A stretch of 64,000 bases of DNA, from the IMG/VR virus record IMGVR_UViG_3300010429_002210, positions 2,308 through 66,307 of that record; one strand, 5' to 3'. Positions within the stretch are counted from its first letter, which is position 1. The number at the start of each line of letters is the position of its first letter. The position numbers and the translations under genes were made by a program. The notes below the pieces were generated by a model. The model had not been told where the DNA came from. It saw only the letters and a program-made list of their open reading frames with translations, and did not search any database. Positions 1 through 64,000 of this stretch are shown here, piece by piece. The DNA is from a virus. Lineage: Duplodnaviria; Caudoviricetes.

Positions 1-1
1 A

Positions 2-19
2 GCTCTTTGAAAATTGAAT
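2..19 (+). promoter_or_regulatory. boxA-like antitermination element
   Basis: GCTCTTTGAAAATTGAAT resembles rrn boxA (TGCTCTTTAACA; GTTCTTTGAAAA type) at the head of a long co-oriented gene array. Confidence 0.4.
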
Positions 20-202
20 GATGGACCCCCAGCAAGCGAAGCCAACGGGCGCGCGAGCAGGAACCGCGAAGCGGGACGGGTGACGGGTTGCAACCCATGA
101 AGGTCAAGCTCATGGGACGCGGATTGAAAAAGACGCGTTAAGCCGGCCGACAGTTACTGCGACGACGGACAGCCTCTGCACGAGCAATCAGCGGACGGTG
201 CC

Positions 203-844
203 GGGGATGCATCATTCAAAAGTTTTAAGCGAGTACGACGGCGCTTGAAGCGCACCACAGCGGATGGTTTTCGGTGCGCCCGTCGAAATGGCGAACCGCT
301 CCGGATTATTCAAATTCACGCTCATCTAAATCATGATGCAACTTGACGATGCATCATGATTTCCCCTCATTCACCAAACGCCCGGGATGGCGGTGTAGCC
401 CCGCTTTTGTCCTCCTCAGGGACGGGAGCGTTCTGGTCTGACGCGGTGGTTGATGCAATCATGCATCCATGTGACCACCGCGAGTGACCGCTGCCGGGTA
501 CGTTCCGGTGGTGGTCGGCCATGCCGCGAGGCAGAGCATGTCAGACCCCGTCGCGGTCAGCGGTGTAAATGGCCCCTGGGTGGCACGCCAGTGTAAAGGT
601 GCCCGACGTTAAAGCACGTCGGTAAGCAAGAACTCGGGGATGCATCATTCATGATGCATCAGTCGCGCCCGTTTAAGCGGCAAAAAGAAGGACCACGACC
701 GTAGGCGTGGAAACGCAGTAAAAAGCGGAAATGATGCATAGCAGTCGGGATGCATCATTTCCGCTTTTTTGTGAAACAATCCAAGCATCATTCAATGAAT
801 GATGTTTCGATGATTTCACAAAAAATCGAGGAGGATGCATCATG
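203..844. repeat. cluster of GATGCATCAT / ATGCAT palindromic motifs
   Basis: ATGCAT at 207, 349, 461, 640, 654, 734, 750 and 835, mostly within GATGCATCAT or ATGATGCAT; further related copies at 785-801, 3554-3576 and 5461-5477. Confidence 0.85.
720..770 (+). terminator. 20-bp perfect inverted repeat followed by T tract
   Basis: AAAAAGCGGAAATGATGCAT (720-739) pairs with ATGCATCATTTCCGCTTTTT (750-769); 10-nt loop; could be a terminator or an operator. Confidence 0.55.
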
Positions 845-1036
845 AATTACTACGAAGCGATTGTAGCGGCAGCGCAGATGACGGGCAATTCGAGAGCGTC
901 TTACAAAACGGTGGCGCCCATCATTATCAAAGCGGCGCAGGCCATGGGTCAAGCGGTTGACGAACGAGCGCTTAAGACCGCCCACCGCGAGTTTAAAGCG
1001 GTGTTTACGAAGAAGCAGTTCTTCAGCAAGAATTAA
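842..1036 (+). CDS. hypothetical early protein (64 aa)
   Basis: GAGGAGG Shine-Dalgarno, first ORF of the array. Confidence 0.7.
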   Translation: MNYYEAIVAAAQMTGNSRASYKTVAPIIIKAAQAMGQAVDERALKTAHREFKAVFTKKQFFSKN

Positions 1037-1052
1037 AAGGAGGTTGCATATC

Positions 1053-1247
1053 ATGTTCGAGAAAGTACATTACAAAACGGACGAAGAAGGCAATGTTTTT
1101 TGCAATAACGTCGAGGAGTTAGCGGAGTTTGCAACGGACGGCATGTGGAAAAGCGTTGAAGATTTGGAAGCGGACACGGGTGTGGGCCGCGAGGAAATGA
1201 TTGGAAAATGGTTCATTATCGTGCACGGTCGCGTGTATCACGTGTAG
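1053..1247 (+). CDS. hypothetical early protein (64 aa)
   Basis: AAGGAGG SD before ATG 1053. Confidence 0.7.
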   Translation: MFEKVHYKTDEEGNVFCNNVEELAEFATDGMWKSVEDLEADTGVGREEMIGKWFIIVHGRVYHV

Positions 1248-1249
1248 CA

Positions 1250-1315
1250 CTCCAAGCAGAGCACGACCGCGAAAGCGGTCGTAATGCTACGGTCCGGTTG
1301 CAAGTCCGGACGGAG
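1250..1315 (+). ncRNA. structured RNA family A copy 1 (twister-sister-like ribozyme candidate)
   Basis: CTCC/GGAG closing stem; AGCA/TGCT; GAGC-AC...GT-AA internal loop; GAAA-capped hairpin; GTCCGG-TTGCAAGT-CCGGAC hairpin; covaries with copies 2 and 3. Confidence 0.75.
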
Positions 1316-1322
1316 GAAAAAC

Positions 1323-1610
1323 ATGGACGCGAAAAAAGGTACGCGGTTTGGGGTGCCCTGCTCTTTCAGAGAGCCAACGTCAAAACATCGGCCCGCCATT
1401 TGGGAGAACATGCTGGGCACAGTTTTTGCAATGAATGACGAGCGCAAGATTAAGTATTTTGATTACGATTACGAAGCGGCAAAAGCATACTCGGGAGTGA
1501 CCGAGGACGAGCGCGATTGCCGGTTGGCAGCATGGAAAGCGGTCGTGTATGACACCGACGGAAACAAGCCGCGCCGCGGTCAGATGGTTCTGTGGTGCAA
1601 GTGCAAGTAG
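1323..1610 (+). CDS. hypothetical early protein
   Basis: GGAGG SD (3' end of RNA motif A1) before ATG 1323. Confidence 0.7.
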   Translation: MDAKKGTRFGVPCSFREPTSKHRPAIWENMLGTVFAMNDERKIKYFDYDYEAAKAYSGVTEDERDCRLAAWKAVVYDTDGNKPRRGQMVLWCKCK

Positions 1611-1678
1611 CTCAGGCAGAGCACAGCGGCAGTCATTGCCGCTGTAATGCCACAGCCCGGTTGCAAGTCCGGGCGAGC
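1610..1678 (+). ncRNA. structured RNA family A copy 2
   Basis: GCTC/GAGC; GGCA/TGCC; ACAGCGGCA/TGCCGCTGT; GCCCGG-TTGCAAGT-CCGGGC. Confidence 0.75.
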
Positions 1679-1686
1679 AAAAAGAG

Positions 1687-1718
1687 TACTTGACAAGAAT
1701 GGGAAATGATGATAGAAC
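1687..1718 (+). promoter_or_regulatory. sigma70-type early promoter
   Basis: TTGACA (1690-1695), 17-bp spacer, TGn-TAGAAC; 28 bp identical to 9723-9750. Confidence 0.75.
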
Positions 1719-1741
1719 ACAAAATACGAGGAGGAGGCATC

Positions 1742-3037
1742 ATGAACGAGCAGCGCACGTTTGGCATCGAGCTGGAATTCAAAAGCTCTGCCAACCATGC
1801 GGACGTTACGGAGCGCATCAACACGGCGCTCAGGAGCGTCGCATGGGAAACGGGTGAGGACCACCATACCGCTTGGAATTATGGTGGTTATCGGCACGAC
1901 ACCAATCAGAGCAACCGCACGACGTGGACGGTCAAAACGGACGCCAGCATCAATAACGATGGCGTCATGGCGAGCCACCCCCATGGCGTGGAAGTTGTCA
2001 GCCCCATCCTGAAAGGTTCCAAGTCGTTCAAGATTATCAAAGCGGTTTGCGAAGCAATCACACCCATCGCGAAAATCACCAGGACTTGTGGTTTTCACGT
2101 TCACCACGGGGTGCTGGCCGCCGAGCTGCGAGACATCGCAAACGCATGGTGGAAAGTTGAACGTCCCATCATGACGTTGGTTCCCAGCAGCCGTCGTGAC
2201 AACCGTTTCTGTCAGACATGGCAGCGGCAGTTTGGAACTCGGTCGGAAAATTACTTCTTCAATCCGTCGGTGGGTGTCGATCGGATCCGCCACACGTTTC
2301 AGATGACCGGTCGGTACTTGACGCTCAATTTCTGCAGCTTCTGGTCTCATGGGACTGTCGAATTCCGCGTTCACAGCGGCACGAACGACGCCGACAAAGT
2401 CATCAACTGGGTGGTTTACACGCAGTCGGTGATCGAGAAAGCGCATGTCATTGCCAGGTCGGAAGGTCAGCCCGCGAACGAGCAGGACATCGAGTGGGCG
2501 CACGAGATCATGATGCAGAAAGAGTACGAGCGCGCGCCGATGACGACCGAGCAGTACACCGAGATGGTGCGCGAAAATCCGCATCGGAACTACTCCTATC
2601 GGTCGGGTCGCAGGAGCGGTAGTCGTAGCCGCCGGGTTAGATACACGGTGGACGAGCGCCGAGTCCGCGATCTCGTCCTCTCCCTCATGAATGGGAGCAT
2701 GACGACCATGCAGATCAACTTCCGGATCCTGCAGCTCTTTCAGGAAAGCACGGCCCCTGGGATTCCCCGAACGGTCGAGGAAGCGCACCAGTGGCATTCT
2801 CGCGCTCAGCGGCAGCTCCAGCGCGAAGGCTACACGCTCCGGGCAGTCAATCGGCGGTTCTGGATTGCCACCCCGCCCGAAGCCCAGCAGGTGGAAACGG
2901 AAACCCACCGGATGGTGCCCAGGACGAGGGAGCGTGAGGTCTATGGCCATGAGCATGTGGAACTCACGGATGAGTCGGTCGAAATGATTGCTCAGGCAAT
3001 CGAATGGGCCCGCGATCGGCAGCGGCAGTTCCGATAA
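1742..3037 (+). CDS. putative amidoligase (COOH-NH2 ligase, Amidoligase_2-type)
   Basis: RTFGIELEF, VKTDASI, GVEVVSPIL, TCGFHVH, RYLTLN and GTVEFR motifs; GATase and GGCT genes nearby. Confidence 0.85.
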   Translation: MNEQRTFGIELEFKSSANHADVTERINTALRSVAWETGEDHHTAWNYGGYRHDTNQSNRTTWTVKTDASINNDGVMASHPHGVEVVSPILKGSKSFKIIKAVCEAITPIAKITRTCGFHVHHGVLAAELRDIANAWWKVERPIMTLVPSSRRDNRFCQTWQRQFGTRSENYFFNPSVGVDRIRHTFQMTGRYLTLNFCSFWSHGTVEFRVHSGTNDADKVINWVVYTQSVIEKAHVIARSEGQPANEQDIEWAHEIMMQKEYERAPMTTEQYTEMVRENPHRNYSYRSGRRSGSRSRRVRYTVDERRVRDLVLSLMNGSMTTMQINFRILQLFQESTAPGIPRTVEEAHQWHSRAQRQLQREGYTLRAVNRRFWIATPPEAQQVETETHRMVPRTREREVYGHEHVELTDESVEMIAQAIEWARDRQRQFR

Positions 3038-3038
3038 A

Positions 3039-3110
3039 GTGCAAGCAGAGCACACCGACCGTAGGAGCGGTCGGTGTAATGCTACTCCCAGGTTGCAAGT
3101 CCTGGGGCAC
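3039..3110 (+). ncRNA. structured RNA family A copy 3
   Basis: GTGC/GCAC; AGCA/TGCT; ACACCGACC/GGTCGGTGT; CCCAGG-TTGCAAGT-CCTGGG. Confidence 0.75.
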
Positions 3111-3120
3111 GGAGGTGACG

Positions 3121-3333
3121 ATGGCAAGGATACTGGTAGACAAGTACGACGGCCACGTTGAGGCGAAGCTCAAGGAGTTTTGTTTTCGTCATCATGTGAA
3201 AATCGAGGAACGCTACACGACGCAAAGCGGCAACGCGAAGGTCGCGACGAAGCGTGCGAAGGTGTCAAAACTCAACGGGGAAATCATGCGGCTTGTCTAC
3301 GACACGTCGCGCAGGGTTTGGTACAACTCATAA
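3121..3333 (+). CDS. hypothetical early protein
   Basis: GGAGGTG SD before ATG 3121. Confidence 0.65.
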   Translation: MARILVDKYDGHVEAKLKEFCFRHHVKIEERYTTQSGNAKVATKRAKVSKLNGEIMRLVYDTSRRVWYNS

Positions 3334-3349
3334 AAGGAGGTAGTGCATC

Positions 3350-3547
3350 ATGGCAGTCAATACAGCGTACAGTCGGAACCGGGACTGGTCGGTTGGTGCC
3401 ACTGTGAAGGTCGGGTTCCTCACGCTGATCGTCACGGGGTGCAAAGCGGTAAAGGACGGGATGCCTGACATCTACACGCTGAAAAGCGTGGATGGAAGGA
3501 AGCTCTACGAGTTCATTCCCCACAACGGACTGCGACGGATCGGATAA
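3350..3547 (+). CDS. hypothetical early protein
   Basis: AAGGAGG SD. Confidence 0.7.
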   Translation: MAVNTAYSRNRDWSVGATVKVGFLTLIVTGCKAVKDGMPDIYTLKSVDGRKLYEFIPHNGLRRIG

Positions 3548-3607
3548 CCCTGTGGGATGCATCATTCATGCATCCCGGCGCTATACAAGATAAGGGTTGA
3601 AAAGCGC
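3547..3607 (+). ncRNA. structured RNA family B copy 1 (pseudoknot)
   Basis: ACCCT/AGGGT stem, 9-bp hairpin, GCGCT/AGCGC pseudoknot stem. Confidence 0.7.
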
Positions 3608-3632
3608 GAACTTCAAGTAACAGGAGGATGTC

Positions 3633-3809
3633 ATGGCAAAGACGGTTAGAATTCAATTCTTAGAGCCGCGTCGGCCCGGTCGGCTGGTGCGGAAAGCCAG
3701 AATCATTCGGACGCAGAAGCAGGACCAGCGCCTCTGGGTTGAAGAGGTCCAGGAGATCCGTGGGCGCAAGTTCAAGATCATGGTCCCCAATCCCCAGCTC
3801 GGAGTGTAA
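3633..3809 (+). CDS. hypothetical protein (58 aa, MAKTVRIQF...)
   Basis: read manually; CAGGAGG SD; below ORF-track length cut-off. Confidence 0.6.
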   Translation: MAKTVRIQFLEPRRPGRLVRKARIIRTQKQDQRLWVEEVQEIRGRKFKIMVPNPQLGV

Positions 3810-3823
3810 AGGAGGAGAGTGTC

Positions 3824-4894
3824 ATGTGCGGCATCTATGGGTACGTTGGCAAGCCATTCAACAAGGAGAAACTGTGCATGCTCATGAAGAACCTGGCCAT
3901 CGCAACAGAGGTCAGGGGCACTGACAGCACAGGGGTGGTTGCCACCACACGGCGGAAGGCTTACTTCTCCAAAGCCGTGGAGAAAGCGTCCAAGTTCGTC
4001 CAGCACGGTGACTTCGAGAAAGCCATCGTGACGCGTGGTTGCCGGTACTTCCTGGGCCATAACAGGGCGGCATCCTGTGGCGGAGTGACGGTTCCGAACG
4101 CGCACCCGTTCAAGGGTGAAAAGTTCTTCCTGGTGCACAACGGTACGTCGCGTGTTGCGAATCAGATGTGCGACGAGCGTGGTCTGGTCCGCGAGGGTCA
4201 GACAGACAGCGAAGCCATCCTGAAACTGATCGAGGCCGACGGGCTGAAAAGCAGTGAAGATCTGCTCAACAAGCTCACGGATTTTAGCATCGTTCTGCTC
4301 GACTACAAGAAGCGGAACGGCGCGCTGTATTTCTTCCGAAACCACATGAAACCCATGTACGTGGCGGATCTCAGGAAGTGGTTTGGTGTCAGGATTTTCG
4401 CGAGCACCAAGGAGATCCTGGAGCGTGCCATCCTCCGCACCTTCAACCTCAAGGTGGAGCAGGTTCAGGAAATTCTGTCCACCGGATGGAACACTCGGCC
4501 GGGTTGCATCTACCGAGTGACCGCGAAAGACGGCGAGTTCCAGAACATCGGAAAGTTCCTGTGGGAGGAGACGGAGGCACACCTGAGGCAAAGGTTGGCC
4601 GCTCAGCAGGAACGCGATGAAGAGCGCCAGCAGCGCCGCTCAGACCGCGCTGTCATGAAAGAGACAAAGCGCATCCTGACCAGGGACAGTCAGGGAGCAC
4701 TGCCGTACAGGACAGAGCAGAAACCGTCGGGGATTGAAGTTGGGACGGTTAAGACGACCGATTCCAAAATCGACGCATGGCGGAAGTGGGAGAAGGAGCA
4801 CCTGGGAAACTGGATGGAGGACGACCTCTACATCCATCGGGTGGCCAGCAGGGACTACATGCGCTCCATGAAGAAAAGGGGGAAGCTCCACTAA
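3824..4894 (+). CDS. class II glutamine amidotransferase (Ntn hydrolase)
   Basis: N-terminal MCGIYG, RGTDSTG, GHNRAAS, NAHPF, HNGT, TDSE. Confidence 0.9.
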   Translation: MCGIYGYVGKPFNKEKLCMLMKNLAIATEVRGTDSTGVVATTRRKAYFSKAVEKASKFVQHGDFEKAIVTRGCRYFLGHNRAASCGGVTVPNAHPFKGEKFFLVHNGTSRVANQMCDERGLVREGQTDSEAILKLIEADGLKSSEDLLNKLTDFSIVLLDYKKRNGALYFFRNHMKPMYVADLRKWFGVRIFASTKEILERAILRTFNLKVEQVQEILSTGWNTRPGCIYRVTAKDGEFQNIGKFLWEETEAHLRQRLAAQQERDEERQQRRSDRAVMKETKRILTRDSQGALPYRTEQKPSGIEVGTVKTTDSKIDAWRKWEKEHLGNWMEDDLYIHRVASRDYMRSMKKRGKLH

Positions 4895-5025
4895 TGCGAA
4901 AAGACATCAAAGAAGTGCTCGACTTTGTCGGGTACGTTGTGGGTGGCATCCTGTTCTTTGTCGGGCTTGTAATGCTGCTCGGGTTCGGTGACATAGTGCT
5001 GGAATTGGTTCGTAATGCATTCTAA
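4894..5025 (+). CDS. small membrane protein
   Basis: overlapping TAATG junction; hydrophobic helix. Confidence 0.55.
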   Translation: MRKDIKEVLDFVGYVVGGILFFVGLVMLLGFGDIVLELVRNAF

Positions 5026-5037
5026 AGGAGGAGAACT

Positions 5038-5439
5038 ATGGGAATGGTATTCGTGTATGGGTCGTTGAAAACTGGTGGTTACAATAGCTGTCTGATGGTG
5101 GGTTCCGAGTTCATCGGTCGAGCCCACATGTGCAGGAAGTACTTGATGGTGAGCCTGGGACCGTTTCCGGGTCTGCTCTACAATCACGACGCGAAAGTGC
5201 CCGCAAGCGGTGAGGTCTACAAGGTCTCCAAAAAGACCTTGAAGCGGTTGGATCAGCTCGAGGGCCACCCCAACTTCTACCGCAGGAAGCGCGTCTGGGT
5301 CAACCTGGGTGGTGGGAAGAAAGTTCGCTGCTGGGTGTACTTTTACAACCCGCCGATCCACCCCCAAACGGTGAAGGACAGGGCAGTTGCCAGCGGGCAC
5401 TGGCCTTGCACACCAGTTCGTGCAGCCTCTACCATGTAG
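5038..5439 (+). CDS. gamma-glutamylcyclotransferase (GGCT/AIG2-like)
   Basis: VFVYGSLK, GEVY and LDQLEGHPNFYRR motifs. Confidence 0.9.
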   Translation: MGMVFVYGSLKTGGYNSCLMVGSEFIGRAHMCRKYLMVSLGPFPGLLYNHDAKVPASGEVYKVSKKTLKRLDQLEGHPNFYRRKRVWVNLGGGKKVRCWVYFYNPPIHPQTVKDRAVASGHWPCTPVRAASTM

Positions 5440-5445
5440 ATGTAG

Positions 5446-5523
5446 CGTTCTGCGGGTATGGCATCATTCAATGAATGGTGCCATGCACTGGAGCATGTTA
5501 CAAAAAGGAACGGAGGTGATCCA
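5446..5523 (+). ncRNA. structured RNA family B divergent copy
   Basis: CGTTCT/(A)GGAACG stem, GCG, long hairpin, TGGAGCAT/GTGATCCA (one mismatch), ACAAAAAGG linker; same order of elements as the other B copies. Confidence 0.45.
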
Positions 5524-5793
5524 ATGCGACTCACAGTAACGACGGAGCAGGGTCACGTTTTCAGGGGAGACAATGCGAAGCAAATTGTCTACCGCATGAT
5601 GAAGCGAGACTTTATGGTGACAACCAAAACAGACTACATGGCGGAGGTCAGGCAACGCGTCAAGATCATCTACGGATGGGAGATCGGGATTGCCAATCAC
5701 GAGGAGTTCCTCAGATTGCCAATCACGAGGAGTTCCTCAACGATCTGGAAAAGTACGGGCTGATAACTGTTTCAGTAAATGAGGAGGTGAAGT
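5524..5793 (+). pseudogene. hypothetical gene frameshifted by a 26-bp tandem duplication
   Basis: GATTGCCAATCACGAGGAGTTCCTCA repeated at 5688-5713 and 5714-5739; removing one copy restores ...EEFLNDLEKYGLITVSVNEEVK* ending just before the next gene. Confidence 0.6.
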
Positions 5794-5796
5794 GAA

Positions 5797-6243
5797 ATGC
5801 CAGAGACGTTACAACTGTCGCTCTCCGCTCCCAGAGCGGGGGAAGAGGTGGTCGCGGCCGTTTACGAACTGACGGGCCAGCGTCCGAAGTCCAAGAAAGA
5901 GAAGTACATCTTCGTCCACGCGACAGAAGATCCCGGCGTGGTGGTGGGGTGCGTGGCCGTGAAGAAGCTCAACTGGGCCATGTCGGAAATCCGTCACTTG
6001 TACGTCCAGGAAGCGTACCGAACTCGGGGCATTGGCAGGAAACTCATCCAAGAGGCACTTGCCCATGTCCAGACCCCGATGGTGTGCTCCACCGTTGACC
6101 TTCGGAACCAGGCAAGCCTCAAGGCGTTCTACGCACATATGTTCATTCCGAGGGAACTATTCCCGAACTACGCCACGGGGCATACTGTCCAACTCCTCAT
6201 CAAAGTCATGCCACCGCCCCGTCGGGCGTCCATGCTCCAGTAA
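5797..6243 (+). CDS. GNAT family acetyltransferase
   Basis: EIRHLYVQEAYRTRGIGRKLI acetyl-CoA binding motif A. Confidence 0.85.
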   Translation: MPETLQLSLSAPRAGEEVVAAVYELTGQRPKSKKEKYIFVHATEDPGVVVGCVAVKKLNWAMSEIRHLYVQEAYRTRGIGRKLIQEALAHVQTPMVCSTVDLRNQASLKAFYAHMFIPRELFPNYATGHTVQLLIKVMPPPRRASMLQ

Positions 6244-6264
6244 CCAAGAAAGGGGGACGAGCAC

Positions 6265-6552
6265 ATGTTCAGCATTATCCACCTCAGAGAAGCGTTCAGT
6301 ATGGAAACACGTGCCCTTGTCTACCATGAGCAGGGAGTGCCCGAGATGGTTCCGGGCTACCCCGAGGGCCCAGCGATGTCCTTCTTCCTACTTGACCTGA
6401 AAACGAAGGCGGTCAAGGAACTTACGAAGGACGAACTCCGAGCCATTTACAAGTACGTCCAGTACAAACGTGACCGAATCTTCGTCTGGCAGTATTTGAA
6501 AGGTGACCCGTACGAGGGCGCCGAAGCGGCAATGGGGGCTAACATCCGCTAA
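6265..6552 (+). CDS. hypothetical protein
   Basis: purine-rich SD, co-oriented with the array. Confidence 0.65.
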   Translation: MFSIIHLREAFSMETRALVYHEQGVPEMVPGYPEGPAMSFFLLDLKTKAVKELTKDELRAIYKYVQYKRDRIFVWQYLKGDPYEGAEAAMGANIR

Positions 6553-6556
6553 TACG

Positions 6557-6613
6557 ACCCTGTGGGGACGCGAAAGCGTCCCCGGCATCTAAAACAAAAG
6601 GGTGGAAGGATGC
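6557..6613 (+). ncRNA. structured RNA family B copy 2
   Basis: ACCCT/AGGGT; GGGGACGC-GAAA-GCGTCCCC; compensatory pseudoknot GCATCT/GGATGC. Confidence 0.7.
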
Positions 6614-6643
6614 GAAACTTGAACAGAAAGGAGGTGATGCTTC

Positions 6644-6781
6644 ATGGTGAAAACCATCACTGTCGCGGTGGTCATCGCAGTCGTTGCGTACCACATCCTG
6701 GCGGGCTTGGCGGAACGTTGTTTACTCAAGTACAAGGTGTACGAAGTTCGCGATCGTATCGAACTGATCGTGGGAAAGTGA
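6644..6781 (+). CDS. small membrane protein (45 aa)
   Basis: AAGGAGGTG SD; hydrophobic N-terminus; read manually. Confidence 0.55.
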   Translation: MVKTITVAVVIAVVAYHILAGLAERCLLKYKVYEVRDRIELIVGK

Positions 6782-6862
6782 GAAGAACATGTTCAGGCTT
6801 TTCATCAACTTACTGTTTTGGGGAGTGCCGATCCTGTGGTACCTCTCACGGGTGCAGGTGAT

Positions 6863-7348
6863 ATGATGGAACAGGAACTTCGGTCCATCTTACGGCGCGT
6901 CAAGAACAGGGTGTTCGAAGAACGGTACTTTGACGAAGAGGTTGCTTACACGATTCCGAGGATCGAGGCAACAGCAAAGGACGTCGACCTGACTTGCACC
7001 GAGGTGTTGGAGCATGTTTCGGAGTACATTGAAAGACTCCCAAACGCGCACCCTATTCAGGCGCTCTGGACACTGTCGGAGATCACGGCCCACATGTCAT
7101 GGGAACCAACCGTGAAACCAATCAGGAAACCGATCCAAAAGCCCCCACAGGAGACGTACAGGTCCGAAACGGTATCATTACTCAGAAGGAGGCAACAAGA
7201 TGGCACGACAGGTGCAGTTGAGAACGTACTCCGAAGAAGAGGTCAGCAAGAACATCCGCAAGAACATCGAGACGCTGAAACGCGACCTGGACATCCAAGA
7301 AAAAGTACTCCAGGTTCTTTCGGACTTCGAGAACAAAAGCATCACTAA
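6863..7348 (+). CDS. hypothetical protein
   Basis: ORF; 3' end overlaps the next gene by about 150 nt, so the true end is uncertain. Confidence 0.5.
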   Translation: MMEQELRSILRRVKNRVFEERYFDEEVAYTIPRIEATAKDVDLTCTEVLEHVSEYIERLPNAHPIQALWTLSEITAHMSWEPTVKPIRKPIQKPPQETYRSETVSLLRRRQQDGTTGAVENVLRRRGQQEHPQEHRDAETRPGHPRKSTPGSFGLREQKHH

Positions 7349-7715
7349 GCGGATGGCTACCGCGTTCACGAATCGGGTGACCAACGTGTCGGCAACGGTG
7401 GAACACAACTACGGTCTCTGGCACTTCAACGTCTACACGAAGAACCCCGAGAATCCCTGTATGCGTGACCGTCGGCAGTTCTTCCTGGGTCACTACAACG
7501 ACGTAAAGTATCTCACCACCGAACGACTTCAATCACTTCGCAACGCTTTTGTCAGAGACAAGGGGCGGCTGGCCCACTACGAGGCCGCTGTTGCAAAAGT
7601 ACCTGAGTGGGTGGCAAAGTACAACGAAGCCGTCCTGCACATGCAAGCGGTGTATGACAGCATGCGCGAGGCGGAGACGGAGTACAGTCTGCCCATTGGT
7701 TACCTCTTTGACTAG
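7200..7715 (+). CDS. hypothetical protein
   Basis: AAGGAGG SD; 171 aa. Confidence 0.75.
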   Translation: MARQVQLRTYSEEEVSKNIRKNIETLKRDLDIQEKVLQVLSDFENKSITKRMATAFTNRVTNVSATVEHNYGLWHFNVYTKNPENPCMRDRRQFFLGHYNDVKYLTTERLQSLRNAFVRDKGRLAHYEAAVAKVPEWVAKYNEAVLHMQAVYDSMREAETEYSLPIGYLFD

Positions 7716-7723
7716 GAGGTAGC

Positions 7724-8380
7724 ATGCGAACCCTCAAAGATGAACTCAAGAAGAAGTTGAAGGGCAAAGGATTCAGGATGGAGCCCGAAGCACCATCGGG
7801 CCCACCCTTGATTCCTGGCGAGGTTGAACTTGAAGCGCGAATCGTCGTTAACGGAATCGGGAAAGCACTTTACAAACCACCCCGAAAGTCTCGTCCCCAT
7901 CGGCATCGGTATGGACGAGTGCAGATCACGGAGGTCAAGAAGCACATGGAAAAGAGACCTTTCAGCAAGGAGTCGATCCAGTACTCGATCTTGGACATTG
8001 CACTGCGCGAAACCAAACCGTTCACTGTTCCGAACATGATGAAGTGGTTACCTGTCGGCACGAAGAAGGCCTCGATCATGGGTGCGCTGGTGAAGTTCTG
8101 CCACGCGGGTGTCATGACAGTTTCCAAGGAGTTCATCGACGGCAACAAGCAGTACAGCATCTCTGACGTTGACAGGCGCCTGGGTACAGACGCCCTGTAC
8201 GTCAAGTTCCTGGAACATGTCAACGGTAAGCGTGTTGCAAGGAAGAAAGTGGCAGTCGGTGAGAGTCCTGTCAAGAGTGCTATCAAGAGTGCTCAGACCG
8301 GCTACGTCATTCCCCCAGTCATCAACGTCGTGTTCAGCGGCAAGATCGAGCACATCATAACCATCAAGATCGGAAAGTGA
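7724..8380 (+). CDS. hypothetical protein, possible winged-helix DNA-binding domain
   Basis: 218 aa basic protein; central helix-helix-beta-hairpin-like segment; fold call is a guess. Confidence 0.6.
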   Translation: MRTLKDELKKKLKGKGFRMEPEAPSGPPLIPGEVELEARIVVNGIGKALYKPPRKSRPHRHRYGRVQITEVKKHMEKRPFSKESIQYSILDIALRETKPFTVPNMMKWLPVGTKKASIMGALVKFCHAGVMTVSKEFIDGNKQYSISDVDRRLGTDALYVKFLEHVNGKRVARKKVAVGESPVKSAIKSAQTGYVIPPVINVVFSGKIEHIITIKIGK

Positions 8381-8388
8381 GGTGAACT

Positions 8389-8595
8389 ATGGCCGAGGGG
8401 AAGAGAGTAGCAATCTGGGTAAAGTGCCATGGTGAGGCGCACTCCAACCCGTATATCGATCACTGTGGCATTTGCATGCCACACTGGGGGGAGTTCCCCA
8501 CCTGCCCGCACTGCAGGAGTGCACAGATCAGGGAGTGGCCCTCAGGACGGGGCAAGTGCAGGCGGTGCGGGAAGATCATGAAGATGCGGGGGTAG
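8389..8595 (+). CDS. Cys/His-rich zinc-finger protein
   Basis: CxxC motifs (CGIC, CPHC, CRRC). Confidence 0.65.
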   Translation: MAEGKRVAIWVKCHGEAHSNPYIDHCGICMPHWGEFPTCPHCRSAQIREWPSGRGKCRRCGKIMKMRG

Positions 8596-8599
8596 GCAC

Positions 8600-8743
8600 A
8601 TGAAGAAAAAGATCGTAGCGTTCCGAGGAATCACCATGTACGAGATGCAGATCGGCCGAGTCATCATCCAACTTGTCCGTTGGATGTATTGGAACACGAG
8701 GAACTGGCCGTTCTTGCGTATCCGAACGACACCTTACAGATGA
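8600..8743 (+). CDS. hypothetical protein (47 aa)
   Basis: read manually; its stop codon overlaps RNA motif B3. Confidence 0.5.
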   Translation: MKKKIVAFRGITMYEMQIGRVIIQLVRWMYWNTRNWPFLRIRTTPYR

Positions 8744-8801
8744 CCCTGTGAGTGGCCGAAAAGGCCACTCGGCGCTATACAAGATAAGGGTTGAAAAGCG
8801 C
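8743..8801 (+). ncRNA. structured RNA family B copy 3
   Basis: ACCCT/AGGGT; GAGTGGCC-GAAAA-GGCCACTC; GCGCT/AGCGC; 34 bp identical to 3576-3609. Confidence 0.7.
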
Positions 8802-8816
8802 GAGGAGGTGATAAGA

Positions 8817-9005
8817 ATGGAGGCAGCAGAGGTGAAAATCGCACTGGTGATCGTCCGAGAAATCATGTTCGCAAAGCGTGCTGAACTGGATGCTCGTCGC
8901 GGTTACTGCCTTAACACGCACATGCAGTTAGAGTGCGACGTGCTCTACAAGCAACTGGACGCTTTGAAAAAGAGAGAGGCGGAGTTAGTCAGTTCACTGT
9001 CCTAA
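8817..9005 (+). CDS. hypothetical protein
   Basis: GAGGAGGTG SD before ATG 8817. Confidence 0.65.
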   Translation: MEAAEVKIALVIVREIMFAKRAELDARRGYCLNTHMQLECDVLYKQLDALKKREAELVSSLS

Positions 9006-9149
9006 ATCCAACCTTGGGAGGGGAAGGAATGAAAGAAGGAGAGAGCAGTGCGTCTGTCGGTATCTACAACGCGTTAAAGATCAGCGTCCCGTTCTGGATT
9101 ATCGTTATCACTCTTTTCATCTACTGTTGCCGATAGGGGGCGGCTAAAG

Positions 9150-9338
9150 ATGGTGTTGGTACTCAACGAGAAACAGATGAAGTTTGTCCTTGATTGCATC
9201 GAGCACGTGGGTGGTCATTATGGTTTTTACGTTGAGGGAGACCGCGAGATGGCCGAGGAGATCACCACGCGAATCCATCAACTACTCGACGACGAAAAGA
9301 AACCGGGCTGGAAAGTAAAAGACAATCCCGAGGACTGA
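9150..9338 (+). CDS. hypothetical protein
   Basis: ORF in array. Confidence 0.6.
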   Translation: MVLVLNEKQMKFVLDCIEHVGGHYGFYVEGDREMAEEITTRIHQLLDDEKKPGWKVKDNPED

Positions 9339-9352
9339 GGAGGTGACGAATC

Positions 9353-9691
9353 ATGACGACTTTCAAGATTCCTCATGCTTGCCTTTTGAACGGACGGAAG
9401 GAAGACGTACTTGTCTACGTTGACAGTTCGTCTGTCCGTTGGGGTAACGATGGCATCGGCGCTTACGAGTACTGGGGCGCCAAGGGGTTTGATAGAGGAA
9501 CGGACTACATCGAGGAGTTCGCGGTGGAGCGGGCGTTCGAACTGGACACTGCGAAGGAGTACTCGAATCGTTTCCGTGAGGCAATCCAATACGTCCTGCA
9601 GGATGACCATGAGTTCTTAGACAAGTTAGCCGGTCTGTTCCTCACCTGGGCAGCGGAAATGAAGGCCGATGCTCTCTGCCAGGAAGATTGA
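9353..9691 (+). CDS. hypothetical protein
   Basis: GAGGAGGTG SD. Confidence 0.7.
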   Translation: MTTFKIPHACLLNGRKEDVLVYVDSSSVRWGNDGIGAYEYWGAKGFDRGTDYIEEFAVERAFELDTAKEYSNRFREAIQYVLQDDHEFLDKLAGLFLTWAAEMKADALCQED

Positions 9692-9722
9692 GGACGTAAA
9701 ATTTCGAGGGTACTAATTTTTT

Positions 9723-9754
9723 TACTTGACAAGAATGGGAAATGATGATACACC
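9723..9754 (+). promoter_or_regulatory. sigma70-type early promoter (second copy)
   Basis: TTGACA (9726-9731), 17-bp spacer, TGn-TACACC; 28 bp identical to 1687-1714. Confidence 0.7.
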
Positions 9755-9779
9755 ACAAAATAAGGAGGAGGTGATAAGA

Positions 9780-10001
9780 ATGGCAGGTCCCACGCGCGAA
9801 GACATCAAGAAGATCGACGACGCCCGTTCGGAGTTCATCGGTCGAGCGGCAGCGGTTATCTTTGAGAAGCACACGCCGAGCGACAAGAAGATTGCCATCC
9901 TCAAGGAGTACTACAAGACGTACGCCCAAACGAGGAAGGACATCTATGAGGCCACTGGATGGGGGCCGTTGGCGCATGACATGTACCTTACGGAGGAGTG
10001 A
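9780..10001 (+). CDS. hypothetical protein
   Basis: AGGAGGAGGTG SD before ATG 9780. Confidence 0.7.
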   Translation: MAGPTREDIKKIDDARSEFIGRAAAVIFEKHTPSDKKIAILKEYYKTYAQTRKDIYEATGWGPLAHDMYLTEE

Positions 10002-10002
10002 C

Positions 10003-10383
10003 ATGGCGAAAGATTTTACCAAGGTGATTCTGGATCATAAAACGCGCCTTGAGCGCACTGTTGACGGGGCCTGTATCAGGGTACGGTACAGCGCGGACTA
10101 CTCGGCGGGAGACACTTGCCGATGGTTCAAGGCCCATTTGAAGGTTGACTTCTCACGAGACCCCGTCGTGGAAACCTACGATGTTTTCCTCACAAAGCAG
10201 GGGATCGAGATGGTTCACTCTGGAGACCTGCTTTTCATCAACGAACCCGGATACAACGTGGAACGGCACGTCCTGCCAGCGATCGTAGGAGACGTAGTTC
10301 TTCCCAACCAGCTCCGCAGGCGTGAGACAAAGACAATCAACGAACCCTGCACTGGAAAGGAGGAGTTCCCATGCCCGAAGTGA
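10003..10383 (+). CDS. hypothetical protein
   Basis: GGAGGAG SD before ATG 10003. Confidence 0.65.
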   Translation: MAKDFTKVILDHKTRLERTVDGACIRVRYSADYSAGDTCRWFKAHLKVDFSRDPVVETYDVFLTKQGIEMVHSGDLLFINEPGYNVERHVLPAIVGDVVLPNQLRRRETKTINEPCTGKEEFPCPK

Positions 10384-10766
10384 TTCGAACGAGATCGCGT
10401 GAGTCGGTAGTCATGAGCACGGGCCGACGGTTGGCAATGGTGATGCTGGAGATCGAGAGGCTCCAGGAAGAGAGTGACAAGCTCCGTGAGCGCCTCATGG
10501 AGAACATGCACACAGATGAGGAGATTCAGTTCACGGTCTCCGACGTCCCCTTCAAGCTCAAGAAGTACAAGGAGGAGAAAGAAGTCCTCCGCTCCAACGA
10601 GGAGATCTACAACGAGGTCGGCATCGACGCCTTCGTCAAGATCGCCAACGTGACCCTGGGCAAGATCAAGAAGATCATCGGAAAGAACTACTCGCACCTC
10701 ATTGCCGAGTACACGTCCGACCTCAAGGTGCGACTCAGCAAGGTTCGGAACGGTGGCGGTGAGTAA
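10371..10766 (+). CDS. hypothetical protein
   Basis: AAGGAGGAG SD; 131 aa. Confidence 0.7.
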   Translation: MPEVIRTRSRESVVMSTGRRLAMVMLEIERLQEESDKLRERLMENMHTDEEIQFTVSDVPFKLKKYKEEKEVLRSNEEIYNEVGIDAFVKIANVTLGKIKKIIGKNYSHLIAEYTSDLKVRLSKVRNGGGE

Positions 10767-10914
10767 GCAGGAACGCGAAACGTACAGGTGTCGGTGTGGA
10801 TACAAACGAAGCATCATTCGGAAAGCATGTGCTAAGCGGGAGGTCGGACACCCGAAGCACATGCTTTGTCCGAGATGCAAAAAGCGCGCGAAGTTCATCA
10901 AGGTGCGCGAATGA
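10759..10914 (+). CDS. small zinc-ribbon protein
   Basis: CxC...H..H..CPRC pattern; GTG start. Confidence 0.55.
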   Translation: MSKQERETYRCRCGYKRSIIRKACAKREVGHPKHMLCPRCKKRAKFIKVRE

Positions 10915-10928
10915 GGAGTGGGTATCCT

Positions 10929-12995
10929 ATGAAGCTTCTATTCGATGAAGAAAAAGGGGTGTACTACACCGAGGGTACGTACAACGAACGGCAAATACCG
11001 AAGGACGCCGGCTTTCGTTGGGACCCCGAAAAGCGCAGGTGGTGGACTGAGAGCAACGACAACGCTTTCAAGCTCGTCAAGTACGCTTTCGGGGCCCTTC
11101 GTGACAAGCTCTTGTACTACTGGGAAGGAAAGTCACGATCGTATCAGGAATCGTTTGCGACTGACGCGTTGGTTGACTTCCCCCGTCCCAGGGGTCTTGA
11201 GTACCTTCCGTTTCAGAAAGCAGGCATTGCATACTGTCTGACGCATGAAAACATCCTGCTTGCCGATGAGATGGGTCTTGGAAAGACGATCCAATGCATT
11301 GGTGTGATAAACGCCGCCAACCTCCAGAAAGTCCTGGTCATCTGCAAAGCATCGCTCAAGATCAACTGGAAGAGGGAGATCGAAAAGTGGCTGGTTACAC
11401 GGCGCAAGGTTGAGATCCTCAACGGTGGGTCGCTGACGGATGTTGGTGTAGTCATCGTCAATTACGAACAGCTCAGGAAGCATCGAGACTTCCTACTTTC
11501 CGAGGAATGGGACCTCATGGTAGTGGACGAGGCCCACTTTGTGAAGAACCCCAAAGCTCAGCGATCCGAGGTCACCTACGAGATCGCCAAAGAGAAAGCC
11601 AAGAAAAAGATATTCGTTACGGGCACTCCGATACCGAATCGGCCGGTGGAACTTTTCCCCCTGGCGAACTTGTTAAATGCGGAGTTTGCGAAAGAGTTCT
11701 GGCCCTATGTGAAACGGTACTGCGATGCCAAGCGCAGTGACAGCGGTTACGGCTGGGACTTCAACGGTTCATCCAATCTCGAGGAGCTGCAGCAAAAACT
11801 CCGCGAGAGCATCATGATTCGTCGGCTCAAGAAAGACGTCATGCCTGAGCTTCCCGCGAAGCGGAGGCAGGTGGTTGAACTGACAGCGGACTCGGCCGAG
11901 CTTCGACGCCTTGTGGGGCAACAGGTCGGTCGGTTCGACGCCTTCAACAAAAAGGTGGAGGCTCTAAGAAGGAAACGAAACGAAGCCCGTGACGGGGATG
12001 ACGAGGAAACGTTCAAGGCCACAGTTAAGGAACTCAGAGAGTTCCAGCGCGCCGAGTTCGCTGAGATGGCCAAGATCAGGCATCAGACAGCGCTCGCGAA
12101 GGTTCCTCAGGTCATTCAATACGTCAAGGAGATGCTGGAGGAAGTTGAGAAGGTCGCGGTCTTCGGACACCATCAAGATGTGATCGAGAAGATCACTGCA
12201 GCGTTCGCAGGAGAAGCAGTGTTCCTGCACGGTGGCCTCAACCCCAATCAGAAACAAGCGGCGGTTGACGCGTTCCAAAACGACCCCTCAGTAAAAGTTT
12301 TTGTCGGATCGATCCAGGCTGCTGGTGTTGGTCTCACTCTGACAGCAGCCTCAAATGCAGTCTTCGCGGAACAGGATTGGGTCCCTGCTAATCTGACCCA
12401 GGCAGAGGATAGATTGCACAGGATCGGACAGTTTGATTCTGTGAACGTTTACCATTTAGTTGTGAACGGGAGTTTCGATTGCGACCTCATCAAAGTCGTG
12501 GTTGGAAAGCAGGAAGTAATCGACAAAGCTCTGGATTCCAATGCACCACAGAGAGACGCTACAATAAAGCGCCTTTCCGAGGAAATGGATATTGGGCCTG
12601 AACCCGAACCCGAACCCGAAACGATCTCATTCCCAGAGCCCCAGGTGATGGCGCAGACGACACCACCTGCACCGACACTCAATCGGGAGGCATTGAAACG
12701 AGTTCGTTGGGAGAGGGAACAGCGTGCACGTTTCACACGCTATTCCGAGGAACAGCGGAATACCATTCACTGGGCAACGAAGTACTTGGCAGGGATGTGC
12801 GACGGGGCCTTTGCTCTGGATGGTTGCGGCTATAACAAGTATGACTCCCCCATCGGGAAGTCGTTTGCTACCCGGAGACGCCTGACGGACAAGGAGTGTG
12901 ATCTCGCACTCAAGATCCTCAGGAAGTACCGCAGGCAGGTCCCTGGGCATATTTACCAACAGATGTTTCCACAGAACGAAGTAGTAAATTCTTAG
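10929..12995 (+). CDS. SNF2-family helicase (HARP/SMARCAL1-like)
   Basis: LADEMGLGKT, DEAH, TGTPIPNRPVEL, GVGLTLTAAS, QAEDRLHRIGQ; start could be 10911. Confidence 0.92.
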   Translation: MKLLFDEEKGVYYTEGTYNERQIPKDAGFRWDPEKRRWWTESNDNAFKLVKYAFGALRDKLLYYWEGKSRSYQESFATDALVDFPRPRGLEYLPFQKAGIAYCLTHENILLADEMGLGKTIQCIGVINAANLQKVLVICKASLKINWKREIEKWLVTRRKVEILNGGSLTDVGVVIVNYEQLRKHRDFLLSEEWDLMVVDEAHFVKNPKAQRSEVTYEIAKEKAKKKIFVTGTPIPNRPVELFPLANLLNAEFAKEFWPYVKRYCDAKRSDSGYGWDFNGSSNLEELQQKLRESIMIRRLKKDVMPELPAKRRQVVELTADSAELRRLVGQQVGRFDAFNKKVEALRRKRNEARDGDDEETFKATVKELREFQRAEFAEMAKIRHQTALAKVPQVIQYVKEMLEEVEKVAVFGHHQDVIEKITAAFAGEAVFLHGGLNPNQKQAAVDAFQNDPSVKVFVGSIQAAGVGLTLTAASNAVFAEQDWVPANLTQAEDRLHRIGQFDSVNVYHLVVNGSFDCDLIKVVVGKQEVIDKALDSNAPQRDATIKRLSEEMDIGPEPEPEPETISFPEPQVMAQTTPPAPTLNREALKRVRWEREQRARFTRYSEEQRNTIHWATKYLAGMCDGAFALDGCGYNKYDSPIGKSFATRRRLTDKECDLALKILRKYRRQVPGHIYQQMFPQNEVVNS

Positions 12996-13012
12996 TCAAG
13001 GAGGTTTGTGCT

Positions 13013-13189
13013 ATGCCACGAACAGAGGTCGAAGTCAAGAAGAAGTTGAAGAGTGTGTATCTTGACGAGGTCACCATCGCCAAGATCACCAAGATCGCGA
13101 ACAAGGAGAAGCGGTCCTTCTCTGCCCAGGCCGCTATCATCCTGGAAGAGTGGGCAGGAACGCGTATGGGGGTACGTGCTGCTAACTGA
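13013..13189 (+). CDS. ribbon-helix-helix (Arc-like) DNA-binding protein
   Basis: read manually: KSVYLDEVTIAKITKIANKEKRSFSAQAAIILEEW has the RHH pattern. Confidence 0.65.
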   Translation: MPRTEVEVKKKLKSVYLDEVTIAKITKIANKEKRSFSAQAAIILEEWAGTRMGVRAAN

Positions 13190-13224
13190 GTTCAACAACT
13201 GAATAGAGGAGGAGGAAGGGTTAG

Positions 13225-13599
13225 ATGCGTGGATTGACACCTGCGGCTATTAAGAATTATCGCGCGGCTATTCAGGTGGCATGTGAAAGTTCGTACATGC
13301 CCTACGACACGACCGAGTCCTACGACGAGGTCACCAATCCATTCATTCTTAAAGGAGGGGACAGTCCTGAGGATCTGTATATCAAACGTGAGTCGTTCCT
13401 CAAGCTGTCCGATTCGGCAAAGTTGTTGGTGCAACTTATCTTGAGCGGTCCGAATGAGGTCACTCAGGAGATAACCAACCCGAAGCATGGGTCACTTTCC
13501 AGGACACGCCTTCGGGCGCATTTACACAAAACGTTGCGGTGGCGGCATAAGAAGATAGATGACGTCACCGCGGAGATCAGGGAGGCATTATGCGTATAG
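13225..13599 (+). CDS. hypothetical protein
   Basis: GGAGGAGG SD; 124 aa. Confidence 0.65.
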   Translation: MRGLTPAAIKNYRAAIQVACESSYMPYDTTESYDEVTNPFILKGGDSPEDLYIKRESFLKLSDSAKLLVQLILSGPNEVTQEITNPKHGSLSRTRLRAHLHKTLRWRHKKIDDVTAEIREALCV

Positions 13600-14951
13600 A
13601 CATCCTGGACGCTGTAACAGCAAAAGTGCTTGAAGCCACCCAGGAAGAGATGAAGGAACTCATTTCCCTACTCTCTTTCAAGGCCGAGTACTACAAGCCG
13701 GCTCGGTACGGGATGGAAAAGAAAGAGTACCAAAAGTGCATGGTGGGCAAGGCCACCCGAATCTTCTACACAGGGCTGGTGCAACGGGTGTTCGATCACT
13801 TCACACGAATCGGTGGGCACGTGGACATCGTTGGTAGTGTGCACTGGCTCGCGTCGGGGAGTGAACCACATCTGAACGGACTCACGCTGCGCGATTTTCA
13901 AGAGCAACTCGTGAACAAGGCCTTGCTTGCACAGCGTGGGGTTATCCTCAGTCCGACTGGGTCGGGGAAGACAGTGATTGCCGCGGCAATCCTGTCCTGT
14001 TTTCCAGAGAGGAGGTTCCTCTTCCTCACTTCCCGACTTGACCTCATCAAGCAGACCGAGGAGGAGTTCAAACGATTCGGTCTAAAGGACGTGCAAACGT
14101 TCACGGGTGGGAACAAAAGGATCGGGAACATCACGATCGCAACCACCCAATCGCTGGCACGGATGGATCCGAAGAAGTACAACCACCTGTTCGATGGGGT
14201 GATTATCGACGAAGTGCATCACGTATCGTCTACGAGCACGCAGGTCGCCAAGATCCTCAGTGTGCTCCCGTGTCCCATTCGAATCGGTCTGACGGCCACC
14301 TTGCCGTTGGACAACCCGGAAGCGTTGTTCTGTATCGAGGGACTCGTTGGACCCGTTATCGGGGAAATGACTGTGGAGGACGGAGTGGAAAGAGGATACC
14401 TTGCAAAGCCGAAGATCACGTTGATCGACGTTCCGATGGCCGTCCATGTGGAGAAGCTCCGGACGTACCAGGACATCTATCAAAAAGGAATCGTTGAAAG
14501 TCGCATGCGAAACCACCTGATTGCCCAGGCCGTGGCCGAGCGCGCCGACGCAGGAAAGTCTGTTCTTATCCTGGTCAATAAGATTGAGCACGGCGAGATC
14601 CTTCACGAGGCCCTGTTGAAGAAGGGTGTCGCCAGTGCAGTATTTATTCAAGGCGCCACAGAGACCGACGCGCGGGCGCTGGTGAAGGACGCATTGAACA
14701 AGAAGCACAGTCGGTGCGTCATTGCGACAGTAATTTGGCGGGAAGGTGTCAACATTCCGTCGCTCGACACAGTCATCCCTGCCGGCGCTGGGAAGAGTGA
14801 AATCGCAACCGTGCAAGCCGTCGGGCGTGGGCTCCGAACCACCACCGAAAAGGAAACGGTTGAGGTGATCGACTTCCTGGATCACGGTAAATACCTGGCG
14901 GCGCACTCTATCAACCGCTTGGCAGTGTACGTTGCCAACGGTTGGTTGTGA
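13590..14951 (+). CDS. superfamily II DNA helicase (UvsW-like)
   Basis: SPTGSGKT, DEVHH, GLTAT, EGVNIP, QAVGRGLR. Confidence 0.9.
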   Translation: MRIDILDAVTAKVLEATQEEMKELISLLSFKAEYYKPARYGMEKKEYQKCMVGKATRIFYTGLVQRVFDHFTRIGGHVDIVGSVHWLASGSEPHLNGLTLRDFQEQLVNKALLAQRGVILSPTGSGKTVIAAAILSCFPERRFLFLTSRLDLIKQTEEEFKRFGLKDVQTFTGGNKRIGNITIATTQSLARMDPKKYNHLFDGVIIDEVHHVSSTSTQVAKILSVLPCPIRIGLTATLPLDNPEALFCIEGLVGPVIGEMTVEDGVERGYLAKPKITLIDVPMAVHVEKLRTYQDIYQKGIVESRMRNHLIAQAVAERADAGKSVLILVNKIEHGEILHEALLKKGVASAVFIQGATETDARALVKDALNKKHSRCVIATVIWREGVNIPSLDTVIPAGAGKSEIATVQAVGRGLRTTTEKETVEVIDFLDHGKYLAAHSINRLAVYVANGWL

Positions 14952-15054
14952 GGTGAGGTATGGACATAGCGTATGCGTTTGAATGGATTACAGCGGGTCT
15001 TTTGGTGTTTGTACTAATAGTTGCAACTTTTCAAAATTGAAAGGAGATGTGCCC

Positions 15055-15606
15055 ATGAGCATGCGGAAAGACATGAACCACACGTTCTACACGATGCGCG
15101 GTATGCTGAAAGTCTACCGAGTGATGGAGGAAACGAGCAGCGGTCACTTCCTTCCCCCGTACCGGTTCAAGTGGCTGGTACGGATGTGGAATGACATGAA
15201 GTGCAGGGGGATCTACCCCACCCCCACCGAGCTGCTTCTCAAGGGATACAACGAGCGGCACGCCAAGGACTTCCCGTGGAAGGACAAGGGGACGAAGTCG
15301 GAGTCCGGCTTCACCTCTTTCGTCAAGCTGTCGGAAGCCAAGGCCTTCATCTCCAACCGGGTCCACATGAAGCGCTTCCGTGACAAGAAGTGGGTGGTCA
15401 TCCCGGCGTGGGTCCCGACGGGCACGAAGTGCATCTACGGCTTCCGGGCGAGGCATCCCCACAAGTACCCGAAAGTCATCAACAGCAAAAACGAAAACGG
15501 TCTCCGTCGGAAGGAGAACCTGCGGGTTGTCCAGTCGGAACAGCTCCAGTTCGGTGCCGAGACTGAGGTCCTGTTCCGAATCAACGGTGCGAGGTACACC
15601 GGATGA
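15055..15606 (+). CDS. hypothetical protein
   Basis: AAGGAG SD; strongly GC3-biased codons. Confidence 0.65.
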   Translation: MSMRKDMNHTFYTMRGMLKVYRVMEETSSGHFLPPYRFKWLVRMWNDMKCRGIYPTPTELLLKGYNERHAKDFPWKDKGTKSESGFTSFVKLSEAKAFISNRVHMKRFRDKKWVVIPAWVPTGTKCIYGFRARHPHKYPKVINSKNENGLRRKENLRVVQSEQLQFGAETEVLFRINGARYTG

Positions 15607-15818
15607 CAATCCAAGTCAACTTTTCAAAAGCTGAACTTGGTGTTCTTCACTCCCTTGTGCGCCGTCGGATTGAGGCGCGCAAGCGGAGGAAGGACAAGTC
15701 AGGGTTTGTCCCAGAGCCCGGACACCGCGACATGGAGCTTCGGCACATCCAGCTCCTTGAAGGGATGCAGCGGAAGATCGCTGAGGCTCTGGGACCTGAC
15801 TTCAAGAAAGGAGGATAG
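15603..15818 (+). CDS. hypothetical protein
   Basis: ATGA overlap with the upstream gene. Confidence 0.6.
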   Translation: MTIQVNFSKAELGVLHSLVRRRIEARKRRKDKSGFVPEPGHRDMELRHIQLLEGMQRKIAEALGPDFKKGG

Positions 15819-15820
15819 GT

Positions 15821-16096
15821 ATGAACCGAATCCTGGTCATCTTTACCATGCTTCTTTCACTCCTACTCACCGGCGTGGCTTTCGCGGATGAGGTACGCGT
15901 CCTTGATAAGGACTACAACGTCAAGTACCGAATCAAGGACGGGAAGATCATGGACAAGAACTACAACGTCAAGGGATATGTAAAGGACGGGAAGATCTAT
16001 GACTCCGAGTGGCGATATAAGGGACAATTCGAGCGGGAACGAGATCGTTCAAATCGAGGGAGCTCAGAACGTCGTCATTCGGGCAGGGAGTTTTGA
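15821..16096 (+). CDS. secreted protein with internal repeat
   Basis: signal peptide (..GVAFA); duplicated DK(D/N)YNVK..IKDGKI unit. Confidence 0.7.
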   Translation: MNRILVIFTMLLSLLLTGVAFADEVRVLDKDYNVKYRIKDGKIMDKNYNVKGYVKDGKIYDSEWRYKGQFERERDRSNRGSSERRHSGREF

Positions 16097-16267
16097 GCTC
16101 GTAACCCTGTCTGGGCACCTTGCCGATGTCTCAGTCAAGATTGACGGACGAGAGGCGCGAAACATAGAACGCTTGGAAGTAATAGCAGACGCACGCTCGG
16201 GGAGGATCGACATCTGGCTCAAGATCTTCCCCGAGATGTCCATGTTCGAATGAAAGGAGGAGGAGGA

Positions 16268-16540
16268 ATGAAAACACTATGCACCATTATCATAATCGTT
16301 CAGATCACACTGTCCCTTGCTGTTCAAGGCTGTACCAACCCTGAGGGGGCGCGTGAGGTTCTCGAGGGGGCCGGGTACACCAACGTGAAGATCACTGGGT
16401 GGCATCCCTTCTCCTGCTCCTCCGAAGACGACATGTTTGCGACAGGTTTCGAGGCCGTTGGCCCTACAGGGAAGCCTGTGCAGGGCACCGTTTGCGAGGG
16501 TCTCATCTTCAAAGATTCTACAATCCGTCTAAGGAGGTAA
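16268..16540 (+). CDS. putative lipoprotein
   Basis: hydrophobic leader ending VQGC; GFEAVGPTG...GTVC pattern. Confidence 0.7.
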   Translation: MKTLCTIIIIVQITLSLAVQGCTNPEGAREVLEGAGYTNVKITGWHPFSCSSEDDMFATGFEAVGPTGKPVQGTVCEGLIFKDSTIRLRR

Positions 16541-16544
16541 TACC

Positions 16545-16997
16545 ATGGCTGTTAAGTGCCAACTCTACAACAAGGATGGGGTGCTGGAGAACCGAACCCT
16601 CACCCGTTCAAGGGCCGTGAGGGAGCGGTGCTTCCAGTGCTCCAATTACCAACCGTCGGAAGTGACCCGTTGCTCCCACGTGTCGTGCCCGCTTTTCCCA
16701 TTCCGAAAGGGGACGTCCAAGAACTCTTCCCCCAAACGGAATGAGGCCGTGAAGGCGTACTGCACCTGGTGCATGGCAGGGCAGAAGCACGAGATCAAGA
16801 ACTGCACCGCGAAACACTGCCCTCTCTACCACTTCCGAATCGGTGCCTCCCGAACCGAGGTGGACAAGGTAGACAAAGGTCCTCCCACCCTGATTCTCGA
16901 GGAAGTTACTCCGTTCGGGAAAGCGGAGTTCGACAAAATCCAGGGCACCATGACAGGGAGGACACTGCTCAGACGCCCCAACTTCAAGGAGGTCTAA
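16545..16997 (+). CDS. protein with two tandem Cys4 repeats
   Basis: R.xAV...CxxC...Q..E...C....CPL..FR.G occurs twice. Confidence 0.7.
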   Translation: MAVKCQLYNKDGVLENRTLTRSRAVRERCFQCSNYQPSEVTRCSHVSCPLFPFRKGTSKNSSPKRNEAVKAYCTWCMAGQKHEIKNCTAKHCPLYHFRIGASRTEVDKVDKGPPTLILEEVTPFGKAEFDKIQGTMTGRTLLRRPNFKEV

Positions 16998-17398
16998 TGC
17001 CTAAGAAATCTGCACGCTTCACACCAAAAGAATTCAAGAAGTTTGTCAACGATCACTGTAGTGATCTCGAGGACGCACTGGTTAATATAAACAAAGATCA
17101 CGAAACACCCGAAGCTGAAAAGGCTGAGGACAAGCTCATCTTCACGTCTATCATCACTTTGATAAGAGCAATCGAAAAGGAATGGGAAAAAAATACGGAT
17201 GACCTTTTTCGTATGGTGTTGGAGCATACGATCGAGACACTCCTTCCTATTCCCGACGATTGGATTGAGTTCATTAACTTCTCAAACCACATGAACCAAC
17301 CAACGTTGGTGATAAAAAGAAACCCAGGTGGCATGACCATTGAAGACCTAATCGAGGAACTCGATGGTTCAACGGAACGAAAAGACACCAGACATTAG
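16997..17398 (+). CDS. hypothetical protein
   Basis: TAATG coupling to the upstream gene. Confidence 0.6.
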   Translation: MPKKSARFTPKEFKKFVNDHCSDLEDALVNINKDHETPEAEKAEDKLIFTSIITLIRAIEKEWEKNTDDLFRMVLEHTIETLLPIPDDWIEFINFSNHMNQPTLVIKRNPGGMTIEDLIEELDGSTERKDTRH

Positions 17399-17407
17399 GG
17401 AGGTCTG

Positions 17408-17767
17408 ATGCGCGTGATCTTCTGTGGTAACAGGAACTGGAATGACATCTTCAAAATCCATGCGGAGATGCGACGCCTCCCGCAGAACACAGAAATCGTG
17501 CATGGCGGGGCTCGCGGTGCTGACTCCATGGCGGGAACCAGTGCCCGAAGTTGTTACTTCAGGGTGACTGTGTTCCCTGCCGAATGGGAGAAGTACGGCA
17601 AAGCCGCGGGCCCCATCAGGAACAGGCAGATGCTTGACTACCTTCTTAAGTATGATGGTGAGAAGAAAGTCGTTGCTTTTCACCATAACATTGAAGTTAG
17701 TCGCGGAACCAAAGACATGGTGACTATTGCACGGAGAGCTGGTGTCGAGGTAAGAATCATCACCTAA
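17408..17767 (+). CDS. SLOG/YspA-like (DUF2493-type) protein
   Basis: IFCGNRNW, IVHGGARGAD, AEWEKYGKAAGPIRNRQM, SRGTKDM. Confidence 0.85.
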   Translation: MRVIFCGNRNWNDIFKIHAEMRRLPQNTEIVHGGARGADSMAGTSARSCYFRVTVFPAEWEKYGKAAGPIRNRQMLDYLLKYDGEKKVVAFHHNIEVSRGTKDMVTIARRAGVEVRIIT

Positions 17768-17779
17768 AGGAGGGACACC

Positions 17780-18901
17780 ATGGAAAACAGGATCAAGGAG
17801 GCGAAGTTAGTGCTATACAGTCTTCTCCTGAGCAAGAACCCCATGGAGATGACCGACAAAGAAGTTGACATCATGTTCTACCTGTCACTAGATCCAGCGA
17901 TCCAAGATAAGTTGGGCAAGTACGCGAGCCTTGCTGCACTTCAACCGAAGAAAAGGAACTATAAGGAGGTAGGACAAGTGCTTGAAACGTTCGACGTGAT
18001 CGAATACCTGCGCGACAAACGAATCTCCTACACCCAGCAAGGGAAGAACGTTTCCGGCCGGGACGTGGTCGGAGTACAGTGCCCCTTTTGCAACGACAAA
18101 TCCAACCACCTTGGAATCTTCTTGACAACCAAGATGCTGTCGTGTTGGAAGTGTGGTCCTCACGGACCCATTACGAACTATATTCGGGAAATTGAGGGGT
18201 GTTCCTATGCACAGGCCGAACGGATTTTGCAAATGTATCAGGACAGGTCCCTTCCCGTTCTGAGGCAGGACATCCGCCAACGTGCCAGTGATCTCACCTA
18301 CCCACCCGAAGCCGTGGATGAGATCCCGGAACTGCATCGGGCGTATCTAGAACACCGTGGGTTCGATCCTGAGTTTCTTCGCGCAAAGTACAAGCTCAAG
18401 TTCTGCAACGAGTTGGGTCCATACAAATTCCGAGTAATCGTTCCGGTTATCGTCGACGGAGTCATGGTCAATTTCTCCGCCATGGACGTGGTGAGGGATG
18501 ATTCTAACAAGGGACGTTCAAAATATGTCCACTGTAAGAACGAACTTGCTATCACGCCCATGAAGCGGTGTCTATATAACATCGACTCCGTTCGCCGACA
18601 CGCCCTAGTTGTTGAAGGTATGACTGACGTATGGCGTGTTGGTGACGGGGCGGTGGCCGTCATGGGAATCCAATTCACTGCGGATCAACTACACCTCCTC
18701 GCAAAGAAAGAGCTGCTCAAGGTCACCATCCTTTTTGACCCTGAACCCCAGGCACAAAGACGTGCAGAAATTTTTGCAACAAACCTGGCAACCGTGGTGA
18801 AGAAGGTCAGTATTTTGCAATCTGATGGCGGCGTAGACCCTGCAGACATGACTGATGAGGAAATTTCACAAGTCCGAAAAATTTTCCTTGACATGGAATA
18901 A
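17780..18901 (+). CDS. DNA primase (Zn finger + TOPRIM)
   Basis: CPFC..CWKC Zn finger; VVEGMTD, LFD, DPAD; an internal SD and GTG at 17978 may be the real start. Confidence 0.88.
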   Translation: MENRIKEAKLVLYSLLLSKNPMEMTDKEVDIMFYLSLDPAIQDKLGKYASLAALQPKKRNYKEVGQVLETFDVIEYLRDKRISYTQQGKNVSGRDVVGVQCPFCNDKSNHLGIFLTTKMLSCWKCGPHGPITNYIREIEGCSYAQAERILQMYQDRSLPVLRQDIRQRASDLTYPPEAVDEIPELHRAYLEHRGFDPEFLRAKYKLKFCNELGPYKFRVIVPVIVDGVMVNFSAMDVVRDDSNKGRSKYVHCKNELAITPMKRCLYNIDSVRRHALVVEGMTDVWRVGDGAVAVMGIQFTADQLHLLAKKELLKVTILFDPEPQAQRRAEIFATNLATVVKKVSILQSDGGVDPADMTDEEISQVRKIFLDME

Positions 18902-19102
18902 TTTTTGTAATATGTTTCAGGCACACCGAGGGGAAGCATCATCGAGAGAGATTTAGGAGAGACAATGAAAACGGTTTAGATTCTAAATAGGAAAAGCTTC
19001 TGTACTAGGGGCGAAGCGATTTTGCTTCCCCGGCAAACATCAGAAAGATTTTGACCTTTACCTCCTCCTTGTGGTCAAGCTCCTAATCTATCTCTGATCT
19101 TC

Positions 19103-19131
19103 GCCCCTAGCACAGGGGCTTTTCTTTTTTT
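19103..19131 (+). terminator. intrinsic terminator upstream of initiator genes
   Basis: GCCCCT-AGCAC-AGGGGC followed by a T-rich tract. Confidence 0.6.
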
Positions 19132-19168
19132 AGTTCTCTTAGTATTCATCTCATGGGGAGGGAAACCG

Positions 19169-19546
19169 ATGAGTATTGATGCTACTGCCACACCTGAGCA
19201 AAAAAAGAATGTATTTGAAGAACTAGACAGGATTCTCTTCGCATGCCCACCCAAAACACTGCTTGTTTCATCAGAAGCACTCTTCCATGAAGACTTAAAC
19301 TTTTCAGATGCTATCCTTCTTTCCCTGATCCACCATTGCATTAGAAAAGATGGCTGCACTGAATCCAACGAATTCTTTGCAAAGGTAATGCGTATGGCTC
19401 CGGGCTCTATCAAAAACAGTATCGCAAAATTAATTCGTGTGGGTTTTTTACACAGGGAATTCTCCGATAATGGAACCAAAAGACACCTGTACACGTTCGG
19501 GTATCTCATGCAGAATCGGCATTCACTACGACAAGGGGTAAAATAG
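19169..19546 (+). CDS. winged-HTH protein (replication-initiator N-terminal-like)
   Basis: CTESNEFFAKVMRMAPGSIKNSIAKLIRVGFL HTH pattern. Confidence 0.7.
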   Translation: MSIDATATPEQKKNVFEELDRILFACPPKTLLVSSEALFHEDLNFSDAILLSLIHHCIRKDGCTESNEFFAKVMRMAPGSIKNSIAKLIRVGFLHREFSDNGTKRHLYTFGYLMQNRHSLRQGVK

Positions 19547-19547
19547 T

Positions 19548-20966
19548 ATGACCACCAATAACGATTGCGAAAGAGTTTGGATGAAGTTTTACTTGGTTCC
19601 ATCAGAACTCGTTGACGACCCAGAAGTGGACAGTTCTCAATACGGAATCTGGGCAATAGTGTATGCTTTGGATTGGCTGGAAGGTTGTTTCGTTAGCAAT
19701 AAAGTTATCGCCAACACGTTGCATCTTTCAGAAGGGACTATAGTGAATGGAATCACGAATCTTGTTCGTTTAGGATATCTGACAAGAGAGCAAGATTCGG
19801 TCACTAAAGTTCGTACACTCCGTTTGACTAACAAGATAAAGTTTTCGTATGAAAAAGGTTCGGGTGCATCTAAAAATGCCCCACCGTCCATTCACAAATG
19901 GACGGGTGTCCATTCACAAATGGACAGGCTACCATTCACAAATGGACATATAAATAACATTGAAAAAAAACCTTCCAAAAAGAATTCTTCTCAAAGAGAA
20001 GAATGTACTGTCTGCGAAGCAGACAGGTTACCCTTGAGAGAGGAAATCAAGATAGGATCGTGGTTCCCTCTTAATTCAAACGCAACAACAGTGACAGCAC
20101 CCCTGTTGAAAAGAAGGACCCCTGCCCCAAGTATTCATGACCTGCCAGTCCGAGAACGGATGCTTTCCGCAAACACAGACAACCTTGCTCCCAAACCGAA
20201 ACAGGCACCCTTGCTAAACGTCCCAGCGTCGGTGCAGCAAGTGATCTCTGCTTGGGAGACCCGTGGGTTCATTCGACACAACCCTTCCACAAAAACTTTC
20301 CGAGAAGCTGTTGCGAGAATAAAGAAACTATTGCGAGGAACCTTTTTCGATTCGCATGCACAGTACAGGGTTTGGCATGGTAGGAAGTTCTCCATTGAGG
20401 AGATCATCCGAAGCGTCGACAACTTGCATCTTGCAGCACACAACGCCGATTACGAACCAGGAGGAAGCTATAAGCAACACTTAGCGAAGATGAGCCTGTC
20501 AGGGTTCTTCTTCAACGATTTTTCAACCAACGGTGAAAAAAGTCTCTTCATCAAGTACCTTGAGCGTCCCGCCTTATTGGCATCCACACAGAAGACAATC
20601 GAAGATCCCAATCCCTCAGTCACCACTTACTTAAAGAATTGGTACAGCAGGGAAGTGCGCGGTGGGTTCACTGCAGCGTTTTCAGCGGGAGATGAGACTG
20701 CCTTCCGACATGCTACGGGGCGCTTGATAAAGTTCCTTTCCGAGAACAGGGCACATCTCAACCTGATGTGGCAGGGCACACCCCTGATTCAGCTAGCAGA
20801 ACTCCTTTGTGAAGCATTAAAGAAGAGTGTTGATGGGCGTGTGGAACGGTTGACACCGGGGTGGTTCTGTTCAGATACCACATTCAGTTCACGTTTACCA
20901 TCCTATCTAAACTCGCAGGGATTCGGGCAACAGGCACCATCTGACATTGGTTCAGAATTTTTTTAA
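19548..20966 (+). CDS. replication initiator-like protein with N-terminal HTH
   Basis: CFVSNKVIANTLHLSEGTIVNGITNLVRLGYL HTH; intragenic iterons; lies between primase and DnaB. Confidence 0.7.
   Translation: MTTNNDCERVWMKFYLVPSELVDDPEVDSSQYGIWAIVYALDWLEGCFVSNKVIANTLHLSEGTIVNGITNLVRLGYLTREQDSVTKVRTLRLTNKIKFSYEKGSGASKNAPPSIHKWTGVHSQMDRLPFTNGHINNIEKKPSKKNSSQREECTVCEADRLPLREEIKIGSWFPLNSNATTVTAPLLKRRTPAPSIHDLPVRERMLSANTDNLAPKPKQAPLLNVPASVQQVISAWETRGFIRHNPSTKTFREAVARIKKLLRGTFFDSHAQYRVWHGRKFSIEEIIRSVDNLHLAAHNADYEPGGSYKQHLAKMSLSGFFFNDFSTNGEKSLFIKYLERPALLASTQKTIEDPNPSVTTYLKNWYSREVRGGFTAAFSAGDETAFRHATGRLIKFLSENRAHLNLMWQGTPLIQLAELLCEALKKSVDGRVERLTPGWFCSDTTFSSRLPSYLNSQGFGQQAPSDIGSEFF
19886..19985. repeat. 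iteron array and AT-rich tract (putative replication origin)
   Basis: CCATTCACAAATGGAC at 19888, 19910 and 19932 (22-bp period), followed by an A/T-rich run. Confidence 0.8.
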
Positions 20967-20967
20967 G

Positions 20968-20991
20968 AAAATTTCCAAAGTTGTGTATAAT
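20968..20991 (+). promoter_or_regulatory. conserved phage promoter motif
   Basis: AAAATTTCCAAAGTTGTGTATAAT; one of six copies. Confidence 0.75.
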
Positions 20992-21008
20992 TAGGGCGAG
21001 GGAAGAAC

Positions 21009-21431
21009 ATGCCACAGTTTGAAGAAGAACGAGAACGATCCTTCCGCGCTTGGGACAAAAAAGAACGGCGAATGGTCTATGATGTGGGCGTGTATGCTGG
21101 CACGGTGATCCAATCGTATGAACATCCGTTCAATGGAATGAAAATTTTAGGTCATGCTTTCTCACAGCATTTAATTCCTATGGACTTTGTGGGCCATGAA
21201 GATAAAAATGGCAAGAAAATCTGGGAGGGAGACATCGTGCAGTACGATGAGCCCGGTTTTTCGAAAGTCACTTCATACTTTTACGAAGTGTTTTGGGACA
21301 AGGATCGTTGTGGATTCTCACCATTTTCGAGAGACGACGGGTGTGGATGTTGCTCTTCTGTCTTAGTCAGTCCGGAGGAGGTGGTTGTTATTGGTAACAT
21401 CTATGAAAATGTGGATTTGATACCGAGATAG
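21009..21431 (+). CDS. YopX family protein
   Basis: FRAWDKK, EDKNGKKIWEGDIV, VIGNIYEN. Confidence 0.85.
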   Translation: MPQFEEERERSFRAWDKKERRMVYDVGVYAGTVIQSYEHPFNGMKILGHAFSQHLIPMDFVGHEDKNGKKIWEGDIVQYDEPGFSKVTSYFYEVFWDKDRCGFSPFSRDDGCGCCSSVLVSPEEVVVIGNIYENVDLIPR

Positions 21432-21464
21432 TATGGTGCACTTAAAAGGAGGAGGAGGGGGATA

Positions 21465-23054
21465 GTGCTTCGTGAGAGACAAGTTAACATCGACATCGAG
21501 AAAAAGATTCTTACTGCGCTGATCGTCTCTGACAAGTTCTGCCAAGAGATTCTGCCCATGATGCGTTTGGAGTATTTTCATTCTGATTATTCCAAGCGCA
21601 TTGCTAAATGGGTCGCGCAGTATCATGCCAAGTACCGTCAGGCACCCGGCGTACACATCCAAGACATTTACGAAGTGGAGCGTGAGTCTCTTCGTGAAGA
21701 CGGCGAGAGGGAGATGATAGCCTCCTTCTTGCAAGGGATGTCTTCGGAGTACGAACAAGGAACACCACTCAACGTTCCGTACTTAGTAGACAGGTCAGTT
21801 GCACTCTTCCGAGAAAGAGCCCTGCACAACACCAGCGAAGGAATCAAAGCCTACCTGGGTGCAGGGCGTGTTGAGGATGCAGAGAAAGTTTTGCAGGACT
21901 ATCGAAAGGTAGCGAAGTCCATCACGCAATGGGTCAACCCGTTGGATGCACAGTTCGCAGCCAGGGTGTTCGAGAACAAATTGCAAGATGTAGAGGACGA
22001 CAGGACAGATTTTCTTTTCCGTTTCCCTGGGGCATTAGGAAAGTTATTAGGACACTTCGAGCGCGGCTGGCTGATATCTTTCTTAGCCCCCATGAAAAGG
22101 GGAAAGACATTCTTCCTGCAAGAGCTTACGTTTCAAGCGCTGTTAGCCCGTCTGAACGTTGTCTTTATCTCCCTTGAAATGAGTGATGATGGAATGTCCG
22201 TGCGTTTTTACAAGCGCGTCACGGGCCTTTCACAGATGCAGGGAGATATTCTCTACCCTGTTTTTGATTGCGAACGGAATCAAAAAGGCTCCTGTGGGAG
22301 GAGGGAGCGTAGCAACCGTGTGGCCATCCTGCGGCAAGATGGCGCACGAATGTCCTATCAGCAAGCCGCGGCGGCCGGGTACAGGACTTGCGTTTGGTGT
22401 AGGGAGAATGATCCTCACAACGTAAAGGGGTTCCTCCCGACATCATGGTTTGAGCCCCTGCACCGAGACAAGATGAGTTACAACCGGGTGGTGTCGCAAC
22501 TCAATGGCTTGACCACATCTTTCGGTGATCGGTTGAGGTTGAAGTCGTACCCCGCGTACTCTGCTAACCTCTCCACAGTTCTTCATGATCTCATTCAACT
22601 TGAGTTTACGGAGAACTTTATCCCAGATGTAATCGCCCTCGACTACGCTGATATTCTCGCCCCCGAAGATACCCGACTGGAGGGTCGAGAACGAATAGAT
22701 CAGACGTGGAAGATGTTGAAGCGCATTGCGTCGGAGCGACACTGCCTGGTTGCAACTGCTTCTCAGGCCAACAGACAGAGCATGGACAGGAGGGATGTTC
22801 GGAACATTGACGTAGCGGAGGACATTCGGAAGTTAGCGCATGTGGACGCGATGTTCACGCTCAATCAGACACCCTGGGAAAAACGAAACGGAATCATCCG
22901 TGTGGGCACCATCGCACATCGTTGGAATGATTTCGATGCGAACCGGCAGGTGATGGTGTTGCAGAACCTTTCCCAAGGGCAGGTTGTTCTGGACTCCGAG
23001 ATCATGCGCTACGAGGTAACTTCACAGGAAACGGCCGAGGGGGCCACAACGTAA
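21465..23054 (+). CDS. dnaB: replicative DNA helicase (DnaB-like)
   Basis: APMKRGKT Walker A, SLEMS, DYADIL, TASQANR, AEDIRKLAHVD. Confidence 0.88.
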   Translation: MLRERQVNIDIEKKILTALIVSDKFCQEILPMMRLEYFHSDYSKRIAKWVAQYHAKYRQAPGVHIQDIYEVERESLREDGEREMIASFLQGMSSEYEQGTPLNVPYLVDRSVALFRERALHNTSEGIKAYLGAGRVEDAEKVLQDYRKVAKSITQWVNPLDAQFAARVFENKLQDVEDDRTDFLFRFPGALGKLLGHFERGWLISFLAPMKRGKTFFLQELTFQALLARLNVVFISLEMSDDGMSVRFYKRVTGLSQMQGDILYPVFDCERNQKGSCGRRERSNRVAILRQDGARMSYQQAAAAGYRTCVWCRENDPHNVKGFLPTSWFEPLHRDKMSYNRVVSQLNGLTTSFGDRLRLKSYPAYSANLSTVLHDLIQLEFTENFIPDVIALDYADILAPEDTRLEGRERIDQTWKMLKRIASERHCLVATASQANRQSMDRRDVRNIDVAEDIRKLAHVDAMFTLNQTPWEKRNGIIRVGTIAHRWNDFDANRQVMVLQNLSQGQVVLDSEIMRYEVTSQETAEGATT

Positions 23055-23101
23055 AGGGGAAAAGCGCCCAGAGAGAGAAATAAACTTAGTGAGGTGCTTG
23101 T

Positions 23102-23929
23102 ATGAGGAGAATCGTTTTTGTTTTGGTGGTGGTGCTTGTTTTTCTTTCGAGCACTGCAATGGCAACGGACAAGTGTAACCATTACGGGTGCAACAAACCC
23201 AAGGGACACCCCGTAAACAACACGGCGAATGCCAAGGCCAGTGCGTACGCCGGAGCCATGGCGGTTTCTAACCAATGGCTTTCGGCGCGGCAGAGCATGA
23301 CTTTCAACCCTTCCATTCAGGCGGGTGGTGCAGACGTCTCCATCGGCGGTGGTCAGTTTGAGGCCCCGAAACCGGACTTCCCGGTAGCGTACGCACCCGT
23401 GGCGCCGTCCCCGCTTGACTACCGTGGTCCGTACGACTACAGCGTCTACAAAGACGACCAGCCGTGGTTTGACAGGTCGAAATGGATTGCAGACTTTGCA
23501 AACAATCTCCCAGACGGTGGTGACATCAGGGTGGGCCTGTTCGAGAAAGCAGAACCCGTCAAATACTTTTATACTCATGATGGGCGTGAGCAGGAGTTTC
23601 AGTCTGCACCGGGAAGAATGGTCCTAGGAAAGATCTATTGCCAAAGCAAAGGACCGGAGGACACCCCGAGCTCCGTTTGGGGTGGTTGCGCCCGCGCGAT
23701 CCTAAAGGGAGGTTGCGAGTATGTTTCCCTGGTCGGAGGCGATGTCTCTTACGGCAGCCGCGCTAAGGCCGTTAACGTGGGTGGGGGCGTATCCCTTTCT
23801 TCCATTTTCGGCAGTTTGTTTGGCCTTACAGGTGGTGTTGGTGGCACAAACACGGATTGGGATGCTTCCCCTTATGAGCGGGTCCACCTCATCTGGAAGT
23901 GCTACTCCAAGTACCGCCCGCAACAGTAA
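23102..23929 (+). CDS. secreted hypothetical protein
   Basis: signal peptide (..STAMA); Gly-rich C-terminal region. Confidence 0.7.
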   Translation: MRRIVFVLVVVLVFLSSTAMATDKCNHYGCNKPKGHPVNNTANAKASAYAGAMAVSNQWLSARQSMTFNPSIQAGGADVSIGGGQFEAPKPDFPVAYAPVAPSPLDYRGPYDYSVYKDDQPWFDRSKWIADFANNLPDGGDIRVGLFEKAEPVKYFYTHDGREQEFQSAPGRMVLGKIYCQSKGPEDTPSSVWGGCARAILKGGCEYVSLVGGDVSYGSRAKAVNVGGGVSLSSIFGSLFGLTGGVGGTNTDWDASPYERVHLIWKCYSKYRPQQ

Positions 23930-23948
23930 CGGGCCCTAGTGTAGGGTC

Positions 23949-23990
23949 GGGGCGGGGTCTCAGCTAACCTTATGGGAGGCACCCCGCCCC
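23949..23990. terminator. GC-rich hairpin
   Basis: GGGGCGGGGT / ACCCCGCCCC 10-bp stem; weak T tract. Confidence 0.4.
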
Positions 23991-24010
23991 ACTAAATCTT
24001 TTCTGGGGAG

Positions 24011-24355
24011 GTGATAAAGATGGACTTGATGCGTTTCGTACAAAGATTGCGGCGAATGGAGATTAACGACGGCGATACCATCCTGGTACAGATGAACGAC
24101 AAGGAGGGTGCCTCCCCCACCGAAATCACGAAAGCCATGCGGGAGTTCGAAAAGAAGCTAGAAGAGGTGGGCTTCCATGATATGAAAGTCCTCGTTATTG
24201 ACAGCACCACCAACATCGAAGTCGTTCGTGAGAACATGCAGGCACAGAAAGACCGCATCCGTGAGGGTGAAATTGCCGACCCCGAAGAGCGGGAGCGCGT
24301 CCGTCGGGAACGGATGAAACGTATGATGGTGGAATCCTCCAAGAAAGGAAGGTGA
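24011..24355 (+). CDS. hypothetical protein
   Basis: ORF with SD. Confidence 0.6.
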   Translation: MIKMDLMRFVQRLRRMEINDGDTILVQMNDKEGASPTEITKAMREFEKKLEEVGFHDMKVLVIDSTTNIEVVRENMQAQKDRIREGEIADPEERERVRRERMKRMMVESSKKGR

Positions 24356-24359
24356 CCTT

Positions 24360-24698
24360 GTGCGTATGTGGAATGTGAATCCCGCAGTAATGTGCCGACA
24401 GCATCTCTTGGGTGAGCACCTTGAGATGCACATGTTCGCCGGCTACATTCGTTGCGGGAGGCGCCTCTCTGGTTTCATCAAGAACGGACTCGTCGAGGTT
24501 GAGCGCGTAAAGTCCCGTCATGACGAGTTGGCGGGGGAGATGTGCCGTCGTGGGTACGCGCATTGTTCCCCTTTGGAAGTTACACCCAACGGGATCTTCG
24601 GTGGTTGTGTTGACCCTGAGAAGTCGCGGCAGGAATTACGCACCCGATGCCCCGTTTGCAAGCAGTTACAGGAGAAAGCCCATGACACAAATCTGTAA
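24360..24698 (+). CDS. denV: pyrimidine-dimer DNA glycosylase (T4 endonuclease V-like)
   Basis: MRMWNVNP..MCRQHLLGEH.E...RHDEL..EM.RRGY.H.SPL. Confidence 0.8.
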   Translation: MRMWNVNPAVMCRQHLLGEHLEMHMFAGYIRCGRRLSGFIKNGLVEVERVKSRHDELAGEMCRRGYAHCSPLEVTPNGIFGGCVDPEKSRQELRTRCPVCKQLQEKAHDTNL

Positions 24699-25071
24699 GC
24701 GGTTCCATTTTGACTCAGCGCATTATCTCCCTTGCCACGAGGGTCGTTGCAAGCATCTCCACGGTCATCGTTGGGTAGTTGAGGTGAAGATTGACGGACC
24801 CCTACAAGACACGGGTCCTCAACGCGGGATGGTGATAGACTTCAAAGAGTTTGATGCAATCGTGAAGCCTATAATCGACGGGCTTGACCACAAGGTTCTC
24901 AACGACATCTTTCTTACTGACCCCACGGCGGAGCAGATTTCCCGGTGGATGTACGCGAAGCTCGACGGTGTGTTCACGGAGCGCTTCTACGGGGAAGTCA
25001 CAGTTGTGTACGTTCGCATTTACGAAACCCCAGATTGTTACGCCGAAGTGGGGGTGGAAGATGTCCGATAA
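24682..25071 (+). CDS. queD: 6-carboxy-5,6,7,8-tetrahydropterin synthase
   Basis: FDSAH.L...C..LHGH, VIDF, LDH, PTAE, YET. Confidence 0.92.
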   Translation: MTQICKRFHFDSAHYLPCHEGRCKHLHGHRWVVEVKIDGPLQDTGPQRGMVIDFKEFDAIVKPIIDGLDHKVLNDIFLTDPTAEQISRWMYAKLDGVFTERFYGEVTVVYVRIYETPDCYAEVGVEDVR

Positions 25072-25771
25072 GTGTTTACTTCATGTCGCGAGTTTCTTTC
25101 AGTCGTTTAACGGGGAAGTAACAGCGCTTCATCAAGGGAGCCTTTGCACGTTCATCCGATTGTCCGGGTGCAACCTTCGTTGCAACTACTGCGACACGAA
25201 GTACTCGCAGGAGGACACCCCTAACACATCCCTTATCTCACCTATCGAGTTGATGAAAGAAATCTTTACGTTACCACACAGCACAGCACGTGTAACGATA
25301 ACGGGTGGGGAGCCTCTGCTGCAACGTGACCCGCTGGACCGGCTGGTCGACTTTCTCAACTATCTGGACATCCCCGTGAGCATTGAAACCAACGGAACAC
25401 TTCCCATTCCATACTCATGGAACGTGGCGTCCTGGGTTGTGGATTGCAAACTTCCCGGTTCGGGAACCCCCCGGGAGGTTGCTTGCAAGTACTACGAGAG
25501 TTGGGTAACGGGTCTTCGTAAGGAGGATTTTATCAAGTTCGTCATCACGAACCGTGCGGATTTCGACGAGGCCGTAAACATCGCACACAATCTGAAACGC
25601 GATTCTTGCCGCGCCGGTGTTGCCTTCTCTGCGGCATCGGCCAATGTTTTCGGACACACGCGCTTGCTGGAATGGCTTAAGGAAGCCAATCTCACTCATG
25701 CTATCCTCAATGTGCAAATTCACAAGATTCTTTTTCCTGGTTCTGGAGGAGGAAGGGAAAGTGAGGTCTAG
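25061..25771 (+). CDS. queE: 7-carboxy-7-deazaguanine synthase (radical SAM)
   Basis: FQSFNGE, FIRLSGCNLRCNYCDT, TGGEP. Confidence 0.92.
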   Translation: MSDKCLLHVASFFQSFNGEVTALHQGSLCTFIRLSGCNLRCNYCDTKYSQEDTPNTSLISPIELMKEIFTLPHSTARVTITGGEPLLQRDPLDRLVDFLNYLDIPVSIETNGTLPIPYSWNVASWVVDCKLPGSGTPREVACKYYESWVTGLRKEDFIKFVITNRADFDEAVNIAHNLKRDSCRAGVAFSAASANVFGHTRLLEWLKEANLTHAILNVQIHKILFPGSGGGRESEV

Positions 25772-26079
25772 TGGGAATCTACCATCCTGTTGAGAGAAAA
25801 AAGATTAAGTGTAAAATCTGTAAGAAACTGTTCCGACCAACACGAAAAGACAAGGTCACCTGCAGCGAACCCTGTCAAAGGGTTTGGAAGAGGACGAAAG
25901 ATGGTGACCGTCAACGAGAAAAGTACAATGGGGTTCATAAAAAGACCCGTGAAGCAACCGAGCGCCGCTGTGTTCGTGAGATCAACGGTAAACCTTGTGG
26001 GAGAAAGGTGCCAAAGGGTCTTTTCTTTTTTTGTCGTAGTTGTTTTTCGGCAGCCTCCGACGTTGTAGACTTCCGTTAA
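25771..26079 (+). CDS. Cys-rich zinc-binding protein
   Basis: CKIC..CSEPC and C..C..CRSC clusters. Confidence 0.6.
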   Translation: MGIYHPVERKKIKCKICKKLFRPTRKDKVTCSEPCQRVWKRTKDGDRQREKYNGVHKKTREATERRCVREINGKPCGRKVPKGLFFFCRSCFSAASDVVDFR

Positions 26080-26103
26080 AAAAGTTTCAAAAAAAATTCG
26101 CAC

Positions 26104-26126
26104 AAAAAGTGAAAGTTGTGTATAAT
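26104..26126 (+). promoter_or_regulatory. conserved phage promoter motif (variant)
   Basis: AAAAAGTGAAAGTTGTGTATAAT. Confidence 0.65.
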
Positions 26127-26167
26127 GAAGATGAAGGGAAGAAACAAGTTCAACGGAGGAGGTACTC

Positions 26168-26644
26168 ATGGCATCATACGCGGTTATTCTCAATGGAAAG
26201 AAGACCCCCTGTGCTTCGAAGGAGGACGTTGTGACACGCCTCTTCACGTTTGCAGTGGGGAACTACAGGGTGTGTTCTCTCCATGCCCTTCGTGTCAACC
26301 TCACAGTCGCCGCTGACCTGTTAGTGGAACTGTTGGCGGACGAGCAGAAGGTGCTCGAGGAGAAGCGCAAATCGGTCAACGACAAACACTCACGGAAGAC
26401 GCTGGGCACGCAGAAAGCATCGCTCACGCGCATGGTAAAGAGAATGTTGCTCTTTCAGGAAAGCGTCCGTAAGAGCACGGACGTTGGGGCGCTCATTGCA
26501 AAGACCTACGAGATGGTTCTTTCACTTGAAGGCAAGGGCCTGCTCCCCGGGTTCGGGTTCACCAACCGTTTCAAGGACACAATCCATGGTGACCCCGAGA
26601 GGGTCAGCATTCTCAGTGTCAACACGTTAACGCCAGGAAGGTAA
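26168..26644 (+). CDS. hypothetical protein
   Basis: GGAGGAGG SD. Confidence 0.7.
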   Translation: MASYAVILNGKKTPCASKEDVVTRLFTFAVGNYRVCSLHALRVNLTVAADLLVELLADEQKVLEEKRKSVNDKHSRKTLGTQKASLTRMVKRMLLFQESVRKSTDVGALIAKTYEMVLSLEGKGLLPGFGFTNRFKDTIHGDPERVSILSVNTLTPGR

Positions 26645-26672
26645 CACTCATTTAGGAAAAGGAGGTTTCACA

Positions 26673-27404
26673 ATGACGGACAGAACCAAGCTTCTCGCGG
26701 CAATCAAGGCTGTCAACGACAGCGGACTCGCAACCAAGAAGGCCCGAACGGTGGGCAAGGTGGAATTGCTGGTCGAAGACTTCCTCTCCACCGTCGAAAC
26801 GGTCCCCCAGGACAAGGAGAACCAGCTCCCGGCCGAGGTCGTCGATCTGTTCAACACGCTCATCGACAAGCTGGCCGAGCAGAGCGTCCAGCCGGCATCG
26901 GAGGCACCGACACCCGCACCGGTTCAGGAACCCGTCGTCACGGCAGCGTCCGAAGCCGCAGCACCTGCAGCTCCCACCAAGGCGAGAAAAGCTGCGAAGC
27001 CCAAACGCGCGACGGAGGCACAGGCAGAAGCACCGGCAGCACCTGTCACGGAGATGCCCGCTCCGGCCCCCGCAGCGCAGGCGGAACCCGCAGTAGCCGA
27101 CACGGCCGACATCGACACCGGGGTGGGCCTCCACAAGCTCATCGACAAGCTGACCGCCCGAGGCGACAATCGCACGACATACGTGGTGGACAAGATGCTC
27201 GTCGCGGGTGCCTCCAAGGAGGAGATGGCAGACGTCGCGAAGCGCACCGCCATTGCCCTCGGCCAGGTCCAGTACCAGCGCGGTGTGGGTGACATCACGG
27301 TCCACATCAATTCCAGGACCAAGAGCGGCTGGGTCATCGGTGAGACTCCCGATGGCAAGTTCAAGATCATCGGGGTTCGGAAGGGAGCCGAGGTTTCGGA
27401 ATGA
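26673..27404 (+). CDS. two-domain protein with Ala/Pro-rich linker
   Basis: AAGGAGG SD; about 70-aa A/P/E-rich spacer between globular ends. Confidence 0.75.
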   Translation: MTDRTKLLAAIKAVNDSGLATKKARTVGKVELLVEDFLSTVETVPQDKENQLPAEVVDLFNTLIDKLAEQSVQPASEAPTPAPVQEPVVTAASEAAAPAAPTKARKAAKPKRATEAQAEAPAAPVTEMPAPAPAAQAEPAVADTADIDTGVGLHKLIDKLTARGDNRTTYVVDKMLVAGASKEEMADVAKRTAIALGQVQYQRGVGDITVHINSRTKSGWVIGETPDGKFKIIGVRKGAEVSE

Positions 27405-28002
27405 ACGAAGAGCGAACCAGACAACTGATTCACTCTATGCTGACTGAGGGGTTGGGGTTGGATCTTTCCGACCCAACCTCACTGATACCCCCAACCTCAC
27501 TGATACCCCCCGGCGCATCGCGAAGATGTACTGCCGGGAGATCTTTCAGAACGTCGGCAAAGAGTTTGACCCAACGGAGTTGCGCGTCTTTCCCAATGAG
27601 CGCAATTATGACCAAATCATCATGTCGGACGCCATCTTTTTCGCGTCCACTTGCTCCCATCATTTCTTGCCATTCACGGGACGCGCGTGGATTCTCTACA
27701 TCCCGAGCATGAACATGGTGGGGCTTTCAAAACTCACCCGCCTGGTGGAGTTCTACTCACGACGACCCCAGTTGCAAGAAGCGCTCTGTCACGACATCAT
27801 CAACACGTTCGACAGGTACCTGGTTCCGAAGGGTGCCATGGTCGTTCTCCGTGCGGAGCACGGCTGTATGAAATGCCGTGGGGTCTGTCAGCACAACGGG
27901 GCAGGGATGATTACTTCGGCCATTTCGGGGTGCTTCACGGAGGACTCAATCAAACGCGAAGGCCTTGACCTGATAAAGATTTCTCTCTTAGACCGTGGGT
28001 AA
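27401..28002 (+). pseudogene. folE: GTP cyclohydrolase I, frameshifted as assembled
   Basis: CSHHFLPF, VGLSKL.R, RRPQLQE and EHGCMKCRGV in the downstream frame; the N-terminus is in another frame because of an 18-bp tandem duplication (27473-27508) plus one missing C. Confidence 0.85.
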
Positions 28003-28006
28003 GTCA

Positions 28007-28300
28007 ATGCCAGAAAAGAAGATCTACGCCGTCGATTTGGACGGCACCCTTTGCACTGAGGGAAAGGAGTGGTGGCGATACGCTTGCGCCAAACCACTCC
28101 CTGGGAGTGTCAAAAAGATCAACCGTCTCAAGCGCTTAGGCCACACGGTGATTTTCTACACCGCACGTTTCGAGGAGGATCGTAACGTGACAGAGGCCTG
28201 GCTTCAAAAGTATCGGGTGCAGTACGACGCGATTGTCTTCGGCAAACTCCGTGCTGATTTCTATGTAGACAACAACTCACTTCGGATGGAGGACTTGTAA
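28007..28300 (+). CDS. HAD-superfamily phosphatase (small capless type)
   Basis: AVDLDGT, FYTAR, K..ADFYVDN. Confidence 0.8.
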   Translation: MPEKKIYAVDLDGTLCTEGKEWWRYACAKPLPGSVKKINRLKRLGHTVIFYTARFEEDRNVTEAWLQKYRVQYDAIVFGKLRADFYVDNNSLRMEDL

Positions 28301-28857
28301 TGGACAGCAGCAAGGTAAATCTGTGGAAAAGTGTTCCTGGGTGGCTTACTGATGCCGAAGCGCACATCCTGCAGGTGCTCGCCTACAACAAGGTGTGCTT
28401 GGAAATAGGTTCATACCTGGGCAAGTCCACCGTCTGCATGGCCGCTGTGGCAAAGAAAGTGGTTGCTATCGAACCACACAACAGCGGGACGGATGGTCAA
28501 AAAGTTCTGGGTGGCTTCACCACGCTGTTTCAATACGCCAACCACGTAGAACCCTTCTCGAACATCACCTCCATCATTGGCATCTCAGATGATGTTCTCC
28601 CCCTTCTCGCGAAGAGGTCCTTCGATTTCATCTTCATCGATGGTCTTCACACGTACGAGCAGGTGACGAAGGATTACCTCAATTCCATCGAGCTTCTGGG
28701 AGGGCATGACGTTGCGATTGCCTTTCATGACTATGAAACGCCGTATTACGACGGCATCAAGAAATTCGTGAAGGAGCTTCCACATTTCGACACCGGTGTG
28801 GTTGTGGATAGTCTGATCTATTTCCACTACCAGGGGGTCGATCCATGCAAACGCTGA
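28300..28857 (+). CDS. class I SAM-dependent methyltransferase (Methyltransf_24-like)
   Basis: LEIGSYLGKST, FIFIDGLHTYE, IAFHDY. Confidence 0.85.
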   Translation: MDSSKVNLWKSVPGWLTDAEAHILQVLAYNKVCLEIGSYLGKSTVCMAAVAKKVVAIEPHNSGTDGQKVLGGFTTLFQYANHVEPFSNITSIIGISDDVLPLLAKRSFDFIFIDGLHTYEQVTKDYLNSIELLGGHDVAIAFHDYETPYYDGIKKFVKELPHFDTGVVVDSLIYFHYQGVDPCKR

Positions 28858-29744
28858 AAAGCCTCCAGGTTTTAATCATCGACGTGTGCAACTATGCCTG
28901 TGCCATGTGCAACATCTGGCAAAACAAGCGGGCAAACATGCTGGAAGTTCGTGACCTTTCCCGGTTGCCTCATGGGCTTGAGTTCCTCTCCATCAACGGG
29001 GGGGAAACCACGCTGCACCCGAGGCTCCCGGGCATTGTTTCGTATGTGCATGACATCTTACAGCCAAAGATGTTACTGCTTTGCTCCAACGGTTCGAATC
29101 CCAGGCGCTTAGCACAAGCTATTGAACTGTTCGAGGACGTAGCGGTTTCGTTGAGCTTCGATGGCTTGCAGAGTCATGATAAGATCCGTGGAAAACGGGG
29201 TGCTCTTAACACGCTTATGCAGAGCATGAACACGTTGCATGACCATCCAGGCAGGAAGATCCTCAGTTTTACTTGCCTGGACACAAACAAGAGAGAAATA
29301 CGGGAGGCTTTCGAGTTCGCGACAACATTCGGGTGGGAGTTTGACTTCCGCCTGGTCGACCAGAACGAACTGTACGGAAAGAGCCCGTTGGAAATAGACG
29401 ACCATCTTCTTGAGGACCTCCGATGGCTGCAAGAGAACGAACCTGACGGCGCGAAGAAACTCTTCTATCAGGGGTACTTTGAAAAACCCGTTTTTGACTG
29501 CCAGGCAGGAAAGCGGTTCGCGTATCTCCTTCCAGACAAACAGTTCTATGCGTGTCTATCACGCAAAGAGCCCATCGGTAACCTCGAAACGGGGATTACG
29601 AAACCCACAGAGTGCAGCTGCGGTTGCTGGGTCGATTGCTACTTTTACGACAACTTTCACGACAAGCTCGGGGACGTCAACTGTATCGATACCAAACACA
29701 AGAAAGGAGAGTTAGATGCGCCCTTTAATCCAAACTTCCGATAA
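28845..29744 (+). CDS. radical SAM enzyme with SPASM/twitch-like C-terminus
   Basis: CNYACAMC, INGGE, SFDG; C-terminal CQAG...C...CSCGCWVDC. Confidence 0.85.
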   Translation: MQTLKSLQVLIIDVCNYACAMCNIWQNKRANMLEVRDLSRLPHGLEFLSINGGETTLHPRLPGIVSYVHDILQPKMLLLCSNGSNPRRLAQAIELFEDVAVSLSFDGLQSHDKIRGKRGALNTLMQSMNTLHDHPGRKILSFTCLDTNKREIREAFEFATTFGWEFDFRLVDQNELYGKSPLEIDDHLLEDLRWLQENEPDGAKKLFYQGYFEKPVFDCQAGKRFAYLLPDKQFYACLSRKEPIGNLETGITKPTECSCGCWVDCYFYDNFHDKLGDVNCIDTKHKKGELDAPFNPNFR

Positions 29745-30429
29745 CATGGTCCTTCTGTACAGCGGCGGGCTGGATTCGTACATTGCCTGGGAATGGCTGA
29801 AACGGCCCAAGACAATCTATGGCGCCCTCTCCCATCGGTATCAAGACTTTGAACTTCGTGCGGTGCGCGAAACCATCCCGAGCACGGTTATCGACGACTC
29901 CTTGTTCCTCAAATACTGGGAGGAGGATGATGCAAACATTCCCATGCGAAACGCCCTCCTGCTCATGTCCGCAGCGCAGCGGTTCAAGGAGTTGAACCCG
30001 TTGGACCTTGTTCTCGTTGTTCAGCGTGGTGAAATGACCATCCCGGACAGGACGGAGACGTTTTTCAACACCATGGGCACCCTTCTTTCCACACTCAACA
30101 AACGGATGATCTGGGTAACGTCCCCGTTCTTTCATCTGACCAAGACGCAGATGGTGGAATGGTACGTGAAAACCGGGTTTTCCATTCCGGCACTTCTCAG
30201 CACCAGGAGCTGCTTCAACGGGTCAGAATACAAACCTTGCGGGGCCTGCAGTGCGTGCTTCCGAAGGTGGGTAGCGTTCACGAACAATGGCATCACCGAA
30301 GAGTACGTCAACGATATTCGGCGGTGGTCGGGAATCCCCCCGTACATCAAAAAGATGCTTGCGGGTGAGTATGATGAACTCCGTACGAAGGAGACCATAT
30401 CTGCCTTGGCGTACCACAAAATAATCTGA
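29716..30429 (+). CDS. queC: 7-cyano-7-deazaguanine synthase-like (stand-alone)
   Basis: LLYSGGLDS, IPMRN, TKTQMV, TRSCF, CGACSACFRR. Confidence 0.85.
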   Translation: MRPLIQTSDNMVLLYSGGLDSYIAWEWLKRPKTIYGALSHRYQDFELRAVRETIPSTVIDDSLFLKYWEEDDANIPMRNALLLMSAAQRFKELNPLDLVLVVQRGEMTIPDRTETFFNTMGTLLSTLNKRMIWVTSPFFHLTKTQMVEWYVKTGFSIPALLSTRSCFNGSEYKPCGACSACFRRWVAFTNNGITEEYVNDIRRWSGIPPYIKKMLAGEYDELRTKETISALAYHKII

Positions 30430-30443
30430 GAAAAAATTCCTAC

Positions 30444-30466
30444 AAAATCCCAAAGGTGTGTATATT
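30444..30466 (+). promoter_or_regulatory. conserved phage promoter motif (variant)
   Basis: AAAATCCCAAAGGTGTGTATATT. Confidence 0.65.
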
Positions 30467-30491
30467 GAAAATGTGAATGGGAGGTCTTTCA

Positions 30492-31391
30492 ATGTTCATC
30501 AAGGCCGAAGTTCTTCTAACCCGAAAGTGCTCTATCGGGTGTTCCTACTGCAAAATGCGAAGAGATGATAACTTTCAGATGCCCATCGAGGAGTGGGACA
30601 AGGTCCTTCGCACACTCAGGGATTGGGATGTCAAATTTTTGGCAATCTACGGTGCCGAGCCCACAGAGTACCCCGACTTCATCCCCTTTATGCGCCTGGT
30701 GAAAAAGTATGGTTGGGGCAAAGCCAACTCAGTCATTACCGCAGGGCACCATCCTCAGATTCTCGAGCGCGCCTTCAATGAAGGCCTCATCGATTCGTTG
30801 ACCGTTTCGTGGGACTTCAACCGAACAGGGAAAGACAACCTCGCTGAGCGTATCTGTGAGCGGTTCTTCGACCGCGTTTCCGACCTGGAACTTTCCGCAA
30901 CGATTTTTCCTGACACAGACACGCTTGATATTGACGTTCTGGCGATGAAGGCATTCTTGTACGATGCCTGGATTTCGTTTGACCTCGAGCACCGTGACCC
31001 GTTCAATCATGAATGGTCGAAGGTTCCGCATGGAGAAAAACGTGTGGCGGAAAACGACGCTGTGGTTCAACACCTGATTCGTTTGTCTCTTGACCACAAA
31101 GTCAAGGTGCATCAGACAGTCAAATCCATGGCGAACTGTCTCACGGATTTCCCCCTGTGGAGGTGCTCATACCCATATTTCCTCACGGTGAATTGTGATG
31201 GGGTACCGATGGTCTGTGACGACTACGGTTACCTCGGGAAGAAGCTGTATGAGTTCACTGAGGAAGAATTCCGGGTATGTTGGAGCAAGGTTGCACCCCA
31301 ATGTCCTGGGTGCAAATGGACAACCCACTACATGTCCGAGGAGATGTTCAACGGCAAAGGGGTTGAGCATTTCGTCCATGGGAGGAAGTGA
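30492..31391 (+). CDS. radical SAM enzyme
   Basis: CSIGCSYC, YGAEP; C-terminal Cys residues. Confidence 0.85.
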   Translation: MFIKAEVLLTRKCSIGCSYCKMRRDDNFQMPIEEWDKVLRTLRDWDVKFLAIYGAEPTEYPDFIPFMRLVKKYGWGKANSVITAGHHPQILERAFNEGLIDSLTVSWDFNRTGKDNLAERICERFFDRVSDLELSATIFPDTDTLDIDVLAMKAFLYDAWISFDLEHRDPFNHEWSKVPHGEKRVAENDAVVQHLIRLSLDHKVKVHQTVKSMANCLTDFPLWRCSYPYFLTVNCDGVPMVCDDYGYLGKKLYEFTEEEFRVCWSKVAPQCPGCKWTTHYMSEEMFNGKGVEHFVHGRK

Positions 31392-31627
31392 TGGGCCGAG
31401 GTTTCAAATTCAACACGAAGCTGGGGCGACTTTGCACGAGCATCGTAACGGGAATGGGTGTTCTCGCTCTGCGCTTTGCAAGGGCCTGTTTCCGATGGTC
31501 ACTCGGTCGTTGTTCCTGGTGTGGTGGTAACCCTGGGATGTCGTCAACCATCAGTCAACGTGGCCTCCGTTGTGAAACATTAGAACGGAGCTGCAGTCGT
31601 CTCCCGTATTAAAGAAAGGAAAAGATT

Positions 31628-32977
31628 ATGTGCGGGATTTTTGGGGCCGTTGCCCTGCCAGGTCATTACGGTGCGGCTGACAAGCACCTCACGCATCTTC
31701 TTGAAACGTCAAAACTACGTGGGCGTGACGGCTCCGGGTACGAGATGTTCGAATGGGGATTCATTGGAGCGTCCAGGGCCAGACCGCTTCCCGAAGGTAC
31801 CACGTTCACGTACCCCCACAAATTCAAAGACATGAGCATCGTGTTCAACGGTACGCTCAGTAACGCCGACGAGATCGCCTGTGAAGAGGAAATCTCAATG
31901 ACCGTTGACACCCAAGTCATCGGTCCCATGGTGACGAAATATGGCTCTATAGGCGCTGCAGAGAGGTTTGTAGGGGGTTTTGCCATCATTATCGGACAGG
32001 AGGAAAAGGGCCTCACGATCATTCGGAACTTCAAGACGCTCTACTACGTCCGCCTTGAGGATTGCATCCTGATCGCATCCGAGAAAGAGTTCTTGGAACC
32101 CCTTGGTGGCGGTCTCATGAGTGGGCAAGAGCCAATGTCCTTTCCCAGGAACCATGTGGTAAAGATCGGCCCTGACGGGAACATCCGCTCACGCCCGTTC
32201 AAACCGTCTATCTGGGGTGGGTGTGAGCTGGACGAGAATAAAGCAATCATCGTGGCCTCCGGCGGGATTGACAGTGCAACCGCCGCAGCCGTGGCGAAGA
32301 ACATGCACGGTAAAGACGTGATGATGCTCAACTTTGATTACGGTCAGCGCTCTGCCGTCCGGGAGTGGCAAGCAGTGAAAGACGTAGCAAAGGCCCTGGG
32401 GGTAGCGGCGGAGCACATCAAGGTTGACTTCACGAAGGTCTACTCCGGTTCACCTCTCACCGACCGGTCGATGGAACTACCTCTCGGAAAGAAATCAGTG
32501 GAAAGCACACTCTGCTGGGTCCCCGCACGAAACTTCTCCATGTTGTCCATTGCCGCTTCGATGGCGGAGGCTCGTGGTTACAAATGGCTATACTTTGGAA
32601 ACAACATGGAAGAGGAAGCAACGGGGTACTCTGACAACGACCTTGAGTTCGTGGTGCGTATGAACGCTGTGCTGGAGTACGGAACGCTCCGAAGCGTGAA
32701 GATCAAACGGGCACTCGCGCGCCTGATGAAGATTGAAATCATCGCGCTGGGCACAATGCTCGGTGTCCCGTTCGACAAGACGTGGTCTTGTGACGAGGGG
32801 TTTGAACAGCCCTGTGGTATCTGTGGCTGTTGCACAACGCGCAGGCACGCTTTCGTGGAGGCGGGTATTCCCGACGAACAGGAGTACCTGCACCCGTTGA
32901 AAGATGAATACTTCTCTGGCAACCCTGTAAAACCAACATTCAGTTTGGCAACACTTTCCTCCCTTGTAGGAGATTGA
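31628..32977 (+). CDS. Gat-QueC fusion (class II glutamine amidotransferase + QueC)
   Basis: N-terminal MCGIFG, RGRDGSG, VFNG; then ASGGIDS, FDYGQR, VPARN, TWSC, CGICGCC. Confidence 0.9.
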   Translation: MCGIFGAVALPGHYGAADKHLTHLLETSKLRGRDGSGYEMFEWGFIGASRARPLPEGTTFTYPHKFKDMSIVFNGTLSNADEIACEEEISMTVDTQVIGPMVTKYGSIGAAERFVGGFAIIIGQEEKGLTIIRNFKTLYYVRLEDCILIASEKEFLEPLGGGLMSGQEPMSFPRNHVVKIGPDGNIRSRPFKPSIWGGCELDENKAIIVASGGIDSATAAAVAKNMHGKDVMMLNFDYGQRSAVREWQAVKDVAKALGVAAEHIKVDFTKVYSGSPLTDRSMELPLGKKSVESTLCWVPARNFSMLSIAASMAEARGYKWLYFGNNMEEEATGYSDNDLEFVVRMNAVLEYGTLRSVKIKRALARLMKIEIIALGTMLGVPFDKTWSCDEGFEQPCGICGCCTTRRHAFVEAGIPDEQEYLHPLKDEYFSGNPVKPTFSLATLSSLVGD

Positions 32978-32978
32978 C

Positions 32979-33914
32979 ATGCTGGATATAGATTTCTTTT
33001 TGGACTCCGGTGCTTACTCCGCCATGACATGTGGGGTGACCATCAACATTGATGAGTACATTGCGTTCATTCGTGAAAACGAAGAGAAGCTCACCATGTA
33101 TGCCAACCTTGACGTGATTGGTAATGAGGAAGCCAGCTTCCGAAATTGGCAGTACATGCGTGAGCAGGGACTGAAACCCGTCCCCGTTTTTCACATTGGA
33201 TCGGACCCAAAGTTCCTCAAGCATTACATGTCCAAGGTGGATTACATAGCGGTGGGTGGCGTCGCCGATATGACCCCGGAGCAGATGCTCGACAACCTGG
33301 ATCGCCTGTGGTCGTTGTACCTCACAGATTCCCATGGCGTTCCCAATATCAAGATCCATGGGTTTGGTATCACGTCCATGCGCTTGTTGAACCGCTATCC
33401 GTGGTACTCAGTTGACAGCACAACGTGGCTTCGCCAAGCCATGTATGGTTCGATCATGGCCCCACGATGGCGTGGTGGCAAGTACATCTACACAGAGGCA
33501 CCACTCATCGTTTACATTTCCAACGAGTCCCCCCGTAGGGGTGTCCCTGGTAAGCACCTGACAACGTACAATCCCACCGACCTTGAACAGATCATGCAGT
33601 ACATCAACGAGAATCAGATTCCCATCGGGCTGTCTGATTTCAAAATCGTTGACAAAAGTTACAAACTCCAAGACGGGGAGCAATGGGCACTCTCCGACAA
33701 CGTCTTGGACATCCATTCCAAGAAGGAACTAAACACCGAGGGCACGTCCAAGCGGATTGTTGAAATCGTTGTGGAACGGGGTGTTTGCAACAGTCATGCT
33801 GAAAGGGCACGCTGGAATGCCCTGTTCTTTTTAGGGGCAGAGGCAAACGCACCCCCATGGCCCTGGCCTTTCAAGTACAAACGACCGGTTTTCGGACTGA
33901 GGGACCGTGCATGA
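32979..33914 (+). CDS. dpdA: DpdA-like DNA 7-deazaguanine transglycosylase (TGT fold)
   Basis: FLDSGAYS, NLDVIG, PVFH, AVGG, IHGFG, SVDSTTW; no TGT Zn motif; directly follows Gat-QueC. Confidence 0.75.
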   Translation: MLDIDFFLDSGAYSAMTCGVTINIDEYIAFIRENEEKLTMYANLDVIGNEEASFRNWQYMREQGLKPVPVFHIGSDPKFLKHYMSKVDYIAVGGVADMTPEQMLDNLDRLWSLYLTDSHGVPNIKIHGFGITSMRLLNRYPWYSVDSTTWLRQAMYGSIMAPRWRGGKYIYTEAPLIVYISNESPRRGVPGKHLTTYNPTDLEQIMQYINENQIPIGLSDFKIVDKSYKLQDGEQWALSDNVLDIHSKKELNTEGTSKRIVEIVVERGVCNSHAERARWNALFFLGAEANAPPWPWPFKYKRPVFGLRDRA

Positions 33915-34041
33915 AAACCTGTGCTAATTGTGACCATTACGGGCCGCTTGCTAATTGGTGTTACTTATATCAAAAGGAACCTGTCGATCCAAAAAAGGAG
34001 ACACAGTGTCCAAGTCATAATCCACGACCGGAGAAAGGGAA

Positions 34042-34263
34042 ATGAAACTTTACTTTGCTGGTGGTTCCAAATCAGGGTACCTCCCAGCCCTTATCACCAC
34101 AGGGGCAAAACATTGGTTGTCTTCCTTTCACGGGATAGACAAAAGTGTCCTGGAGGGAAGCGAGGAGTACAGGCTGAAAAATTCAAACGACGGTCCGAAG
34201 GAGAGACAGAATGCCAGTACAGCTCAATCGTCAGGGCTTAATCGACGTCGTCAACGTCGTTAA
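34042..34263 (+). CDS. small protein resembling the N-terminal segment of DpdA/TGT-like proteins
   Basis: MKLYFAG...WLSSFH; family resemblance is recalled, not searched. Confidence 0.45.
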   Translation: MKLYFAGGSKSGYLPALITTGAKHWLSSFHGIDKSVLEGSEEYRLKNSNDGPKERQNASTAQSSGLNRRRQRR

Positions 34264-35251
34264 AAACGGAATCTCAAAAACGCCCATCTCTGAACAACTG
34301 ACGCACGTCTTTTTCTTGAACAACCATGTGGGGTGTTTCAGTGGTGAGCGGTTTATCGTACGTGAGTTTCCCACCGGACTCACCTTTTCAGTTCCCGTTG
34401 CGGCAATCCTCCCCGTGCTTGAGCGCATGGACGGCGAGGTGGTGCATGTTTCGTTCGATGGAAACACGGTGAAGCTCACCTCCAGGAGGAGTCGCTCAGG
34501 ACTGACAATCAACTTGGATGTGTCCGTGATGGATCCTGTCCTTCAACAGGTTAACTCATCCGGAGTCTTTCAGATGCTCCCACCGATCTTTTTCCAAGGG
34601 TTGGAGTTCTGCAAATTTTCCGCGTCGGAGGACATCACTCAGGGAATCTTGAGTTGTGTCTGCACACGCGAGGGCGTGATGTACTCCTCGGATGACTTGC
34701 GAATCACCCGTTATAATCTCATTTCGGGCAACGATTCCGTTGACTTTCAACTGAACATTCAAGTGTTCGATGCTGAAATACTGTTGAAGAACAAACCCCT
34801 GGGCGTACGAAGTAACGGAAACTGGACAATCTTTTCAACTGATCCACAGAACGGACCGTTAACGATTATAGGAATCACGCCATTCGATGGTGAGTTCCCC
34901 AATGTAGATGACTTCTTCACAATGGAGGGGGCGGAGATCAGTTTCCCTGAAAGTCTCCCCACGGTTGTTGCTGAGGTGTCCCATTTCTGCGACGGGATGT
35001 TCACGGTGGACAAAAAACTAAAGCTGCAAATCACCAACGAAAAGGTGATCTGCAGGGCTGAGAACCAGCGAACATGGTTTGAGAAGGAGATTGCCCACGC
35101 GCAACCTCTGGACAGGGAAATCAATATCGTCATCAATCCCCTGTTCTTCGAACAAATCCTGCAGAAAACCAAATCGGCCGTAGTTGGTGAAGACCGTGTC
35201 TTCTTTACGTCAGACGACTTCGAACATGTTCTTGCTCTTCCTGGTGTGTGA
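34211..35251 (+). CDS. DNA sliding clamp (DnaN/beta-like)
   Basis: 346 aa; SD...IT.Y, GEFPNV..FF and INP.FF..IL patterns typical of beta clamps; next to the polymerase. Confidence 0.7.
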   Translation: MPVQLNRQGLIDVVNVVKNGISKTPISEQLTHVFFLNNHVGCFSGERFIVREFPTGLTFSVPVAAILPVLERMDGEVVHVSFDGNTVKLTSRRSRSGLTINLDVSVMDPVLQQVNSSGVFQMLPPIFFQGLEFCKFSASEDITQGILSCVCTREGVMYSSDDLRITRYNLISGNDSVDFQLNIQVFDAEILLKNKPLGVRSNGNWTIFSTDPQNGPLTIIGITPFDGEFPNVDDFFTMEGAEISFPESLPTVVAEVSHFCDGMFTVDKKLKLQITNEKVICRAENQRTWFEKEIAHAQPLDREINIVINPLFFEQILQKTKSAVVGEDRVFFTSDDFEHVLALPGV

Positions 35252-37869
35252 TGCGCGGATTTTTTACCAACAAGGATTATAGCGTCAAGTACGCTAAGCC
35301 CCGAAAATCGGACGACAACCCGACTGTCCCGCGGAATGGGGCTCCTCGTGAACGACGTGCGTTTTCCGATAGCACAGATCCGTGCGATATCTGCGGACTT
35401 CATCGAACGTGCATCTCCCCTCGAATGCCGTACACAGGCCAGGGACAACTCGGCATCTTCGCTATGGCCGAGGCTCCAGGTGCAAACGAGGATGAGGGGG
35501 TGCAACTGATTGGTGAATCAGGATCCCTACTTCGACAAGTCCTTTGGGATGTTGGTCAGTTTGACCTTGATCGTGACTTCTGGAAAACAAACGCGCTGGC
35601 GTGCCGACCGCCTGACAACAGGACACCTTCAAATCGTGAACTTCAATGCTGCGCTCCCAGATGGCGCCAGGCTATAGCGGAGACACAGCCAAGTATGATC
35701 TGGTTGTTCGGTGCAGTCGCCGTCGAATCCTTCTTTGCTGATCACGATATAGAAAAAGTTTCTATCACCGCCGCACGAAAATGGTGCATCCCAGACAAAC
35801 GTACAGGTGCTTGGGTCGTCTGCATGTACCACCCAGCGTTTGTTCTTAGGAAGCATGACAGGGTTCTAGATTCCATTTTCAAGAATGACATCCATTGGGC
35901 GCTGTCCTGTTTACACAGGAACCCGCCTGAGTTCCCTGACGTTGATTCGATGGTGCATTGTTTGACGAACTTTGAGGAGGTTCGTCAGCTCCTACTTCGT
36001 GTTCTCAACGAATGGGATTTGTTAGTCTTCGACTATGAAACGTCTTCGAGGAAGCCGTACCATCCTGGGAACATGATTCACAGTATAGGGATATGCTCTC
36101 AGGACAATGAAGCTTTCGCCTTCCCATTTCAGTACCCCGGGCACTGGGAGCCTCGTCAGTATTCTATCATCAGGAACCTCTGGGTGCGCATCCTGATGAA
36201 AGCATCCTTGAAAAAAGTCGCGCATAATCTCAAGTTTGAGCACAAATGGAGTCGGCACATTCTTCGTGTGGAACCGGTTAATTGGTATCGTTGCACAATG
36301 AACGTGGCACATCTCCTTGACTCGCGCAACGGTATAACGAGTTTGAAAACGCAGGCATTCCTTCGCTATGGTGTTGAAGACTACCAACGAGAGGTTCGTC
36401 CTTTCATGAGGATAGATCCCACCACGAAACTTAATAAACTACACGAGTGCCAGCTTCCCAAACTTCTCAAGTACAATGGACTGGATGCCCTGTACGAAAA
36501 ATGGTTGCACAGGGACCAGGAAAAAGAATGGCGCAGGATTTCGGATCTTCATCATGTGTACGATGAAATCGTGCATGATGGATTGCTCGCTCTGGAGGAC
36601 TGTGAAGATGCAGGCTTTCCTGCAGATGAAACGTACTTCAACCAACAGAAAATTGAACTGACCACGCAGATCGATAACCTGGAAGAGGCGCTGGTAACAA
36701 GCCGCGAGGCAGTGGCCTTTGAGGAACGGACAGAACACAAGATAAACTTGAGATCCACGAAAGATCTCAGGACTCTTTTCTATGACATCCTGCAGTATCA
36801 GCCCATTAAACAAACGGATTCGGGGAACAACTCAGTTGATGAGGATACACTTTCCCGTTTGCAAAATGAGTTCGCACAAAACCTGGTAAAGATGCGGAAG
36901 CTTTCAAAGCTCCGTGACACATATCTTTCTCAGTTCTTGCATGAAATCACCAATGGACACATCCACCCCTCGTACAATCTGCACATAGCCGCCACAGGCA
37001 GATCATCCAGTTCAGATCCCAATTTTCAAAACATTCCCAAGCGCGATGAGGAAGCGAAACGAATCATCCGAATGGGGATTATACCATCTCCGGGCCATGA
37101 GTTAGTTGAGGCTGACTACAAAGCAATCGAAGTCCGTGTCATGACGTGGTACACACATGATCCAATCATGCTCAACTACGTCATAACAGGAAACGACATG
37201 CATCGTGACCAGGCGAAGGAGATCTTCATCGTTGACGATCTTAGCCTTCTCACGGGTAGATTGCGCCACATTGGTAAGAACGGTTTCGTGTTCCCCCAGT
37301 TCTACGGTGACTGGTACAAAGCCTGCGCCGCTTCGTGTTGGGAAATGATGGACGGAGAACGCCTGTCTAATGGTGTTCTTGTCCGTGAGCACTTGAAGAA
37401 TCAAGGCATTCGTACCTATCAAGACTTTGAAAATCACATGGCTACAGTGGAACGCAAGTTTTGGGAGTTGTTCCACTACACCAAGGAATGGCGTGATTGG
37501 GTCGTTGATGAATACGAACGTCTGGGGTACGTCAGTAATTACTTCGGATTCCGTAGGACAGGTTACCTTGCAAAGAATCAGATTATCAACTCCCCAGTAC
37601 AGGGAACTGCTTCACAGTGTCTGCAATGGTCCCTGAACAAATTGAGCAAGATCAGGAAAGAAGAGGGTTGGGTAACAAAACTTTGTGGGCAGATCCATGA
37701 CAGTATTATCCTCGATGTAAAGTACGACGAACGTGAATACGTCCTGGGCAGGATTCGGCAGGTAATGTGCGACGATTTGAAACAGCAATACTCATGGATT
37801 ATCACTCCGGTGGAAGTTGACTTTAGTCCAGGTGGACTAGACCGACCCTGGTACTATTGTGGGAGCTGA
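35251..37869 (+). CDS. polA: family A DNA polymerase with N-terminal family-4 uracil-DNA glycosylase-like domain
   Basis: UDG: CDIC, AEAPG, CRPPDNRTP, HPAFVL; exonuclease: DYET, HNLKFE, YNGLD; polymerase: TGRSSSSDPNFQNIP, DYKAIE, FYG, NSPVQG, IHDS. Confidence 0.92.
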   Translation: MRGFFTNKDYSVKYAKPRKSDDNPTVPRNGAPRERRAFSDSTDPCDICGLHRTCISPRMPYTGQGQLGIFAMAEAPGANEDEGVQLIGESGSLLRQVLWDVGQFDLDRDFWKTNALACRPPDNRTPSNRELQCCAPRWRQAIAETQPSMIWLFGAVAVESFFADHDIEKVSITAARKWCIPDKRTGAWVVCMYHPAFVLRKHDRVLDSIFKNDIHWALSCLHRNPPEFPDVDSMVHCLTNFEEVRQLLLRVLNEWDLLVFDYETSSRKPYHPGNMIHSIGICSQDNEAFAFPFQYPGHWEPRQYSIIRNLWVRILMKASLKKVAHNLKFEHKWSRHILRVEPVNWYRCTMNVAHLLDSRNGITSLKTQAFLRYGVEDYQREVRPFMRIDPTTKLNKLHECQLPKLLKYNGLDALYEKWLHRDQEKEWRRISDLHHVYDEIVHDGLLALEDCEDAGFPADETYFNQQKIELTTQIDNLEEALVTSREAVAFEERTEHKINLRSTKDLRTLFYDILQYQPIKQTDSGNNSVDEDTLSRLQNEFAQNLVKMRKLSKLRDTYLSQFLHEITNGHIHPSYNLHIAATGRSSSSDPNFQNIPKRDEEAKRIIRMGIIPSPGHELVEADYKAIEVRVMTWYTHDPIMLNYVITGNDMHRDQAKEIFIVDDLSLLTGRLRHIGKNGFVFPQFYGDWYKACAASCWEMMDGERLSNGVLVREHLKNQGIRTYQDFENHMATVERKFWELFHYTKEWRDWVVDEYERLGYVSNYFGFRRTGYLAKNQIINSPVQGTASQCLQWSLNKLSKIRKEEGWVTKLCGQIHDSIILDVKYDEREYVLGRIRQVMCDDLKQQYSWIITPVEVDFSPGGLDRPWYYCGS

Positions 37870-38029
37870 CCAATGACCAAGTGTAAATACGCTGTTCTTT
37901 GGGTTGACCCGATAGACGGTGCGGAGGAGAAGTTCAAAACCCCACGCTGCATGAAAAAGCAGAAGTGGATCACTCCACAACTCTGCATAAACTGTGACTC
38001 CTACTTAGTTTCGCTAAAGGAGAACGACG

Positions 38030-38599
38030 ATGGCCAAGAATCTTTACCTTGATCTTGAAACGACAGGACCCAACAAGGAAAAGCACGCCATCATCCAAGC
38101 GGCCGGCATTATCGAAATCGACGGTCGTGTAGAGCTGGAGTTTCAATTCCTCGTTCGTCCCCATGCAGGGTACACTTGGGACAGAATGGCGGCATTGAAA
38201 ACGGGAGCCGATCAATCTGTGGTGGAAACGTACCCGCCCGCCGAGGTGTTCTACAACGAGTTCTTGCAGATCATGGGGAATTACGTTGACAAGTTCAATG
38301 GAAAGGATAAGTTCAACCTGATCGGGTACTGGTGTCAATTCGATTACGATTTCCTCTGGAAGTTGTGGGAAAGGATGGGAGACCCGTATTTGGGATCCTG
38401 GTTCTTCGTTCCACTGATTGACGTTGCCACCCTCGTTGCGTACAACGTGATGGATCGGAGGAATCAGTTTAAAAACTTCAAACTTGTCACGGTTTGCCAA
38501 GCGTTGGGAATTGAGTTTGATCCTGATGCGGCACACGATGCTTTGTATGACATCAGAAAAACCCGCGAACTATTCCAACTAGTTCGCTCATGGAGGTAG
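38030..38599 (+). CDS. DnaQ-like 3'-5' exonuclease (DEDDh)
   Basis: LDLETTG, FDYDFL, HDALYDI. Confidence 0.88.
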   Translation: MAKNLYLDLETTGPNKEKHAIIQAAGIIEIDGRVELEFQFLVRPHAGYTWDRMAALKTGADQSVVETYPPAEVFYNEFLQIMGNYVDKFNGKDKFNLIGYWCQFDYDFLWKLWERMGDPYLGSWFFVPLIDVATLVAYNVMDRRNQFKNFKLVTVCQALGIEFDPDAAHDALYDIRKTRELFQLVRSWR

Positions 38600-38603
38600 T
38601 AGA

Positions 38604-39533
38604 ATGACCGACCTACCTTTGCACACGAAATACCGACCGAAAACCTTTGACGAAGTGATGGGGAACGACGCCACCGTTGAATCCCTGCGTTCTACCCTTC
38701 AACGCGAAACGGGACGACCACACGCTTTCCTCTTACAGGGGCCCTCGGGTTGCGGCAAAACCACCCTGGCCCGGATAATCGCAAAGGAGCTTGGCTGTGG
38801 TGACATGGAGTTTAAGGAACTCAACGCTGCAAATGTCCGTGGGATTGACACCATCAGGACGATCATCGACGGTTGCCAGTACAGGCCACTGACCGGAAAA
38901 TGCCGAGTATACGTCCTCGATGAGGCGGCAAAACTGACGTCAGATGCACAGAATGCCCTCCTCAAGATTCTTGAAGATCCGCCGTCGTATGTGTACTTTA
39001 TTCTTTGCACAACCGACCCTGAAAAATTGATCCGCACCATACGGACACGATGCACGACATTCCAAGTGGCAACTCTGCAGCGTGCAAAGATGTACTCCCT
39101 TTTGGAAAAGGTGTGTCGTGAGGAGAACATTCAAGTTCCCGCAGACGTCATGAAGCAGATCGTGTGGGTGGCCTCTGGCTCACCGAGGAAAGCCCTTGTC
39201 CTGTTAGATCAGATTCGTGGAATTGAAGAGCCGGGCCTGATGGCTGCAGCCATTACGGAATCCTACGCTGACGAATCCGCCATCATTGACATCTGCCGAA
39301 TTTTAGTACAGCCCGCCAGCAGCACACGATGGCAAGACCTAGCACCTCTACTCAAGGACTTCCGTGGTGACCCAGAGCAGGCTCGTTATGCCATCATGTC
39401 GTACCTCGAAAAGGTGCTTCTCAGTACCGGTGAGAAACGCATCGGGCAAGTGATGGGCTGCTTCATGGATTCATTCATGTATACTGGCAGACCTGGTTTA
39501 GTTTATTGTTGTTTTTTATCATGTTCTTATTAA
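38604..39533 (+). CDS. clamp loader ATPase (DnaX gamma/tau-like)
   Basis: KYRPKTF, GPSGCGKTT, DEA, AQNALLKILEDPP, TIRTRC. Confidence 0.9.
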   Translation: MTDLPLHTKYRPKTFDEVMGNDATVESLRSTLQRETGRPHAFLLQGPSGCGKTTLARIIAKELGCGDMEFKELNAANVRGIDTIRTIIDGCQYRPLTGKCRVYVLDEAAKLTSDAQNALLKILEDPPSYVYFILCTTDPEKLIRTIRTRCTTFQVATLQRAKMYSLLEKVCREENIQVPADVMKQIVWVASGSPRKALVLLDQIRGIEEPGLMAAAITESYADESAIIDICRILVQPASSTRWQDLAPLLKDFRGDPEQARYAIMSYLEKVLLSTGEKRIGQVMGCFMDSFMYTGRPGLVYCCFLSCSY

Positions 39534-39544
39534 AAAAAATCAAG

Positions 39545-39569
39545 AAAAAATCCCAAAGTTATGTATAAT
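39545..39569 (+). promoter_or_regulatory. conserved phage promoter motif
   Basis: AAAAAATCCCAAAGTTATGTATAAT. Confidence 0.75.
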
Positions 39570-39589
39570 GAAGTGAGGGGAAGGGGACT

Positions 39590-40096
39590 ATGAATTTCCG
39601 CGAGATGCTGGCGATCGACCAGCACCATCTCGATTATGAACTGCTAAGACAACCCACCCTGGTACAAATAGTATCGGAGGAGCTGGTACGTGCAGAAACC
39701 AAGCGCGCCAGGGCAAAGGAGAACGTTGAGCTTGTCAAAGCAGAACTCTACACCGAAGTACGAAACAACCCCGCACGATACAACATCAACGAACGAGCGA
39801 CAGAAGGGGCAATCCAGGCCGCCATTATCCAGCATGCTCGATACCGGGAAGCCATGGAAGCCTACCTCGTGGCAAAAGAAGATCATGGCGTCCTTTCAAC
39901 AGGACTCGAAGCGCTCCAACACAAAAAATCTGCGCTTGAGAATGGTGTTCGCCTACTGTTATCGGGGTTCTGGGCTCCGCCAAGCGTACCACGAAATGTT
40001 GTCGAAAATCTCGGAGATAATTCGAACAGGGCAACACAAGAAGTGATCGACGGGTTGAATAGAGACGTAGTTCTCAGAAGGAGGTTCGGTCGTTGA
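39590..40096 (+). CDS. UvsY-like recombination mediator (putative)
   Basis: helical coiled-coil protein, EGAIQAAI..H..Y pattern, upstream of SSB and RecA. Confidence 0.5.
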   Translation: MNFREMLAIDQHHLDYELLRQPTLVQIVSEELVRAETKRARAKENVELVKAELYTEVRNNPARYNINERATEGAIQAAIIQHARYREAMEAYLVAKEDHGVLSTGLEALQHKKSALENGVRLLLSGFWAPPSVPRNVVENLGDNSNRATQEVIDGLNRDVVLRRRFGR

Positions 40097-40314
40097 TTCC
40101 TAATCTTCCATCTTTCACTGAAATGTTCCAGTTTGTTGTTCTCGCAGGTATTGCCCTCGTAGGTACCTTCGTGGTGGTTCGCGTTCTTTCGGCAGCAATC
40201 TTTTTGAGTTGGGCCGAAAAGAAAAAAGAAATCCTCACCCATGAGTACTTGCAAAAGGCATGGTATGAGAAAAACACCAACCCCAACAACGGCAAGGAGG
40301 TCAGTAAGGTATGA
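40093..40314 (+). CDS. small membrane protein
   Basis: one hydrophobic helix. Confidence 0.5.
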   Translation: MIPNLPSFTEMFQFVVLAGIALVGTFVVVRVLSAAIFLSWAEKKKEILTHEYLQKAWYEKNTNPNNGKEVSKV

Positions 40315-41546
40315 GCATTTGGGAAGAGAAACGTCGACAGGCCGCCGAGCAGCTAGCGGCCCGGACTCAAGAGAGTCATGAAACGAGGGAACGTTCAGGG
40401 AAGTTCAGGGACTTCCTCAGAGCGGACATTCAGATCAAGCGGTTCAACTGCGGGGAGGGTGACCACCTGCTCGATGTTCTTTGCTACATCGCCGGTGAGA
40501 ACAATCCGAACCCGAAAGTCCGTCCTGGTGACCTCACGTACGTCCTCGACATCTGGGTTCACGACGGCATCGGCGCCAACGAAGACCAGTTCGTGTGCCT
40601 CTCGCGCAACTACAACCTGCGCTGCCCCATCTGCGAGCGGCAGAAACAGCTCAAAAACGAGGGGTACGAATGGGACGATCCGCAGGTCAAGGCACTGGAG
40701 CCTCGTCGGCGAACGCTGTACAACGTGCTCTGTTACGACAACGAGCGTGAGGAAGCAAAAGGCGTTCAGGTGTGGGTTGTTTCCCACTGGAACTTCGAGC
40801 GTCACGTTTCCGAACTGGCGAAGGCAACGCCGCGTGGCGGTGGTTGCATCATGTTCTCCCACCCCGATCAAGGCAAATCGGTTGCCTTCCGTCGTGAAGG
40901 GAAGAAGATGACCGACACCAAGTACGTCGGGCATCGGTTCGTTGATCGCAACTACGTCATTCCCAACGAGATCCTGGAGCAGACGCACTGCCTGGAAGAT
41001 CTCATCAACATCCCCGACTACAAGACGGTGTACGAGGCGTTCTACGGGCGAACGTACGTTGAGGGTGAGGCCGCTCCCCCCGTCACCAGCCGTGTAGACA
41101 TGCCTGCACCCGCTGCAACAACCCCGGCCGGGAGGTTACTTCGAACAGGAAGAGGTGGCGCCGCTCCCCAGGCTCAAACGCCGCCGGCCGGCCCCGCCGC
41201 TCCTCCCCCCACTGCAGGCCCCCGTAACGCGGGTGTGTCTGCTTCGCCGGCTCCTGGAACAGCACCCGGAAGTTCTGCAGCAGGCACTGGAACGCCTGCT
41301 CCAGGACCCGTCAATCCTGCCCCGCCTGCAGCCGCAGCCACCGGTAGTGGCAACGACGTACCAGTATCCGTGGAGCACAGTGGTAGATGTCCCGTGGCAG
41401 TCGGCGTATTCGGAAGGGACATCGACAGACTCGATGCTTGTGCTGAATGTGCAATCTGGGACGACTGTCGGGTAGAGGCAGATCGTCTCGCGGAAGAATC
41501 CCGAAGGAATCGTCAGAACGCTCGGCTGAATCGTCCCGCTCGATAG
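40311..41546 (+). CDS. single-stranded DNA-binding protein (gp32-like, putative)
   Basis: aromatic-rich N-domain with VWVH, CLSRN..CPICE, RTLYNV; Pro/Ala linker; adjacent to RecA. Confidence 0.65.
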   Translation: MSIWEEKRRQAAEQLAARTQESHETRERSGKFRDFLRADIQIKRFNCGEGDHLLDVLCYIAGENNPNPKVRPGDLTYVLDIWVHDGIGANEDQFVCLSRNYNLRCPICERQKQLKNEGYEWDDPQVKALEPRRRTLYNVLCYDNEREEAKGVQVWVVSHWNFERHVSELAKATPRGGGCIMFSHPDQGKSVAFRREGKKMTDTKYVGHRFVDRNYVIPNEILEQTHCLEDLINIPDYKTVYEAFYGRTYVEGEAAPPVTSRVDMPAPAATTPAGRLLRTGRGGAAPQAQTPPAGPAAPPPTAGPRNAGVSASPAPGTAPGSSAAGTGTPAPGPVNPAPPAAAATGSGNDVPVSVEHSGRCPVAVGVFGRDIDRLDACAECAIWDDCRVEADRLAEESRRNRQNARLNRPAR

Positions 41547-41574
41547 TTCAGTCTTTTAGGAAGGGGTAGGGAAA

Positions 41575-42684
41575 ATGCTGCGACGGCGGAGTAGTACTGA
41601 CATCTCGAGTCTCGTTCAAAATGTAAAAAGTGCCATCCGTGCGGGGGACACAGACACAACACGAGACAATAAGGTCCTGATTCCAACAGGATCGACACTT
41701 CTCAATCTCGCACTTTCGGACTCCAAAGAGGGGGGGTTTTCCCCAGCGACTGTTGTCAACCTGGTTGGCGATAGCTCTGCGGGGAAGACCTTCCTTCTCT
41801 GGACGTTATTCGCGGAAGCTGTGAGGCACCCAATCCTCAAAAATTACCGTCTGATCTACGACGAACCCGAAACGGCCTTCTTTATGAAGGCCGAAAAATT
41901 GTTCGGAATCCGTCCTGGTCGGGTGGAAATGGATGAGGCCAACCGATCTGAAACCATCCAACACTGGTACAGGAGAATCGTTAAGACAATCGAGGACAAC
42001 CGACCTTTTATCTACGGATTGGATTCGTTCGATTCTCTTTCCTCCGAAGAAGAAGTCGACTTGGAAGCGAAGCTCTTGAAATCCGGTGAAGATGGTGGTA
42101 GCTACCAAATGCAGAAGCCGAAATTGGCTGGGCGCATTCTTCGTCGTGTGACTAGTCGAATTGAGAAAACAAACTCGCTGGTCATTGTTGTTTCCCAAAC
42201 ACGGGACAATATCGGGGTAACATTCGGGGAGAAAAAGACACGAAGTGGTGGGAACGCCCTGCGCTTTTACGCTACCCATGAAGTCTGGCTCTCTGTTGTG
42301 AATCATGAAAAGCGAAAGGATCGGGAAGTTGGGGTCAACGTTCGCGCGAAGGTGAAGAAGAACAAACTGACGGGCAAGCTCCGGATCGTTGAATTTCCCA
42401 TTTACTTCGACTACGGGGTGGATGACATTGGTTCCTGCATCGACTTCCTGTTGGCAGAGGGGGTCTGGACCCGCTCTGGGAACAAGATCAACACCAACGG
42501 AGTGTTTATTGATACACGAAGGGACTTGTTGATTTCTCACATCGAAGAGAGTTTCTCTGAGAACAAACTACAGGCACTCGTAGAGGACACATGGAGATCC
42601 ATCGAAGCCTCCATTCAATCTGGAAGGAAACCCAAGTATGCCCCGGTTGAAAACGACGGAGATCAAGAATCTTGGCCAGAATGA
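41575..42684 (+). CDS. RecA/UvsX-like recombinase
   Basis: GDSSAGKT, DSFDSL, SQTRDNIG, GGNALRFYA, KNK. Confidence 0.9.
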   Translation: MLRRRSSTDISSLVQNVKSAIRAGDTDTTRDNKVLIPTGSTLLNLALSDSKEGGFSPATVVNLVGDSSAGKTFLLWTLFAEAVRHPILKNYRLIYDEPETAFFMKAEKLFGIRPGRVEMDEANRSETIQHWYRRIVKTIEDNRPFIYGLDSFDSLSSEEEVDLEAKLLKSGEDGGSYQMQKPKLAGRILRRVTSRIEKTNSLVIVVSQTRDNIGVTFGEKKTRSGGNALRFYATHEVWLSVVNHEKRKDREVGVNVRAKVKKNKLTGKLRIVEFPIYFDYGVDDIGSCIDFLLAEGVWTRSGNKINTNGVFIDTRRDLLISHIEESFSENKLQALVEDTWRSIEASIQSGRKPKYAPVENDGDQESWPE

Positions 42685-43546
42685 AGCAACTCTGGTAGTC
42701 GACTGCAACAATCTTTGCCATATTGCGAAGCATGCCCTGAGAGGCCTTTCGTTCAACGACTTGTCCACGGGCATTCTTTTTGGTTTTTTTCGCCAGATTT
42801 TGTCGTTGGGGATGCGTTTTCACACTGACAAGTTCGTGTTTTGCTGGGATTCGAGAAAGAGTAAGCGTCGCGATATGTGTCAAACGTACAAAGTTCGCCC
42901 CAAAATGGAACGCACCCCAGAAGAAGAATGGGAGAACAAAGTTCTGTTCGAGCAGTTCGTCGAACTTCGTCAAGAGTGTATTCCCGCAGTGGGCTTTGTA
43001 AATAACTTCATCAAGACTGGGTACGAAGCAGACGACCTTTTAGCGTCCGTTGTCCTCAATAATGGTGGGAAGTACATCATTGTTTCTACAGATAATGACC
43101 TATTCCAGCTTTTAGATCACTGCTGTATTTTCAATCCGATCACTAAAAGGATAGCAGACGCGGAATGGTTTTCCCAAACATACAACATTGACCCATCGAA
43201 ATGGTCGGAGGTAAAAGCATTAGCAGGGTGCTCGAGTGACACCGTTCAGGGTGTTCCGGGAGTGGGTGAGAAAACAGCGATCAAGTACCTAAAGGGCGAG
43301 GTGAAGCGCGGAGGGAAACTGGATGAGAAACTCATTTCAGGCGCGTATCAAGAGCAGATAGACTTGAATCGGATGTTAGTAACACTCCCATTCCCTGGAA
43401 CCCCTGAACTGAAAGTGAACGGAAATGGAAACGGGTTTAACTTCGACGCGTTTGAACGAATCTGCTACACGTACGGTTTCAACTACTTCTCGAAGAATAT
43501 GGCTGACTGGAGGAAAGTCTTTGGCTCCGAAAATGGAAGTAGATGA
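42638..43546 (+). CDS. 5'-3' exonuclease (PolI N-terminal / T4 RNase H-like)
   Basis: VVDCNN, WD...R, GYEADD, STDND, AGCSSD.VQGVPGVGEKTA. Confidence 0.9.
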   Translation: MPRLKTTEIKNLGQNEATLVVDCNNLCHIAKHALRGLSFNDLSTGILFGFFRQILSLGMRFHTDKFVFCWDSRKSKRRDMCQTYKVRPKMERTPEEEWENKVLFEQFVELRQECIPAVGFVNNFIKTGYEADDLLASVVLNNGGKYIIVSTDNDLFQLLDHCCIFNPITKRIADAEWFSQTYNIDPSKWSEVKALAGCSSDTVQGVPGVGEKTAIKYLKGEVKRGGKLDEKLISGAYQEQIDLNRMLVTLPFPGTPELKVNGNGNGFNFDAFERICYTYGFNYFSKNMADWRKVFGSENGSR

Positions 43547-44153
43547 AATAACCTGCGAATCTTGGGAGTGTCTGATAGAAAAGTACAAATTATCAGACAC
43601 CGACGAGAAGAAAGTGCAGTTGCGAAATGAACTATTCGCCGAGATGCAAGGCTGGATGGAGCGCTGGGTGACTTCCATTCTGATCCGAATGGGGCGTTAC
43701 GAATCCAAAGAAAACATCTGTTCATTAAGTTGGATCTGTTTTTGTTACTGTCTAGATAAATATAAGAAGCGCCGAAAGAAAATATCTGTTCCGGGACACT
43801 TCCACACTTATTCACGTTTTTACATAAGGAACGAGTACAATTCAACCGCACAACAAGATGATAATGTGCTCTCATTATCAGACGCGGCTGTGTGGCGAGA
43901 AGTCTGCTCACTTTCGGCCACCACCGGCCCAGATATCTGTGCACGAAACGTGTTGGGACTACTCAAAAATTTTCGTGATGGGCTTCCAGATGGTTACAAA
44001 GTGGTTTTCGATGATGCTCTACTCTCAACTAACATCGGGGTGAAGGGTCGTGTCCGTCGTATTGAGGAAAGTGGTCTTTCATATTACAGTTACCACGAAG
44101 CAAAAAGAATCTTCGGTTATTTCATCCATTTTATAAATTCTAATTTTAGGTAG
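43533..44153 (+). CDS. hypothetical protein, possibly sigma-factor-like
   Basis: helical 206-aa protein; weak resemblance to sigma region 2; unverified. Confidence 0.45.
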   Translation: MEVDEITCESWECLIEKYKLSDTDEKKVQLRNELFAEMQGWMERWVTSILIRMGRYESKENICSLSWICFCYCLDKYKKRRKKISVPGHFHTYSRFYIRNEYNSTAQQDDNVLSLSDAAVWREVCSLSATTGPDICARNVLGLLKNFRDGLPDGYKVVFDDALLSTNIGVKGRVRRIEESGLSYYSYHEAKRIFGYFIHFINSNFR

Positions 44154-44156
44154 ACA

Positions 44157-45242
44157 ATGATCGAAAAGCTCCGATTGAAAAACTTTAGGAGTCATCAAGA
44201 TACCACACTTGAGTTTCACTATGGTGTCAATGTCATTCGTGGGCTTTCATTGAGCGGAAAAAGCAATATAATCCGCGCTTTACTGCTGTTAGCCACGAAT
44301 CGTCCTTTGGGATTCAAATATCATTCGAACTTCACTTCTGATCCCAACACGGAAGTAGAAGTCAAGGTCGAAAACGGCCCCTCCATTTTGTTCAAAAAGA
44401 ACAACGATGGTGCTTCTTACGTCGTCGAAGGATGCCCTGACCCTTTCCGTGGGTTCGGCGCCGCTGTTCCCGAGCCCGTGAAGGATGCATTGAATCTCAC
44501 CGACGTCAACGTTCAAGTGCAAATGGATCAAACATTCCTGATCTGTTCCAGCCCGTCGGAGGTTGCCCGGGCAATCAATCAGATCACACGAATGGAAGAT
44601 ATCGATAACTGGACAGGATACCTTACGGCGAAGATTAACGATGCCAACCGACACAAGAGAGATTACGAAAAACGTGCGGATGATGCACGAACAGAACTTC
44701 GTAAGTACGAAAAGCTTGGCGTCGTTGAAACGCTTGTTTCGGAAATGGAGCAAGTTGAAAGCTCTATCGCTGACTGTGCCCTAAAATTCCGAGACATCGC
44801 CCTTTTGTTGGGGGAGTACAAAGTGTTGACACAAAAAATTAAAGCCCAACAGCACGCTGTTCGTAAAGAACGCCTGGTCAACTACGCTTTGTCCGTACAA
44901 AGAGAAATTGCCACAACCGATGGTAAGATCAACCTGATAGATGACCTATCAGAATTGCAAGTGAAGATCTCCCGTTTGCAGTACCTGCTTGAAAAAGAAA
45001 GTCTTCTCAACCTTGCAAGCGAACAAATGCAAAGTTTCAACGACACGAAGGCGAACGGCAAAAGTTTATCCGATCTCCTCCGAACAGTTCGTGATTTCAA
45101 CAGATCAAAAAAGGTTCATGAAGATAATCTAAAAAAGGTACGTGAGGAACTCGATACGTATCTTTCCACGGAACTCAAGGGCACCTGCCCCGTGTGCAGC
45201 AACGCCATTGAAGGTGACATTGATTTAGGAATCTTTCTATGA
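44157..45242 (+). CDS. SbcC/Rad50-like ATPase, N-terminal half
   Basis: LKNFRSH, GLSLSGKSNIIRAL Walker A, coiled coil, terminal CPVC hook; no Walker B. Confidence 0.85.
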   Translation: MIEKLRLKNFRSHQDTTLEFHYGVNVIRGLSLSGKSNIIRALLLLATNRPLGFKYHSNFTSDPNTEVEVKVENGPSILFKKNNDGASYVVEGCPDPFRGFGAAVPEPVKDALNLTDVNVQVQMDQTFLICSSPSEVARAINQITRMEDIDNWTGYLTAKINDANRHKRDYEKRADDARTELRKYEKLGVVETLVSEMEQVESSIADCALKFRDIALLLGEYKVLTQKIKAQQHAVRKERLVNYALSVQREIATTDGKINLIDDLSELQVKISRLQYLLEKESLLNLASEQMQSFNDTKANGKSLSDLLRTVRDFNRSKKVHEDNLKKVREELDTYLSTELKGTCPVCSNAIEGDIDLGIFL

Positions 45243-46177
45243 AATTGATGCTTTTTAGTGACATGCATCTTCGGATGACCATTCCTGCAGCCAGGGTAGA
45301 CAATGCGGTCCTCGCGCAAGCGGACAAGTTTATCTACGCCATGAAGTTTTACAAGGAAAACGGCATTGACGCCATCCTGCAAGCGGGGGATATGTTCGAC
45401 AGTCCGCGTAGTTGGCGTGCCCTGTCATTCTACAGCAAACTTCTCCAACACTTCCGGCCCAACTTTTACTGTGTTGCGGGGCAGCATGATACGTACATGT
45501 ACTCTGAAAGTACACGTGACACCACCTCGATGGGGATTCTCGATGGAATCGGGTTGGTGAAAGTTCTCACACAGGAACCCGTCCAGCTTGGAAATGCCGT
45601 TGCCCTTTACGGGTGTTCGTACGGGCAACCCGTCCCAGTTCCATCCAAGGTGACTGGCGTGAAAAACATCCTCGTCATTCACGCGAAGATCGCCAGGAGT
45701 TTACCATTTGAACTTCCTGGAATCGTGTACGCATCCAAATTTTTAGAGGAACACCCCGGGTACGACATCGTTCTCTGTGGTGACATTCACGACAAATTCA
45801 CTGTGAAGTATGAGAAGAGTGTGATTTGCAATACTGGCCCACTTCTCCGTGACGCAGCTACAAGGGACATGTTCGATCACCACCCTGGGTTTTTCATCTA
45901 TGACACAAAGACGGGGAAAATGCGTTGGGAAACCATCCCACATGCAGAAGCAGATAGAGTTCTCACACGTGAGCACATTCAACAAGTTGAGCACCGCGAA
46001 GAGGTGCTGGATTCATTCATCGAGCAGTTGAATTTGTATCCCGAGCGCGCATCGGAAAATGACGACTTGTTCTCATACAAGGATAACCTGTTACTTTTCA
46101 TCAAGGAAAATTACATTGAACCCGCAGTTGTAGATCTTATCTCTGAAACGATGGGGGACCAAGATGACAATCGATAA
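45239..46177 (+). CDS. SbcD/Mre11-like nuclease (metallophosphoesterase)
   Basis: FSDMH, AGDMFD, GQHD, H, GDIH. Confidence 0.9.
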   Translation: MKLMLFSDMHLRMTIPAARVDNAVLAQADKFIYAMKFYKENGIDAILQAGDMFDSPRSWRALSFYSKLLQHFRPNFYCVAGQHDTYMYSESTRDTTSMGILDGIGLVKVLTQEPVQLGNAVALYGCSYGQPVPVPSKVTGVKNILVIHAKIARSLPFELPGIVYASKFLEEHPGYDIVLCGDIHDKFTVKYEKSVICNTGPLLRDAATRDMFDHHPGFFIYDTKTGKMRWETIPHAEADRVLTREHIQQVEHREEVLDSFIEQLNLYPERASENDDLFSYKDNLLLFIKENYIEPAVVDLISETMGDQDDNR

Positions 46178-46418
46178 CACTTCTGAAAAACTGAAACAGT
46201 ACGCGCGAAAGATTCAAGATGCCAGGGCTTCCATCAATAACCTCACGGGCAGGCAGGAAGCCATCATGGCCCAACTGCAACGGGACTTCGGCATAACCTC
46301 AGTGGAGGATGCCGAACAGGTTCTCACCAAACTGAACGAACAGCGGGAAGAGTTGGAACAAAAACTCGCGAACTATATGAGTGAACTCGATGAGCACTTC
46401 CGCAACTTACCGGCTTAA
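46164..46418 (+). CDS. small coiled-coil protein
   Basis: heptad-rich 84 aa between the nuclease and the Rad50 C-terminal half. Confidence 0.7.
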   Translation: MTIDNTSEKLKQYARKIQDARASINNLTGRQEAIMAQLQRDFGITSVEDAEQVLTKLNEQREELEQKLANYMSELDEHFRNLPA

Positions 46419-47013
46419 GCTGGAGAACAAGAAGGCAAAGCGCGACCTCCTGCAAACCACCGTGCACGATATGGAGATGCAGGCCCAAGCCGCGCAGGAA
46501 CGTATTGACAACCTCGCAAAGGCTCGTTGGGTTGTCACCGAGGTTGGGCGCCAAACACAGACGAAAGTCAAGTCGTACATTGAAGAATTGGTTACCATGG
46601 TGATCCAGTCTGTGTACGACGACCCCAACATGAAGTTCATTCTGGATTTTGAACTCAGTAGGAATCGTTCAGAAGCTTTCCTCTACATCAAGGAAGGGGA
46701 TAGTGAGCCTTACGTCCCCAAGGATGAAATGGGTGGCGGCGTTATTGACATCGTAAGCCTTGCTCTCCGCGTCGTTCTGTGGAGTCTGCAAAAGCCACGA
46801 AGTCGGAACGTGTTTATTCTTGATGAACCCTTCAAATGGCTGGGAACAGGCGGGCGTCTGATTCGCGGTGGTGAAATTCTCCGGGAAATTTCTCACCGAC
46901 TGGGCTTTCAACTTATTATCGTTACGCACGAACCTGAACTGATCGAAATAGCAGACAGGGCATGGGGTGTCACTCGTGAGGGCAAAATTTCCAAGGTTGA
47001 GCGGGTGAAGTGA
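46381..47013 (+). CDS. SbcC/Rad50-like ATPase, C-terminal half
   Basis: MGGG signature, FILDEPF Walker B/D-loop, IVTH H-loop. Confidence 0.85.
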   Translation: MNSMSTSATYRLKLENKKAKRDLLQTTVHDMEMQAQAAQERIDNLAKARWVVTEVGRQTQTKVKSYIEELVTMVIQSVYDDPNMKFILDFELSRNRSEAFLYIKEGDSEPYVPKDEMGGGVIDIVSLALRVVLWSLQKPRSRNVFILDEPFKWLGTGGRLIRGGEILREISHRLGFQLIIVTHEPELIEIADRAWGVTREGKISKVERVK

Positions 47014-47609
47014 TGGCGAAGGGTGGCGCATTCGAACGAGAAGTGAGTGTGCTCTTATCCAAATGGTGGACAGGGGGTAGGAAGGAAGATGTCTTCTACC
47101 GTTCTACGTCTTCCGGTGCGAGGTTTACTGCGCGATTTAAACGAGGGAAACAAACTTCGGATCATCATGGAGACATCTGCTCTATCGACGTCTGTGGTAA
47201 GCCCTTCACAGATACTTTCAGCTCTGAACTCAAAACTGGCTACTCAGGAAGAAGAAAGGAAAAGACTGGAAAGGTTTCTATTATCAACTGGTGTGTTTTA
47301 GATATCCTTGACAGTCGACAAGCCCTGCCCGTTCTTCTGAAAATGTGGGAACAAAGTGCCCGTGATGCAGAACGTGCAGGAAAGATTCCACTTTTGATCT
47401 TCCGCAGGCCCATGCTCTCCCCAAACATCACTATGGAAGAGCGTGTATTCCTTTCCTTGGGAGCACATTTCGATAACGTTCCCCAAAAACGGATCATGGT
47501 GCACACTGAGGAATACTCCTTGGCAGTATTCTCTCTGAAGGATTTTTTCTCATGGGTTGACGGGGAAGTCCTTTGCTGCCTTCTTAATGAGAAAAATATA
47601 GTATTTTGA
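47013..47609 (+). CDS. Holliday junction resolvase (PD-(D/E)xK)
   Basis: KGGAFERE, F.RS.SSGA, GDI, ELK. Confidence 0.8.
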   Translation: MAKGGAFEREVSVLLSKWWTGGRKEDVFYRSTSSGARFTARFKRGKQTSDHHGDICSIDVCGKPFTDTFSSELKTGYSGRRKEKTGKVSIINWCVLDILDSRQALPVLLKMWEQSARDAERAGKIPLLIFRRPMLSPNITMEERVFLSLGAHFDNVPQKRIMVHTEEYSLAVFSLKDFFSWVDGEVLCCLLNEKNIVF

Positions 47610-47615
47610 AGGCGT

Positions 47616-48059
47616 ATGATGCCCAACAGAAGAATAAATGACATCATTAGTGATCTTTACATGATATGTTCAGATCAAGAACTGGCTGCGTTGATTAATA
47701 ACCATCTACCTATGAATGGCAGCGTTACAGCGAGTGGCGTAAGAAAACGACGCCTACGCATGGGATTGAAAAAGGGTGAAAAGGAAAAGCACACCGCCAA
47801 TCAGTATGCGGAGTCCATTCTCATACTTCAAGCGGCGATCTACGAAGCGTTTTTGAATCTGAAGATTAACTGGTTTTTCGGAGAAGAACATTTCGCACGG
47901 TTCCTGTCTTCCCCTGACGGCAAGAAACTACTTACAGATGTCACAATACGTTTGGCGAAAGAGGTATTATATGCGCGCATTAAAAATAGCGAAGGTTGTG
48001 AAAGTTCAACAAAAAACAACCAAGGGGAACGACATCTTTGCGATGCAGCTTTTGGATGA
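47616..48059 (+). CDS. hypothetical protein
   Basis: ORF; possible N-terminal HTH (VTASGVRKRRLRMGL). Confidence 0.55.
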   Translation: MMPNRRINDIISDLYMICSDQELAALINNHLPMNGSVTASGVRKRRLRMGLKKGEKEKHTANQYAESILILQAAIYEAFLNLKINWFFGEEHFARFLSSPDGKKLLTDVTIRLAKEVLYARIKNSEGCESSTKNNQGERHLCDAAFG

Positions 48060-48200
48060 TAATGGAGAGAAATTCTATACCACTTTTGAGTGTAAACCCA
48101 ATCACTCTGATGGCGTGGTGAAGACCATGAGAAGGATCGTCCCTATCGACGAGTTTAAGGATACACGCCCCGGAATGGGGATAGTTCTTCCCAATAAGGA

Positions 48201-50312
48201 ATGAAAATGGAGAAAGCACAACGACCCAAAATACTATTGGTAGGACATCATCCCAATATAGACACGGGAAATGGCCAGATGATGGCTGGTTTTATACGCC
48301 AACTCGATTTGGAAAGATACGAAATCTCCGTGTTGGCTGTCACGCCACCAAAAGCCATCGACCCCTTTGAAGTTCCGAAGTACACAATCCTGGAAGCTAT
48401 TCGTCCAGAAATAGCGGGGGAAACATTATTGTCCCTTTGCGGATCTGTAAACCTGGACATCATCGCGTTTGTTGGATTGGACATCTGGGAATTTGCACCT
48501 TTTATTCCACGGCTGAATGAAATAAAGAACAAGACGCGTTTCAAAACAATCGCGGTCTTTCCATGGGATACATGTACTTTCCGCGAAGATTGGTTGAAAA
48601 TGGTGGAAATGTTTGATTTCCCATGCGTGTATTCCCTATGGGGTTACGAACAATTAAAGGATAAAGTGCCCAATATTCGTTATTTTCGTCCGGCATCTTT
48701 CAAAGATCATCATATTTTCCGAAGATTCTCACCGAAAGAAAGAATGCTCGCACGAAAAAAGTTCTTCCCCATCACGGAGGAGGAAACCTTCATCTTGGGG
48801 TTTGTTGGAAACAACCAATTTCGGAAAGATCCTTTACGACTCGTAAAAGCATTCTTCCTAGCGAAAGAAAAGTTTCCTAACATGTGTCTCTACATGCACA
48901 CCGAAATGTTGGGAAAGTACAATATTAAACAATACGTCAAGGACCTCGGTGGGAAGATGGGTGATGTTTTCTCACGAGATGAGAATCCGTATACACGTGA
49001 GGAGATCGTAGGTCTTTACAACTGTTTCGACGTGTACGTCCTCCCATCATTGCAAGAGGGCTTAAGCCTGACGATACTCGAGGCTATGAAATGTGGCACC
49101 CCTGTCATTGCTTCACACAACACGGCACACATGGAACTACTCGATGACGATTCGGGCCTTCCTGTAGAATGCACGGAATTCTTCCCACTACTTTCACACA
49201 CTGAATCCGGTATTTCTCATATCGAAGCATGGGCCTGTGACCTAAAGGATTTGACTAATAAAATACTTATGTTGGCCGAAAACAAAGGCCTTCGAGAAGA
49301 ACTCTCAATTCGCGGATTAAAAAAGGCGGAGGAGTGGATAGACGGTATTGACGATTTTTCCAAACTAGTAGAAGACGTATTGAGAAAGAAAAACACATTC
49401 CGACTAAGCTCCAAATTAGAACGTGTCCTTTTTGCACAACACTCTTCTGCCGGCGACGTGTTAATGACAACCAGATGCCTTGTCGGATTGAGAGAAAGGT
49501 TCAAAGGAATGCCCCTTGATTACATGACATCCCGCCAATACATGGAAATCCTGGAAGGGAATCCACATATTGAACACATACTTCCATGGGATGAAAAAAC
49601 GATGAAAAACTATCGTTACGTAGTCAATCCTCACGGTGAACGAATCCTGCCAGGACACTGGGGGCGTAACAGCAATTCGTTGTTGGCAGACTTCTACTGG
49701 AAGATTTTGAAGATCACGCCTACGAAGGCCATCATTATCCCGAAACAGCCGGAGGATAACGAGCTTACAAAAACCATCGAACAGAAAGCATTTATAGTTG
49801 TGCATACAACAGGTGGTGACCCTGAGTTCCGTTCTTACTATTATATGCCAGATGTGTGTTCAAAGATTCACGATCTTGGATTTGTCACAGTACAACTCGG
49901 GGGCGAGGACGACGTACCTGCCGGTGCAGATATTGATCTTCGTGGTAAAACCACCTTCCGCGAATCAGCATGGATCATGAAAAAGGCCGTGTTCGCAATC
50001 ACCGTGGATAGTTTCATGTCACACTTGGCAGGATTCCTTGACATTCCTCAAGTTTGTTTATTCGGATCTGGCAATCACAACGTAGTCAAACCCGTAGGAA
50101 GAACGATCTGCATGGTTCCTGACTACGTCAACTATTGCAAAGGTCTCGGTCCGTGTTCCGGGGCGGTGAAGGATTGCCCCGTGAAATGCACAGGAATCCA
50201 CGAACCTGAGGCTGTCGTGGCTGCATTGAAATACCTCATTTCCTGGGAGGTGCAGGCAGTGCAGGAAATAGGGGAAGCTCGAAAGGGTGTTTCGGCAATG
50301 TCGAAACAGTAA
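48201..50312 (+). CDS. glycosyltransferase fusion GT4 + GT9-like
   Basis: GT4: FVGNNQFRKD, PSLQEGLSLTILEAMKCGTPVI; GT9: AGDVLMTT, ITVDSFMSHLA..LDIPQVCLFG. Confidence 0.88.
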   Translation: MKMEKAQRPKILLVGHHPNIDTGNGQMMAGFIRQLDLERYEISVLAVTPPKAIDPFEVPKYTILEAIRPEIAGETLLSLCGSVNLDIIAFVGLDIWEFAPFIPRLNEIKNKTRFKTIAVFPWDTCTFREDWLKMVEMFDFPCVYSLWGYEQLKDKVPNIRYFRPASFKDHHIFRRFSPKERMLARKKFFPITEEETFILGFVGNNQFRKDPLRLVKAFFLAKEKFPNMCLYMHTEMLGKYNIKQYVKDLGGKMGDVFSRDENPYTREEIVGLYNCFDVYVLPSLQEGLSLTILEAMKCGTPVIASHNTAHMELLDDDSGLPVECTEFFPLLSHTESGISHIEAWACDLKDLTNKILMLAENKGLREELSIRGLKKAEEWIDGIDDFSKLVEDVLRKKNTFRLSSKLERVLFAQHSSAGDVLMTTRCLVGLRERFKGMPLDYMTSRQYMEILEGNPHIEHILPWDEKTMKNYRYVVNPHGERILPGHWGRNSNSLLADFYWKILKITPTKAIIIPKQPEDNELTKTIEQKAFIVVHTTGGDPEFRSYYYMPDVCSKIHDLGFVTVQLGGEDDVPAGADIDLRGKTTFRESAWIMKKAVFAITVDSFMSHLAGFLDIPQVCLFGSGNHNVVKPVGRTICMVPDYVNYCKGLGPCSGAVKDCPVKCTGIHEPEAVVAALKYLISWEVQAVQEIGEARKGVSAMSKQ

Positions 50313-50477
50313 GCGGCACGCCCGTCGCTTACCTTCCCCTCCGAAATGGGGGCGGCTTGGAATAGAGGCAACTGCCGCAAGGAGCTAACCAGAACAGCCC
50401 AGTACGGTGATGCTCAACTCGATGTGCCGTTGACTTCTTGCGGAGAAAAGACGGCCCGCCCCTTTATAGGAGGGAGC

Positions 50478-50684
50478 ATGGACGAGAATCAGCAAGCAGC
50501 ATACATAATCAGTCAGGCGGCGTGCCTTATGGCCGATATTCTCGGGATGCAGGCCGAGAATATGCAGCGGGCGCACCGGGGAGAATCAATGGCCTTTATC
50601 TACGCCGACTTTGAGGAAGCCATGCTCAAATATGGGATGGCACACAATCAGGTGATGGGATACTTTCAGGGGAGGCTGCCATGA
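50478..50684 (+). CDS. hypothetical protein
   Basis: AGGAGGGAG SD. Confidence 0.6.
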   Translation: MDENQQAAYIISQAACLMADILGMQAENMQRAHRGESMAFIYADFEEAMLKYGMAHNQVMGYFQGRLP

Positions 50685-51028
50685 CTGACGCAATCAGGAA
50701 GAAGCACGAAGCATTCAAGCGGCGGCTAATCGCGGGTGAAAACATACGGGCGGCGCACCTGTCCATCTCCGAAGTTGACGCCCTGTTCGCCGCGCTGGAC
50801 GAGGCTAAGGACGGACTGACCGCCGCCCATATGCACGGATTTGAAGAGGGGAGGGATCAGTACATGGACAAAGTGCGAAAACTGCAAGACGCGCTGGACG
50901 CAGAGAGGGGGAGAATCTACCCATGCGCTGACTGCGGAAAGATGAGAACCAAAGAGGAAGGCGGCACTACTTTCACGGTATGTGACGAGTGCTGGGATAA
51001 GCGCTTCGACAAGAAAGGAAACAAATGA
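50681..51028 (+). CDS. hypothetical protein, DALFAALD paralog 1
   Basis: MTDAIRKKH..EVDALFAALDEA; C-terminal CxxC..CxxC. Confidence 0.7.
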   Translation: MTDAIRKKHEAFKRRLIAGENIRAAHLSISEVDALFAALDEAKDGLTAAHMHGFEEGRDQYMDKVRKLQDALDAERGRIYPCADCGKMRTKEEGGTTFTVCDECWDKRFDKKGNK

Positions 51029-51049
51029 TCCTCACCGGGGAGGGATGAC

Positions 51050-51319
51050 ATGACTGTTAAGGTATTCTTTGCTTGGTACGATTTCTGGATTGGCTTTTTC
51101 TACGACCAGAAGAAGCGGATACTCTACATCTGCCCGTTTCCGTGCGTGGTGATTAAGATAGAGCGTAACCAAAGCGACGGAGAAAAAACAGTGGAAGCAA
51201 AATGGAAAATTGACCTCAGTGCGGGAAGGCCCGTGCTTACATATGAAGATTGCAGCGTGATACAGGATGAACAAGCCGAATATATTATGAATCTCATACA
51301 AAATGACTACAGGAGCTGA
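51050..51319 (+). CDS. hypothetical protein
   Basis: GGGAGGG SD. Confidence 0.6.
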   Translation: MTVKVFFAWYDFWIGFFYDQKKRILYICPFPCVVIKIERNQSDGEKTVEAKWKIDLSAGRPVLTYEDCSVIQDEQAEYIMNLIQNDYRS

Positions 51320-51328
51320 AAGGAGAAT

Positions 51329-51520
51329 GTGATGCTAAGAGTGACTATTAAGGCTGGAATCGACTGGAGAGAGGCATTAGACGCTATTGAACGGTTTACC
51401 ACAACATTTGATGGCTCTCAGTTTGCTCCTCATGATGCAGATAGATTGCATGAAGCCGCAAGAGTGGTAGTTGAGAAAATCAGAAAGCACCGTCTTTTAA
51501 CCGACACGGTGAAGCCATGA
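51329..51520 (+). CDS. hypothetical protein
   Basis: AAGGAG SD. Confidence 0.55.
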   Translation: MMLRVTIKAGIDWREALDAIERFTTTFDGSQFAPHDADRLHEAARVVVEKIRKHRLLTDTVKP

Positions 51521-51771
51521 CCATCGACGCCATCAGGAAGCGATATGCGGCAAATGCAGACGCAGATAACCCAACCTACTATTGCACGTTGAGCAGTGCT
51601 GACGTTGACGCCCTGTTCGCCGCACTGGATGCCGAGAGGGAGAAGGTGGAGAAGGCACTAAAAGCAACACGGCGGGCTATTAGTAAGTGCCGACGCCTGC
51701 CTGCCGACTGCGAAGCCGAATTAGACCTTGAAGAAATCGAGCAAATCCTGGAGGGAGGCGGGGATGACTGA
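51517..51771 (+). CDS. hypothetical protein, DALFAALD paralog 2
   Basis: MTIDAIRKR..DVDALFAALD..EKVEK. Confidence 0.7.
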   Translation: MTIDAIRKRYAANADADNPTYYCTLSSADVDALFAALDAEREKVEKALKATRRAISKCRRLPADCEAELDLEEIEQILEGGGDD

Positions 51772-52060
51772 CGCGATCAGGCGGAAGCACGAGGCACAAG
51801 TAGCTTACACGAAAGAGAAGCAGGGGAATTTCCCTTATTTATTTCAGTCGATACAGTCAAATCTTCGCATCTCCGACGTTGACGCCCTGTTCGCCGCGCT
51901 GGACGAGGCGCAAAAGAAGGTAGATCGAATCAAGGAGAAGGTGGAGAAGGAAATCTCTCATGCAATCTCCGGCGGGTACTGTATCGAACCTATAGAACTT
52001 CAGGAGATCATCAGTGACGAGGTGGAAAGGGGTGAAGATGAAACGCGTGACGTTCGCTAG
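51764..52060 (+). CDS. hypothetical protein, DALFAALD paralog 3
   Basis: MTDAIRRKH..DVDALFAALDEA..EKVEK. Confidence 0.7.
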   Translation: MTDAIRRKHEAQVAYTKEKQGNFPYLFQSIQSNLRISDVDALFAALDEAQKKVDRIKEKVEKEISHAISGGYCIEPIELQEIISDEVERGEDETRDVR

Positions 52061-52724
52061 TAACATGTGGAATGAGATAGCACAACTTCCCGACTGGTTC
52101 GAGAATGTAAAACACTTTGCTGATGGTGGAATTTTGATTGTTGACTCCGGCTCAACTGACGGGACAATCGAATATGCACGTGACCAGGGGGCCATCGTTG
52201 TCGTTGACGACATCATTCAACGTGATGGATACGCAGCGGCCAGGAATCAATTACGAAAGTTGTCCCGTGAGAACTTTCCAGATTCTCACTGGATGATGTA
52301 TATGGATGCTGACGAGCGTCTGGACCTGGAAAAAGCGCATATCTTCCGCTGGATAAAAGATTACCTTCTCCCTCAATATGACATCATCGCATTCCCCAGG
52401 ATTGACTGGGTAGACACAGAGAAGAAACAAGCAGCAAACGACATCATGGTTAATCCCGATTGGCAAGCGAGGATGATACGCGTAGATTCCGCGATGTTTT
52501 TCTACCGACGCCTTCATGAACAGATTACCAATTACCGAGGTATCTACGCCAACACATCTACTCCACCGATTAATCATTTTCATCGATCAGCGAAGGAAAA
52601 ACGAGATGTTATCGGGAAACTCTGTGCCAAACTTCATAGAGAAGACACAGAATTTGGGCATACTTACCCGGAACACCCGAAAGAGAAAATGTATCGTGAA
52701 CTATACGATAAAGAGGGCTTGTGA
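52038..52724 (+). CDS. glycosyltransferase family 2 (GT-A)
   Basis: IVDSGSTDGT, ARN, YMDADE (DXD motif). Confidence 0.88.
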   Translation: MKRVTFASNMWNEIAQLPDWFENVKHFADGGILIVDSGSTDGTIEYARDQGAIVVVDDIIQRDGYAAARNQLRKLSRENFPDSHWMMYMDADERLDLEKAHIFRWIKDYLLPQYDIIAFPRIDWVDTEKKQAANDIMVNPDWQARMIRVDSAMFFYRRLHEQITNYRGIYANTSTPPINHFHRSAKEKRDVIGKLCAKLHREDTEFGHTYPEHPKEKMYRELYDKEGL

Positions 52725-53386
52725 AAAGCGTAATAGTTTTTTCTAGCTCGGTAGGAACATTCGTTGGTGGCGGCAGTAAAAGCTACATCGATATGCTTCG
52801 TGAGGACTACACCACCTACGGTCTATGGGCAAATGGTCTGACCATCATCCACGCTCTAAAGTTTGTGGGACAAATGCTCTACAGGAACTGTTCCACCATC
52901 ATTCTGCATGTAGGAGCTGTGGAAGCGTTCACCAACCGGGCACCTTACTTTTTGCACTGCACAATCCACGACATGATTTTGAACCATCTAAACCAAGATC
53001 AAAATTTCATGGCGTACGTAGCGCCGAACATGCTGCGGGCAGCGCGGGAACTCGACTATGAACTAGACCCCGATTACTACCGACGTGTGGAACCAGAGGA
53101 TTTCCGCACTTTGTTACGAAGGTTTGCCACCTTTTCAGAAGGCTTTCGAGTTCTTGTGTTGGGCATGACTCACCCATGGGTGGGTCATTCCAGAGCTGTC
53201 GAACAAACAGAACAGGCGCGCGAGTACGACAACATTCTCAAGGACGTCTGTGCTGAAACCAAACACATGCAATTTGTACCACTGCTCGATATAACCAGCG
53301 GGAAAACGATTGATACCTGTCACATGACCACTGAAGGGCATGCTAAAGTTTACGACGAACGAATAAAACCACTCTTGGAGGCCTAG
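52721..53386 (+). CDS. SGNH/GDSL-like hydrolase or acyltransferase
   Basis: N-terminal FSSS, LHVGAV block, C-terminal DTCH (DxxH). Confidence 0.6.
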   Translation: MKSVIVFSSSVGTFVGGGSKSYIDMLREDYTTYGLWANGLTIIHALKFVGQMLYRNCSTIILHVGAVEAFTNRAPYFLHCTIHDMILNHLNQDQNFMAYVAPNMLRAARELDYELDPDYYRRVEPEDFRTLLRRFATFSEGFRVLVLGMTHPWVGHSRAVEQTEQAREYDNILKDVCAETKHMQFVPLLDITSGKTIDTCHMTTEGHAKVYDERIKPLLEA

Positions 53387-53389
53387 AAA

Positions 53390-54331
53390 ATGAATAGTAA
53401 AGAACAGGAGTACACATCCACAGGGACGAAGCTGCTGCACCACCCGTCCGTCGTTTCAAATATCAAACGACTGCGGATCGGCACCCCTGTCAGTTTGCAG
53501 GTTGCCCCCACCAGTCGGTGCAATCTGAACTGTTCCTTTTGCTCCAACGCCAATCGTGAGCAGCACGAGGACCTGCCGGTGGAAAAGCTGGTTACACTCC
53601 TTCGCGAACTGGTCCCCATCGGGCTCAAAACGGTGGAGTGGACCGGTGGTGGTGAACCTCTTCTCTACAAACACCTGGAACTCGCCGTGTTTTTCACCCA
53701 CGAACTCGGGTTGAAACAGGGATTGATTACCAACGGAACTTTGCTCAGCAAAATGTCCAAGGAAATACTTGTGAAGTTCCAATGGATTCGCGTGTCCATG
53801 AACTGTCTGGACTATCGTGACGCAGTGGAACTCCCTGACAACATCCGTGGGACGCTCGGGTTCAGTTACGTTATGAATGACGACACTACGGCCGAAATAC
53901 TCACCAAGTTGGATGAGCATGTAAAACGACACAAACCGTCGTACGTCCGTATCGTCCCCAACTGTCAAGCCACGCATGAGGAACAAGAGGTGAACAACCA
54001 GAGACTCTCCGCCATGGTTTCCTCTTGGGGGGAACCATATTTCTACCAGGCAAAGCACTTCTCGAAACCGAAGAACTGCTACTGGGGGTACTTAAAACCC
54101 TTCCTGCTCCACAACGAATGGGTGTACCCGTGCAGTTCTGTTGTTCTCAACGAGGACAGCGACAAGACATTCCACAGCAAGTACAAATGGGTGAAGATGG
54201 AGGAACTCCCCGGACTCTACCTTAGCTCAATGAAGGGTGGGGACTGGGATTGCACCCATTGCGTTTTTCGTCCTCAGAATGATATTATCGAAAGCCTTCT
54301 GAATCCCACGGGAATGGAAGATTTTATCTAA
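53390..54331 (+). CDS. radical SAM enzyme
   Basis: CNLNCSFC, WTGGGEP, ITNG; C-terminal CYWG..PC..CTHC. Confidence 0.88.
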   Translation: MNSKEQEYTSTGTKLLHHPSVVSNIKRLRIGTPVSLQVAPTSRCNLNCSFCSNANREQHEDLPVEKLVTLLRELVPIGLKTVEWTGGGEPLLYKHLELAVFFTHELGLKQGLITNGTLLSKMSKEILVKFQWIRVSMNCLDYRDAVELPDNIRGTLGFSYVMNDDTTAEILTKLDEHVKRHKPSYVRIVPNCQATHEEQEVNNQRLSAMVSSWGEPYFYQAKHFSKPKNCYWGYLKPFLLHNEWVYPCSSVVLNEDSDKTFHSKYKWVKMEELPGLYLSSMKGGDWDCTHCVFRPQNDIIESLLNPTGMEDFI

Positions 54332-54344
54332 AAGGAGGATATTC

Positions 54345-54908
54345 ATGATTCTGCTTAATCTCGGATGTGGTTACCCGCGACCTGGTGCTCCCTGGATCAA
54401 TATTGACCAACTGCACACCACACTACCTAATCCGAAAAGTCCTGAACGGATTAACTTGGCGAAAGAGCGAAACTACATCGACTGTGATCTTTCAAAAGGT
54501 ATACCGTTCGGTGAAAACGAGGTGGACGGTATTTTTGCTTCACATTTTCTTGAACATCTGACCCCCCAAGAGGGCGTGCAGTTCCTACGGGAGTGTCACC
54601 GTGTTCTAAAAGTGGGTGGAATTCTTCGTATCAGTGTTCCTGATGCAACGAAAATGTGCGACTACGATAAAAACGGGGTGGAATACTGCTTAGAGTATCG
54701 TCCTCCAGGAATGACATTCACAGAACATGTGCTTCTTTTCCCAGAGCACAAGATCATTCCAACGTACGAAGTTGTTCTAATTATCTTCCACTTGGCAAAG
54801 TGTTTTAAGACAGTGGAGCGGGCAGAATTCGGAAAATCCCTGCTGGCAGAATTGGCAGATATCGACAACAGGCGGGAGTTTTCTCTGTTTGTGGAGGCTG
54901 TGAAATGA
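54345..54908 (+). CDS. class I SAM methyltransferase (type 11-like)
   Basis: LNLGCG, FASHFLEHL, CHRVLKVGGILRISVPD. Confidence 0.88.
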   Translation: MILLNLGCGYPRPGAPWINIDQLHTTLPNPKSPERINLAKERNYIDCDLSKGIPFGENEVDGIFASHFLEHLTPQEGVQFLRECHRVLKVGGILRISVPDATKMCDYDKNGVEYCLEYRPPGMTFTEHVLLFPEHKIIPTYEVVLIIFHLAKCFKTVERAEFGKSLLAELADIDNRREFSLFVEAVK

Positions 54909-55078
54909 TACCATGCCCGTATTGCGGAAAGCAAATGCGGAATGTGTTTGAATTTTCCGACGATATGAAATCATGGGCGGTTTGGCATTGTTGGAATTGC
55001 GACCTAACCATAGTTTTAGACGCGAAGACGGAAAAAGTGGATTACATCTGGGTGCGAGAGGAGAATAAGGAAAAATGA
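54905..55078 (+). CDS. small zinc-ribbon protein
   Basis: read manually: CPYC..CWNC. Confidence 0.55.
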   Translation: MIPCPYCGKQMRNVFEFSDDMKSWAVWHCWNCDLTIVLDAKTEKVDYIWVREENKEK

Positions 55079-55707
55079 AGATTGATCCCAAAATCTACGA
55101 TGCCGACTATTTCGAACGGGGGATTGAAAGTGGAAAGAGTTGCTATCAAAATTACCGCTGGATTCCTGAACTCACAATCCCGATGGCAATGACTGTATTG
55201 GAATTTCTAAAACTCTCGCGCGATGAGAAAGTTCTCGACTTCGGATGCGCCAAAGGTTTCTTGGTGAAGGCTCTGCGCCTCCTGCATCGTCAAGTTTGGG
55301 GAATCGACGTGAGCGAATACGCCATCTCACAAGTTCCGCAAGAAACCAAAGATTTCTGCCGTCTTCCATGGGACGAACGCCCGGGCTTCCCCCACATGTT
55401 CGACACTTGTATAGCAAAGGACGTCTTCGAGCATATCCACGAAGGTGAGATCGACATGGTTCTCAAAACCATTCCTGCTCAGGCGCTCTTTGCAGTCATA
55501 CCGTTGGGAGACGACGGCGTTTTTCGTGCGAAAGCAAATAACTACGATGTGACCCACGTACTCTGCAAAAGTGAGAAATGGTGGCTGGACACCTTCAACA
55601 AGAACGGATGGCATGAGTATTGGTGGGGATTCCGTATCGATGGAATAAAAGATAGTTATTATCGAAGTAACCCCCATGGTCACGGGTTTTTCTTACTTGC
55701 ACGATAA
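55075..55707 (+). CDS. class I SAM methyltransferase
   Basis: YDADYF, VLDFGCAKG, GIDVSEYA, DVFEH. Confidence 0.88.
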   Translation: MKIDPKIYDADYFERGIESGKSCYQNYRWIPELTIPMAMTVLEFLKLSRDEKVLDFGCAKGFLVKALRLLHRQVWGIDVSEYAISQVPQETKDFCRLPWDERPGFPHMFDTCIAKDVFEHIHEGEIDMVLKTIPAQALFAVIPLGDDGVFRAKANNYDVTHVLCKSEKWWLDTFNKNGWHEYWWGFRIDGIKDSYYRSNPHGHGFFLLAR

Positions 55708-56262
55708 TTGATAAAAGGAGGTTCCAATGATGGAATGGGTTCGTCAGGTGTTCTGTCTCTTCGGCTTCCACGCGTACTATGTCGTCGCGGCGGATGAAAA
55801 TTCTTGCACTTTCACCTGCCCCCACTGTGGTGATACTGTTGAACTGATCGAACAACAAGGTGAATAGGGGGTTTCATGTCACCCTTTGGTTGGGGAGTTC
55901 TCCTTGGTGGATTGGGCGCGGCGTTTGTCCTGGCACTCGCCCACGTTGGAAGGGGATGGGCAGCTGTGCTGGCAGCTGTTGCGTGGGCCGTCGTGCTAAC
56001 CATCATCCCCAACCATTGGGTTGGCATGGGAAGGAAAAGATCATGACCGAAATGAATGATCCCGCGGAAAAACAAGTGGAGCAAAACCTGCTGTGGTGCC
56101 CCTGTGAGGGGTGGGCGAAGAGTATGCCGTCGCTCACATCTGCACAGATGATCGCGTTTTTACACAAGAATCCCTATACAGGGGAACCGTTTTCGTATTG
56201 TCCTTGGTGTGGCGCCCGACTCGGTGCAAATTTTGTTGGGGAATTTTAGACAAAAAATCAGG

Positions 56263-56287
56263 AAAAATTCCCAAAGTTTATTATAAT
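56263..56287 (+). promoter_or_regulatory. conserved phage promoter motif
   Basis: AAAAATTCCCAAAGTTTATTATAAT. Confidence 0.75.
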
Positions 56288-56339
56288 GTGGATGAAAGGA
56301 AGAAAACGACCTTAAACATCCAACAGAAAGGGGGACATT

Positions 56340-56750
56340 ATGAAAGGAACACAGACAGTCGTTGTCGATGCTGGTAAAAATATCACGGAGATGCTGGAGA
56401 AAATTGCTGCGGCGATGGGCACCACCGTCGAACAATTATATCCTTTCTACTGTCAAGCAATCTCGCAGGAAGCACTCATGCGCAGCATAGGTTGTGCCAT
56501 GGCATTCGTTGTGTGCCTCCTGCTTTCCCTGGTCTTTTTCTGGGCCATCTACAAGATCAAACTGGAAGATGCATCGAAACAAGGGACGGCAGTTATCATT
56601 TTGATCTGTGCTGCGCTGTTTTTTTCCGCTCTCTCGATACTATCGTTCACAATCTTTGCGGTTAACTTCCCTACGTGGTACGCACAAATGATGTCTCCCG
56701 AGGCGTTTGTTCTTCACCGCATAGCGGCAGATGTCGGTTTGGTGAGATGA
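56340..56750 (+). CDS. membrane protein
   Basis: two hydrophobic helices. Confidence 0.7.
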   Translation: MKGTQTVVVDAGKNITEMLEKIAAAMGTTVEQLYPFYCQAISQEALMRSIGCAMAFVVCLLLSLVFFWAIYKIKLEDASKQGTAVIILICAALFFSALSILSFTIFAVNFPTWYAQMMSPEAFVLHRIAADVGLVR

Positions 56751-56939
56751 TTGGCGCCTTAGTACATACACGCTAACGGGAGGTTGCACATGAGAAGCCC
56801 ATGGAACAGGAAAGCGAAAAATTGCACGCTTATCCGCTGGGCGTTGTTTCTTCTCCTTTTCATCGCAGGTACAACCGGTTTAACTATCTTGGTGTCAACC
56901 TGGATAGCCTTGTGTAGAACCGATTGGAATTGGTGACGT

Positions 56940-57329
56940 ATGATTCCTAAATCCCCTGGTGAAATAGTTGACACTTGGTCAATTCTCCGGATGAAAGCCG
57001 TACTAATCCCTGATCTTTTCTGTGAGGTACTGCAATACCAAGGTGTTGTATCAGGAATGTTCTATGAAAAACCGGAGATCTTCGCTCCTGTAGCATGTAT
57101 CATCGAAATGAACGCGAGGATCTGGATGTTGGAAGCAAGTATTCGTTCAGGTGAAATTACTGATTCTGAACTCGTTGAGATCGGTAAACGGGCAATAAAA
57201 ATTCGTGATTACAATGCACGACGTGTTGAAGCAAAGGTGGCGATAGATAAGATTTTCGGGCATAAGGGCATCGATGCCAAAGTCGAACATAGATCAGTTG
57301 TGAAGGAGGGGAAAGATGGAACTTCGTGA
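56940..57329 (+). CDS. conserved phage protein (DUF6165-like)
   Basis: GEIVD..SIL..K...N..IW.LE..IR...N..R...K..ID pattern; family call recalled, not searched. Confidence 0.5.
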   Translation: MIPKSPGEIVDTWSILRMKAVLIPDLFCEVLQYQGVVSGMFYEKPEIFAPVACIIEMNARIWMLEASIRSGEITDSELVEIGKRAIKIRDYNARRVEAKVAIDKIFGHKGIDAKVEHRSVVKEGKDGTS

Positions 57330-57516
57330 TGCAACCAAGAAAATGATCGAACGAAAACAGCAGATGGAGGGGGCCATTCTCGATGCGGTGCGCGCGTTTG
57401 AGAGTGGCACCGGAGCTCGTGTGACGAGCGTCTACATCCGAAGGAGCTGTTGCGTCAACACGTACAACGAGCCGCAGGAGATCGCTACAGAGGTTTCCAT
57501 CGGCAACGGGGGCTAA
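57316..57516 (+). CDS. hypothetical protein
   Basis: AAGGAGGGG SD. Confidence 0.55.
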   Translation: MELRDATKKMIERKQQMEGAILDAVRAFESGTGARVTSVYIRRSCCVNTYNEPQEIATEVSIGNGG

Positions 57517-57517
57517 A

Positions 57518-58108
57518 ATGAGAATAAGCGACGATCGCGTACAGCACTGGCGGCGTGACCATACCGAGGTCGCGCAAGGTGATTCTCCCCCGATCCCGTT
57601 TGATGGAGAAGTGTACAACGAATTTCGTATGTGGCACGTTCTCGAACTCGGGCCGGGGGAGGGACGCCAATTCAGGAAAGTTGCCCCCATCTGTGCCTCC
57701 TATTCCATTGCTGACATCGTTCCCGAGGTGCTCCAACTTCCTATTTACGACAATGTGGCCGGGAAGTTTCTAATCACAGATTACACCTCCGACAACTTCG
57801 GGAAAATGTTCGACGTCATTCACTTCTGGTACGTTCTTCATCATGTATTGGAATGGGAACTACGCGATTTCTTCCTCTTCTGTTTCCGACACCTGTGCAA
57901 ATACGGAACGTTGGTTTTCAACACACCGTCACTCATGTGTCCGCCGGAAGTGTATTTGGGAGATGGAAAGCAAACAACGAAGCACACCCCCGAAAAAATT
58001 GTCGAAGTGTTGCACTCTATCTGTCCCACACTTCGTATTACCATTAGCGGGGTGAGCTGCAACAAGTCATGGAGTCATGGTTACACTTTCATCGTAAAAT
58101 GGGAATAG
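57518..58108 (+). CDS. class I SAM methyltransferase
   Basis: VLELGPGEG, ADI, FDVI...VLHH. Confidence 0.8.
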   Translation: MRISDDRVQHWRRDHTEVAQGDSPPIPFDGEVYNEFRMWHVLELGPGEGRQFRKVAPICASYSIADIVPEVLQLPIYDNVAGKFLITDYTSDNFGKMFDVIHFWYVLHHVLEWELRDFFLFCFRHLCKYGTLVFNTPSLMCPPEVYLGDGKQTTKHTPEKIVEVLHSICPTLRITISGVSCNKSWSHGYTFIVKWE

Positions 58109-58113
58109 AAATC

Positions 58114-58347
58114 ATGAGTATAGAAACACTTCGTTGCCCAACTTGCGGTCGCAACAGTGTTGAGTACAATCCGTACCGCAAACAGTACCAGTGCACAATG
58201 CACGGCTGCAAGTTCTGTGCACCATTGGAGGATCCCAATGTTACACCGTTTGAGGATTTACGCGCGAGACTCTTTCTGCAGGGGCTACGGGGAAATCGAC
58301 TTGTCGATGATGATAAAGAATCCAACCACGGCCCAGAACAGGTATAG
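58114..58347 (+). CDS. zinc-ribbon protein
   Basis: CPTC..C...C. Confidence 0.55.
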   Translation: MSIETLRCPTCGRNSVEYNPYRKQYQCTMHGCKFCAPLEDPNVTPFEDLRARLFLQGLRGNRLVDDDKESNHGPEQV

Positions 58348-58687
58348 TATCATTCAGGATCTAACTGTGACCGAGCTGCCAGATCACACAATGCTGCGAC
58401 CAGACGATTACCCACAGTTCGCCATGGAGGCTGCAGATGCGAAAGAACTAATGCAGCAAATGTGGTATGCAGGTGTTCGTCCCGAGCACATGCAGGAAAC
58501 GCAAACCGTAGTTGATGCTGTCAAATCGGAAAACAAATATCTAAAGGAGGTGAACACAGAGCTTTTGAAATTGGTAAACCAGTTGATTCAACAGTCGGCT
58601 GGTGCGGAGGCGACGAGGGCTAGGCATCTCGCCTACACAACCCTCGCTCGGGCAGAAGAACTTGCTCAAACTATCAACAGGAGGTAG
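58307..58687 (+). CDS. hypothetical protein
   Basis: ORF; start uncertain. Confidence 0.55.
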   Translation: MMIKNPTTAQNRYSIIQDLTVTELPDHTMLRPDDYPQFAMEAADAKELMQQMWYAGVRPEHMQETQTVVDAVKSENKYLKEVNTELLKLVNQLIQQSAGAEATRARHLAYTTLARAEELAQTINRR

Positions 58688-58689
58688 TT

Positions 58690-58893
58690 ATGGCTCTGGT
58701 TGAGAAAATCAAGGAACTGTACAGCGTCCTCGACACCTGCGTCGCCGAGGCCGAGAAGCTGGAAAACAAGGGGAACAGGACTGCCGGCACGCGACTGCGG
58801 CTGGGTCTGCAGGATCTCAAGGCGAAAGCACACGAGCTCCGGAAGGAAACCCTGGTCATCAGGGACAAAAAGCCGCCGGAGGCTCAGGCGTAG
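58690..58893 (+). CDS. histone H1-like (Hc1-family) nucleoid protein
   Basis: EAEKLENKGNRTAGTRLR..LQDLK....ELRK matches the Hc1 GNKAAG.RAR pattern. Confidence 0.75.
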   Translation: MALVEKIKELYSVLDTCVAEAEKLENKGNRTAGTRLRLGLQDLKAKAHELRKETLVIRDKKPPEAQA

Positions 58894-58926
58894 ATCTCTC
58901 TTAATGTGAGTTTTAGGGATTCTGAG

Positions 58927-58972
58927 AAAAAGAGCGACGGTCCCCTCAAAAAATTCCGTCGCTCTTTTTTTG
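58927..58972. terminator. intrinsic (bidirectional) terminator
   Basis: AAAAAGAGCGACGG / CCGTCGCTCTTTTT 14-bp stem flanked by A and T tracts. Confidence 0.75.
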
Positions 58973-58974
58973 AG

Positions 58975-58998
58975 AAAATTCCCAAAGTTCATTATAAT
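58975..58998 (+). promoter_or_regulatory. conserved phage promoter motif
   Basis: AAAATTCCCAAAGTTCATTATAAT directly after the terminator. Confidence 0.75.
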
Positions 58999-59026
58999 AA
59001 AGTAAGAACATAAAAAGGGACGCAAA

Positions 59027-59656
59027 ATGGACTTGTACGAAACATTGGGAGTTAAGAAAAACGCTTCTCGTGACACCATTCAGAAAGCCTTTCGTAAAAA
59101 GGCTAAGAAAACTCACCCTGACCGTGGTGGGACGTCCCAAGAATTCATGGCTGTGGCGCTTGCGTACAGAATTCTTTCTGATGATGGGGCACGAGAACGC
59201 TACGATCGTACAGGTAGTACAGACACAACGCCACGTGAGCAGGCTATAAACACGGCAGCGGTGGAGCGCTTCTGTCAACTTTTTGTTCGTTGCATTGAAC
59301 AAAGTGGGGGTCGAGAAGACATTGATTTCCTGAAAGAAATACGAAATGCAGGAAATACGTCTAAAGACTCGATTAAACAAGAGCAACGAAATCTAAACAA
59401 AAAGTTGAAGGAGTTGAAATCCATCCGCGATCGTTTGACATATAAGGGGAAAAAACAGGACGTGCTGTCCAACGTCCTCGCGGACCGAGAACGACAGCTC
59501 CGAGGGGCCATCGAGCGCCTCAAGGAAGAAATGGAAATCACCAACAGGATGATGTCCGTGGCAGATGAGTATGAGTTTAGAATAATGGAATCACCCAAAG
59601 AGTATGAATTTATGCAGTCAGGCGGACCGATGTTTATCCGATTCACAACGCGGTAG
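59027..59656 (+). CDS. DnaJ (J-domain) protein
   Basis: DLYETLGV....I.KAFRKKAKKTHPDRGG...F.....AY.ILSD. Confidence 0.9.
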   Translation: MDLYETLGVKKNASRDTIQKAFRKKAKKTHPDRGGTSQEFMAVALAYRILSDDGARERYDRTGSTDTTPREQAINTAAVERFCQLFVRCIEQSGGREDIDFLKEIRNAGNTSKDSIKQEQRNLNKKLKELKSIRDRLTYKGKKQDVLSNVLADRERQLRGAIERLKEEMEITNRMMSVADEYEFRIMESPKEYEFMQSGGPMFIRFTTR

Positions 59657-59691
59657 CTCGCCACGGGCGTCCTCCACATAAGGAGGTAGCC

Positions 59692-60213
59692 ATGAAAAAG
59701 TTAACACTAACCGCGATAGTTTTTCTGTTCTTTGCAATGTTGGTTCCGTATGAAGAGGCTTTCCCCACTCCCACGACGGAACAAAGGATCATCAAATCGA
59801 AGATCATTGAGCTCGGCGCCCCCACAGATCGAGCACATGTTATAGCTTCCGCGATCTTTCATTCGGCAAACATTTCGGGACTGCACCCGATGTTGATTGT
59901 GTCCCTGATGAAATCGGAGTCGGACTTCAAGGAGAAAATCGTCTCAAGTAAAAATTATCATGGTCTAATGCAAGTTCCCTATCCCATATACGACCCCCAT
60001 GTAAACACCCTGCTGGGGGTGAGGATCTTGCAAGAAAAACTTCGTATGACCGACGGAAATCTGACCAAGGCCATTTGCAACTATAAGGGTTGGAAGTGGA
60101 AAGAAAAGAAGGGTCGTATGGTTGCTAAACGTGTGGTGAACATGTACCTTGATCTCAAGGACGCCTCACTATGGGAAACGAGTTCTCTTGCCATCGAATC
60201 TATAAATGGGTAA
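59692..60213 (+). CDS. lytic transglycosylase (SLT domain), signal-anchored
   Basis: LMKSESDF (catalytic Glu), GLMQV, N...GV.IL, A...Y.G. Confidence 0.85.
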   Translation: MKKLTLTAIVFLFFAMLVPYEEAFPTPTTEQRIIKSKIIELGAPTDRAHVIASAIFHSANISGLHPMLIVSLMKSESDFKEKIVSSKNYHGLMQVPYPIYDPHVNTLLGVRILQEKLRMTDGNLTKAICNYKGWKWKEKKGRMVAKRVVNMYLDLKDASLWETSSLAIESING

Positions 60214-60225
60214 AGGAGGAGAGAA

Positions 60226-60528
60226 ATGAAAGCTACTACGATCAGCAGGCTGTTGGTTGTTTTCGTTGCATGGCTTATTGTGACAGTTTTGACTGTCGGT
60301 TCGTTTTACATGGGTCGGAAGTATGAACAGTCGTTCCGCCCATCGGCACCAACCAACCTCACCGTAACTGAAACCAAACCATGCCCAACGTGTCCGGAAG
60401 AATGTGTGTACAACGATCGTCATGCCTACAAGCTGATCCGATTCGTGCATAGTAAAGATGGAAAGGTGTGCTACGGATTGCGTTCGTATGAAGGGGGACG
60501 ATTCGAAGCTATGTGGTGCGGGAAATGA
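60226..60528 (+). CDS. membrane-anchored hypothetical protein
   Basis: N-terminal TM helix; Cys residues. Confidence 0.6.
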   Translation: MKATTISRLLVVFVAWLIVTVLTVGSFYMGRKYEQSFRPSAPTNLTVTETKPCPTCPEECVYNDRHAYKLIRFVHSKDGKVCYGLRSYEGGRFEAMWCGK

Positions 60529-60830
60529 AGAACCCCATTTTGTTTACTGACATGGCGCGGGCAGTGGAAAAACTGCCCAAGGGCTACATCCCCGCCGAAG
60601 AGGCAATCGTCGATGTTCACGACACACTACTAGGTGTAAAACGGAAGGTCACCTTTCGAAGACGGACGCTTGTCAAAAACGGAAAGAAAATCTACTACTG
60701 GGTAACGTTCGGGATCCTTGCAGTGGAGCAGGCAGAGGCTCCCCCGATAGTTGAGGAAGCCGCCGTTGTGGAAGAGACGGAGCCGAGTGGGGAAGGAGGC
60801 GGATCGTCACCGGGCAATGACGACTGGTAA
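60525..60830 (+). CDS. hypothetical protein
   Basis: last plus-strand ORF; acidic tail. Confidence 0.6.
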   Translation: MKNPILFTDMARAVEKLPKGYIPAEEAIVDVHDTLLGVKRKVTFRRRTLVKNGKKIYYWVTFGILAVEQAEAPPIVEEAAVVEETEPSGEGGGSSPGNDDW

Positions 60831-60853
60831 CCACTCGGCTCCGTTAGTTCAAA

Positions 60854-60914
60854 CTAGAGGGGTGCGCTTGTTAGGGGGAAAAGGAGGGTTGAAAGACCCC
60901 ACGCACCCCTCTAG
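60854..60914. terminator. 13-bp inverted repeat at the junction of convergent gene blocks
   Basis: CTAGAGGGGTGCG / CGCACCCCTCTAG; large loop and no T tract. Confidence 0.4.
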
Positions 60915-60915
60915 A

Positions 60916-61482
60916 TCAATCCTTTTGAATAGGTGCAACCTTCACAGGGACACTGCCCGGGGAGGGTTCATTGGTGACCACCGGGGGCTGTCCCTCTTTC
61001 ATTTGCAAATACAGATACTGCTGTTGTCGTGGCTCCTCTTTGAAGATATAGTTTTTTGCTAATCCCCACCATGCGGTGTTGATTAGTCCTAGAAACATAG
61101 CCCCAACGAGTGCTGCCAGGACAATCTTTCGTATCCCCAAACCGAGAATATCTGTGACCCAAGAGGAACGTTCTAGTTTATCCAAACGATCCTCAAAACC
61201 CGAGTGTTTTGAGTCATACGTATTTTTAGACGATCTTACTTCCCGACAAAGATCGTCTATTTTTCTTTCCAATGGCTTGGTGACCTCACCACTCTCAAGT
61301 TTATTCTTGATATAGTGCAAGTTAAACTTGTTCTCGGTGGCGTTATCACCTATATCTTTCGTTTGGCGGAAAAGCTCCACCTTTACACGCTCAAGATCAT
61401 TCACTTTTGATTCCAACACGGCCAATCCCTCCCCGTGCTTTCTCAACACCTGACCTTGTTCGCAAAATGTATGATCGTTCAC
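60916..61482 (-). CDS. coiled-coil + TM protein (XhlA/holin-like, putative)
   Basis: N-terminal coiled coil then a hydrophobic helix; lies in the lysis block. Confidence 0.55.
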   Translation of the reverse strand: MNDHTFCEQGQVLRKHGEGLAVLESKVNDLERVKVELFRQTKDIGDNATENKFNLHYIKNKLESGEVTKPLERKIDDLCREVRSSKNTYDSKHSGFEDRLDKLERSSWVTDILGLGIRKIVLAALVGAMFLGLINTAWWGLAKNYIFKEEPRQQQYLYLQMKEGQPPVVTNEPSPGSVPVKVAPIQKD

Positions 61483-61582
61483 TTCGCCACCCTCCCCCAT
61501 CAGGTTTCTAGCGGGCGGGGGGCGGGGGAGCCCCGCCCCCACTCAGAAAATTATTTACTACGCTTCAAACGATACGTGCAAA

Positions 61583-61936
61583 CTACTTCACCAATGTAAC
61601 CCCAGCGGGGATACCTGGCGACGCAGGACGAGTAAACGTAAAATTTGCAGGGGCACTTTCCAGCCTCCCCCACACGGCGTCGACTTTGTAAGCCTTGATA
61701 GTCATAGTATGTGTTCCTGCCGTCACGGACCCGACGTCAAAGTACAATCGTACACCGCCAGTAATGGCCTGCGCTGTACTGTCTACAGCGGCACCACTAT
61801 CAACAGTTACGACGAAACCGTCCGGTTGTGTGACAGTGGTTGGATAGGGGTCCGACACCACGAAGGGTGATGCAGAACAAATAGATACGACACCGAAAAC
61901 CAACGCTACGATCAATGCTCCAATCCATCGTTTCAT
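61583..61936 (-). CDS. secreted beta-rich (Ig/FN3-like) protein
   Basis: signal peptide (..SICSA); C-terminal GRLES.P..F pattern. Confidence 0.6.
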   Translation of the reverse strand: MKRWIGALIVALVFGVVSICSASPFVVSDPYPTTVTQPDGFVVTVDSGAAVDSTAQAITGGVRLYFDVGSVTAGTHTMTIKAYKVDAVWGRLESAPANFTFTRPASPGIPAGVTLVK

Positions 61937-62265
61937 TTCTTCTCCTCCTCCACGACGTCCGTTAGTTCGATCACTTCTTTCTTTAACCGATCCGCGACTA
62001 CTACTTTCTCGGAAGGTCGTTTCAACACCTTCACCTTGAACCATTCCAGAAGCCAGTTGTCCCAACGCCACGGGGTTTTCATCACGACCCAGGTCAGCCA
62101 GGAAAGACCTGTTCCCGTAAGAAACCCGAAAAACCAGGGATTTGTTTGCACGAACATGTCCAGCCAATTACCCCACTCTCGAATCCACGCATCCACCAAT
62201 GGAACTCCGTACCTTCCAGGATGAATAATGAACTCCCATAGATCGAACTTACTCCACCAGTCCAT
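61933..62265 (-). CDS. Trp-rich membrane protein (holin candidate)
   Basis: hydrophobic segments and a charged C-terminal tail. Confidence 0.55.
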   Translation of the reverse strand: MDWWSKFDLWEFIIHPGRYGVPLVDAWIREWGNWLDMFVQTNPWFFGFLTGTGLSWLTWVVMKTPWRWDNWLLEWFKVKVLKRPSEKVVVADRLKKEVIELTDVVEEEKK

Positions 62266-62283
62266 TGTTTCAACCCTCCTTAA

Positions 62284-62799
62284 TTAAAACACACGATCCT
62301 CCCAACGGTCATCATACACATCGGGCGCTTCGGGCCGCAGTGGCAAGCCTTTGCGTCTGCGGTATTTGTATTTCAGCCACGTGGGCCACCCGAAGAAGAC
62401 CACCCCCGGGAAGTACATCAGGAAGGACAGGAAGAATCTCCAAACGACCACCCCGAACCAGCGCCACTCCTTCCACCAAACCTCCTCCTTGACGAAGCAT
62501 TTCCACGCATCCAAAACGTAGGTATCAAGAAGGCCCTCGAAAAACACGAGGTCGCATTGGCGCTTCGGGATTTCCTGCTTCGCATAATTGTCATCGTGGG
62601 TCGCCGCTGGCCGTTTACCCCTTCCCCCCAGGAGCATGTAGATGATGGGAAGTCGTGGAACGCTGGCAAAGTCTGTCACAAACCCCGCCTTCGTTTTGAA
62701 CTCTTTGGAAAACCACCGGCTGATAAAGACAAGGTCTTCCTTCAGCATGGCCCAAGTATCGTTGATGTTCTTCGTTATAAACTCACCTTCGTATGGCAT
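62284..62799 (-). CDS. DUF1353 family protein
   Basis: GFVTDFASVPR, AATHDDNY, CDLVF. Confidence 0.8.
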   Translation of the reverse strand: MPYEGEFITKNINDTWAMLKEDLVFISRWFSKEFKTKAGFVTDFASVPRLPIIYMLLGGRGKRPAATHDDNYAKQEIPKRQCDLVFFEGLLDTYVLDAWKCFVKEEVWWKEWRWFGVVVWRFFLSFLMYFPGVVFFGWPTWLKYKYRRRKGLPLRPEAPDVYDDRWEDRVF

Positions 62800-62858
62800 T
62801 GTCGCTTCCCCTCATTCGGGTGTGGATGGAGCGGCAACGCGCCCCACCCACACATGCT

Positions 62859-63041
62859 TCAATTTTTCCCCATGGCCGCGTCGGCTTCGTCTATGATCTC
62901 CTGTGAGGTTTTCAACCGAGCTGCGTTGAGGCGATTGATTTCATCAGTTAGGTCAACGGGTTTCCCCTTCTGCATCGCGTCGTAAATCTTCAACCCCATC
63001 GACATGACGATAGATAGTGCGGTCAATGCTTCTACCACCAT
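62859..63041 (-). CDS. small hypothetical protein
   Basis: AAGGAGGA SD. Confidence 0.6.
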   Translation of the reverse strand: MVVEALTALSIVMSMGLKIYDAMQKGKPVDLTDEINRLNAARLKTSQEIIDEADAAMGKN

Positions 63042-63061
63042 AACTGTGTTCCTCCTTTCTA

Positions 63062-63487
63062 TTACTTACGAATCGGGATATCTGGAATAATCGGCACCTC
63101 CCCTTTGAAAATGCCAAGTTGCTGCGCGAGTTGGAGAAGACGCAACTGCGCCACGGCCATCTGGGCCATCGCCATACGATACTTCTCTTCCGTGGTAGCG
63201 TCAGTTGGAAGTTTTAAGTAAGCGATACGGGCATCAATCATCTGATTTTGAACGACGTACAATACGTCGTACGCATCACGAACTGACTTGAATTGTGCCT
63301 CATTGATCTTTCCGAGATTGTAATAAACACGAGAATAGAAAAGGATGTCTTCAGCAAGTGTCTTCGTTGTCTCGGCAGTTGTCACAACCGATGGCCCCGC
63401 ACCCGTATTATCACGAGTGAAAGGACATCCGACAAGAACGAAAAACAGGGACAGCAAAACGATTGCGATAAAAACTTTCTTGAACAT
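63062..63487 (-). CDS. lipoprotein
   Basis: MFKK + hydrophobic core + LVGC lipobox. Confidence 0.7.
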   Translation of the reverse strand: MFKKVFIAIVLLSLFFVLVGCPFTRDNTGAGPSVVTTAETTKTLAEDILFYSRVYYNLGKINEAQFKSVRDAYDVLYVVQNQMIDARIAYLKLPTDATTEEKYRMAMAQMAVAQLRLLQLAQQLGIFKGEVPIIPDIPIRK

Positions 63488-63501
63488 AACTACCTCCTTT
63501 T

Positions 63502-63984
63502 CTACCTCGGTTGTTCGAAATGACACATGTCTTTTTTGCGGAAACGACCTCCCCAGACAAGACCTACCGACTCTCCTATCAAACCCGCCTCTTGATAGTC
63601 AGATACCTCATTTTTATTGACGTTTGCCTTCAAATCCCAATGTGCTTTTCCACCAGGTGTCAAAAGCGCAAAGTCAAATGCCATAGCCTTATCGTTTTCA
63701 GGATTGTCATCTTCCCAATTAACGATATGCTTTGACGAAAGTGTCCAAGTTACTTGCCGTTGATTTTCCTTCTCTGTTATGGGAGAAAGACCAGCTTTCT
63801 TCCTTAAAAAGTTCGTTTCATCTAATGCCTGCCTTCCTTGAGCATACAAAGCCACTTGCTCTTGAAACGTCCTTGCCGTGCACGTTACAATAAATGGAAT
63901 TCCAGCAGATTTCATTGCATTTTCAAATTTGTAGTACAGATCGATCATCCGCTGGGTCATGTCTTCAATTTTACGACTCGCCAT
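63502..63984 (-). CDS. endolysin, M15 family peptidase (L-Ala-D-Glu type)
   Basis: RTFQEQVALYAQGR, SKH, AFDF, GLVWGG.F..DMCHFE. Confidence 0.88.
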   Translation of the reverse strand: MASRKIEDMTQRMIDLYYKFENAMKSAGIPFIVTCTARTFQEQVALYAQGRQALDETNFLRKKAGLSPITEKENQRQVTWTLSSKHIVNWEDDNPENDKAMAFDFALLTPGGKAHWDLKANVNKNEVSDYQEAGLIGESVGLVWGGRFRKKDMCHFEQPR

Positions 63985-64000
63985 CTCGAGCCTCCTCTGC

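Follow-up and report, generated by a model that had tools for sequence, protein, structure and literature searches.

Type-P5 twister ribozymes and a second, pseudoknotted RNA family at the gene junctions of a phage operon

Why should a phage operon of small, closely spaced genes keep a few long gaps, nearly all of them filled by a structured RNA? The question is raised by the first 9 kb of the 64,000-nucleotide stretch of DNA from an uncultivated phage analysed here (the window), where a rightward block at 842-9700 holds about 24 tightly packed small genes, including those for an amidoligase, a class-II glutamine amidotransferase, a gamma-glutamyl cyclotransferase and a GNAT acetyltransferase. 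Gap lengths at the 24 gene junctions between 842 and 9780 were bimodal: seven gaps of 73-131 nt contained one structured RNA element apiece, an eighth long gap (9692-9779, 88 nt) contained a promoter-like repeat without a structured element, and the remaining gaps were 33 nt or shorter. The earlier note on this DNA had described seven elements of two unrelated folds; the seven structured gaps were borne out, but the elements proved to be three copies of one family (A), three of another (B) and one other hairpin (H). All six elements of families A and B lie on the coding strand, with a stop codon upstream and the next Shine-Dalgarno (SD) sequence downstream, and are thus intercistronic as that note had stated. 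Its observation that family A is confined to the first 3.1 kb, with family B thereafter and neither elsewhere in the 64 kb, was upheld by covariance-model and Rfam scans of the window, which detected no element beyond the first 9 kb. On a sister contig the block is divergent from the terminase and portal genes, and it is from gene order alone that an early, host-takeover role would follow. The amidoligase had one 100% identical relative (contig L129) and other homologues at 36% identity or less; the phage itself had one near-identical contig and otherwise no relative closer than 36% identity at the amidoligase.

Terminator-like sites were no commoner than in shuffled controls, and no convincing internal terminators were predicted, suggesting that the block at 842-9700 is probably read as a long polycistronic RNA. 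The promoter-like repeats at 1687 and 9723 indicate that the region would not be one single transcript.

1687-1726, + strand: promoter-like 40-nt repeat containing TTGACA; second copy at 9723-9762, 95% identical

The first 28 nt of this repeat occur exactly twice in the 64 kb, and the repeat received no score in a sigma-70 scan. We infer a promoter function for the copy at 1687, which probably starts a second transcription unit.

Family A was identified as three type-P5 twister ribozymes on the + strand (Rfam RF02684, clan CL00120), each aligned over the whole model (positions 1-58 of 58) and scoring above its gathering threshold of 37.6 bits.

1250-1315, + strand: twister A1 including the P5 closing stem; RF02684 56.7 bits, E 3.9e-9 (match without P5 flanks 1255-1309; predicted cleavage U1282/A1283)
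1610-1678, + strand: twister A2, P5 GCUC/GAGC; RF02684 58.2 bits, E 1.6e-9 (match without P5 flanks 1615-1672; predicted cleavage U1645/A1646)
3039-3110, + strand: twister A3, P5 GUGC/GCAC; RF02684 50.0 bits, E 2.1e-7 (match without P5 flanks 3044-3104; predicted cleavage U3077/A3078)

Stems P1, P2, P4 and P5 of family A covary. The P1 sequence is fully different among the three twisters with pairing kept; P2 is AGCA/UGCU in A1 and A3 and GGCA/UGCC in A2 (A-U versus G-C), P4 is CCGG/CCGG in A1 and A2 and CAGG/CCUG in A3 (C-G versus A-U), and all three P5 stems differ, that of A1 being CUCC/GGAG. The minimum-free-energy (MFE) fold of A1 displayed P5, P2, P1 and P4 (z -4.4). In the cmscan alignments, the core GCAGAG, U/AAUGC (the slash marking the predicted cut) and the CAAG loop equal the Rfam consensus. 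The loop-4 nucleotides depart from the consensus (UCcC to UUGC, GC to GU), and their partners change with them (GgG to GCA, GC to AC), so that both tertiary pseudoknots, read by eye on the pairing scheme of the twister structure, appear to stay complementary (GCA/UGC and AC/GU). Family A thus matches RF02684 in all 58 positions, all stems and the core nucleotides, and shares the habitat of type-P5 twisters between phage genes on the coding strand; there is no essential difference, the loop-4 and pseudoknot nucleotides that depart from the consensus being compensated, except that the P5 stem of A1 also serves as an SD mask. A "twister-sister-like" label for family A was rejected in favour of type-P5 twister (RF02684).

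Membership of family A in the type-P5 twister class is shown by homology, and A1, A2 and A3 would be expected to cleave themselves; approximately 94% of predicted natural twisters were active in vitro (PMC11662667). Nuclease-independent cutting at the three twister junctions is therefore a well-founded prediction, because the class consists of proven self-cleaving ribozymes. The junctions differ in their surroundings. In A1, the P5 strands are CUCC (1250-1253) and GGAG (1312-1315), the latter being part of the SD for the ORF starting at 1323, as the earlier note had read it. Its proposal that the elements unmask SD sequences is consistent with A1 only, since the SD of A3 (GGAGG, 3111-3115) lies directly 3' to P5 and not within it, and the promoter-like repeat comes after A2, which overlaps the TAG stop (1608-1610). 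The 840-nt leader and the repeat at 1687 are the likely starts of transcription, and the twisters would cut during transcription at U1282/A1283, U1645/A1646 and U3077/A3078, so that each upstream message would end in a 2',3'-cyclic phosphate and each downstream message would begin with a 5'-OH. The cut in A1 would release the P5 strand that carries the SD from the opposite strand and free the ribosome site of the next gene, and that in A2 would fix the first unit's 3' end, immediately ahead of the next promoter-like repeat.

Such processing has been proposed for other phages. In 2011, clustered ribozymes flanking prophage genes were suggested to process long phage transcripts (Perreault et al., PMC3088659), and a 2019 review still called the function of clustered ribozymes elusive (PMC6765202). 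As in those hammerhead and twister clusters near prophage genes (PMC3088659, PMC6765202), several ribozymes lie here within a few kb and flank single genes or short blocks, and the role proposed there, cutting long transcripts into gene-length mRNAs, is the one considered here. Unlike in those clusters, one class shares its operon with a second, previously undescribed RNA family and a long hairpin, and each element has one of the scarce long gaps to itself. The twister layout has precedents in phages; family B is the new part.

Family B is a pseudoknot RNA of approximately 60 nt, with three copies in the window.

3547-3607, + strand: B1; model R1 85.1 bits, R2 73 bits; fold z -3.2
6557-6613, + strand: B2, the most divergent window copy; R1 49.8 bits, R2 69.6 bits; z -3.9
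8743-8801, + strand: B3; R1 88.6 bits; fold z -3.9
8802-8820, + strand: ribosome-binding block GAGGAGGTGATAAGAATGG, 19 nt; exact repeat at 9765-9783

The sequence runs from ACCCU through GUG and a variable hairpin to a stem enclosing ACAAG..AAGGGU.GAA; the architecture comprises two stems, P1 and P2, plus one pseudoknot, in the strand order pseudoknot strand, hairpin, P2 5' strand, pseudoknot partner, P2 3' strand. In B1, the strand ACCCU (3547-3551), whose first A is the last base of a TAA stop, pairs with AGGGU (3593-3597), the P1 hairpin occupies 3553-3577, and P2 is formed by 3578-3582 and 3603-3607. B2 has GCAUC/GAUGC as P2 and GAAA as P1 loop, and was left out of the R1 seed, yet reached 49.8 bits with that model. 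The 3' domain of B3 (8770-8803) is an exact 34-nt repeat (100% identity) of 3576-3609 in B1, whereas P1 differs. The family B pattern matched the window three times against 0.01 expected, and the covariance models scored the window copies at 50-89 bits, with nothing else below E=2 in the window. Each copy sits 0 to 13 nt from a stop codon, at the start of the downstream leader, and never masks the SD; that after B3 (GAGGAGG) begins directly at 8802. None of the 4227 models of Rfam 15 matched family B in scans of the 111 nt surrounding B1 (E<=10), of 12 kb (E<=5) and of 64 kb (E<=0.5).

Outside the window, four further clear copies were found, three in contig L093 and one in contig L135, both fragments, together with one weak copy in contig L136. 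These were the only new members from scans with six DNA patterns over IMG/VR, JGI metagenomes and GTDB genomes; all other pattern matches failed the structure test. Searches of GenBank phages, by megablast of the 9-kb region and blastn of B3, returned nothing. The contigs carrying family B share no proteins with the window, save one weak match. Over the eight aligned sequences, 99.3% of cells pair, and 11 of the 18 pairs, pseudoknot included, change on both sides, which none of 500 shuffles reached; the outer pseudoknot pair is A-U in four copies, U-A in three and C-G in one. Such covariation, backed by three unrelated phage contigs, is rare for an orphan motif. About 16 positions, many of them unpaired, are invariant across these otherwise unrelated phages, and the level of conservation at the unpaired G8 and the ACAA and GAA tracts suggests a tertiary fold and not a passive hairpin.

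Strand-specific G-U pairs, together with the covariation, show that family B acts in cis on the mRNA. A DNA-level site was rejected, a conserved U-G pair being an A-C mismatch on the other strand, as was a stop-codon readthrough or frameshift signal, because the distance to the stop varies from 0 to 13 nt and the read-through frames terminate at unrelated positions. The same evidence bears on the suggestion that the elements are recombination joints for swapping early-gene cassettes among phages. This idea draws on the occurrence of family B in otherwise unrelated phages, the 34-nt domain common to B1 and B3, and the repeated blocks, of which the ribosome-binding block was found to be shared, as the earlier note had claimed, and is exact, and the promoter-like block is exact over its first 28 nt. 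Functional constraint or internal duplication accounts equally well for these repeats, compensatory changes and conserved G-U pairs indicate selection on RNA structure and not on DNA identity, and 80 other viral loci encoding amidoligase homologues carry no family B, so that we hold recombination joints to be highly unlikely. At 1 of 15 viral loci checked, a type II hammerhead adjoins the amidoligase gene.

A riboswitch for a small ligand, such as a 7-deazaguanine precursor, is scarcely credible. The phage does encode the 7-deazaguanine pathway, the unpaired nucleotides of family B are highly conserved, and preQ1-type aptamers, with a pseudoknot and an A-rich tract, loosely resemble its fold; but no Rfam riboswitch matched at E<=10, the small genes that come after the three copies are unrelated, in no copy is the SD sequestered, no terminator lies downstream, and L093 and L135 show no related metabolism genes.

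Ribozymes cluster near each other and near phage genes, and this clustering led to the discovery of pistol, hatchet and twister-sister (PMC4604425, PMC10085705). Pistol (RF02679, PMC4604425) resembles family B in its small size, its pseudoknot, its location close to phage genes and other ribozymes, and the placing of one pseudoknot strand within a P2-enclosed region. Pistol combines three stems with a pseudoknot that joins the P1 loop to the P2-P3 junction (PMC4604425); family B, with two stems, no P3, a pseudoknot strand 5' of P1 and no RF02679 match, was rejected as pistol or permuted pistol. It was likewise rejected as hatchet (RF02678), which has four stems, P1-P4, and cleaves at the base of P1 (PMC6154101), on account of having only P1, P2 and one pseudoknot. 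Hammerheads join three stems by the core blocks CUGANGA, GAAA and UH (PMC10085705); family B has only a GAAA-like tract (UGAAA/GGAAG), no conserved CUGANGA adjoins any stem in the eight aligned copies, and hammerheads, permuted forms included, were rejected. Its strand order also misfits both the nested double pseudoknot P1/P1.1/P2/P3/P4 of HDV-like ribozymes and the multi-stem junction of twister-sister, and none of these classes gave an Rfam match.

It is tentatively possible that family B represents a small self-cleaving ribozyme of a new class, interchangeable with twister in segmenting polycistronic messages. No feature of it indicates a cleavage site, and the SD that it never masks makes the unmasking logic of A1 inapplicable. 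No recognised ribozyme lies near family B in L093 or L135, so its link with ribozymes rests on one phage. Most candidate motifs of the RAGATH series near ribozyme-associated genes reportedly proved not to be ribozymes, which also counts against cleavage. The claim of cutting without host nucleases is well founded for family A, which belongs to a proven ribozyme class, and did not carry over to family B, for which position and conservation are the evidence. Self-cleavage is nevertheless ranked first as the most likely mechanism of family B, followed by a fold that blocks or directs RNases and then by a regulator that binds a protein or the ribosome.

The second of these, a compact pseudoknot that insulates the message without cleavage, we consider rather doubtful. 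It might block 5'-3' or 3'-5' exonucleases, or the scanning of RNase E, at the junction between genes, functioning like viral exonuclease-resistant RNAs, direct host RNases, or keep translation of the neighbouring cistrons independent. The pairing of the 5' strand ACCCU within the P2-closed loop, which would give a knotted, mechanically stable fold, argues for it, as do the position at the start of downstream leaders with the SD never hidden and the presence in L093 and L135 without known ribozymes. Some 16 invariant positions, many unpaired, are more than usual for a simple roadblock, and we know of no bacterial exonuclease-resistant RNA of this form. A binding site for a protein, the ribosome or RNA polymerase, for example for a translational repressor, as an antiterminator RNA like HK022 put, or as a standby site for the downstream gene, is unlikely. 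Conserved single-stranded purine-rich tracts (ACAAG, AAGGG and GGAAG) just upstream of the SD and GNRA-like P1 loops in four of seven copies are consistent with it, and a processive factor would be well served by several copies in one operon; against this, no protein is common to the window and L093 (L093 and L135 being fragments), no downstream terminators requiring antitermination were predicted, and the copies are distant from promoters.

Whichever mechanism applies, family B occupies the same stop-to-SD slot at three later junctions and most likely has the same boundary role there. The account as a whole, a packed operon segmented by twisters with family B in that role, we regard as moderately likely. 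If family B cleaves, it would add a new ribozyme class; if not, a new sort of element marking message boundaries would be suggested. The reason for clustered self-cleaving ribozymes in bacteria and phages is a standing question (PMC6765202), for which the operon is a compact natural test case, with three twisters, three copies of family B and one long hairpin in the same type of slot, A1 masking a ribosome site and A2 lying just ahead of a promoter-like repeat.

The long hairpin fills the gap between the GGACT gene and the ORF at 5524.

5441-5502, + strand: long imperfect hairpin H; MFE -38.2 kcal/mol, z -5.6

The earlier note had placed all seven elements in two folds, but neither R1 nor R2 recognised H, even when filters were switched off and E<=5 was allowed, and the putative partner strand lies outside the P2-like hairpin of H; it was rejected as a fourth copy of family B, which leaves three. 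In phage T7, host RNase III cuts the polycistronic early mRNA at intercistronic hairpins. The transcript here would likewise be divided at structured intercistronic sites, and H, as predicted from sequence, resembles a T7 RNase III substrate in size and may, speculatively, serve as a host RNase III site, whereas the twisters need no host enzyme. The tip of H carries a copy of the leader palindrome motif, and H shares a 20-nt repeat with 785-804.

The window spans bases 2308–66307 of an IMG/VR virus record that is 66.3 kb long and has a completeness rating of 71%. On its + strand, 25 ORFs starting with ATG could be placed from 842 to 9780, and almost every one has a GGAGG-type ribosome site ahead of it. 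A megablast search with the 9-kb region found no similar sequence among GenBank phages. The contig L129, from another sample, is near-identical to the window and reaches 8.3 kb further upstream, where its positions 1–4900 encode the terminase large subunit and portal genes on the strand opposite to the rightward small-gene block. The block studied here is thus oriented rightward and leads away from the packaging genes, which is consistent with an early region but no proof of one. As seen in L129, about 1.27 kb of non-coding DNA lies ahead of the first gene at window position 842.

The 24 gene junctions between 842 and 9780 fell into two classes by gap length. Seven gaps measured 73–131 nt and held one stable structure each, and these structures are the seven elements singled out by the earlier note. 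The remaining gaps, apart from an eighth long one, were at most 33 nt or overlapping. No excess of terminator-like or sigma-70-like sites over shuffled controls was detected. The long gaps and the annotated genes are as follows:

1248–1322, 1611–1741, 3038–3120, 3548–3632, 5440–5523, 6553–6643 and 8744–8816, long structured gaps
9692–9779, eighth long gap, with a promoter-like repeat inside
1742–3037, + strand, amidoligase (PF12224)
3824–4894, + strand, class-II glutamine amidotransferase
5038–5439, + strand, gamma-glutamyl cyclotransferase (GGACT)
5797–6243, + strand, GNAT acetyltransferase

These four genes (1742–6243) form a set that recalls the gene sets for peptide or amine ligation known in phages from comparative genomics; here its members are separated by twister A3 and by element B1. 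The ORF at 5524–5763 contains an exact 26-nt tandem duplication (5688–5739) that shifts the frame, and without the second copy it would extend to a TGA abutting the next start, the usual layout here; the duplication could reflect either a recent mutation or an error of assembly. The ORFs at 6866–7348 and 7200–7715, which lie in different frames, share 149 nt, and one of their start or stop calls may be wrong.

Three of the structures matched the full Rfam model of type-P5 twister ribozymes, well above its threshold of 37.6 bits:

1255–1309, twister A1, Twister-P5 (RF02684), 56.7 bits
1615–1672, twister A2, Twister-P5 (RF02684), 58.2 bits
3044–3104, twister A3, Twister-P5 (RF02684), 50.0 bits

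The label "twister-sister-like" for this family was wrong in detail, the match being to Twister-P5. With the cut-off relaxed to E ≤ 0.5, the 64 kb still yielded no other Rfam ribozyme. P1 differs throughout among the three copies with pairing kept, P2 reads AGCA/UGCU in A1 and A3 and GGCA/UGCC in A2, P4 reads CCGG/CCGG in A1 and A2 and CAGG/CCUG in A3, and the flanks supply three different 4-bp P5 stems (CUCC/GGAG, GCUC/GAGC and GUGC/GCAC). Relative to the Rfam consensus, the substitutions in loop 4 are accompanied by fitting changes in their pseudoknot partners (GgG/CcC to GCA/UGC; GC/GC to AC/GU), a weaker point that relies on the general pairing scheme of twister structures. Twisters cleave between U and A of the UA step before AAUGC, a rule that predicts cleavage between 1282 and 1283, 1645 and 1646, and 3077 and 3078. 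Since a large survey found cleavage in about 94% of predicted natural twisters (PMC11662667), self-cleavage by A1–A3 is likely.

Most probably, the twisters would cleave the polycistronic RNA during its synthesis, at three junctions. The first unit (842–1610) would be cut ahead of its last gene and at its end, and the amidoligase message would be split from the genes behind it. Perreault et al. (2011) advanced the same transcript-cutting hypothesis for clustered hammerheads in prophages (PMC3088659), and later reviews extended it to twisters while still describing the function as elusive (PMC6765202). The earlier note's reading of a self-processing transcript has partial support and is for the most part already in the literature. 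The unrelated viral contig L164 has an amidoligase homologue followed, about 175 nt downstream, by a type II hammerhead (1048–1115, 53.7 bits).

In A1, the 3' strand of P5 (GGAG, 1312–1315) is part of the SD for the ORF starting at 1323, and the P5 stem is present in the minimum-energy fold, which bears out the claim that this SD lies inside the closing stem. The 3' cleavage product of A1 by itself was no more stable than shuffled sequence. The P5 of A3 contains no SD, which begins one base past it, and masking is absent at A2, where the promoter-like repeat comes next.

Three further gaps contain copies of a second element, family B:

3547–3607, + strand, B1
6557–6613, + strand, B2
8743–8801, + strand, B3

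Its parts are, in order, N-CCCU, GUG, a variable hairpin P1 whose closing pairs are a conserved U-G and a G-C, and P2, a 5–6 bp stem around UA.ACAAG..AAGGGU.GAA. A simple pattern matched exactly B1–B3, against 0.01 matches expected by chance, and no Rfam match to the family was found at E ≤ 5 (12 kb) or E ≤ 10 (111 nt). When B2 was withheld from the covariance model, the model still recovered it, at 50 bits, and matched nothing else in the record; a broader eight-sequence model with filters off gave the same outcome. Scans of public data added members in a few contigs only: three copies in L093 (an 11.8-kb viral contig), one in L135 (a 3.2-kb metagenome contig) and, in L136, a weak one without P2. 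These contigs have no proteins in common with the window except for one weak match in L135. Their copies likewise lie 0–13 nt past a stop codon and 10–45 nt ahead of an SD and start codon. In L093, the three copies occupy gene gaps in a block (6551–10560) with an AAA ATPase, a DUF2997 gene and unknown ORFs.

In the alignment of just these eight B sequences, which was fitted to the model, standard pairs filled 99.3% of cells and both sides changed at 11 of 18 pairs; none of 500 shuffles and no slid register came near the observed pairing. P2 occurs as GCGCU/AGCGC, GCAUC/GAUGC, GCGAC/GUCGC and CCCGU/ACGGG. In the proposed pseudoknot of the 5' ACCCU with AGGGU in the P2 loop, the covariation support comes from the outer pair (A-U in four sequences, U-A in three, C-G in one), the other four pairs being invariant. 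The conserved U-G pair shows that the + strand RNA is the molecule under selection. Within the limits of that small, fitted alignment, family B is thus a real, structured, previously uncatalogued RNA.

The evidence on its function is positional and evolutionary. Family B shares the slot and the operon of the twisters, many of its unpaired nucleotides are invariant across unrelated phages, and ribozymes cluster together, the way in which pistol, hatchet and twister-sister were discovered (PMC4604425, PMC10085705). A self-cleaving ribozyme is the leading reading of family B, at well under even odds; against it, the element bears no mark of a cleavage site and occurs in L093 and L135 without a known ribozyme. 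Moreover, most motifs found by ribozyme association are not known to cleave. A nuclease-blocking or insulating fold is only slightly less likely, and a protein-, ribosome- or polymerase-binding site is less likely still. A riboswitch is very improbable, since the genes behind the three copies are unrelated and none of the copies masks the SD. Family B is the part worth pursuing, being a small, cheap candidate for self-cleavage.

The elements had also been proposed to be recombination joints. The repeats cited for this do exist (the 19-nt RBS block occurs at 8802 and 9765); B1 and B3 also have a common domain of 34 identical nt, and the promoter-like repeat recurs over 28–40 nt at 1687 and 9723. 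The searches turned up no relative suited to a comparison of gene content. The compensatory changes point to RNA structure as the target of selection, and we do not favour this explanation.

The earlier note's observation is thus largely confirmed: of its seven elements, six fit the two folds first described, and the seventh (5441–5502) does not. It is a long imperfect hairpin (−38 kcal/mol, z −5.6) unmatched by either B model, and its tip repeats a 20-nt leader piece (785–804). Its A-rich tail (UUACAAAAAGGAAC) is loosely like B2, whereas its topology is different. We class it as an element of a third type and guess that it is possibly a host RNase III substrate.

The non-coding leader of about 840 nt holds, at 200–845, 12 of the 20 GATGCATCAT-type sites in the window, where chance alone would give 4 in all, many of them forming palindromes or long hairpins. 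One copy of the site, at 3556, makes the P1 hairpin of B1, and a related piece is the tip of hairpin 5441–5502. These sites may be operators for a phage regulator. The promoter-like repeat, 40 nt with TTGACA (1687–1726 and 9723–9762, 95% identical), has only these two copies in 64 kb, each about 15 nt ahead of an SD, and may be a phage-specific promoter bounding an 8-kb transcription unit. Finally, a structured 121-nt gap (27400–27530, z about −3) adjoins the 7-deazaguanine gene cluster; in it, a piece of about 20 nt (CCAACCUCACUGAUACCCCC) stands twice in tandem.

Follow-up and report, generated by a model that had tools for sequence, protein, structure and literature searches.

Three predicted type-P5 twister ribozymes between the early genes of an uncultivated tailed phage

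We argue that the early region of this phage carries three copies of one fold that, judged by their sequences, are type-P5 twister self-cleaving ribozymes and not twister-sister ribozymes. The host phage is an uncultivated tailed phage of anaerobic digesters and wastewater, and the window is the whole stretch of its DNA that was analysed (64,000 nt). All three copies are on the + strand, and each lies between a stop codon and the next gene (Table 1). They are encoded in the sense strand of the early rightward block, and we consider it very probable that they would cut its transcript by themselves into single-gene RNAs. The role of twister and of the other self-cleaving ribozymes of bacteria and phages is still open (PMC6765202), and this locus offers a clean and compact test case. 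At the point where the phage early region begins, three twisters that look active flank a 95-aa ORF and an amidoligase gene. The locus is a tidy model in which to ask why early phage operons are punctuated with ribozymes.

Table 1. Features at the start of the phage early region. Positions are those of the window unless the record is named; R1 is our own covariance model.
Feature	Position	Strand	Details
Window	bases 2308-66307 of the record		66,307-bp IMG/VR virus record; linear, 71% complete
Non-coding leader	~840 nt		precedes the first ORF
64-aa ORF	842-1036	+	first ORF past the leader
64-aa ORF 5' of copy 1	1053-1247	+	no family match over 957-1247
Copy 1, predicted type-P5 twister	1250-1315	+	RF02684 56.7 bits, E 3.9e-9; R1 85.1 bits; MFE z -4.82
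Copy 1 P5	1250-1253 / 1312-1315	+	CUCC/GGAG; A1254 follows the 5' strand
Copy 1 P2	1255-1258 / 1285-1288	+	AGCA/UGCU
Copy 1 L1	1259-1263	+	GAGCA; catalytic-loop GAG 1259-1261
Copy 1 P1	1264-1270 / 1275-1281	+	then UAA 1282-1284; predicted cut U1282^A1283
Copy 1 T1	1261-1263 / 1299-1301	+	G1261-C1301, C1262-G1300, A1263-U1299
Copy 1 T2	1289-1290 / 1304-1305	+	5' strand AC; A1289-U1305, C1290-G1304
Copy 1 P4	1292-1297 / 1306-1311	+	loop UUGCAAGU 1298-1305
95-aa ORF between copies 1 and 2	1323-1610	+	no family assigned
Copy 2, predicted type-P5 twister	1610-1678	+	RF02684 58.2 bits, E 1.6e-9; R1 88.1 bits; MFE z -5.27
Copy 2 P5	1610-1613 / 1675-1678	+	GCUC/GAGC
Copy 2 P2	1615-1618 / 1648-1651	+	GGCA/UGCC
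Copy 2 P1	1624-1631 / 1637-1644	+	predicted cut U1645^A1646
Copy 2 T2 strand	1652-1653	+	
Copy 2 P4	1655-1660 / 1669-1674	+	
TTGACA-bearing 40-nt element	1687-1726	+	TTGACA 1690-1695; between copy 2 and the amidoligase gene
Amidoligase_2 gene, 431 aa, between copies 2 and 3	1742-3037	+	PF12224 E 3e-28; phrog_2443 E 7e-35
Copy 3, predicted type-P5 twister	3039-3110	+	RF02684 50.0 bits, E 2.1e-7; R1 72.8 bits; MFE z -5.22
Copy 3 P5	3039-3042 / 3107-3110	+	GUGC/GCAC
Copy 3 P2	3044-3047 / 3080-3083	+	AGCA/UGCU
Copy 3 P1	3053-3061 / 3068-3076	+	predicted cut U3077^A3078
Copy 3 T2 strand	3084-3085	+	
Copy 3 P4	3087-3092 / 3101-3106	+	
70-aa ORF directly 3' of copy 3	3121-3333	+	SD GGAGG 3111-3115

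The fold matches the type-P5 twister model

Scanned with Rfam at default settings, the window has exactly three above-threshold matches, and all three are to RF02684, the type-P5 twister (Roth et al. 2014 via PMC5408937, PMC6765202). Each match is full length (model positions 1-58 of 58). The scores are 12-20 bits above the gathering score of 37.6, with E-values of 1.6e-9 to 2.1e-7 for the whole window and all families. A permissive scan of the window (E<=5) finds no further ribozyme of any class; its extras are a hairpin-like MIR1023 match at 725-863 and two chance matches. R1 adds no further copy in the window at E<=1, and the whole record contains only the three. A 13-bit R1 match at 125-201 of the relative L043 has a counterpart at about 527-600 of the window (GGCAGAGCAUG...GUGUAAAUGG). 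Both were rejected as twisters and are not counted because they lack P1, P2 and T1 complementarity.

The initial annotation had described a repeated fold at these three places that starts at or within 3 nt of a stop codon, closed by a stem that differs in each copy and followed by a second stem, RGCA/UGCY, with a compensatory change. All of this can be read from the sequence as it was described. TAG 1245-1247 ends 2 nt ahead of copy 1, TAG 1608-1610 overlaps the P5 of copy 2 by 1 nt, and TAA 3035-3037 ends 1 nt before copy 3. P5, P2, P1 and P4 are Watson-Crick throughout in each copy, while the length of the P1 hairpin is 7, 8 and 9 bp in copies 1, 2 and 3. Minimum free energy folds recover the P5-P2-P1-P4 three-way junction at -35.1, -40.0 and -40.0 kcal/mol (z = -4.8 to -5.3; 0 of 200 shuffles fold as well).

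The essential stems of twister are P1, P2 and P4, and the fold maps part by part onto the published description (PMC5408937). The closing stem is P5, the site of the termini in type-P5, and RGCA/UGCY is P2. GAG and CA are the L1 strand with the conserved G and the 5' strand of T1. The variable hairpin is P1, and UAA after it is the scissile site (U^AA). After P2 comes AC, the 5' strand of T2, then one nucleotide and the 6-bp P4 hairpin. The helix order is that of RF02684: an open P5, P2, L1 with GAG, a closed P1, U^AA, P2, the T2 strand and P4. The 8-nt P4 loop U-NNN-AAG-N is also the same. It reads U-UGC-AA-GU (UUGCAAGU) in every copy and contains the T1 partner UGC and the T2 partner GU. Both pseudoknots can form, with T1 (GCA/UGC) and T2 (AC/GU) complementary in all three copies, and phage genes adjoin here as they do for known type-P5 twisters. 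Some nucleotides of twister L1 and L4 are strongly conserved, the A of the scissile site and the loop G among them (PMC5408937). The conserved letters are all present (GCAGAG, U-A-A at the scissile site, UGC, and U...AAG in L4), and GAG, U-A-A and U...AAG are invariant across the three copies and 15 aligned relatives.

There are differences in detail. The RF02684 consensus has GGG/CCC in T1 and GC/GC in T2 (GAGgG ... UCcCAAGCC, with GC after P2), but the copies here keep both pseudoknots by changes on two strands. Their L1 is GAGCA with P1 starting directly after, whereas most phage copies have GAGUG-A. There is no P3 in these copies, and P5 is only 4 bp. Nothing class-defining differs from type-P5 twister; this is a known class in a known kind of neighbourhood. 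The copies are detectable with the standard Rfam threshold and add no new class.

The same fold was first read as a set of twister-sister ribozymes opened at P5 and cutting at GAGC^AC. The likeness is superficial and consists of a junction of several stems, CAAG in a hairpin loop and a G-U-A-A strand. Reviews do note a vague similarity of sequence and structure between twister-sister and twister (PMC5408937), and twister-sister (RF02681) is, as predicted for the copies here, a small self-cleaving ribozyme found in similar bacterial and phage neighbourhoods. However, it is cut at another site, its tertiary contacts differ, and the T1/T2 double pseudoknot is not part of it. The RF02681 model has no match at E<=10 in the whole 66,307-bp record (4 candidates scored). 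RF02684, on the other hand, accounts for every position, and the extra nucleotide once proposed in L1 and another in L4 are not needed. The loops are Watson-Crick complementary as T1 and T2, and they covary across phages. As a family assignment twister-sister is already refuted, and we give cleavage at GAGC^AC by such a ribozyme hardly any probability. The scissile bond of twister is the U^A beside P1 (PMC5408937), which gives GU^AAUGC. Since the parts map onto twister, the expected cut is GU^AA (1282/1283, 1645/1646, 3077/3078). What survives of the earlier reading is the self-cleaving ribozyme motif. We argue that a covariance model, not motif resemblance, should give the family call and the cut site.

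Selection acts on the RNA fold

A DNA pattern fixed on the conserved letters was scanned against IMG/VR, JGI metagenomes and genomes. Of the 37 matches in the first IMG/VR scan, 33 traced to a single conserved coding sequence that has no P1 hairpin, and these were discarded. Once chance matches without a P1 hairpin are removed, 13 further sites in 11 other contigs remain, 10 of which exceed the Rfam gathering score. R1, built from 15 sequences, recovered every one of them with scores of 51-88 bits.

All helices and both pseudoknots covary in the relatives. In an alignment of 17 distinct rows, standard pairs fill 88.2% of cells, versus about 31% with slid partners (30-40% for slides of 1-3 columns). 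Cells changed on both sides number 84, versus 16-28 in the slid controls, and 0 of 500 shuffles reach the observed score or paired percentage. Double changes are found in 6 of 6 pairs of P1, also in its closing pair, and in 5 of 6 pairs of P4. One pair of P2 is compensatory. Of the P5 cells only 58.8% are paired, which makes P5 a feature of the lineage of these copies and a few others. Covarying stems around fixed loops in a fold opened at P5 had been claimed from the three copies, and that description is supported.

L043 is a syntenic relative of window 400-1700 that is 75% identical. Its flanking ORFs have diverged, and both orthologous ribozymes are nearly intact. Compensatory changes are found in P5 (CUCC/GGAG to CGCC/GGCG), P4 (GUCCGG/CCGGAC to GAUCGG/CCGAUC) and P2 (GGCA/UGCC to AGCA/UGCU).

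It is worth considering whether the copies matter as DNA, that is as conserved cassettes of about 60 bp at which phages recombine and swap accessory genes. In wastewater contigs, unrelated flanks do surround the core of copy 1 (1255-1312) and its 3' half (1282-1313), and the flanked genes vary between phages. However, the double changes in P1, P2, P4 and P5 and the covarying pseudoknots mean that selection is on the RNA fold, not on DNA identity. The copies are also always on the coding strand, just 5' of a start. We regard a DNA-level role as very improbable, and recombination could be a by-product rather than necessarily an alternative.

The first pattern fixed T1, so a second IMG/VR scan left the letters of T1 and T2 free. 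It gave at least 120 stretches, which were filtered only for P1 of at least 4 bp and P4 of at least 3 bp. The filtered set has at least 106 twister-P5 sites in at least 92 loci. Among the matches listed, T1 is paired at three of three positions in 106 of 106 sites, with at least 9 letter combinations. The commonest of these are GUG/CAC (64), GGG/CCC (15) and GGA/UCC (13); GAG/CUC (5) and GCA/UGC (4), the window's own combination, are rarer. T2 is always paired among the matches listed, as GC/GC, AC/GU or CC/GG. The loops that the initial annotation called invariant are fixed in the three copies, but they are strands of T1 and T2 that covary across other phage twisters. Since the window's T1 and T2 letters occur among phage twisters, they are normal variants and not a new sub-type.

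The early region

All ORFs with a ribosome binding site in the first 10 kb are on the + strand. The 95-aa ORF has an ortholog in L043. A search for close relatives of the amidoligase protein recovered only the same phage (L005, 100% identity). Rightward of the 70-aa ORF are a class-II glutamine amidotransferase, a gamma-glutamyl cyclotransferase and a GNAT protein. Still further right are the replication genes: SNF2 helicases, primase, a DnaB-like helicase, PolA, and gp32-like and RecA-like proteins, together with a GAT-QueC fusion.

Contigs of four wastewater or digester runs contain the 40-nt TTGACA element between unrelated flanks. Such recurrence points to a promoter module, possibly an early one, and the element does not belong to the ribozyme. 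A consensus promoter scan made no call on it. The stretch is present in runs from activated sludge, wastewater and anaerobic digesters. Part of it is also present, as contigs, in four runs with the label 'METAGENOMIC RNA-Seq cDNA', which are flagged as probably DNA; no RNA run with raw reads contains the region. A second, unassigned pseudoknot RNA, separate from the twisters, is repeated at 3547, 6557 and 8743.

A proposed model for transcript processing

Twister cleavage at the U^A next to P1 leaves 2',3'-cyclic phosphate and 5'-OH ends (PMC5408937). From this established chemistry we infer that the copies cleave themselves, and they would probably do so in vivo and affect expression. The long early transcript is probably cut into single-gene pieces, given the context and the precedents (PMC3088659, PMC6765202). 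Upon transcription of the early block each RNA would fold into P5-P2-P1-P4. The P4 loop would dock on the internal loop through T1 and T2, and the RNA would cut itself at the U^A beside P1. Of the two products, the upstream one would end in a stable P1 hairpin and a 2',3'-cyclic phosphate, and the downstream one would have a 5'-OH and begin with AA-UGCY-AC, then the P4 hairpin. For copies 1 and 3 this start and its hairpin would lie 10-30 nt ahead of the next ribosome binding site; for copy 2 that site is about 85 nt downstream, beyond the possible promoter. The 95-aa ORF and the amidoligase gene would be freed as single-gene RNAs, each with its stability and translation uncoupled from its neighbours. 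It must be noted that the TTGACA element after copy 2 suggests that a separate promoter may also drive the amidoligase gene, in which case processing is not required for its expression. Copy 2 may chiefly set the 3' end of the upstream RNA.

A close known case is the clustered prophage hammerheads (Perreault et al. 2011, PMC3088659). Several of these flank single genes and cleave polycistronic RNAs of about 2 kb in vitro. Like the copies here, several of them fall within about 2 kb and bracket single small or accessory genes of the same transcript. They are also proposed to have the same role, namely the conversion of long phage transcripts into single-gene mRNAs. The hammerhead is another ribozyme class, and its cleavage has been shown in vitro and in E. 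coli, whereas cleavage by the copies here is predicted. Twister and hammerhead have gene neighbourhoods in common, and the processing of polycistronic RNAs has been put forward as a role (PMC6765202).

Copy 1 adds a refinement. The Shine-Dalgarno of the 95-aa ORF (GGAGG 1312-1316) overlaps the 3' strand of its P5, so folding could mask the Shine-Dalgarno until the 5' fragment leaves. Both copies in L056 do likewise, pairing UCCU with the AGGA of AAAGGAG. The overlap is absent in copies 2 and 3, so we treat masking as a possible local refinement.

That GGAG 1312-1315 doubles as a Shine-Dalgarno, as in both L056 copies, also suits a different reading. The folds could be derived from twister and not cleave at all, serving as structured intercistronic punctuation: they might be recognised by a protein or RNase, stabilise the 3' end, or insulate translation by hiding the Shine-Dalgarno in P5. 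Some computationally predicted ribozymes do fail to cleave (PMC8782182). However, copies 2 and 3 have no such overlap, and the core letters and both pseudoknots are kept in the three paralogues, in the 75%-identity orthologues and in unrelated contigs. Selection on the stems only is disfavoured because all conserved core letters and both pseudoknots are kept. We think that folds of this kind without cleavage are quite improbable.

One could also argue that the paired twisters do more than cut, through effects of the RNA ends, a switch at the copy-1 Shine-Dalgarno and an early transcript that processes itself. We think this unlikely. The 5'-OH and 2',3'-cyclic phosphate ends could shield early counter-defence mRNAs from host RNases that depend on the 5' end. 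The released RNAs could be substrates of a host RtcB-type ligase and become circular mRNAs. No RtcB is found in the phage record (71% complete), which bears neither way on ligation by a host enzyme. Cleavage of copy 1 could free the Shine-Dalgarno from P5 and turn translation on. If this reading were true, the twisters and the second pseudoknot RNA would make the early transcript a self-processing unit.

Placement in other phages

The survey gives a placement rule that agrees with self-cutting type-P5 twisters between genes. In phages, the great majority of type-P5 twisters lie after a stop codon and ahead of the next ribosome binding site, and the genes directly downstream are usually small accessory ones. 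Among the matches listed, 77 of 105 sites (73%) are followed within 55 nt by a strict Shine-Dalgarno and ATG, versus 4.3% of windows drawn at random from these loci. In the same matches the ATG lies a median of 28 nt beyond the P4 loop.

The ORFs next downstream are diverse (at least 64 distinct) and mostly small, with a median of about 95 aa. Those among the matches listed include six HTH regulators, several DNA methyltransferases, FtsK-like proteins, an AcrIC5-like protein and a pentapeptide-repeat protein. The genes after phage twister-P5s are of the accessory, early or counter-defence kind, and ardA flanked by three hammerheads is a comparable kind of gene (PMC3088659). Arrays also occur in several contigs among the matches listed: L091 has five copies within 2.3 kb, and L126 and L152 have three apiece.

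Intercistronic RNAs in the early region and in other phages

There is a second repeated RNA between genes of the window. In it ACCCUGU is followed in turn by a variable hairpin, strand Y, a linker rich in A, AGGGU, purines and strand Y'. The Y and Y' strands change between copies, GCGC/GCGC versus GCAUC/GAUGC. On sequence grounds this is the layout of a predicted H-type pseudoknot. In a pattern count ACCCTGT-N25-50-AGGGT occurs 3 times versus 0.12 expected, and every copy of the repeat has an SD downstream. A permissive Rfam scan of the window gave no match to it at E<=5, nor was it found beside twisters in 190 other loci.

Another phage locus, L091, has a twister array that is denser than the window's. 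After 3 of its 5 twisters there is a hairpin-like conserved string, CCGGTCGCATTCCGG. Among the matches listed, five further phage loci (L079, L099, L125, L126 and L129) have the string AAT(C/T)...CGCAGAGGAG in common between twister and start codon, and the twisters that precede it are unrelated to one another. One possibility is that the string is a leader or SD module, conserved and carried along with the ribozyme.

Features of the early region and of a twister array in another phage (window positions unless a locus is named)
Feature	Position	Strand	Remark
Second RNA repeat	3547-3607, 6557-6613, 8743-8801	+	sequence pattern
Second RNA repeat, divergent copy	5446-5523
Five type-P5 twisters	L091 (IMGVR_UViG_3300012948_000209):2682-4979		~540-nt spacing within 2.3 kb
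Amidoligase_2, class-II glutamine amidotransferase, gamma-glutamyl cyclotransferase (GGACT), GNAT acetyltransferase	1742-6243
TTGACA element	1687-1726		40 nt
Non-coding leader	400-700
Twister-like string	~527-600		inside leader
MIR1023-like Rfam match	725-863		33.8 bits
Palindromes and long hairpin	720-770 and 203-844

Leader, possible promoter and gene content

The non-coding leader is ~90% identical to that of the syntenic relative L043, whereas the loci as a whole are only 75% identical, so the leader is conserved above the adjacent ORFs. It contains a twister-like string, GGCAGAGCAUG...GUGUAAAUGG, which we rejected as a twister because the helices and pseudoknots of that ribozyme do not form.

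The TTGACA element recurs in contigs from four digester/wastewater runs, where both of its flanks are unrelated to the window. It may be an early-promoter module common to related phages. The four-gene set in the table lies where the early region begins, and it looks like a putative small-molecule or peptide-tagging pathway.

The MIR1023-like match is sub-threshold against a gathering score of 90 and most likely reflects hairpin shape only. Palindromes of the ATGATGCATCAT type and a long hairpin were also seen.

Follow-up and report, generated by a model that had tools for sequence, protein, structure and literature searches.

What is the short RNA that recurs between the early genes of this phage, and what does it do there? 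The window, that is the whole stretch of 64,000 nt that was analysed, carries the same folded RNA of about 62 nt in three gaps among phage early genes. Two covariance models were used, R1 made from two window copies and one homolog and R2 made from 23 hits. Both matched 3546-3610, 6556-6616 and 8742-8804 (51.4-87.7 bits; E about 1e-11 to 1e-20), and with filters off neither found any further copy in the 64-kb window. Copies 1 and 3 have 34 identical bases in common (3576-3609 and 8770-8803), as had been described previously. The positions of these elements and of the other features of the operon are given in the table.

Table. Copies of the motif and other RNA features in the early region of the window.
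Feature	Position	Strand	Basis	Parts	Neighbouring sequence
Motif copy 1	3546-3610	+	R1 84.4 bits, R2 70.4 bits; sequence reading	lead base A3546; X 3547-3551 (ACCCU); GU 3552-3553; hairpin 3554-3576; invariant G3577; Y 3578-3582; A-rich linker 3583-3592; X' 3593-3597 (AGGGU); L3 3598-3602 (UGAAA); Y' 3603-3607; tail GAA 3608-3610	stop TAA of upstream gene 3545-3547, overlapping the motif by 2 nt
Motif copy 2	6556-6616	+	R1 51.4 bits, R2 76 bits	G6556; X 6557-6561; GU 6562-6563; hairpin 6564-6583 (GAAA loop); G6584; Y 6585-6589 (GCAUC); linker 6590-6598; X' 6599-6603; L3 6604-6608 (GGAAG); Y' 6609-6613 (GAUGC); tail GAA 6614-6616	upstream stop codon ends 3 nt before the motif
Motif copy 3	8742-8804	+	R1 87.7 bits, R2 74.3 bits; sequence reading	G8742; X 8743-8747; GU 8748-8749; hairpin 8750-8770; G8771; Y 8772-8776; linker 8777-8786; X' 8787-8791; L3 8792-8796; Y' 8797-8801; tail GAG 8802-8804	upstream stop TGA 8741-8743, overlapping the motif by 2 nt; tail directly adjoins the SD of the next gene, GAGGAGGUGA
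Long imperfect hairpin, separate, not a family member	5441-5502	+			follows the stop of the GGACT gene and precedes the next start codon
Twister-P5 ribozyme, first of three	1255-1309	+	RF02684, 56.7 bits (gathering score 37.6)
Twister-P5 ribozyme, second of three	1615-1672	+	RF02684, 58.2 bits
Twister-P5 ribozyme, third of three	3044-3104	+	RF02684, 50 bits

The preliminary description had counted a fourth, divergent copy at 5446-5523. This candidate was rejected, as it gave no match to R1 or R2 at E<=5 and is devoid of CCCUGUG, CGGC, AAGGG and GAA. At minimum free energy, 5441-5502 folds into a single nested hairpin (-39.5 kcal/mol, z -5.5) in which the strand formerly read as X pairs with the region formerly read as Y, so that the X covariation drawn from this segment does not count.

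The three remaining copies have the order of parts first reported (ACCCU, GU, a variable hairpin, G, Y, an A-rich linker, AGGGU, 5 nt and Y'), including the one GAAA-capped hairpin, which belongs to copy 2. They fold into a 5-bp pseudoknot helix X/X' (N-CCCU with AGGG-N'), the variable hairpin, whose closing G-C pair is invariant, and the helix Y/Y' of 5 bp, with X' in its loop. The single-stranded residues that do not vary are the GU after X, the one G between the hairpin and Y, the A-rich linker and a 5-nt N-GAA-N' turn, L3.

The covariance-model search for relatives proposed earlier yielded 19 different members, spread over at least 12 contigs of phage or metagenome origin, and these homologs allowed the fold to be examined in detail. 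X/X', Y/Y' and the hairpin all covary: 98.1% of the cells are paired, compared to 34-52% when the partners are slid, and 11 of the 17 pairs show compensatory changes. The covariation of Y/Y' seen in the window was upheld and much widened, the first base of Y pairing with the last base of Y' as G-C in 18 cases and C-G in one. That of X, deprived of its original support, was recovered from the homologs. The first X pair occurs in four types (A-U 9, U-A 5, G-C 2, C-G 1), and the inner pairs change together in L036 (GUCCU/AGGAC), L216 (AUCCU/AGGAU) and L252. Positions 1 and 5 of L3 also covary perfectly (U/A in 8, G/G in 11), which is T-loop-like. Across the 17 rows of alignment A4 that align cleanly, about 27 of the 62 positions never vary; these rows have G as the lead base in 13 cases (about 70% of members overall) and a purine directly after Y' in every case, but L216 has UUU at this place. 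Little or no variation is seen in the G-U-G after X and the GAA before Y'. G-U pairs are confined to the sense strand. In the relatives L029, L030 and L039, the copy 2 element shows 0-1 change per 61 nt and the flanking coding sequence differs at many sites. Combined, the covariation, the sense-only G-U pairs and the conservation of the element between diverged flanks indicate that the motif is a real, selected RNA structure. Its core can be considered information-rich, in the way that the core of a ribozyme or a riboswitch is.

Rfam 15 gave no match to the motif at E<=10, hammerhead, twister, HDV, hatchet and pistol included, whether 5.8 kb or the 86-nt element alone was searched. With the twister, twister-sister, hatchet, hammerhead, HDV-like and other Rfam 15 models, only unrelated families at E>1 were seen. 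The search that had been called for thus found no existing family, in agreement with the initial reading, which could not fit the element to hammerhead, twister, HDV-like or hatchet cores. The claim of a discrete pseudoknotted RNA family is borne out, and the three elements are members of an uncatalogued phage intergenic RNA family of about 62 nt.

The occurrence of homologs in unrelated phages is new with respect to the preliminary description. The G+C content of contigs bearing the motif is 37-66%, and comparison at the protein level showed essentially no proteins in common between the contigs examined and the phage of the window; the single weak protein match is to a radical-SAM frame. Since the motif persists over this G+C range and among compared contigs with essentially no proteins in common, its action would appear to be independent of phage-specific proteins. 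Every copy is intergenic and lies on the sense strand. In 13 of the 19 copies the motif starts between 2 nt inside and 4 nt past the upstream stop codon, and the three window copies start, as first noted, at or just after a stop. Across the family, 2 to 83 nt separate the motif from the next start codon, and nearly all members have the SD outside the fold; the earlier statement that the SD abuts or enters the element in two copies holds for copy 3 only. The genes downstream are unrelated (small proteins without family match, DUF2997, radical SAM).

A second result that the preliminary description did not contain is the repeated co-occurrence with Twister-P5 ribozymes. Both RNAs are present on one contig in three independent cases: the window, with three Twister-P5 copies, L072, with two, one of them 60 nt upstream of the motif within the same gap, and L216, which had been fetched solely through a twister pattern among 17 loci totalling 184 kb. 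In the window, the third twister is about 440 nt upstream of copy 1, and the first lies a few nt past a stop codon, the type of position occupied by the motif, in the same early operon. The Type-P5 twister (RF02684) and the motif thus share operon, strand and placement after stops, and the presumed role of the former is the processing of polycistronic phage mRNA; they have unrelated sequences and folds, and the motif is not matched by the twister model. Among IMG/VR contigs the motif was found in five only, and two of the five also have Twister-P5. Against a ribozyme role, two nearly complete phages (G155 and G157) carry one motif copy each and no known ribozyme. A conserved RNA that accompanies twisters and hammerheads in phage DNA was the clue behind three earlier ribozyme finds, and the same clue is present here. 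A point against cleavage is that, in the 2015 work of Weinberg et al., many conserved RNAs near ribozyme-associated genes reportedly did not self-cleave once tested. According to published reviews (PMC6765202, PMC4604425), phage contexts of this kind are common to different ribozyme classes, which may serve to process polycistronic mRNAs. The repeated co-occurrence with Twister-P5 favours a ribozyme over the exonuclease-blocking element or switch that had also been considered.

The best explanation, to which we give an even chance, is that the motif is a small ribozyme which, by cleaving itself, severs the early polycistronic mRNA, and whose parts stand in a pistol-like circular order, without P1. 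The putative ribozyme would share the job of the three twisters of the operon, namely the cutting of a long early transcript between cistrons. Cleavage is predicted after the invariant G that follows the hairpin, at G3577/G3578, G6584/G6585 and G8771/G8772. The upstream mRNA would then carry a stable hairpin and a 2',3'-cyclic phosphate at its 3' end, and the downstream mRNA would start with a 5'-OH followed by the Y/Y' stem-loop. What speaks against cleavage is that, in public runs, at least one assembled RNA-library contig, a kind of record that does not show RNA ends, runs across the predicted cut site.

The same placement could be explained by noncatalytic punctuation, and this rival, which we hold to be a minority possibility of some weight, comes next. 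In this view a host RNase (RNase III, E, Y or P) would recognise the element as its substrate or as a landmark, or else exonucleases or ribosomes would be halted by it. Without any cleavage of its own, it would make the stability or translation of one cistron independent of that of its neighbours. Its intercistronic position, tight to stop codons and before start sites, agrees with this, as do the stable hairpin and pseudoknot and the occurrence in phages of many hosts. However, a barrier or an RNase site would need neither some 27 invariant, largely unpaired positions nor a covarying tertiary pair, and the core is constant although host RNases differ across hosts of 37-66% G+C. The co-occurrence with twisters at equivalent positions points instead to cutting that is self-contained.

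If the motif cleaves itself, to which class could it be related? The preliminary description had suggested a circularly permuted pistol. No match to the pistol model RF02679 (gathering threshold 34.5 bits) was obtained, even locally; this does not exclude a relationship, since a linear model cannot score a permuted form. Only one mapping onto pistol keeps the circular order of the parts. It runs through G, the CCCU pseudoknot strand, G-U-G, the hairpin (equivalent to P3) and G, and continues with Y (the 3' strand of P2), the loop with AGGG, GAA and Y' (the 5' strand of P2). The two covarying helices that flank the invariant G, the hairpin and Y/Y', match the P2/P3 arrangement only in this permuted order. 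The motif would correspond to a pistol opened between the P2 5' strand and G33, where its chain ends lie, and lacking P1. From the sequence, the part order matches that of a circularly permuted pistol without P1, a match that falls short of establishing pistol membership.

The likeness to pistol (RF02679; env25 structure 5K7C; Weinberg 2015; Harris 2015, PMC4604425) begins with a phage intergenic context near other ribozymes and extends to a sequence-conserved CCCU/AGGG pseudoknot core, as in env25 (PMC6101554). The pseudoknot strand has a G on its 5' side and G-U-G on its 3' side, to be compared with G33 and G40-C41-G42 of pistol (PMC6154101, PMC6795133). The conserved core of pistol comprises these residues together with purine 32 and A19-A21. 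A hairpin at the place of P3 is followed by a G, invariant in the motif, and a second helix stands for P2; the purine-rich GAA ahead of the P2 5' strand equivalent may be compared with the conserved AAA of pistol. The differences concern the centre of the ribozyme. The motif has no P1, and its AGGG strand is found in the loop that closes the P2-like helix; a search for a P1-type stem around AGGG found nothing covarying except Y/Y', the flanks being the unpaired A-rich linker and N-GAA-N'. In pistol the AAA docks into P1 (PMC6101554), and the motif has no such dock. Its pseudoknot has 5 bp compared to 6. The junction between the P3 and P2 3' strands is strictly 2 nt in pistol, G^U (PMC4604425), whereas in the motif a single unpaired G follows the hairpin and pairing begins again directly 3' of the predicted cut. 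Finally, the equivalent of G33 is not invariant, and L216 has UUU in place of the purine tail after Y'. The earlier proposal is thus sustained for the order of the parts and not for P1 and the G^U junction, both of which are missing, as its author had cautioned. In the literature consulted (PMC10085705), natural permutations among ribozymes are listed only for hammerhead and twister.

On the pistol mapping, the motif also forms a three-way junction like that of the hammerhead (pistol-hammerhead comparison, PMC6795133). The loop of the Y/Y' arm pairs with the loop of a one-base-pair arm (G, X loop, U), which resembles the contact between the loops of hammerhead stems I and II. Unlike the hammerhead, the motif has no CUGANGA or GAAA core and no Rfam hammerhead match, and its predicted cut is preceded by G, which hammerheads exclude at this place.

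The discrepancies with pistol lend some substance to a wholly new ribozyme class, a possibility that we consider unlikely. The resemblance to pistol would then be convergent or superficial and the cut would lie elsewhere, for example in the GU after X or at the 5' edge beside the stop codon. All of the evidence for a ribozyme role applies here equally, several features that define pistol fail (no P1, a 1-nt junction, a variable G33 equivalent), and the T-loop-like L3 is without a pistol counterpart. Against it, the shared CCCU/AGGG pseudoknot, G...G-U-G frame and circular order were judged to be beyond chance, which is a judgement and not a statistic. The broader reading, on which our opinion is evenly balanced, is that the motif represents an undescribed self-cleaving ribozyme, either a new class or the first natural P1-less relative of pistol, circularly permuted with its chain ends in the catalytic junction, and that it may be used interchangeably with twisters on early polycistronic mRNAs.

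A cis-regulatory RNA that binds a macromolecule is improbable. It could be an element that, like put of phage HK022, modifies RNA polymerase so that the early operon is transcribed by processive antitermination, or it could be the operator of a translational regulator. The put element consists of two stem-loops with one unpaired nucleotide between them, and the motif resembles it in having two stem-loops separated by one unpaired base. Both are cis-acting RNAs of early phage operons, and the several copies per operon fit a role of this kind. However, the motif has a covarying pseudoknot and the HK022 put model has none, and a search of phage HK022 with R2, filters off, found no sequence or structure match. 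The copies are not beside promoters or terminators: no promoter- or terminator-like site was found on the + strand between the twisters and the motif copies, nor a promoter-like site ahead of copies 1 or 2, and the sole + strand match (8791-8818) is inside copy 3. Moreover, the compared contigs have essentially no shared protein to act as a common partner, and the link with twisters would be left unexplained.

The weakest candidate is a riboswitch or translational switch, with the pseudoknot responding to a ligand or to temperature and so altering expression of the next gene. It is very improbable: an H-type pseudoknot with an A-rich strand loosely recalls the preQ1-I or SAM-II aptamers and the SD adjoins the element in copy 3, but the downstream genes are unrelated, an operon holds several copies, no riboswitch family was matched in Rfam, and the variable distance to the next gene, with the SD outside the fold in nearly all members, speaks against the translational switch suggested originally.

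Cleavage by the putative ribozyme would add a new class, or a radically trimmed and permuted pistol, to the known ribozymes. It would show which parts of a pistol- or hammerhead-type junction are dispensable and would provide a very compact tool for RNA engineering. The operon would be a direct test bed, as three twisters and three motif copies are present, apparently on one transcript. If the motif does not cleave, it is still a phage RNA fold that is uncatalogued and strongly conserved, and its association with ribozymes calls for an explanation; if it does, the idea that interchangeable RNA scissors punctuate the early operons of phages would be strengthened.

A genuine, conserved and uncatalogued phage RNA fold is present in three intergenic copies in the window. 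The window accounts for the greater part of an IMG/VR virus record of 66.3 kb. By gene reading, roughly the first 9 kb of the window look like a single plus-strand operon of small genes, in which this motif is the second repeated element, located beyond three Type-P5 twister ribozymes (Twister-P5). Downstream of about position 850, the twisters and the motif copies are not separated by any site on the + strand that resembles a promoter or terminator. The same early operon also encodes an amidoligase, a glutamine amidotransferase, a gamma-glutamyl cyclotransferase and a GNAT acetyltransferase. Within this ribozyme-punctuated operon the Amidoligase_2, class-II glutamine amidotransferase and gamma-glutamyl cyclotransferase genes are clustered at 1706-5439; such a trio occurs in other phages. 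No match was obtained when 11 kb of sequence was run by megablast against the phage collection, and viral contigs yielded no protein-level relatives of the GATase gene.

From 5' to 3', the motif consists of a lead base, strand X (ACCCU), GU, a variable hairpin, one G, strand Y (5 nt), a 9-10-nt A-rich linker, X' (AGGGU), UGAAA or GGAAG, Y' and a purine-rich tail. Sequence reading at three copies confirmed this order of parts, as given in the preliminary description, and also the 34 identical bases common to copies 1 and 3, whose hairpins differ. A covariance model trained on these two copies plus one homolog (R1) finds all three copies, and a richer model (R2) agrees; with filters off, R1 detected nothing beyond them in the 64-kb window, and the same was true of R2. 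The original count of four was thus correct for three copies and had to be abandoned for the divergent one at 5446-5523, which scores with neither model and is devoid of every invariant block. The segment 5441-5502 folds into one long, imperfect hairpin (-39.5 kcal/mol, z -5.5) that pairs the presumed X strand with the presumed Y region, and is an element different from the motif. It fills the intergenic space from the GGACT gene to the gene that follows, and is similar at its top to the ATGCATCAT-type palindromes reported for the leader. Further on, an exact 26-bp tandem duplication (5687-5738) lies within a small ORF starting at about 5525, and one unit is missing from the contigs of three public runs (26 left out at 5688). 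Since 26 is not divisible by 3, the window and its relatives differ in the frame of this ORF; the duplication is due either to an artefact of assembly or to genuine variation that shifts the frame.

Twister ribozymes, motif copies and covarying positions in the early operon
Feature	Position in window	Strand	Basis or remark
Twister-P5 ribozyme	1255-1309	+	Rfam; few bases 3' of stop codon
Twister-P5 ribozyme	1615-1672	+	Rfam; few bases 3' of stop codon
Twister-P5 ribozyme	3044-3104	+	Rfam; few bases 3' of stop codon
Motif copy 1	3546-3610	+	sequence reading, R1 and R2
Motif copy 2	6556-6616	+	sequence reading, R1 and R2
Motif copy 3	8742-8804	+	sequence reading, R1 and R2
L3 covarying positions	3598/3602, 6604/6608, 8792/8796		alignment A4, columns 76 and 80

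The fold was assessed on an alignment of 19 rows (A4), scored with the pseudoknot written in. Standard pairs occupied 98.1% of cells, compared to 34-52% when partners were slid by 1-3 columns, and two-sided changes were found in 11 of the 17 pairs. The covariation of Y with Y' that had been claimed from the window holds in the alignment, with nine strand pairs (GCGCU/AGCGC, GCGAC/GUCGC, GCGUC/GACGC, GCGGU/ACCGC, GCGUU/AACGC, GCAUC/GAUGC, GCACU/AGUGC, CCCGU/ACGGG and GCUAU/AUAGC). All four combinations A-U, U-A, G-C and C-G are seen at the outer X pair; inside it, CCCU/AGGG is nearly invariant, with a coupled change in L036 and L252 (GUCCU/AGGAC) and in L216 (AUCCU/AGGAU), all three being viral or metagenome loci. 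The hairpin covaries freely save for its closing G-C pair, which is constant. G-U pairs are found on the sense strand only, indicating that the structure is formed in the coding-strand RNA. About 27 positions are invariant among the 17 clean rows. A mutual-information scan identified a further dependence in L3, the five-base N-GAA-N' segment between X' and Y': its positions 1 and 5 are U/A in 8 members and G/G in 11, with zero exceptions, which suggests a T-loop-like turn; L1 of the hatchet ribozyme has such a U-A pair (PMC6561176). Column 69, in the A-rich linker, varies in step with the third Y pair, being A alongside A-U and mostly U alongside G-C; this could reflect a base triple or just subfamily history. 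Copy 2 shows 0-1 change in 61 nt between the window and the close relatives L029, L030 and L039, whereas there are many differences in the flanking coding sequence.

The search of phage and metagenome databases with a covariance model, proposed in the preliminary description, yielded true members beyond the window. Members were collected by pattern scans followed by covariance-model filtering, so that only pattern-selected loci were scored. They comprise IMG/VR loci (L006 with three copies, L199/G155, L216/G158 and L252/G157) and metagenome loci (L028, L029, L030, L031, L036 with two, L037, L039, L041, L062 with two, L072, L099 and L117 with two). Removal of near-duplicates left 19 distinct sequences, which come from at least 12 contigs of 37%-66% G+C. 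The fetched parts of twelve member contigs (including L072, L216, L006 and G155) carry essentially no homologs of window proteins which, with the wide G+C range, argues that the motif depends on neither a particular phage lineage nor a phage-specific protein. In bacteria and archaea, for which one genome was scanned for each of 185,579 species, the strict pattern turned up no convincing copy. Matches to the strict DNA pattern were mostly due to chance and were rejected by the covariance model (L005, L200, almost all of the 77 loci in bacterial genomes and the majority of the metagenome loci). In L177, from a Lachnospiraceae MAG, the pattern bases are present and X and Y pair poorly; it was treated as a chance match and was part of the training set of R2. 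At window position 8768, a metatranscriptome contig (RNA run X19) joins a variant 5' half (GGUCCUGUG and a different hairpin) to the same 3' half, indicating that wastewater RNA and DNA contain more members than were collected. The public runs in which the phage occurs consist of contigs, on which neither RNA ends nor cleavage is visible, and the 'RNA' wastewater libraries are probably DNA.

Comparison with Rfam 15 at E<=10 gave no match to any existing family, either for window 3300-9100 or for the 86-nt element alone, for which filters were most permissive. Pistol, hatchet, twister-sister, hammerhead, HDV-like and riboswitch pseudoknots are therefore excluded as scored by their own models. 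Literature searches with the sequence words of the motif, and for natural permuted pistols, found no relevant description; natural circular permutations among self-cleaving ribozymes are listed for hammerhead and twister only (PMC10085705, 2023). HDV-like and hammerhead helix orders were rejected on strand order. Hatchet, of which one published construct shares the string CCUGUGGGG with the motif, was rejected because its topology is nested and its model gives no match. A read-through or frameshift stimulator was rejected since the stop-codon spacing varies and the downstream frame is closed.

The motif had been likened to a circularly permuted pistol (Rfam RF02679), and one mapping does keep the circular order of all parts. 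On this mapping (pistol side from PMC6154101, PMC6795133 and PMC6101554), the lead G would correspond to G33, X to the 3' pseudoknot strand (CCCU, as in the pistol example env25), G-U-G to G40-C41-G42, the hairpin to P3, the invariant G to G53, Y to the 3' strand of P2, X' to the 5' pseudoknot strand, GAA to the conserved A-rich J1/2, Y' to the 5' strand of P2 and the purine tail to the purine-32 region. P1 would be gone, the AGGG strand would lie in the P2-closing loop and the chain ends would fall within the junction. The analogy fails on other points. In pistol AAA docks into P1, which the motif lacks, and the junction is exactly 2 nt, compared to 1 nt in the motif. The base 3' of the predicted cut is paired in the motif, more like hammerhead than pistol, the G33-equivalent is variable, and the purine tail is replaced by UUU in one member. 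Because of these mismatches, the motif was not filed as a pistol. Taking Y/Y' as a P1 moved to the back was judged sterically unlikely, since one nt could not bridge the P3 end to the far P1 end in the pistol P1-pseudoknot-P3 stack. The comparison draws on env25 and published descriptions only, the Rfam pistol model having found no natural pistols in 4+2 genomes and two samples of 151 genomes. The motif may work like pistol, at less than even odds; that it represents a new ribozyme class is somewhat less likely.

All copies are intergenic and on the sense strand. The upstream stop codon ends between 2 nt inside the motif and 4 nt before it in 13 of the 19 copies. Contigs of related phages (wastewater and digester public runs) lose homology exactly at the motif edges (3547, 3610 and 8802-8803); the motif thus acts like a conserved module placed between genes that vary, and may be a recombination joint between gene cassettes. 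In L006 (6551-8743), the three copies adjoin an AAA ATPase gene and a DUF2997 gene; the papers on twister and hammerhead reportedly count similar genes as 'ribozyme-associated genes'. There is a nearly even chance that the motif is not catalytic at all. It could then be a passive processing or stability element. It could also be a put-like or protein-binding regulator, although HK022, which carries put, has no motif match. A riboswitch is disfavoured by the variable distance to the next start codon (2-83 nt from the motif end) and by downstream genes unrelated to one another (small proteins without family match, DUF2997, radical SAM enzymes).

The company of the motif bears on its putative role as a ribozyme. 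Besides the window, motif and Twister-P5 occur together on two other contigs, L072 and L216. The first (37% G+C) carries two Twister-P5, one of which lies directly after a stop codon and ends 60 nt upstream of the motif in the same intergenic gap (4108-4285). The second came from an independent sample, in which 17 viral loci (184 kb) were fetched by the Twister-P5 pattern alone and then searched with R2; a new divergent motif copy was found in this one locus of the 17. Twister-P5 is present on 2 of the 5 IMG/VR contigs found to carry the motif, and no known ribozyme was found in G155 and G157, nearly complete phages with one motif copy each. As both elements are rare, an overlap by chance is very unlikely, according to a rough, informal estimate. 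Twister, pistol, hatchet and twister-sister were recognised through shared neighbourhoods of this kind (PMC4604425; PMC6765202).

The motif is probably a ribozyme, and the best reading is a self-cleaving one. Cleavage after the invariant G would leave an upstream mRNA ending in a G+C-rich hairpin and a downstream mRNA whose 5'-OH end leads into the Y/Y' stem-loop, the two products being joined by the 5-bp X helix alone. Such a putative self-cleaving ribozyme would split the early transcript into its cistrons, a task that the twisters presumably perform too; in L072, if both elements cut, an AT-rich fragment of ~60-120 nt would be released.
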